A stretch of 20,789 nucleotides of DNA from Lama guanicoe. Its lineage: Eukaryota. The notes beneath the pieces are model-generated. The model was not told the DNA's origin and searched no databases. It was given only the letters and a program-made list of their open reading frames with translations. The stretch lies in contig MU053884.1 of the NCBI GenBank assembly GCA_013239625.1, positions 186,001 to 206,789 on the forward strand, read 5' to 3'. The position numbers and the translations under genes were made by a program. Positions 1 through 20,789 of this stretch are shown here, one piece after another. Within the stretch, counting starts at the first letter, position 1. Every line of letters starts with the position of its first letter.

Positions 1-290
1 GTCCTCTCAAGTTGTTCTTCTTTTTCAAGTACGTTTTGGTTACTGAGACACTCGAATTCCCATATGAATTGTAGCAGCATCTAGTCAGTTTCTGCAGAGG
101 AGCCCACTGGGATTGTGATCGAGACCACATTGAACATACAGATAGCTCTGGGGATCATTTGCATTCCAAGAGCACTGTCTTCTGATCCAGGAATGTGCGT
201 GGTGTGTCTGTCCAGGTATTTAGGTCTTCTTTAATTTTTTTTTCAACAATGCTTTGAGTCTACAGAGTAGTATTTTACTTTATATATCTT
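1..290 (-). mobile_element. Old L1 (L1M-type) fragment, antisense ORF2 region
   Basis: Degenerate match to the familiar antisense L1 string (ccatatgaattgtag...gtcagtttctgca...ctgggattgtgat...cattgaa...tatttaggtcttctttaatt). Boundaries approximate. Confidence 0.7.
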
Positions 291-2700
291 TTTTTTGCCT
301 TTATACTGAGGACAAGTGTGCAAGGTACCTGTATCAGAAGTATATTTGAGCCCCACCTCTTGCTGCCACCATGGTCGCTGCACTCTTGTTTCGCCCACTG
401 TACAATCTTGCACAGTATAGACCTCAGTAACTCTCTCTTCAATGAATGATTATATGATTGTTGGATGATGCTTGAGAGTCCTTGTGATGATTTTTTTCCC
501 ATCCTTTCCCCAATTCTTAACTATGCCCTTTCTCTTCCTTTCCTCCAGTCTTGGTTTCAGCCTACCTGTGGCATTGATTTTTCTTGTCTGTAGACACTTC
601 CTTTCAGTGGTTCATGATAATGTTACATGTGGGTTGTGGAAACTTGCTAGATGTCAAGAAAGAGCAAATCGATTGCATGCTAGTATTTTTAGAGTATGTT
701 ATTCGTTTATCAATTGAAATTAAATCAGGCTTACACCCTGAGCCATCCTGTGAGCCCTTTTCACCTTCCTACAGGTGATACTGCTCTGATTGCTGCATAT
801 GCACTTTCCCAGCCTTGGTTTTGGAGTTGAGTATGTCACCATCAGTGGAGCCCTCTCGTTAAAAGATGAAGAGAACATTTGCTCCTTCACTCTGTTTGGG
901 GACTTGGATGAGGTGAGGTACCAGATAAAGAATGGAGCCCCAACTCATTCTGACCCCAGCTTTTTCCATTCTTTCTCCAGGGTAAAAGAGTACAATACAA
1001 CAATATAAAGATTGATTGTGAGCTAATGAGATAGACAAGACAACCGATCATTTATTAAATATCCTTTCATGCCAGAAACAAATGTATTATACACACAAAA
1101 AGCACATAAAGCATGGTAGTACTATGGTTACAATTGTGGGCCCGAGTTCGAGTCCTGCTCTGGAGTGACCAGTCCTGTGAGATAGAGAACTGGTAGGTCG
1201 GCTTAGCCTCTCCTGGACTTGTTTGCTGTCCTGCAGAGCTTGCTTGCTTGCGTCCCCCTCGTAGAGATGCTGTGGGGTGTAAATAATGCGCGTGAGCAGC
1301 CTGAGCACAGCTGCTCGTTCCTCGTAAGTGCAGGATAGCATAGCTTTTGCAGTGACAGCTTTATGACCGCCCAATGTAGATTCTCTGTGCTCCAAAGGGA
1401 TGCCTTGTGGTTTGGAGATGGGATTCTCACTTCTGTAAATACCCAAGGATTGTGTCATTGCACCCTGCTGATTTGAATCTATTCTTTTGAAAGTACATAT
1501 TGTAGATATATTTTTCAAGCATGCATGCATCTTTTTACTTTATTATTGATACTTGTACACTCTCATGTCTTGGTGTGACTTTTCATGGAATCCAGGAAAC
1601 AGTCCTAAGCTACCTGCCTCTTCACACTTCTCCGTGGTGGTTTTCTTCGCTGACTAGAAGAGGGTTTTGCATAGAAAATTTTCTTTGTTCCCCTTTTTTG
1701 GAGTCTCCCTGTCTGTCTGCCCATCTCTTACCTGTCCATCTGTCCATTTATCTACCCACTCATTCTTCTGACTTGTTCTATGAAGCATTTCAGGCAGCTT
1801 TCAGAAGAACAGATACCAAATAAACAGGTGATTAAATGGAGCCAAGTTTAGACAGTGAGGCTAGGAGGCAAGCCTGTGTGAGGGTTGCAGGCGTGAGACA
1901 CACGTGTCTGCCCTGTGACTTATAAATTCGACAGCAAGTGTATGCTTGAGGTTCCTAGCAGACACAGGGAAACAGGATTTGTGGGAGATGCTCACTGACT
2001 GTGAAATAAATAAGTGGTTTAGGAGAAGCCCAGCCTTTCCAGGTACTAAGGCTTTGAAGAATATTTTGAGTGTCTTCCAAAATCAGAGTATTTCACCTTT
2101 TCTTTTGTCACAGTTCTATGTATAGTTGGTTACATTCTATACCTGGAAATTTCTCCAAAACTGCTTCCCACATGAGTCCCAAGGCTCGGGAATGGAGTGG
2201 TACTGCTCATTGACGGGTGTTGGCCTGAAACAGAGAATGACAGCCTCAAAGGAGCCTGGGATTTGTTAGTTATGTTTTGTCAGTGCTGTAGATTTCAGAA
2301 AATGCTTTCACATTTTTCTCCATCTGAGGTGGCACCGTGCTGTCTTACCAGCATCAGGAGCTCAGGGACACGTGATGGTGGGGTCTGACTGCACTGCCAT
2401 CAAGACAGCTAAGGTAGTCACTGCAGGCGTGTTGCTTTTACATAGTGCATTTCATGTTCTTTAATAGAAGGTTTCAACAGGGATTTAATTGAGTTAATTA
2501 ACATTTAATAAATATGATGCTTTGTTGAAAAGACAGTTATAGGCATATTATAAGCTGTGAAGACTTTAAAACGATTACATTACTGAAATTTCAGTAGGGA
2601 AGTTATGCAGTTTATCGTATTTATGCATCTCTTTTAAAGTAACAAAGAAACAGGACAGAAAAAGCAGAGGGTGGTTTCTGTTCTTCCTCTCGGCTTGCAG

Positions 2701-2822
2701 GTGCCCTCACCTCCAGTGGCATCCATCCAGACACCAGCACTGACACTGGCCGTGCTCAGAACTGCCTCAGCCCTGAAGACACAACTGACAAATAGAAGGG
2801 GGCCATGCCTTGTTACAGCACG
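2701..2822 (+). pseudogene. TRAPPC9: Degenerate TRAPPC9 exon (equivalent to human exon 6)
   Basis: Follows acceptor ttctgttcttcctctcggcttgcag (ends 2700). Codons from 2703 read (G)[38 protein letters not shown](T), versus TRAPPC9 [41 protein letters not shown]; about 27/41 identical by hand. Tyr is replaced by TAG at 2793-2795. The only nearby GT is at 2822-2823, 1 nt earlier than the expected boundary. Confidence 0.92.
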
Positions 2823-3469
2823 TGCTCTCACTTTGTGGGTCCTTGTGTAACTGCGTGGCGTTATTGAGAATCGCCCTTTCTACATTGTGTGACGCTGCTG
2901 CCATCTCTCCTAGTTATTTGTTTCTGTAAATACTCGTGTATTTTCTCCAATTCATGGTACTAGACATCTAAAAATGTTTTTTTAGATGAAAAATAATGTG
3001 TATTTAATATAATAATTCTGAAAAAAGGGGCAAAAGAAGCTCTCCTGGTCCCACTACTCAGAGATAATAATTAAGTTTAACATCTATTTTCTGTTCTTTT
3101 CGTCAGTGTGTATAAACTCTGTCATGAAAACCAGTGAGCACTCTTTGACTATTTACTGTGTGGAGACCTCCATTTTCCATTCAGCTTATTACAAGAACTT
3201 CTACAATATTCTATCTCCCCTGACATGATTTTAATGACCAGTATAGCATTCTGTCTTGTGGAGGCATCGTCCATTTTGCTTCAGACTTAAATAAACTTTT
3301 AAATTCCAAGTATACTTAACTGAAATACTGAAAAGAGAACAGCGGTGGTACCAAAAGGCCCCTACCTCCCTTCCCCTTATTTCCTGAGAGTAAATGCTGT
3401 TGAAAATGTGGTGTATATATTTCATGACTTTTATGCCTATGACATATATATATACAAATACATACATAC

Positions 3470-4620
3470 ACTATATAAGAACTCTGTGTATGTGTGTGTA
3501 TATATGCTTAATTGAAAAATAAGGCCATTCTATATGTTTTCTGGAGCTCAATTTATTCACTCAGGGGTATTTCATAGACATCCTCCCACTCCAGACTCAC
3601 CCAGTTATTTCAGATAGAGTGGAGGGTTCTCCTGGTGTGCGGGTGTGGTCTCTTGTGCAAGGACAACTTTGGTGAAAGAGTGCTGTGAACAAGGCCCTGG
3701 ACCATGCTTAAACGCTGGCCCCCTCAGAGCCCACAGCTCACCGTGATTTACCGCATCATTTTCTTGATGGTGGACACTTAGGTTTTCTCCATTTTCCACT
3801 TTCAGAAAGGATGTTTGACTGGCATCCTTCTTTTACAAACATTCCTGTGATGTTGTATGAGTATTCCTTTAGTTAAGGCTTCTGGAAATTTAGTCCCTGG
3901 ATGTGACATTTACATTCACCACAGGCTACTTTCAAGTGACTCAAGAAATTCCTTCTCCAGTGGGGAGTGAAAAGATGTAGAATGACTTATGTAACCAATT
4001 CTCTATCGCTGGATATGATTTCACTTCATCTTTTCTTCCCACCATTGTAAACAGTGCTGTGTAAATGCCCTGAGGAGTACATCTTTTAGAAATGATTTTT
4101 TTTCTAAACGAAACTATTCCTAGAAGTGGAGTTGAGTCTGTGTGTACGTACGTTTTTTAGAGCTTACATATCCATTGACATGTCGTCTTCCAAAAAGTTT
4201 GCTCATAGTTTGTTCTCTCACAGATGGACACTAGCTAGAATATCTTTTAAAAATATTTGCCAATATGATGAGCAGAAGTTCTTTTTCATTGTTTTAGTTT
4301 GCATTTGATGACCAGTGAGGTATTGACCATTTTTCACTCATTATCCTTCTGACTTTTTAAAAGTGAATGATCCCTTTTGTCCTTTGCACACATTTAAGTG
4401 AGGGAGCTTCTTGTTGCTTTGTGACAGCTCTTTTTATGTTATGAACATTAACTCCTTGTCTTCATGAACATGTATCACAGAGCTTTTCCTTGTCATTTCT
4501 TGCCTTTCATTTTGTTAAGTAGGTTTATTTTTGTTGTGGCCCAAAATATTCCTAAGATAGTAAATGTCTTCATTTTGGGTTTTATCTTTTGTATTATTCT
4601 TAGAAATACTTTCTTATAAT
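3470..4620 (-). mobile_element. Several highly degraded L1 (L1ME-like) 3' fragments
   Basis: Antisense L1 motifs: gatggtggacacttaggttttctccatttt (3766-), attgtaaacagtgctgtgtaaat, ttcctagaagtgga, tcattgttttagtttgcattt, tttgtcctttgcacacattt. Boundaries approximate. Confidence 0.6.
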
Positions 4621-4649
4621 GGTACAAATCTCTTCTACAGGTTTTTTTA

Positions 4650-4740
4650 AATCTCTAAGGTGGAGATGATAATAGTACTTGTTATAGTGAGGAGAAGTTG
4701 AATTAATATGAGCAAAGAATTGTATTTGCTGTTATTAGTA
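4650..4740 (+). mobile_element. MIR 3' fragment
   Basis: ctctaaggtggagatgataatagtactt...gtgagga...gctgttatta resembles the MIR core and tail. Confidence 0.5.
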
Positions 4741-4749
4741 GTTACTAAT

Positions 4750-5530
4750 ATTTACATCATTATCTGTAATTCTTCTTGTGGTCATTATGACAGGAATAGA
4801 ATTTGTTCTTTCCAGGTGATTCTCTGATTTGTCCAAGGACAATTATTGAATTCATGCTTTGTTCTTTGATTTCAAATCCCACCTGTACAAAATACTTATG
4901 TACACAAGAGTCTCTTTTTGTGCTCATTATTTATTATTCTCAATCTTACTTTCTTATTCCAGCTCTATATCTTACATATTGTAAAAATTTATTTAATATT
5001 TGACAGTGTGTTTTTTTGAGGTTTTATTTTATTTTATTTTATTTAATATTTTTTATTTATTTATAATCATTTTACAATGTTGTGTCAAATTCCAGTGTTC
5101 AGCACAATTTTTCAGTCATTCATGGACATATGACAGTGAGTTTTTTTTGATTCTTTTCTTCCATCCCAAATTTTCTTGGCTAGTATTATGACTTTATTAT
5201 TCCCGAAGAATTCTAAAATACTTTGTTCAAGTAAAAAAGAAAAACAGATAAGTGTTTTCATGGGATTTTTTAGTAAGTTTTGAATTATCTTTAGGAGAAC
5301 TTGCATCTTTACAAAACTGCTTTCCTCCATGTAATATGTTGATATCTCTACATTCACACCTTTCACTTTACCCCTAAACACAGTCCTGTAGTTTCTCCAT
5401 GTAGAAAATGGACATTAATTTTGAGTTTATTCCAGATTATTGTTGAAGTTTTTGTTAATTTTGTATATGAGAATTTTTTGCTATTTTTTTTAACTGTTTA
5501 AACTGACACCTAGGAAGGCAGATTTGGTTT
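4750..5530 (-). mobile_element. Degraded old L1 fragment, interrupted by the young L1 at 5020-5130
   Basis: Antisense L1-like motifs: gtccaaggacaattattgaa, ttaggagaacttgcatctttacaaaactg, gtagtttctccatgtaga, gagtttattcc. Boundaries approximate. Confidence 0.55.
5020..5130 (-). mobile_element. Young, severely 5'-truncated L1 3' end (camelid-type) with target-site duplication
   Basis: T-rich (ATTTT)n tail followed by ttataatcattttacaatgttgtgtcaaattccagtgttcagcacaatttttcagtcattcatggacata. Flanked by direct repeats tgacagtgtgtttttttga (5001-5019) and tgacagtgagttttttttga (5131-5150). Confidence 0.85.
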
Positions 5531-5994
5531 GTAAATTCTCACTTTGTTAAATTGTCATTTAAAATTGTAAGTATTAATTACTTGTTCCAGAATCCTTTCC
5601 TTTCTGTTTTTAAAAATTTGTTTCCAAGTTTCTTAAAATGGTTATAGCTAAGTAGTATAGGTGGGGAGAGAGATGGAGAGAGGTAGTGTTGCTCATGTAC
5701 AAACTGTGAGCAGTTTCATGGCTGCCTTTAGGATGGAGATGCTGCAGAAGAGCCCAGGTTAGACCAGGGATGGCTTTGTATGCACTTGAAAGCCAGCTTT
5801 CCTACCTTTATGGTGAAGCCTGGTGGGCATTGCATCTAGATGATCAAGGTCCGAAGAAGGTCATTGGCTGCACAGAGCACTGTGTCTGTGAGAACTGAAG
5901 CCCACTGCCATGGGAAATGCTTGGTACCATGAACACTGCAGGGGAGCTGGGGATCCTGTGTGTTAAGGGCATTCCAGTCCTGGCAGTGGGAAGA

Positions 5995-6200
5995 TCAGAT
6001 TCTGCATTCAGGTCTGAATTTGATTTCATCCTCTCTTGTTTACTGGTCCTCTGACTTTTGTCTAGTTATATACCCTCTTTGAACTCCTGTTTTCTTGTCT
6101 CTCAAAACAGGAGAATTATGGCCTACTGCAAGAGTGTTTGATCAGGATATATGATTTGTGTGTATAAGATGCTACGTACAGTCAGAAGCTCAGTGAGAAA
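5995..6200 (+). mobile_element. MIR SINE (degraded)
   Basis: ggtctgaatttg...tgacttttgtctagttatataccctctttgaactcctgttttcttgtctctcaaaacagga follows the MIR core. Confidence 0.6.
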
Positions 6201-6504
6201 TGGGCTGTCGCCTGTTCTGCAACTCAGTGCTTGACAAGACATGGGGGAAAGCCAGTCCCTAATTTGTGTGTGATGCAAGTAGGAACAAAATTAACGTCTT
6301 GCCTATCCCTAACAGTAAATTTACTCCTTTGCTTCATTTACTTCTTTCCTCCTTTCTTTCCCGTTTCCCCTCCTCCAACAAAAGTGCCTGAGATTCTCTC
6401 AGAACACTAGATTCAAATTACTTTAAAGGATTGCTCATCCTCATGAAATGACAGTAACATAAAAAAATCAGTACACATCCCAGAATTCATTGTATTTCAT
6501 TTAC

Positions 6505-6528
6505 CCACACACACGCGCACACACACAC
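6505..6528. repeat. Interrupted (CA)n microsatellite
   Basis: cacacacacgcgcacacacacaca seen directly. Confidence 0.8.
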
Positions 6529-7239
6529 AATCAGCCTATATCCCACTTGCTGAGGGAGAAGGGCCACTTTTTCTGAGTTTTCATTCACTGAGCGTGAGAA
6601 CAAAGTCTCTTACGCAGACTTTCACCTGGCTTCATGCGTGGTGTGTTTAATTGGATTTCTGCATTGTGGCCATATTTCTATTCTCCTAATAGAAGAGAGG
6701 AAGTGGAGACATAGATATTCTTCTGAGATATTGGTGTCATCATATTTGAGTTAGAAAGGACTTAAGACAGCATAGAGTCATAAGTTTTTATGGGTGAGAA
6801 TCCATGATAGTGTAACTTGGACAAGAACCCGGGTCTTCTGCCATCGTGTCCACGCGGGTGGATGGGCAACTGTGTGGGGGTGGCAGGGATCCTTCTTTCT
6901 TGAGTTCCAGGGTCTTGCTAGTTTTCATTGCTCAGCTGCCTTTAGTTTATGTCCATGTGGCCTCTCATGGGAAGGTCACTCTGTCCTGATAGACTGAGTT
7001 TCTAATCAGCAAAAAGGTCTGGACCCACTCATATTTCCCAGAGTTTTCTGATGACCTGCTAACACTTTATATAAATGAGACCTAAGAAACTGCTGGATAA
7101 AAAATCCTCATTGTTGTTGTTTGCCCTCGAGATCCATAGGAATGGGGCGCTGTCTCAGGCTAAGGCTAGATCTGAACAAAGATAGGGTGATAGGCTGTGC
7201 TGCTGGACCCTCCACAGTCGAATGGGATTTCCACTTTAG

Positions 7240-7400
7240 TTTTTAGAATCAGGCAGACGAGTTCAAATTTTGCCTTTACCAGTTATCAGCTTTGTGACCT
7301 TGGGGAAGAAACTGTACTTTTTTGTGTCGAATTTTCTTTCTCTGTAAATAAGTTCAGTATTTATATTAAGGTTTTTGTTTTAGAATTGAATGAGCTAATT
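7240..7400 (+). mobile_element. MIR SINE
   Basis: agaatcaggcagacgagttcaaattttgcctttaccagttatcagctttgtgaccttgggga...tctgtaaa...gaattgaatgagctaat matches the MIR consensus layout. Confidence 0.75.
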
Positions 7401-7525
7401 CCCTCATTTATACCTAAAATACTGATAGAGTGGTTCTATGCTGGTGCCTTGGTTGTTGATTACTAAGGGACTCAGCAGTGAGAATGGGGATGGTGGACTC
7501 CTGGATCATAGAGTTTATATTCCAG
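7401..7525 (-). mobile_element. L2 3' end fragment
   Basis: catttat...aaatactgatagag...ctatgctggtgcc...agggactcagcagtga...catagagtttatattccag resembles the antisense L2 tail. Confidence 0.55.
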
Positions 7526-7914
7526 GATATGCTTGTAGAAGACTGGATGTGCAGTGGATTTTTAGTAAATATCCATTCCTTTCCTAATCTGCATTGATTG
7601 TATATATATCTTTATACTAATATGTGAACAATTTTTACTGCAATTTAAATCTCATTGTAGTATTTAAAATAAGTGGCTATAACAAAAATACGTGAAATTA
7701 AATTATTTGATATTTTATTTTCTTTTCAATAAGCAAAACAAAATAAAACAGAAAAGAAAAAAGTTTTGAAGGAGTAGAAATAATTTTATTTCCGTGGAAT
7801 CAATTCCCTATGATAGGTTTTTGGGTTGTGTTGTTAAACAGCATATAAAATTGATAGGTTGTGACATATTGGAAATGAGGAAACAGTGGAGACATACTAC
7901 CTCCAATGCAGTCA

Positions 7915-8450
7915 TTTTACCAAGTCCAAACTCGTTCTGCTTGCTGCATGTTAGGCCAATAAATTGGGAAATGAGGTGTTGGAGCAAAGAATAGTGACTT
8001 TATTTGAAAAGTTTGCAGACCCAGAGGATGGCATATTGATATCTTGGTGAACCTTATTCCCCAATCAGAATTCAGTCTCCTTTTATACTAAAAAGGGGCG
8101 GGGGTGTGGTTGGTTGTTGCAAACTTCTTGCTGTATGAATTGTTTGTCCTTGGAATCCTTTGTTTTTGCAGCTGTCCATGTGGGTCAAATCATGGTGCCC
8201 CAGTAAAATCTCCAAAAAAAGCAAAGTTTATTCTCATTTTGCAACTTGCCATCTCTATATAAGTGCAGAAGAGTTAACATCCTTAAAGATCAGAGCCCGG
8301 AGATTAGGCTTTCCTGGATATTTCAAGCTAAAGACAACTTTCTTTTACAAAAGGTGCAGAGCTAGCAAGTTTGAGCCTAGAAAACAAACACAGGTTTACA
8401 GCCAAAGGAACACATCTAGCATGGAGTCAAATTTGTTCTTTTCTTTTATA
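7915..8450 (-). mobile_element. Solo ERV1-class LTR (cetartiodactyl type), ~535 nt
   Basis: Begins ttttaccaagtccaaactcgttctgcttgctgca and ends atggagtcaaatttgttcttttcttttata (decayed TG..CA termini). Minus-strand TATAAAA at ~8081-8087, AATAAA at ~7999-8004 and a GC box at 8096-8102. Resembles a common artiodactyl LTR family from memory. No clean TSD. Confidence 0.8.
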
Positions 8451-9609
8451 ATTTTTTTCCACCTCATAAATAGTTTTAGTGAGGATCATGAACAATTTTT
8501 TTTTATTTTTGCTTCATAATGACGGATAAGTAGGCCAAGTACATTTTTGTGAGCAGGGATGCTGTGCGTGCCTTGGGGTCACAGCAAACTCTTGTTGGTG
8601 GTAGTCGACCCTGCAACATGTCTGATGCCCCATGAATGTTGGTGAGGTTCCCGCTAACCAGGGGCTCTCTTTAGGAACCAGCATATTGGCATTGACCTCT
8701 GGAGAACACATTTTCAGCTGCAGGAAATTTTTTCAGATACTGTGATTGAAAAATCACTCCAGCTGGGGATAATTTGGGAATAAAGGAAGAGGTAAAGGAC
8801 TTGGAGTATAGTCGAAGAGAAGGACAGAAGATCAGGGAGCCTGGGGTCTTGGCAGCGGGGCCTCGGGAGAGAGAGGAGCAGAGGTGGGGAGGGGCCTCGA
8901 TTTGGAACCAGCCCCTGCACCTGTCCCCTTGCCCAAGCCACACAGCTTTTAATTGGCCCAGAACACTCTCCTGTCTAGATGTCACCCTGGGCAGAACATT
9001 GAGAATCGAAGGTAAGGGGTGGGCAGCACTCACATAGGGGGTCACTGAGGACTTTGTTCAAGTCCACAGTGCCTTTTCTGGTCATGTGTCTTCAGTTGTC
9101 ATTTATCTCAGGATCTGAGAAGCAGGAGCAAGGAACTCAGGAAGAGATCCAGGAAGACATCTGACTGTGTTAAGAGACGACAGTCATAGCAACACGGGGA
9201 GCGAAGACACTTGCAGCAAAGTAAACTAACTTCACAACTGTTGCATTAGGCTGCAGGTGTGAGAGAGTCTTAGCCTGTCTCAGAGTACAGGGCACAAGCG
9301 GAAAGGAATGGTAAAATTTCCACTGACATTTCAAATTTTGTTAGCCTGCTACTGTTAATTGTATCACTTGAATATATGCAGGTGTATTTCTGTGAGCATT
9401 TATAGGTTCACACAACCCCACCAGCCCCTCTTGCCCCCATAGAGGATGGGCTTTCTCAAGCACAGTGCCCCTCCTGATTGGGTGGGCCACGCTGTGGGTC
9501 CTTGCCTGGGGCCGGGTAGCTGCAGTGCACTGAGTCCCCAAGACGCAGCCTTCGAGACACGAGAGGAACATGTCTGCTCTTGACTGAGGACCTCCTTTTC
9601 CCTCTGCAG

Positions 9610-9733
9610 TGTAAGAATGCCGGTGACTCAGTTTGAAGCATGCTTCGAAGCTGTCCGTGTCCTTGCCATCCAGAAGCGGAGGCTGGAAGCTTCCAAATTT
9701 CTCCAGAATGCGGTTTACATTCACCTTCGACAG
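9610..9733 (+). pseudogene. TRAPPC9: Degenerate TRAPPC9 exon (equivalent to human exon 7)
   Basis: Strong acceptor ctccttttccctctgcag (ends 9609) and consensus donor CAG|GTGAGT (9733/9734). Reads CKNAG-[2-nt deletion][37 protein letters not shown], versus TRAPPC9 [42 protein letters not shown]; about 32/42 identical. Length is 124 nt rather than the 126 nt needed for 42 codons. Confidence 0.95.
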
Positions 9734-10599
9734 GTGAGTGTATGTCCTTTTACAAATGGAGGAATTACTGCAGTTTTCCTGGAACTTACTCACCACTAGT
9801 CCATCTGACTTTCCTGTATGAGGATTCAGTATGGCATGCTAAGAATTCTGGAGTCAGATCTTGAAACCTTGATGAAGAGGATTATTTAATTTATTTCTTT
9901 ATATGATAGTATTTTACTTTCAAAATTCAGAGTTTTCGGTTCTTTGAGGAATTTTTTCGGGGGTTGGAGAAACAACATTTCTCTTACCATCTTTGTTAAC
10001 TGTTGCTATATGCCTCTCCCCTGTCTTCTGTCTCTAGTGAGTCGGTTCCATTTGTGACCCTGTCTGGGTTGTTCATGTTATAAAACATAAAGTCTTTAAA
10101 ATACAGTCCCTTTTACTCCGAAGATATTCTACAAATACTACTTAAATCTGGGTGTGGTTTTAAGAAGACAGAATCATTAGAACATGTACTTGCAGGTTGC
10201 TATTGCAAAATCCCCAAATCAATAGTCTAGCTCAACATCTAAAATCTTTCTAATCTACCTTGGATTTGTATGGATAAGTGAAGCAATTTGCTAAGAACTC
10301 AAGACCAGGTTTAGAATACAGGCTGGTGTAGCTCAGGAGGTCCTCCCAAACTGATGCTCTGCCAGGGGTGGGGCTGAGGGGAAATGGCGGGTCCTACCCT
10401 CCCTGAGCTGACAGTTTCTTGGCAAACACTTTCACAAGGTGAAGAACTTGGAGTTTCTTCTAAGAACAGTTGGTTTGAAAAGAGTCTTAAAAGCACAGGA
10501 ATGACACAATCCCATTTGTCTGAAATAGGGGAGAGCAGCTGGGAGGCCACTTGGGAGACTCATGAGTCCTGGTGGGCAGTGTTGGTGGCTTCCAACTGA

Positions 10600-10870
10600 G
10601 CGGTGGGAGAGTCGGTGGCACAGTCACTGGGAAAAAGCTAACAGATTTTAGACATGTTTAGATAGTAAAAAGGAAAGGATGAATGATGTCTATGAAGGTA
10701 GGATGGAGTAAGGCCCAGATTTCTGGGTGAATTAATGAGCTAAATGATGGCCCTGCTGTGCTCTGAGGAGGGAAAGCTGCAGAGGGAGTTCTGGGGAAAA
10801 ACTGATGAGTTCAGCTGTGGGTAAAGTGAAAGGCTGTTAGATGTGTGGTCTGGGAGCTAAGGTGAGAGCC
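10600..10870 (-). mobile_element. L2 fragment
   Basis: Purine-rich antisense L2 motifs: cagattttagacatgttt, cccagatttctgg, ctgatgagttcagctgtgggtaaagtg, gtgtggtctgggagctaagg. Confidence 0.6.
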
Positions 10871-10899
10871 AGTAGCGAGTAGAAGGAGGGGGGAGAGAC

Positions 10900-11110
10900 T
10901 TTCAAATCATTTTGTCTTGTGAACATACAAATAATTATGAGTAATGATATACTTACGCCTCTATATTCTCGATTTAAAACCCATTAACATTTTGCTATAT
11001 TGACTGCAGAAGTTCCTAATTTTCTTAATAGAAATAAAATAAATAGAAACAAAATAATGGAGTTAAAGAACATCTAAGAGTTGATGTGTGTCCTTGTATG
11101 TATTTTGAGA
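10900..11110 (-). mobile_element. Old L1 (L1ME-like) 3' end fragment
   Basis: ttcaaa...gaacatacaaa..., attaacattttgctatatt, gagttgatgtgtgtcctt. Weak match. Confidence 0.4.
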
Positions 11111-12204
11111 CCTCATCTGTCTATAACCATAATCTATATAAAGTTAACTAGTTTTGCATAAGTGTTAAACAGAGGTACATGACACACAGCGTTAGGACTT
11201 GAAGCTGATCTTCTTGGGCAAATTACGTTGCCTGTCTGTACTTTAGTTCCATCTTCTGTGACTGCCCCCGGGCCCCTCATCACAGCTGATTTCCTAGACT
11301 AGATTTTGGGAGGGAGGCTGCTGAAGGGAGTAAGAAGTAGCAAATGCTAGGGACACTGAAGAGAGAGACAAAAACATATTAAAGCCGATAATCTTAGTAC
11401 AAACAAATACCCTTAAAAGAGAAAGAATCCTGCAGTGTTTTGAGCCACTTAGATTAAGGGAAACAAAATCACGTGGACCCAAAGCTCTTGAGCATGTGAG
11501 TATTGTGGGTGGGAAGGTGTCATCAGAAAAGGGTAGAGGAAAGGTTTTTTTTTTTCCCTTGAAGTTTCCAGTAAGGATGGGGATCAGAAGTGAAAACCCC
11601 CCACTTCACATTGGAATCTGCAGTTTTGTGTAAAACTGACCAAACTTTGGGGACCAGTCATTAACGATACTGGCAAATGAAGAGACTTCTTTTTTGGGTG
11701 GGGCAATTACTGTGACTTCCAGGTGACCTGCTGGCTGGGGGCTGTGAGGGGGGAAGTAGGTTTGCAGGGTGACCCGGGCATAATCCCTGGCTCTGAGGCT
11801 GCTGGTCTGACTAGCAGACCTCGGCACCCACAGTCCTAATGGGGCGGCTAGGGTTATGGTCTGGGACACCTGCCATGCTGAGGGTGAGAAGGGGGCTCCC
11901 CTGAGGGAGTGTCCCTGTGGAGGGTGGAAAGTCCTCCTGCAGGGGAGGATGAGCCTCTGAGCAGTGGGCCGGATGCACAGGCAAGACCAGCCTGAGCATG
12001 GAGGTTTTGGTAAGCCAGAAGTCATACAGCGGCCAGAGCATCCTTGTGCCTGAGAGACTGGAGGGAAAAGATGCTGAAAAGGCAGGCTAGGTTCAGACCC
12101 TGTGGTGGGTTATGAGTGACAGTAAAGGACTGGTCAGGCAGGCATGAGAAAACCCTGTGGGCATCCCAGCTGGTGCATCACACCGGAAAGAGGTGCAGAG
12201 TTAT

Positions 12205-12290
12205 AGACTTTGCCCCTTATTAGCTATGTGACTTTGAGCAATATCACCCCACCTCTCTCTATATATATCTTAATCTGTAAAGTGACACAG
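12205..12290 (+). mobile_element. MIR core fragment
   Basis: gactttgccccttattagctatgtgactttgagcaa...acctctct...atctgtaaagtg. Confidence 0.6.
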
Positions 12291-12992
12291 TGACAAGCTC
12301 GTGTGATCAGAAGGCTTAGTTTAGCTCTGATCCTCTTTGTCCAGTCCTGTCGGTGCTGACATTCAAGGTTCTGCAGTGGCTGCTCTTAATCTGAGGTGGG
12401 AGGGCGTAGAGGGACATTATAGCACCCGAGGTCAGGAAGGGGTTGCTTTAAAAGCAGACATGTAGCCATCTGCAGCTGCAGATCTGCAGGCAGTTTGGTT
12501 GATGGTCCTGGAGAGGACTTTGGAGGACTTAGTATCATCTTAGGACTAGTTTTCCCTTGCGGACCGGATTTGTCTTTGCAGATTAATGTTGAAGATTTGG
12601 GCTTCTGGCAAAGCTGTTTTCAGAGATGGGTATATACATAACATATCGTATAAAATAAAATGCTTTTATTTAATGTGTGGGACTCTGCAAGTGTTGGGAA
12701 CTGCTTTATTGGCCTGGTCTCCACGGAAGACACTAGGGGTCAGCAGAGCATGCAGGAGGGCAGGCAGCCCTTAAGCTGCTGCGGGGGTTTCTCCCCAGCA
12801 TGGCACTTTGTTGAGTTGACTCGTCTCTGAGTTTGGTTGCCAAGTGAGCAGACAGCAAGGTAATGAGTTCCAGTGGGATTGTATAATGACAGGAAGAAAG
12901 AGGAACCCGTAGTTTTTCTGGACTAGAACACGCTTTTGGTTCCTGATCCAGTGTGTTCTGTTACAGAATTGATGAGTTTTGTCTATTCTGGG

Positions 12993-13463
12993 ACTTGATT
13001 GAAATAAGCATTCAGCCTAAAATTTAAGAATTATGTCTTATTTGGCGAGAGGACTCGAGCCGGGATGACAGCCTCTCAGATCACTCTGAGGGACTGATCC
13101 TAAGAGGTAGGGGAGGAGCTAGGATATATAGGAGCTTTACAACAGAGACCAGGCTGTTGGAACAATAAATGATTGCTTGTTATCTAAAGAAACCAGGTAT
13201 CTCAAGTTCAAGAATTTAGTGCATTTCTATGTATGGGAGGAAGCAAACATATGGATCATTGGATTCATTCCTTTGGCAAGCACCTAGCTATCTAGGGCCA
13301 GTATACTGTCCTTTCTTATTTTGAGTCTACTCAGAAGGCACCACTGTGAGTGGCTGAGAGGCTAGGCTGCAGGCATGTCCTCGCTGGGGGGAGGCAGCAG
13401 CCGCTGATGTCTTGGTTTCAGCATTCTTTGTTTACTAACATGGTTGCAGTATTTTCATTCACA
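12993..13463 (-). mobile_element. 3' LTR of the provirus
   Basis: Aligns with 19118-19398 (about 38 substitutions and 3 gaps over ~280 nt by hand). On the minus strand it starts TGTGAATGAAAA (13463) and has a TATATA box at ~13125-13131. The outer terminal dinucleotide is mutated. Confidence 0.88.
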
Positions 13464-13483
13464 TTGAATTATTTTGATTAACA

Positions 13484-13497
13484 TTGCTCCCCCTTGG
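13484..13497 (-). other. Polypurine tract (PPT)
   Basis: Minus strand reads AAGGGGGAG-CAA directly before a TG LTR-like terminus. Confidence 0.75.
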
Positions 13498-13783
13498 TCC
13501 TTAATTTGACCAATATTTTGAGAGACATTTCATGCCCAATTTTGTCCCATGGTGCTAGGATGTCTCATTCCTAGTTCAGGTGAAGAATCGTCTCAGCTGC
13601 CATTCAAGGTGTTAGGTTATTTATCAGGACCTGTTGATACAAAAAGTTCTCTGGATCGCCTGTCTTACTAGTTTATTATGATCCAGGAAATGTTTACCCT
13701 TTGTTGCTCATTCCCATGTCAAGAATCACAATATTAAAATTATTTTATGCAGGGTTATAAATTTTATATATTTCTTCAAGATG

Positions 13784-13918
13784 TTAAGCCATCATCAATT
13801 TTGTAGGCCTAGTTACACAATGGGAAATATAACAGACAACAATTTTATAAAATAGACAGGATATAAATAATACAGCTAGTAACGTTAATGAAGCCACGAG
13901 TAAGTATTTAATAGTCAA
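13784..13918 (-). pseudogene. Probable env transmembrane-anchor/cytoplasmic-tail remnant
   Basis: Minus-strand frame LTIKYLLVASLTLLAVLFISCLFYKIVVCYISHCVTRPTKLMMA* is a hydrophobic span lying just upstream of the PPT, where the env TM ends. There is no upstream ATG in this frame before the preceding stop. Confidence 0.5.
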
Positions 13919-14394
13919 GAAGTTAAATTTTTGGGTTAAAATTTTGCTTGTGTTTCTGATTGAGTTTGAATGATCCTATGAGGAATTTCATATTTATGGT
14001 CAGAGTCAGAGCAGGTATTTATTGGCCAGGTGAGGTCTTCCACCTTGTAAGATCAACAGTGGCCTAAACAGAACTATAATTTCTTTTTAGAATAATGTTT
14101 CTGAGGGCTATCTAGTTAGAGACTTGGAGTAGGGAAACCCACCAAGGTAACACAGAAGTACTAGACATAGGTAATTTACCATAAACTTAACAATTGGTGT
14201 AGTTCATAATCAAAGGTAGGAGAAATTATCAAAGTAACTGGTATACAGGCCTGGTCCGGTGTCTTGGGTCAGCTGTCTACCTCAGATATCATCTTCTTCT
14301 CATCCTGGCCTGGTAGCTTTTTTTCCATTTGGGCGCTGTTTTAAGGTGAGCAGTGCTCTGTAGGCCAGTGCACTGCAGGGGCTGTGTCTGATAG

Positions 14395-14551
14395 GAAATG
14401 AATCTGAAAGTCCGTTTCCTTCAGCTTTGGTGTGTATGGTCTAGTAAAGAGTACTTGATAAAGGGTCCTTCCATTCAGGTTTAAGACAATTCTTTAAGTC
14501 ATGCCTGTTCCAGTATGTATAATCCCCTGGCTGCAGGTCATGGGGCATTGG
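14395..14551 (-). pseudogene. pol integrase C-terminal domain remnant (GPY/F region)
   Basis: Minus strand reads PMPHDLQPGDYTYWNRHDLKNCLKPEWKDP-[+1]-YQVLFTRPYTPKLKETDFQIH, matching the gamma-like integrase motif HxLQPGDxVxxK...LxPxWKGPYxVLLT...WIH, with one frameshift. Confidence 0.85.
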
Positions 14552-15551
14552 AACTTTACCGAAGGATAGATTACTGAGCTTCAGAAACAAACCTAATGTA
14601 TCCTTTTCATAATTCAATTATACTTTACAGCAATGTGACATAACAGCAAGGAATGATCTGGGAATTGTCTTAGTAAATATAGACCTCAATTAACCAAACT
14701 AGAATTTAATACCCACTAAAATATAATCTTTTTTCTCTGTAAAGTTACCCTCATTTTTCTCAAATATAGCCAAATCAAGATTAATTTGTTTACAAGTTTA
14801 GTCTGATTATTTGATCATATAGGCTTTTTTAAATTGGCTGTGTTGGAACTTTTAATAAGAAGTCTCAGGGTAGAATGTAAATAAGGTTTGTTAAGCCCAG
14901 GAAAGCCACATATATTGCTTGTCTTGGATTTCTGCCTTACAGATTTAGGTAAATTCTTTTCTCTTTAAAATCCTTCAAATACCTTGAGATTCCTATGTCT
15001 GTTAGGAGATGATCTTCCTCATTTGTCTGATAGAGCCACTGGGGACCTAAGGGTTTTTAGTCTCTTGAGGGATCAGATAGAGAGAAAAGTTAACTGTTCC
15101 AAGTCTGCTTAAATAGGTATAATTTATCAAATTGCTGTGAATCATAACTAGCTTAAGAGGAAGAGTTTCTTTATGTCTGGGAAACAGGTTAAAACCCAGT
15201 GTATTTCTAACAAAATTAAAAATTATAACCATATTCATCAGTTTACTCAGTCCCACGTAACTAATTCTTTTAATCAGAGTTTTCATTAGACCTTTAAAAT
15301 TTCCTACTGAGTTTAGTTCAGTGCTATAGTTTGAAATTTATTAGAAATCAGTAAATCTCCTTGAATAGAAAGCATTTTGCAAAATCATCATGAGAAAACA
15401 ATTAACTGTCTAAATGACAAAAGAAACCATTACACTTGATAAAGAAACCTGGTCACTATAACCAGAAATATGACTGGTAACATTTCAGATATACCAGAAT
15501 TTTAGGGAGTCCATATAATTTCTAGAATATCTATATTAATAATATAATATT

Positions 15552-15617
15552 NNNNNNNNNNNNNNNNNNNNNNNNNNNNNNNNNNNNNNNNNNNNNNNNN
15601 NNNNNNNNNNNNNNNNN
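15552..15617. other. Assembly gap (66 N)
   Basis: Run of N. Confidence 1.
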
Positions 15618-17505
15618 TCAATGGTAAAGGCAGAACAGATCAGTTAAGTGGTATAAGATGTTTTACAATTTGTTACTGAAAGTGTATAAACATTTTAAGA
15701 AAATTTTGTCCTCTTAACAGAGAGAAAACCAAATCTAGTCTTGTACCAGCTTACTTCTAAGATTCATTTACATTGCCCAATTTGATTCTAAACTTAGCCA
15801 TTTCCGACCACGTACAAAACTCTTTCCTCAGGATTCCTCTTCCACAAGCCTTCCACAGCTTTCTATACTCATATTAGTGTGTCCCTTATTTTCTCTTCCA
15901 TTCAGACGTAACCAGCTTCAGGAGAAAGTCACTATTTTTCATTAACAAAATATAATTCCATTCTTATATCTTCCTTTACATATTTATCTTACTTTCCTAG
16001 GATACTGATATCATTCCCTTAATAATACAGACTATTTCAGGGTGGCACCAACTATTTATTGATATTTCTAAACACCTTTAGTTTCTCTGTAAGAGGAATT
16101 TAAATGTTAAGTAATTCATATTTCAGTCTTATTTTATCTGAAAATGGCATAACTATTTAATAAAATCCTATCATTTAACTTAATTTAGCACAGCTCTAGA
16201 ATTTAAAGATACAAAACTTTTAGAGATTGTCTTAAGCATACATTTTAAAAATATATTTTAAAAATATACCCAAAGCTCTCATTTCATTTGCATTTAAATT
16301 ACTTAAAATTTTACCACACAACATTACTATATTTTTCTCTTGACAAATCTGCAACACTTATAACGTGATCTTATTTGACTTTCATTAAACCTAGGTATAG
16401 TAAAGGTATTATACTTAATATTGATGGCTTTAAAGATGTCTCTATTAATTAGAACATACTTAAACTAAACAATAACACATATTATCTTAATATTGAATAT
16501 TTTCCATTTCACGTGATGCTGAAGTAAATTTGGTCAGTTTCTATTTTAAAAATGCTTAATTTGTAAGCTGTTATTTTTTACGTCAATTTAGCAGAGCTCT
16601 TTGACTTTGATTTTTTTTTTTAGCTGTAGAAATATCTCACATCTATAATGTGTATGCAGGCTTATAAACAGATAAAAGCTAGAGATCTCATAGCTTCACT
16701 TTAAATCTTACTTATAAGTTAGGTATAATAATAGTTGGAGTAAGCTGAATTTGTTTGCTCAAATCACTAAGGCTTAGTATTTATGAAACAGACATTTTAG
16801 ATTTATTGACAAATTCTGAAGGATCCGTCAGAGTTATGAGTTCTAAAATGCCAAAATTTCTTTGCCTTTAAGTTTATCTCGTTGAGCAAATTAGGCTCAG
16901 TCCTAGGTCACTCTTTGCTGTATTTAATTTCTGATCTGTAAGACAAAGACAGACGCTTCCAGTTCCCCAGAGAACTACTCTGTCACCCAGGTCAAAATGT
17001 ATCTCCTAATTTGCCTTTTTGTATCAATAAGAAGAGCTGTAAACAAAGAATTCCATGTTTCAAAACTTTAAGGTTTACTTTATCTTGTCTTTGAAAGCCT
17101 TCATAAGGCATTTAGTAAGGTCTCTTTTCCTTGAGTTATAAGTAAATCCCAGGTAAGACCTCTTATTGTATTTTTTTATTAGCCACTGAATATTAGTTTT
17201 TAGTTTTACATTATATTGGACGTCTCATGTAACTCTCTTGGTTTCCTTCACTTTGTTCAATTAATATATTCTGAGGGACAGATATGTGCCCAGCCTTATA
17301 ATACCAAGAAGGGGAAGAGTCTTTCCTTTGAAACATATATATCCCACAAGATAACTAAGCAAAAGGTTTATAACAAGCCCTTTTAAATATACCAATTTTA
17401 CAAATATTTATCTCAATTTTATTAAATCTTTTACCTTTAATTTTTATATTCATTAGGTTTAATGAATAATTCTTATTTCTAGAAGGAGTGCCAGAAGATT
17501 TTTTT

Positions 17506-18650
17506 GGGGGGGGCATTGTATCTAATTTTATAGAAAAGTCCCTGGGATCCCCAAGTTTGAGCCAAAGAGCTTAGGCCCTTCTCAATTTTTAATTTGATTA
17601 ATACTTCTGTTGTCCCAATCATTGATCAAGCATTTCAGTCTATATATATATATGTCTATATATATATATATGTGTATATATATATATATATATATTGATG
17701 GCCATATGATGGATCCTAAATTTGGAAAAACTTTTAAATTGGTGAAAGTTGAAAGAGCTCTCATTATAAACAGCTGTTTTATTCGTACCTATTAAAATAA
17801 AGTTTAAAGGTAGAAAAGTATATCTAATGGGTAACCTAATTACTTAGTTAAAAAATGCTTTGAAAAGATATATAGTGATTTTAAACCAATAAGATGAAGA
17901 GGCTTTTCCACATGAGAGTGGGGGTCTGGCCTAAATAAACTTTAAAACTTTACTCTCCAAAAGCTAAAGGCCTTTGTGGTCCAGGCTGATGCATCAAAGG
18001 TTAAGATGGCAAAATGCCCGAAAATTGGTTCAATCAAATGATTATTGAGAATCCCAATTTATTTGCATGTCCACCATATGTACACAGTACTTGTACCTTT
18101 TGTATGGCAGAGTACAATGTTTCCTTAAAAAAAAAAGGAAACACATATAAACATACATACACAAACATAAAATTCCCAGAGAAAGATAAAACGTTTACAT
18201 TTCAAGGACACAGGAAGAGAAATACAAGTTCCCCCTAAAGGGGATTTTATTTTTATATGTTCAGAATTCCAAAAAATGTTTTTATCAGGCCTGGTTAGTT
18301 ACTTTCAGAGTGAGTTTTTTTTTTTTTAATTCCCAACTAACGTAAATTTTGTACATAAATAAAGCTGGCTGTGGTATTAGTTGAAGGCTGGCAATCTGTC
18401 ATTTCTTTTGGTTTGATTTTTTTTATTTTTTTTGGGTTTTTTTTTTGGAAGTTCTAGTCCACATTGTAAGGTCGGGTTCTCAGAATAAAATTGCTAGTAA
18501 GATTTCCCGCAGGGAAAACACTATAGCATGAAGTCTTTGCCTCTACCACCACTGCAAGTTTCTCTGTCACCCGAGAAAGCTGTTACCAACCAGGAGGAGG
18601 GTCCCACTTTTGGAGTTGAATGTTTCCTCATAAGAGTTTTTCTTTTATTC
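17506..18650 (+). repeat. Copy 1 of a ~1.14 kb direct repeat (ERV interior)
   Basis: Matches 19660-20789. Three ORF-track entries recur identically at offset 2154. Confidence 0.97.
17641..17695. repeat. Interrupted (TA)n microsatellite (recurs at 19795-19849)
   Basis: Seen directly; it produces the IYIYIY ORFs. Confidence 0.95.
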
Positions 18651-18982
18651 CGAAAAATTCAATGGAGGTAACCAAATTGAGGAAAACATTAGACCAGTCT
18701 CTTATCTAACCACTCAGTCCTGAACCCAGTGTCTTTCAAATTGGATCCATTAAGGACATCTCCACTTGGTGAGTATTATCCTGGTATCTTTCCACCAGCC
18801 CCACCTCAGAAGTTTCCTCAAGGTATTTCCTATTACCTTTCACCCAGGCCCCACCCAGTATGTCTCTACTTGGTGGGTAATTCCCCCCAGTCTCATTCAA
18901 CTGGAGGGCCAGGTACCTGGATACACTGCCAAGTAAAACTCAGGATCCTCAACCAATATGTCAGATCCGAGAACCAGGAGAG

Positions 18983-18990
18983 ACTCACCC
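18983..18990 (-). promoter_or_regulatory. Putative retroviral major splice donor in the leader
   Basis: Minus strand GG|GTGAGT about 105 nt downstream of the PBS, the usual position for this site. Confidence 0.55.
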
Positions 18991-19095
18991 AAATTCATCT
19001 GGACTCCCCAAGGAGGTGGATGGGCACAAAGGGCCACTGCTGGTACCAAGGCTCTGGTTACTCGGAGAGTTCAGGTGGAGAGAAGTCTGCTCTGG

Positions 19096-19113
19096 GTCCC
19101 TTCATGGTGTCCA
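19096..19113 (-). other. Primer-binding site, tRNA-Arg type
   Basis: Minus strand TGGACACCATGAAGGGAC lies 4 nt after the LTR end (...GTCAACA). It matches 15/18 of TGGCGACCACGAAGGGAC, the complement of the tRNA-Arg(TCG) 3' end as recalled. Confidence 0.8.
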
Positions 19114-19117
19114 AAAC

Positions 19118-19398
19118 TGTTGACTGAAATACATGTGCAGCTTAAAAGTTAAGAGTTATGATTTATTTGGCAGGAGGACTCGAGCCAGGATGACAGCCCC
19201 TCAGATTTCTCTGAGGGACTGCTCCAAAGATGTTGAGTAGGAGCTAGGATATATAGGAGCTTTACAACAAAGATCAGGTTGTTGGAGCAATAAAATATTG
19301 TTTTGTTATCTAAAGAAAGCCAGGTATCTCAAGTTCAAGAATTTAGTGCTTTTCTATATATGGGAGAAAGCAAACATTTGGACTCACTGAATTCATTC
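19118..19398 (-). mobile_element. 5' LTR of the provirus (partial; the U3 part falls in the gap)
   Basis: Intact terminus tgttgactgaaa (minus strand ...TCAACA), minus-strand AATAAA at ~19162-19167 and TATATA at ~19250-19255. Homologous to 12993-13270. Confidence 0.9.
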
Positions 19399-19659
19399 NN
19401 NNNNNNNNNNNNNNNNNNNNNNNNNNNNNNNNNNNNNNNNNNNNNNNNNNNNNNNNNNNNNNNNNNNNNNNNNNNNNNNNNNNNNNNNNNNNNNNNNNNN
19501 NNNNNNNNNNNNNNNNNNNNNNNNNNNNNNNNNNNNNNNNNNNNNNNNNNNNNNNNNNNNNNNNNNNNNNNNNNNNNNNNNNNNNNNNNNNNNNNNNNNN
19601 NNNNNNNNNNNNNNNNNNNNNNNNNNNNNNNNNNNNNNNNNNNNNNNNNNNNNNNNNNN
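19399..19659. other. Assembly gap (261 N)
   Basis: Run of N. Confidence 1.
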
Positions 19660-20789
19660 GGGGGGGGCATTGTATCTAATTTTATAGAAAAGTCCCTGGG
19701 ATCCCCAAGTTTGAGCCAAAGAGCTTAGGCCCTTCTCAATTTTTAATTTGATTAATACTTCTGTTGTCCCAATCATTGATCAAGCATTTCAGTCTATATA
19801 TATATATGTCTATATATATATATATGTGTATATATATATATATATATATTGATGGCCATATGATGGATCCTAAATTTGGAAAAACTTTTAAATTGGTGAA
19901 AGTTGAAAGAGCTCTCATTATAAACAGCTGTTTTATTCGTACCTATTAAAATAAAGTTTAAAGGTAGAAAAGTATATCTAATGGGTAACCTAATTACTTA
20001 GTTAAAAAATGCTTTGAAAAGATATATAGTGATTTTAAACCAATAAGATGAAGAGGCTTTTCCACATGAGAGTGGGGGTCTGGCCTAAATAAACTTTAAA
20101 ACTTTACTCTCCAAAAGCTAAAGGCCTTTGTGGTCCAGGCTGATGCATCAAAGGTTAAGATGGCAAAATGCCCGAAAATTGGTTCAATCAAATGATTATT
20201 GAGAATCCCAATTTATTTGCATGTCCACCATATGTACACAGTACTTGTACCTTTTGTATGGCAGAGTACAATGTTTCCTTAAAAAAAAAAGGAAACACAT
20301 ATAAACATACATACACAAACATAAAATTCCCAGAGAAAGATAAAACGTTTACATTTCAAGGACACAGGAAGAGAAATACAAGTTCCCCCTAAAGGGGATT
20401 TTATTTTTATATGTTCAGAATTCCAAAAAATGTTTTTATCAGGCCTGGTTAGTTACTTTCAGAGTGAGTTTTTTTTTTTTCCCAATTAAAATAAATTTTG
20501 TACAGATATAAACCTGGCTGTGGTATTAGTTGGAGGCTGGCAATCTGTCATTTCTTTTTGTTTTCATTTTTTGGGTTTTTTTTTTGGAAGTTCTAGTACA
20601 CATTGTAAGGTCGGGTTCTCAGAATAAAATTGCTAGTAAGATTTCCCACAGGGAAAACACTATAGCATGAAGTCTTTGCCTCTACCACCACTGCAAGTTT
20701 CTCTGTCACCCGAGAAAGCTGTTACCAACCAGGAGGAGGGTCCCACTTTTGGAGTTGAATGTTTCCTCATAAGAGTTTTTCTTTTATTC
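19660..20789 (+). repeat. Copy 2 of the ERV-interior direct repeat (runs to the window end)
   Basis: Apparently identical to 17506-~18315, divergent over ~20475-20650, then identical again to the window end. Confidence 0.97.

What the first reader, a model, noticed from the sequence alone, without database searches (positions are those of the whole stretch)
2701..9733. Intron-containing, decayed copy of the normally single-copy gene TRAPPC9
Seen: two exons with splice acceptors, separated by 6.8 kb of intron containing ancient MIR/L2/L1, only ~66% and ~76% identical at protein level to TRAPPC9, with a stop codon and indels. Established: TRAPPC9 (TRAPPII subunit Trs120/NIBP) is highly conserved in mammals and loss of function causes neurodevelopmental disease, so the orthologue should be nearly invariant here. 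Inference: this is a DNA-level duplicate, possibly one member of an amplified lineage-specific TRAPPC9-like family. I recall multiple 'TRAPPC9-like' models in camelid annotations but cannot verify that. A true gene loss would be even more remarkable.
Basis: partly seen in the sequence, partly recalled or inferred. Interest (0 to 1): 0.72.

Follow-up and report, generated by a model that had tools for sequence, protein, structure and literature searches.

The report
Dead TRAPPC9 copy in camelid amplicon
This stretch is one broken, intron-containing copy of part of the trafficking gene TRAPPC9, from a family of many such copies in camels and alpacas that share the same old defects, while an intact TRAPPC9 still exists in camels, so it is a duplicated pseudogene and not a gene loss.

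Summary
Observation confirmed. Two TRAPPC9 exons (2701-2821, 9610-9733; 67% and 76% identical to the camel orthologue) flank a 6,788-nt GT-AG intron, with a TAG at 2793. The lesions are shared, not assembly errors. All 46 paralogue models found are from Camelus or Vicugna; 17 carry the shifted exon-B start and none the ancestral one; 10 of the 36 that cover the codon end at the stop position. An intact Camelus ferus orthologue exists, so this is not gene loss. Thousands of 82-100%-alike contigs from two DNA runs cover the whole stretch laid (2400-9900), intron included. The two indels (-1, -2) cancel across the splice junction. Residues at the stop position (W, Q, L, Y) are all one step from TAG. 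An RNA run shows the family spliced through cryptic exons. A GC-ward bias in these two exons did not replicate in other exons. Verdict: an unprocessed, 3'-truncated pseudogene from a camelid-wide amplified block. Four paper searches found no description, but NCBI/UniRef models label copies TRAPPC9-like and this scan already reported the family on other DNA of this genome. Two dromedary GWAS may have taken a copy for the real gene.

The parts
2701..2821 (+). Decayed TRAPPC9 exon A, 121 nt, 1 nt short at its 3' end
   Evidence: 37 of 46 paralogue models hit this region
2793..2795 (+). In-frame TAG at a conserved Tyr; shared family lesion
   Evidence: 10 of 36 covering models end at this codon, others have W 23, Q 1, L 1, Y 1
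2822..9609 (+). 6,788-nt GT-AG intron, shared with other family copies
   Evidence: all 30 bins of 2400-9900 covered in both DNA runs
9610..9733 (+). Decayed TRAPPC9 exon B, 124 nt, 2-nt deletion near +13 that cancels the -1 of exon A
   Evidence: shifted start in 17 of 46 models, ancestral start in 0, in-frame A-B junction peptide in 7
177..215 (+). Cryptic upstream exon (5' end not defined) whose donor at 216 is spliced to exon A in family RNA
   Evidence: RNA run X16: 3 contigs with a loose end before 2698 identical to window 183-212; model P0134
1545..1673 (+). Upstream intron segment used as an exon in alpaca paralogue models
   Evidence: 7 of 46 models, 79-95% identity
2087..2434 (+). 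Two further segments used as exons in paralogue models (2087-2194, 2282-2434)
   Evidence: 5 and 11 of 46 models
2926..2927 (+). Alternative donor GT 104 nt past exon A, apparently spliced to a cryptic acceptor at 9110-9111
   Evidence: X16: 4 contigs with a loose end behind 2926 matching 9113-9131 for 19 letters; the joint was not among the 15 rows shown of 69 in table 5
5001..5150 (-). About 110-nt poly(A)-type retro-insertion with a target-site duplication of about 19 bp (L1 3' tail; name recalled); absent from some other copies
   Evidence: TSD; joints and empty-site letters tables 5 and 5c
7860..8460 (.). LTR-like intron segment (label and limits from recall and by eye); 7955-8065 is used as an exon in camel models
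   Evidence: P0003 and P0004 match 7955-8065 at 78%

Best explanation
The window is one copy of an unprocessed, 3'-truncated TRAPPC9 pseudogene inside a camelid-wide amplified block. (1) Shown: the copy was made at DNA level, since intron and splice sites are kept. (2) Inferred: one founder copy of the 5' part of TRAPPC9, ending after the exon that follows exon B, arose in a stem camelid and took about 0.10 changes per first/second codon site, plus the -1, the -2 and the TAG. (3) Shown in part: the founder was then multiplied, and the copies were inherited by both camels and alpaca. The route, segmental duplication and tandem amplification in repeat-rich regions, is inferred. (4) Shown for the family, not for this copy: members are transcribed and spliced through the old splice sites and through cryptic intronic exons. 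This copy has the stop and a weakened donor, so at most it gives a non-coding RNA. The real TRAPPC9 is intact elsewhere.
For: Splice sites and intron. Camelid-only paralogues: 29 V. pacos, 12 C. bactrianus, 4 C. dromedarius, 1 C. ferus. Shared lesions. 13 of 39 exon-A positions depart from the orthologue family-wide. No model covers TRAPPC9 beyond the exon after B (read by eye). 21,860 and 12,496 contigs laid from two DNA runs of two organisms, most under 99% alike; one contig over 2778-3074 has depth 810 against 22-30 for the shallowest listed in that run. Models use many incompatible frames and exon sets. P0014 and P0138 no longer score in Pfam, while P0045 does. Intact orthologue P0045.
Against: No genome was held, so copy number, synteny and an intact orthologue in this same assembly were not shown; P0045 is a rough model from C. 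ferus. The -1 and -2 cancel and the next exon carries an in-frame one-codon loss in the models, which sits awkwardly with purely neutral decay.
Confidence: 0.86

Rival explanations
1. The family is, or was, a functional truncated gene. The founder kept its frame under selection, and an alpaca subfamily reopened the stop and was amplified as a coding or regulatory-RNA family, with this copy a dead member.
For: Compensating -1/-2 within about 14 nt of the spliced sequence. In-frame A-B junction in 7 of 46 models and W at the stop position in 23 of 36. P0138 is open over three exons. Spliced RNA contigs.
Against: Protein models are ascertained for open frames. The W models are mostly from one species and many from one 78.5-Mb contig, so they may reflect one event. 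The models disagree in frame and exon use. W, Q, L and Y are each one base from TAG, whereas W, Q and L are two from a Tyr codon, which points to a stop in the founder. About 0.13 changes per first/second codon site is of the order of neutral divergence nearby.
Confidence: 0.09
2. The stop and indels are assembly errors in the real TRAPPC9.
For: The window has two N gaps and a probable false duplication near its end. No run holds more than 0.43 of the sampled words.
Against: The same lesions occur in models from four species. 23 amino-acid differences from the orthologue cannot be sequencing error.
Confidence: 0.01
3. True loss of TRAPPC9 in this lineage; the window is the decayed sole orthologue.
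For: An intact copy was not shown in this very assembly.
Against: The C. ferus orthologue is intact over exons A-C and beyond, and the decayed sequence is multicopy.
Confidence: 0.01
4. A Y-linked ampliconic copy, as for testis gene families.
For: Three RNA holders are labelled reproductive system.
Against: Paralogue models lie on many contigs of 26-137 Mb. The location of this particular copy is unknown.
Confidence: 0.03

Closest known systems
TRAPPC9 / NIBP / Trs120 (Pfam PF08626), the parent gene
   Same: Two consecutive exons, same order and splice phase, 67% and 76% identical.
   Different: Stop codon, two indels, only the 5' part of the gene in the family, many copies; the true orthologues are nearly invariant here.
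3'-truncated incomplete segmental duplicates of human genes (PMC6169893, passages read)
   Same: Incomplete DNA-level duplication of the 5' part of a gene; truncated or fusion transcripts; novel exons taken from flanking or intronic DNA.
   Different: Far older and more diverged (about 8% from most family copies), higher copy number, and no coding product shown.
Pseudogene-rich repetitive blocks of alpaca chr 11, 17, 36 (NEK10-like, ATF5, FMN2-like, ABHD17A-like; PMC13751797, section 14 read)
   Same: Fragmented multicopy gene pieces in repeat-rich camelid DNA, ascribed to segmental duplication and decay.
   Different: Those blocks are reported absent from camel assemblies, whereas this family is shared by Camelus and Vicugna. 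TRAPPC9 does not occur in that paper's text or its one readable supplement.
Primate core-duplicon gene families (NPIP, TBC1D3; recalled, TBC1D3 seen only in a search listing)
   Same: Transcribed, lineage-specific, dispersed and tandem amplification of a gene-derived block.
   Different: Those keep a coherent, often selected ORF; none is shown here.

Membership tests
TRAPPC9 homologue | Significant similarity to TRAPPC9 exons in order | tested here: met
   E 3e-15 and 2e-17 to P0045; all 118 queries hit the exon A bin and 117 the exon B bin, the remaining hit falling in the adjacent bin
Functional TRAPPC9 orthologue | Open frame and near-invariant sequence | tested here: not met
   TAG 2793; 57 of 80 codons identical versus a median 81 of 82 among orthologues
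Functional TRAPPC9 orthologue | Synteny with KCNK9, CHRAC1, AGO2 | not testable with these tools
   no genome held
Unprocessed (duplicated) pseudogene | Introns and splice sites retained | tested here: met
   GT-AG intron of 6,788 nt; exon B ends match an intact vertebrate locus
Unprocessed (duplicated) pseudogene | Disabling lesion | tested here: met
   in-frame TAG; the two indels cancel and are not disabling together
Unprocessed (duplicated) pseudogene | Intact parent elsewhere | tested here: met
   P0045 in C. ferus; shown for a related camelid, not for the source assembly
Unprocessed (duplicated) pseudogene | Neutral evolution (dN/dS near 1) | not testable with these tools
   no camelid orthologue DNA obtained (one search gave only a distant vertebrate locus)
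Segmental duplication family | Over 1 kb of non-coding DNA shared among copies at about 90% or more | tested here: met
   7.5 kb tiled in 30 of 30 bins; 17,877 of 21,860 contigs at 90% or more in X1; contiguity of single copies not shown
Core-duplicon gene family | Transcribed | tested here: met
   splice-type loose ends in one RNA run; family level only
Core-duplicon gene family | Coherent conserved ORF under selection | tested here: inconclusive
   models differ in frame and exons, but an open three-exon frame exists in alpaca; no selection test possible
Processed pseudogene | Introns removed | tested here: not met
   6,788-nt intron present

The most novel reading that the evidence does not exclude
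The camelid TRAPPC9 5' block is a non-primate core duplicon. Its founder evolved fast while keeping its frame, possibly under GC-biased gene conversion, and later gained a stop. An alpaca subfamily then reopened that codon and was amplified into a new, translated truncated-TRAPPC9 family that could interfere with TRAPPII or NF-kB signalling (functions of TRAPPC9 recalled). The window copy would be a dead sibling.
Probability: 0.08. Interest if true: 0.8.

Novelty: new member of a known kind. Interest (0 to 1): 0.35.

Why it matters
It rules out a surprising gene loss and dates a large amplified block to before the camel-alpaca split through shared lesions, which gives simple markers (stop codon state, -1/-2, intronic insertions) for sorting copies in long-read assemblies. 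It is also a practical hazard. Two dromedary GWAS list TRAPPC9 as a candidate at chr14:30.9-31.4 Mb, one of them beside POFUT2. That is probably a pseudogene copy, and SNPs there may be differences between paralogues; this rests on recalled synteny and on earlier finding e1-7859014, and was not tested here. Dozens of 'protein-coding' models are probably annotation artefacts of this family.

Tried and rejected
Genome-wide copy count and synteny: no genome held. Cluster member look-up: not available, so accessions and chromosomes of the models were not obtained. PDB search with exon B: 0 hits. Pfam on 13 short or paralogue proteins: nothing above cut-off. Rfam: 0 matches. Search for further TRAPPC9 exons in the window: none; the next exon may lie beyond the window end, so this does not show truncation. 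Metagenome scan for camelid DNA: 1 locus from 183 candidate stretches, a distant vertebrate TRAPPC9 with no DNA similarity to the window outside exon B. GC-biased gene conversion: 14 A/T-to-G/C versus 2 reverse changes at 150 scored codon positions, Fisher P 0.028, noticed before testing. Family-shared versus variable changes in exons A+B were 12:1 versus 5:18, P 6e-5. It did not replicate: exon C gave 6:4 versus 8:10, P 0.69, after dropping two rows (one seen in a single model, one a change in the camel orthologue itself), and exon 2 gave 10:15 on 5 models per half against a pig reference. It is kept as a weak lead only. Summed contig depth was not used as copy number or expression level, as the tool warns. 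No fold or complex prediction was run: the window encodes no open product worth folding.
Full report
Observation. The two segments are real TRAPPC9 exons. Exon A runs 2701-2821 after an AG, ends before a GT, and holds an in-frame TAG at 2793-2795; exon B runs 9610-9733 between AG and GTGAGT. Against the Camelus ferus TRAPPC9 model P0045 they are 26/39 and 28/37 identical. As a control, 117 other vertebrate TRAPPC9 proteins match P0045 at 73-82 of these 82 residues, median 81. A tblastn with 118 TRAPPC9 proteins found no other exon in the window. An intact TRAPPC9 locus from an unrelated vertebrate (L001) has exon B at 126 nt with the same ends, and the window lacks 2 nt near +13. Exon A aligns without gaps for 39 codons and leaves 2 nt for the last codon, so it is 1 nt short (inferred from the peptide). 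The MIR/L2 labels were not tested.

The indels cancel. The -1 at the end of exon A and the -2 at the start of exon B are 6.8 kb apart in DNA but about 14 nt apart after splicing, and they sum to -3. Seven of 46 paralogue models carry the resulting in-frame junction peptide. The only break in the spliced A+B frame of this copy is therefore the TAG. The base before the exon A donor is C here, where read-through models imply G in other copies (inference), so this donor is probably weakened.

A camelid family. Three protein searches returned 46 non-orthologous models, all camelid: 29 Vicugna pacos, 12 C. bactrianus, 4 C. dromedarius and 1 C. ferus. The alpaca ones lie on 18 contigs of different length, 8 over 25 Mb; assemblies may be mixed, and isoforms of one locus count separately. 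Seventeen carry the shifted exon-B start and none the ancestral start. Of 36 that cover the stop position, 10 end exactly there (5 Bactrian, 1 dromedary, 4 alpaca), 23 have W (all alpaca), and one each has Q, L or Y. By the genetic code, W, Q, L and Y codons are each one base from TAG, while W, Q and L are two from a Tyr codon, so a stop in the founder with later point changes is the simplest reading. The Y model could instead be an early branch. Thirteen of 39 exon-A positions and 5 of 37 exon-B positions differ from the orthologue family-wide, so most divergence predates the amplification. Models include pieces of exon 2 and the exon after B but nothing further 3' (read by eye). Some splice exon A to a following exon 2 (P0137, P0139, P0142, P0144, P0146), as head-to-tail units would.

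DNA-level sharing. Paralogue models use as exons several stretches that are intron or flank in the window: 175-213, 1545-1673, 2087-2194, 2282-2434, 3544-3780 and 7955-8065. Laying two DNA runs of two organisms on 2400-9900 placed 21,860 and 12,496 contigs, covering 30 of 30 bins. In X1, 3,352 were 99% or more alike, 14,525 were 90-99% and 3,983 were below 90%. One X8 contig over 2778-3074 has depth 810 against 22-30 for the shallowest listed, which suggests tens of near-identical copies collapsed into it (inference; the tool gives no copy number). The window differs at 585 and 600 places from a quarter or more of the laid depth, about 8%, so it is a divergent member. The rows for the TAG and the indels were among those not shown.

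Transcription. In RNA run X16, three contigs stop matching before 2698 and continue with 30 letters identical to window 183-212, which end at a CAG|GT donor at 215/216. Four stop at 2926, a GT, and continue with 19 letters matching 9113-9131, just after an AG. These are splice-type joins through cryptic exons. They show that the family is transcribed and spliced in at least one library. They do not show that this copy is, since contigs were accepted from 82% likeness.

No gene loss. P0045 is identical or nearly so to the mammalian consensus over these exons, continues into later exons and scores in Pfam PF08626, whereas paralogue models P0014 and P0138 do not. Synteny and the source genome's own copy could not be checked.

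Relative dating (inference). Changes at first and second codon positions fall on the pseudogene branch, because the orthologue is unchanged: 18 of 150 scored sites, 0.13 corrected. The two LTR copies downstream are 86% identical over 279 nt, about 0.07 per branch. The window is about 0.08 from the bulk of the family, about 0.04 per branch. The order would be duplication, LTR element insertion, then radiation of copies. Shared lesions put the founder before the camel-alpaca split, given as more than 11 million years in the abstract of PMC13751797.

A lead that did not hold. Fourteen of the 18 changes go from A/T to G/C and 2 the other way, which suggests GC-biased gene conversion in the founder. 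The pattern was seen before it was tested, and it did not repeat in exon C (6:4) or exon 2 (10:15).

Mechanism. Most likely (0.86) the 5' part of TRAPPC9 was duplicated as DNA in a stem camelid, decayed, and was then multiplied with its flanks by segmental duplication and tandem amplification. Members are still transcribed, giving non-coding, variably spliced RNAs that annotation pipelines turn into inconsistent protein models. The main rival (0.09) is a once- or still-functional truncated gene. It rests on the cancelling indels and the open alpaca W subfamily, but these models are selected for open frames.

Literature. Searches for TRAPPC9 with camel (17 papers), with alpaca (0), with pseudogene, duplicat and camelid (0) and with camel and copy number variation (3, none on camelids) found no description of the family. 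The library lacks most subscription papers. PMC10357240 and PMC8027435 (passages) list TRAPPC9 as a GWAS candidate at dromedary chr14:30.9-31.4 Mb, the first beside POFUT2. That both parent genes lie on other chromosomes is recalled; PMC7288448 (passages) only places the HSA21 block on alpaca chr1, and PMC6598621 (passages) does not mention TRAPPC9. PMC13751797 (abstract, passages, section 14, one supplement file; supplementary figures not seen) describes other pseudogene-rich alpaca blocks. PMC6169893 (passages) gives the human class of 3'-truncated duplicates. bioRxiv 10.1101/2025.08.28.672513 (first of two parts read) does not name TRAPPC9 in that part; its supplementary CNV table was not seen and may bear on this. 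PMC12351130 and the papers were seen as listings only.

Earlier scan notes e1-7859014 and e1-7859012 (same genome) and e1-7791955 (another genome) already describe this family. Their copy counts and the promoter claim were not tested here.

Verdict. Interest 0.35; novel case probability 0.08, interest 0.8 if true.

Noticed in passing
window 12984-19398 (minus strand): LTR retroelement: two LTR copies 86% identical over 279 nt (12995-13270 and 19120-19398), a purine tract next to the left LTR and a primer-binding-like site next to the right LTR on the minus strand. The interior is AT-rich, with no Pfam match in the two open frames scanned. ERV1-like class is recalled.
   Followed up: partly
window 17506-18650 and 19660-20789: 1.1-kb direct duplication either side of the 261-N gap: first 819 nt identical, then 11 mismatches and 15 gap bases clustered at 18325-18510. 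Probably a scaffolding artefact joining an allele or sibling copy.
   Followed up: partly
window 5001-5150: Short poly(A)-type insertion with a target-site duplication of about 19 bp; the empty site is seen in other family copies, so it can mark a sub-clade.
   Followed up: yes
protein models P0003, P0004, P0014, P0138 (not in window): Some loci carry a second, differently shifted form of exon B, and P0003/P0004 carry both forms in tandem, so exon B was duplicated within some units.
   Followed up: no
PMC10357240 Table 2: Many associated SNPs lie within 100 kb of chromosome starts or next to ANKRD26/ANKRD20A-like, SUPT20H, TRAPPC9 and POFUT2 labels, a pattern that suggests paralogue artefacts in amplified blocks.
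   Followed up: no
L001:1828-1953 and 3582-3798: A metagenome contig holds two intact vertebrate TRAPPC9 exons, that is, host DNA in a metagenome collection.
   Followed up: partly
P0045 exon C: The C. ferus orthologue has V where 111 of 118 orthologues and all 14 paralogue models have I, so the duplication predates that change, if it is not a model error.
   Followed up: partly
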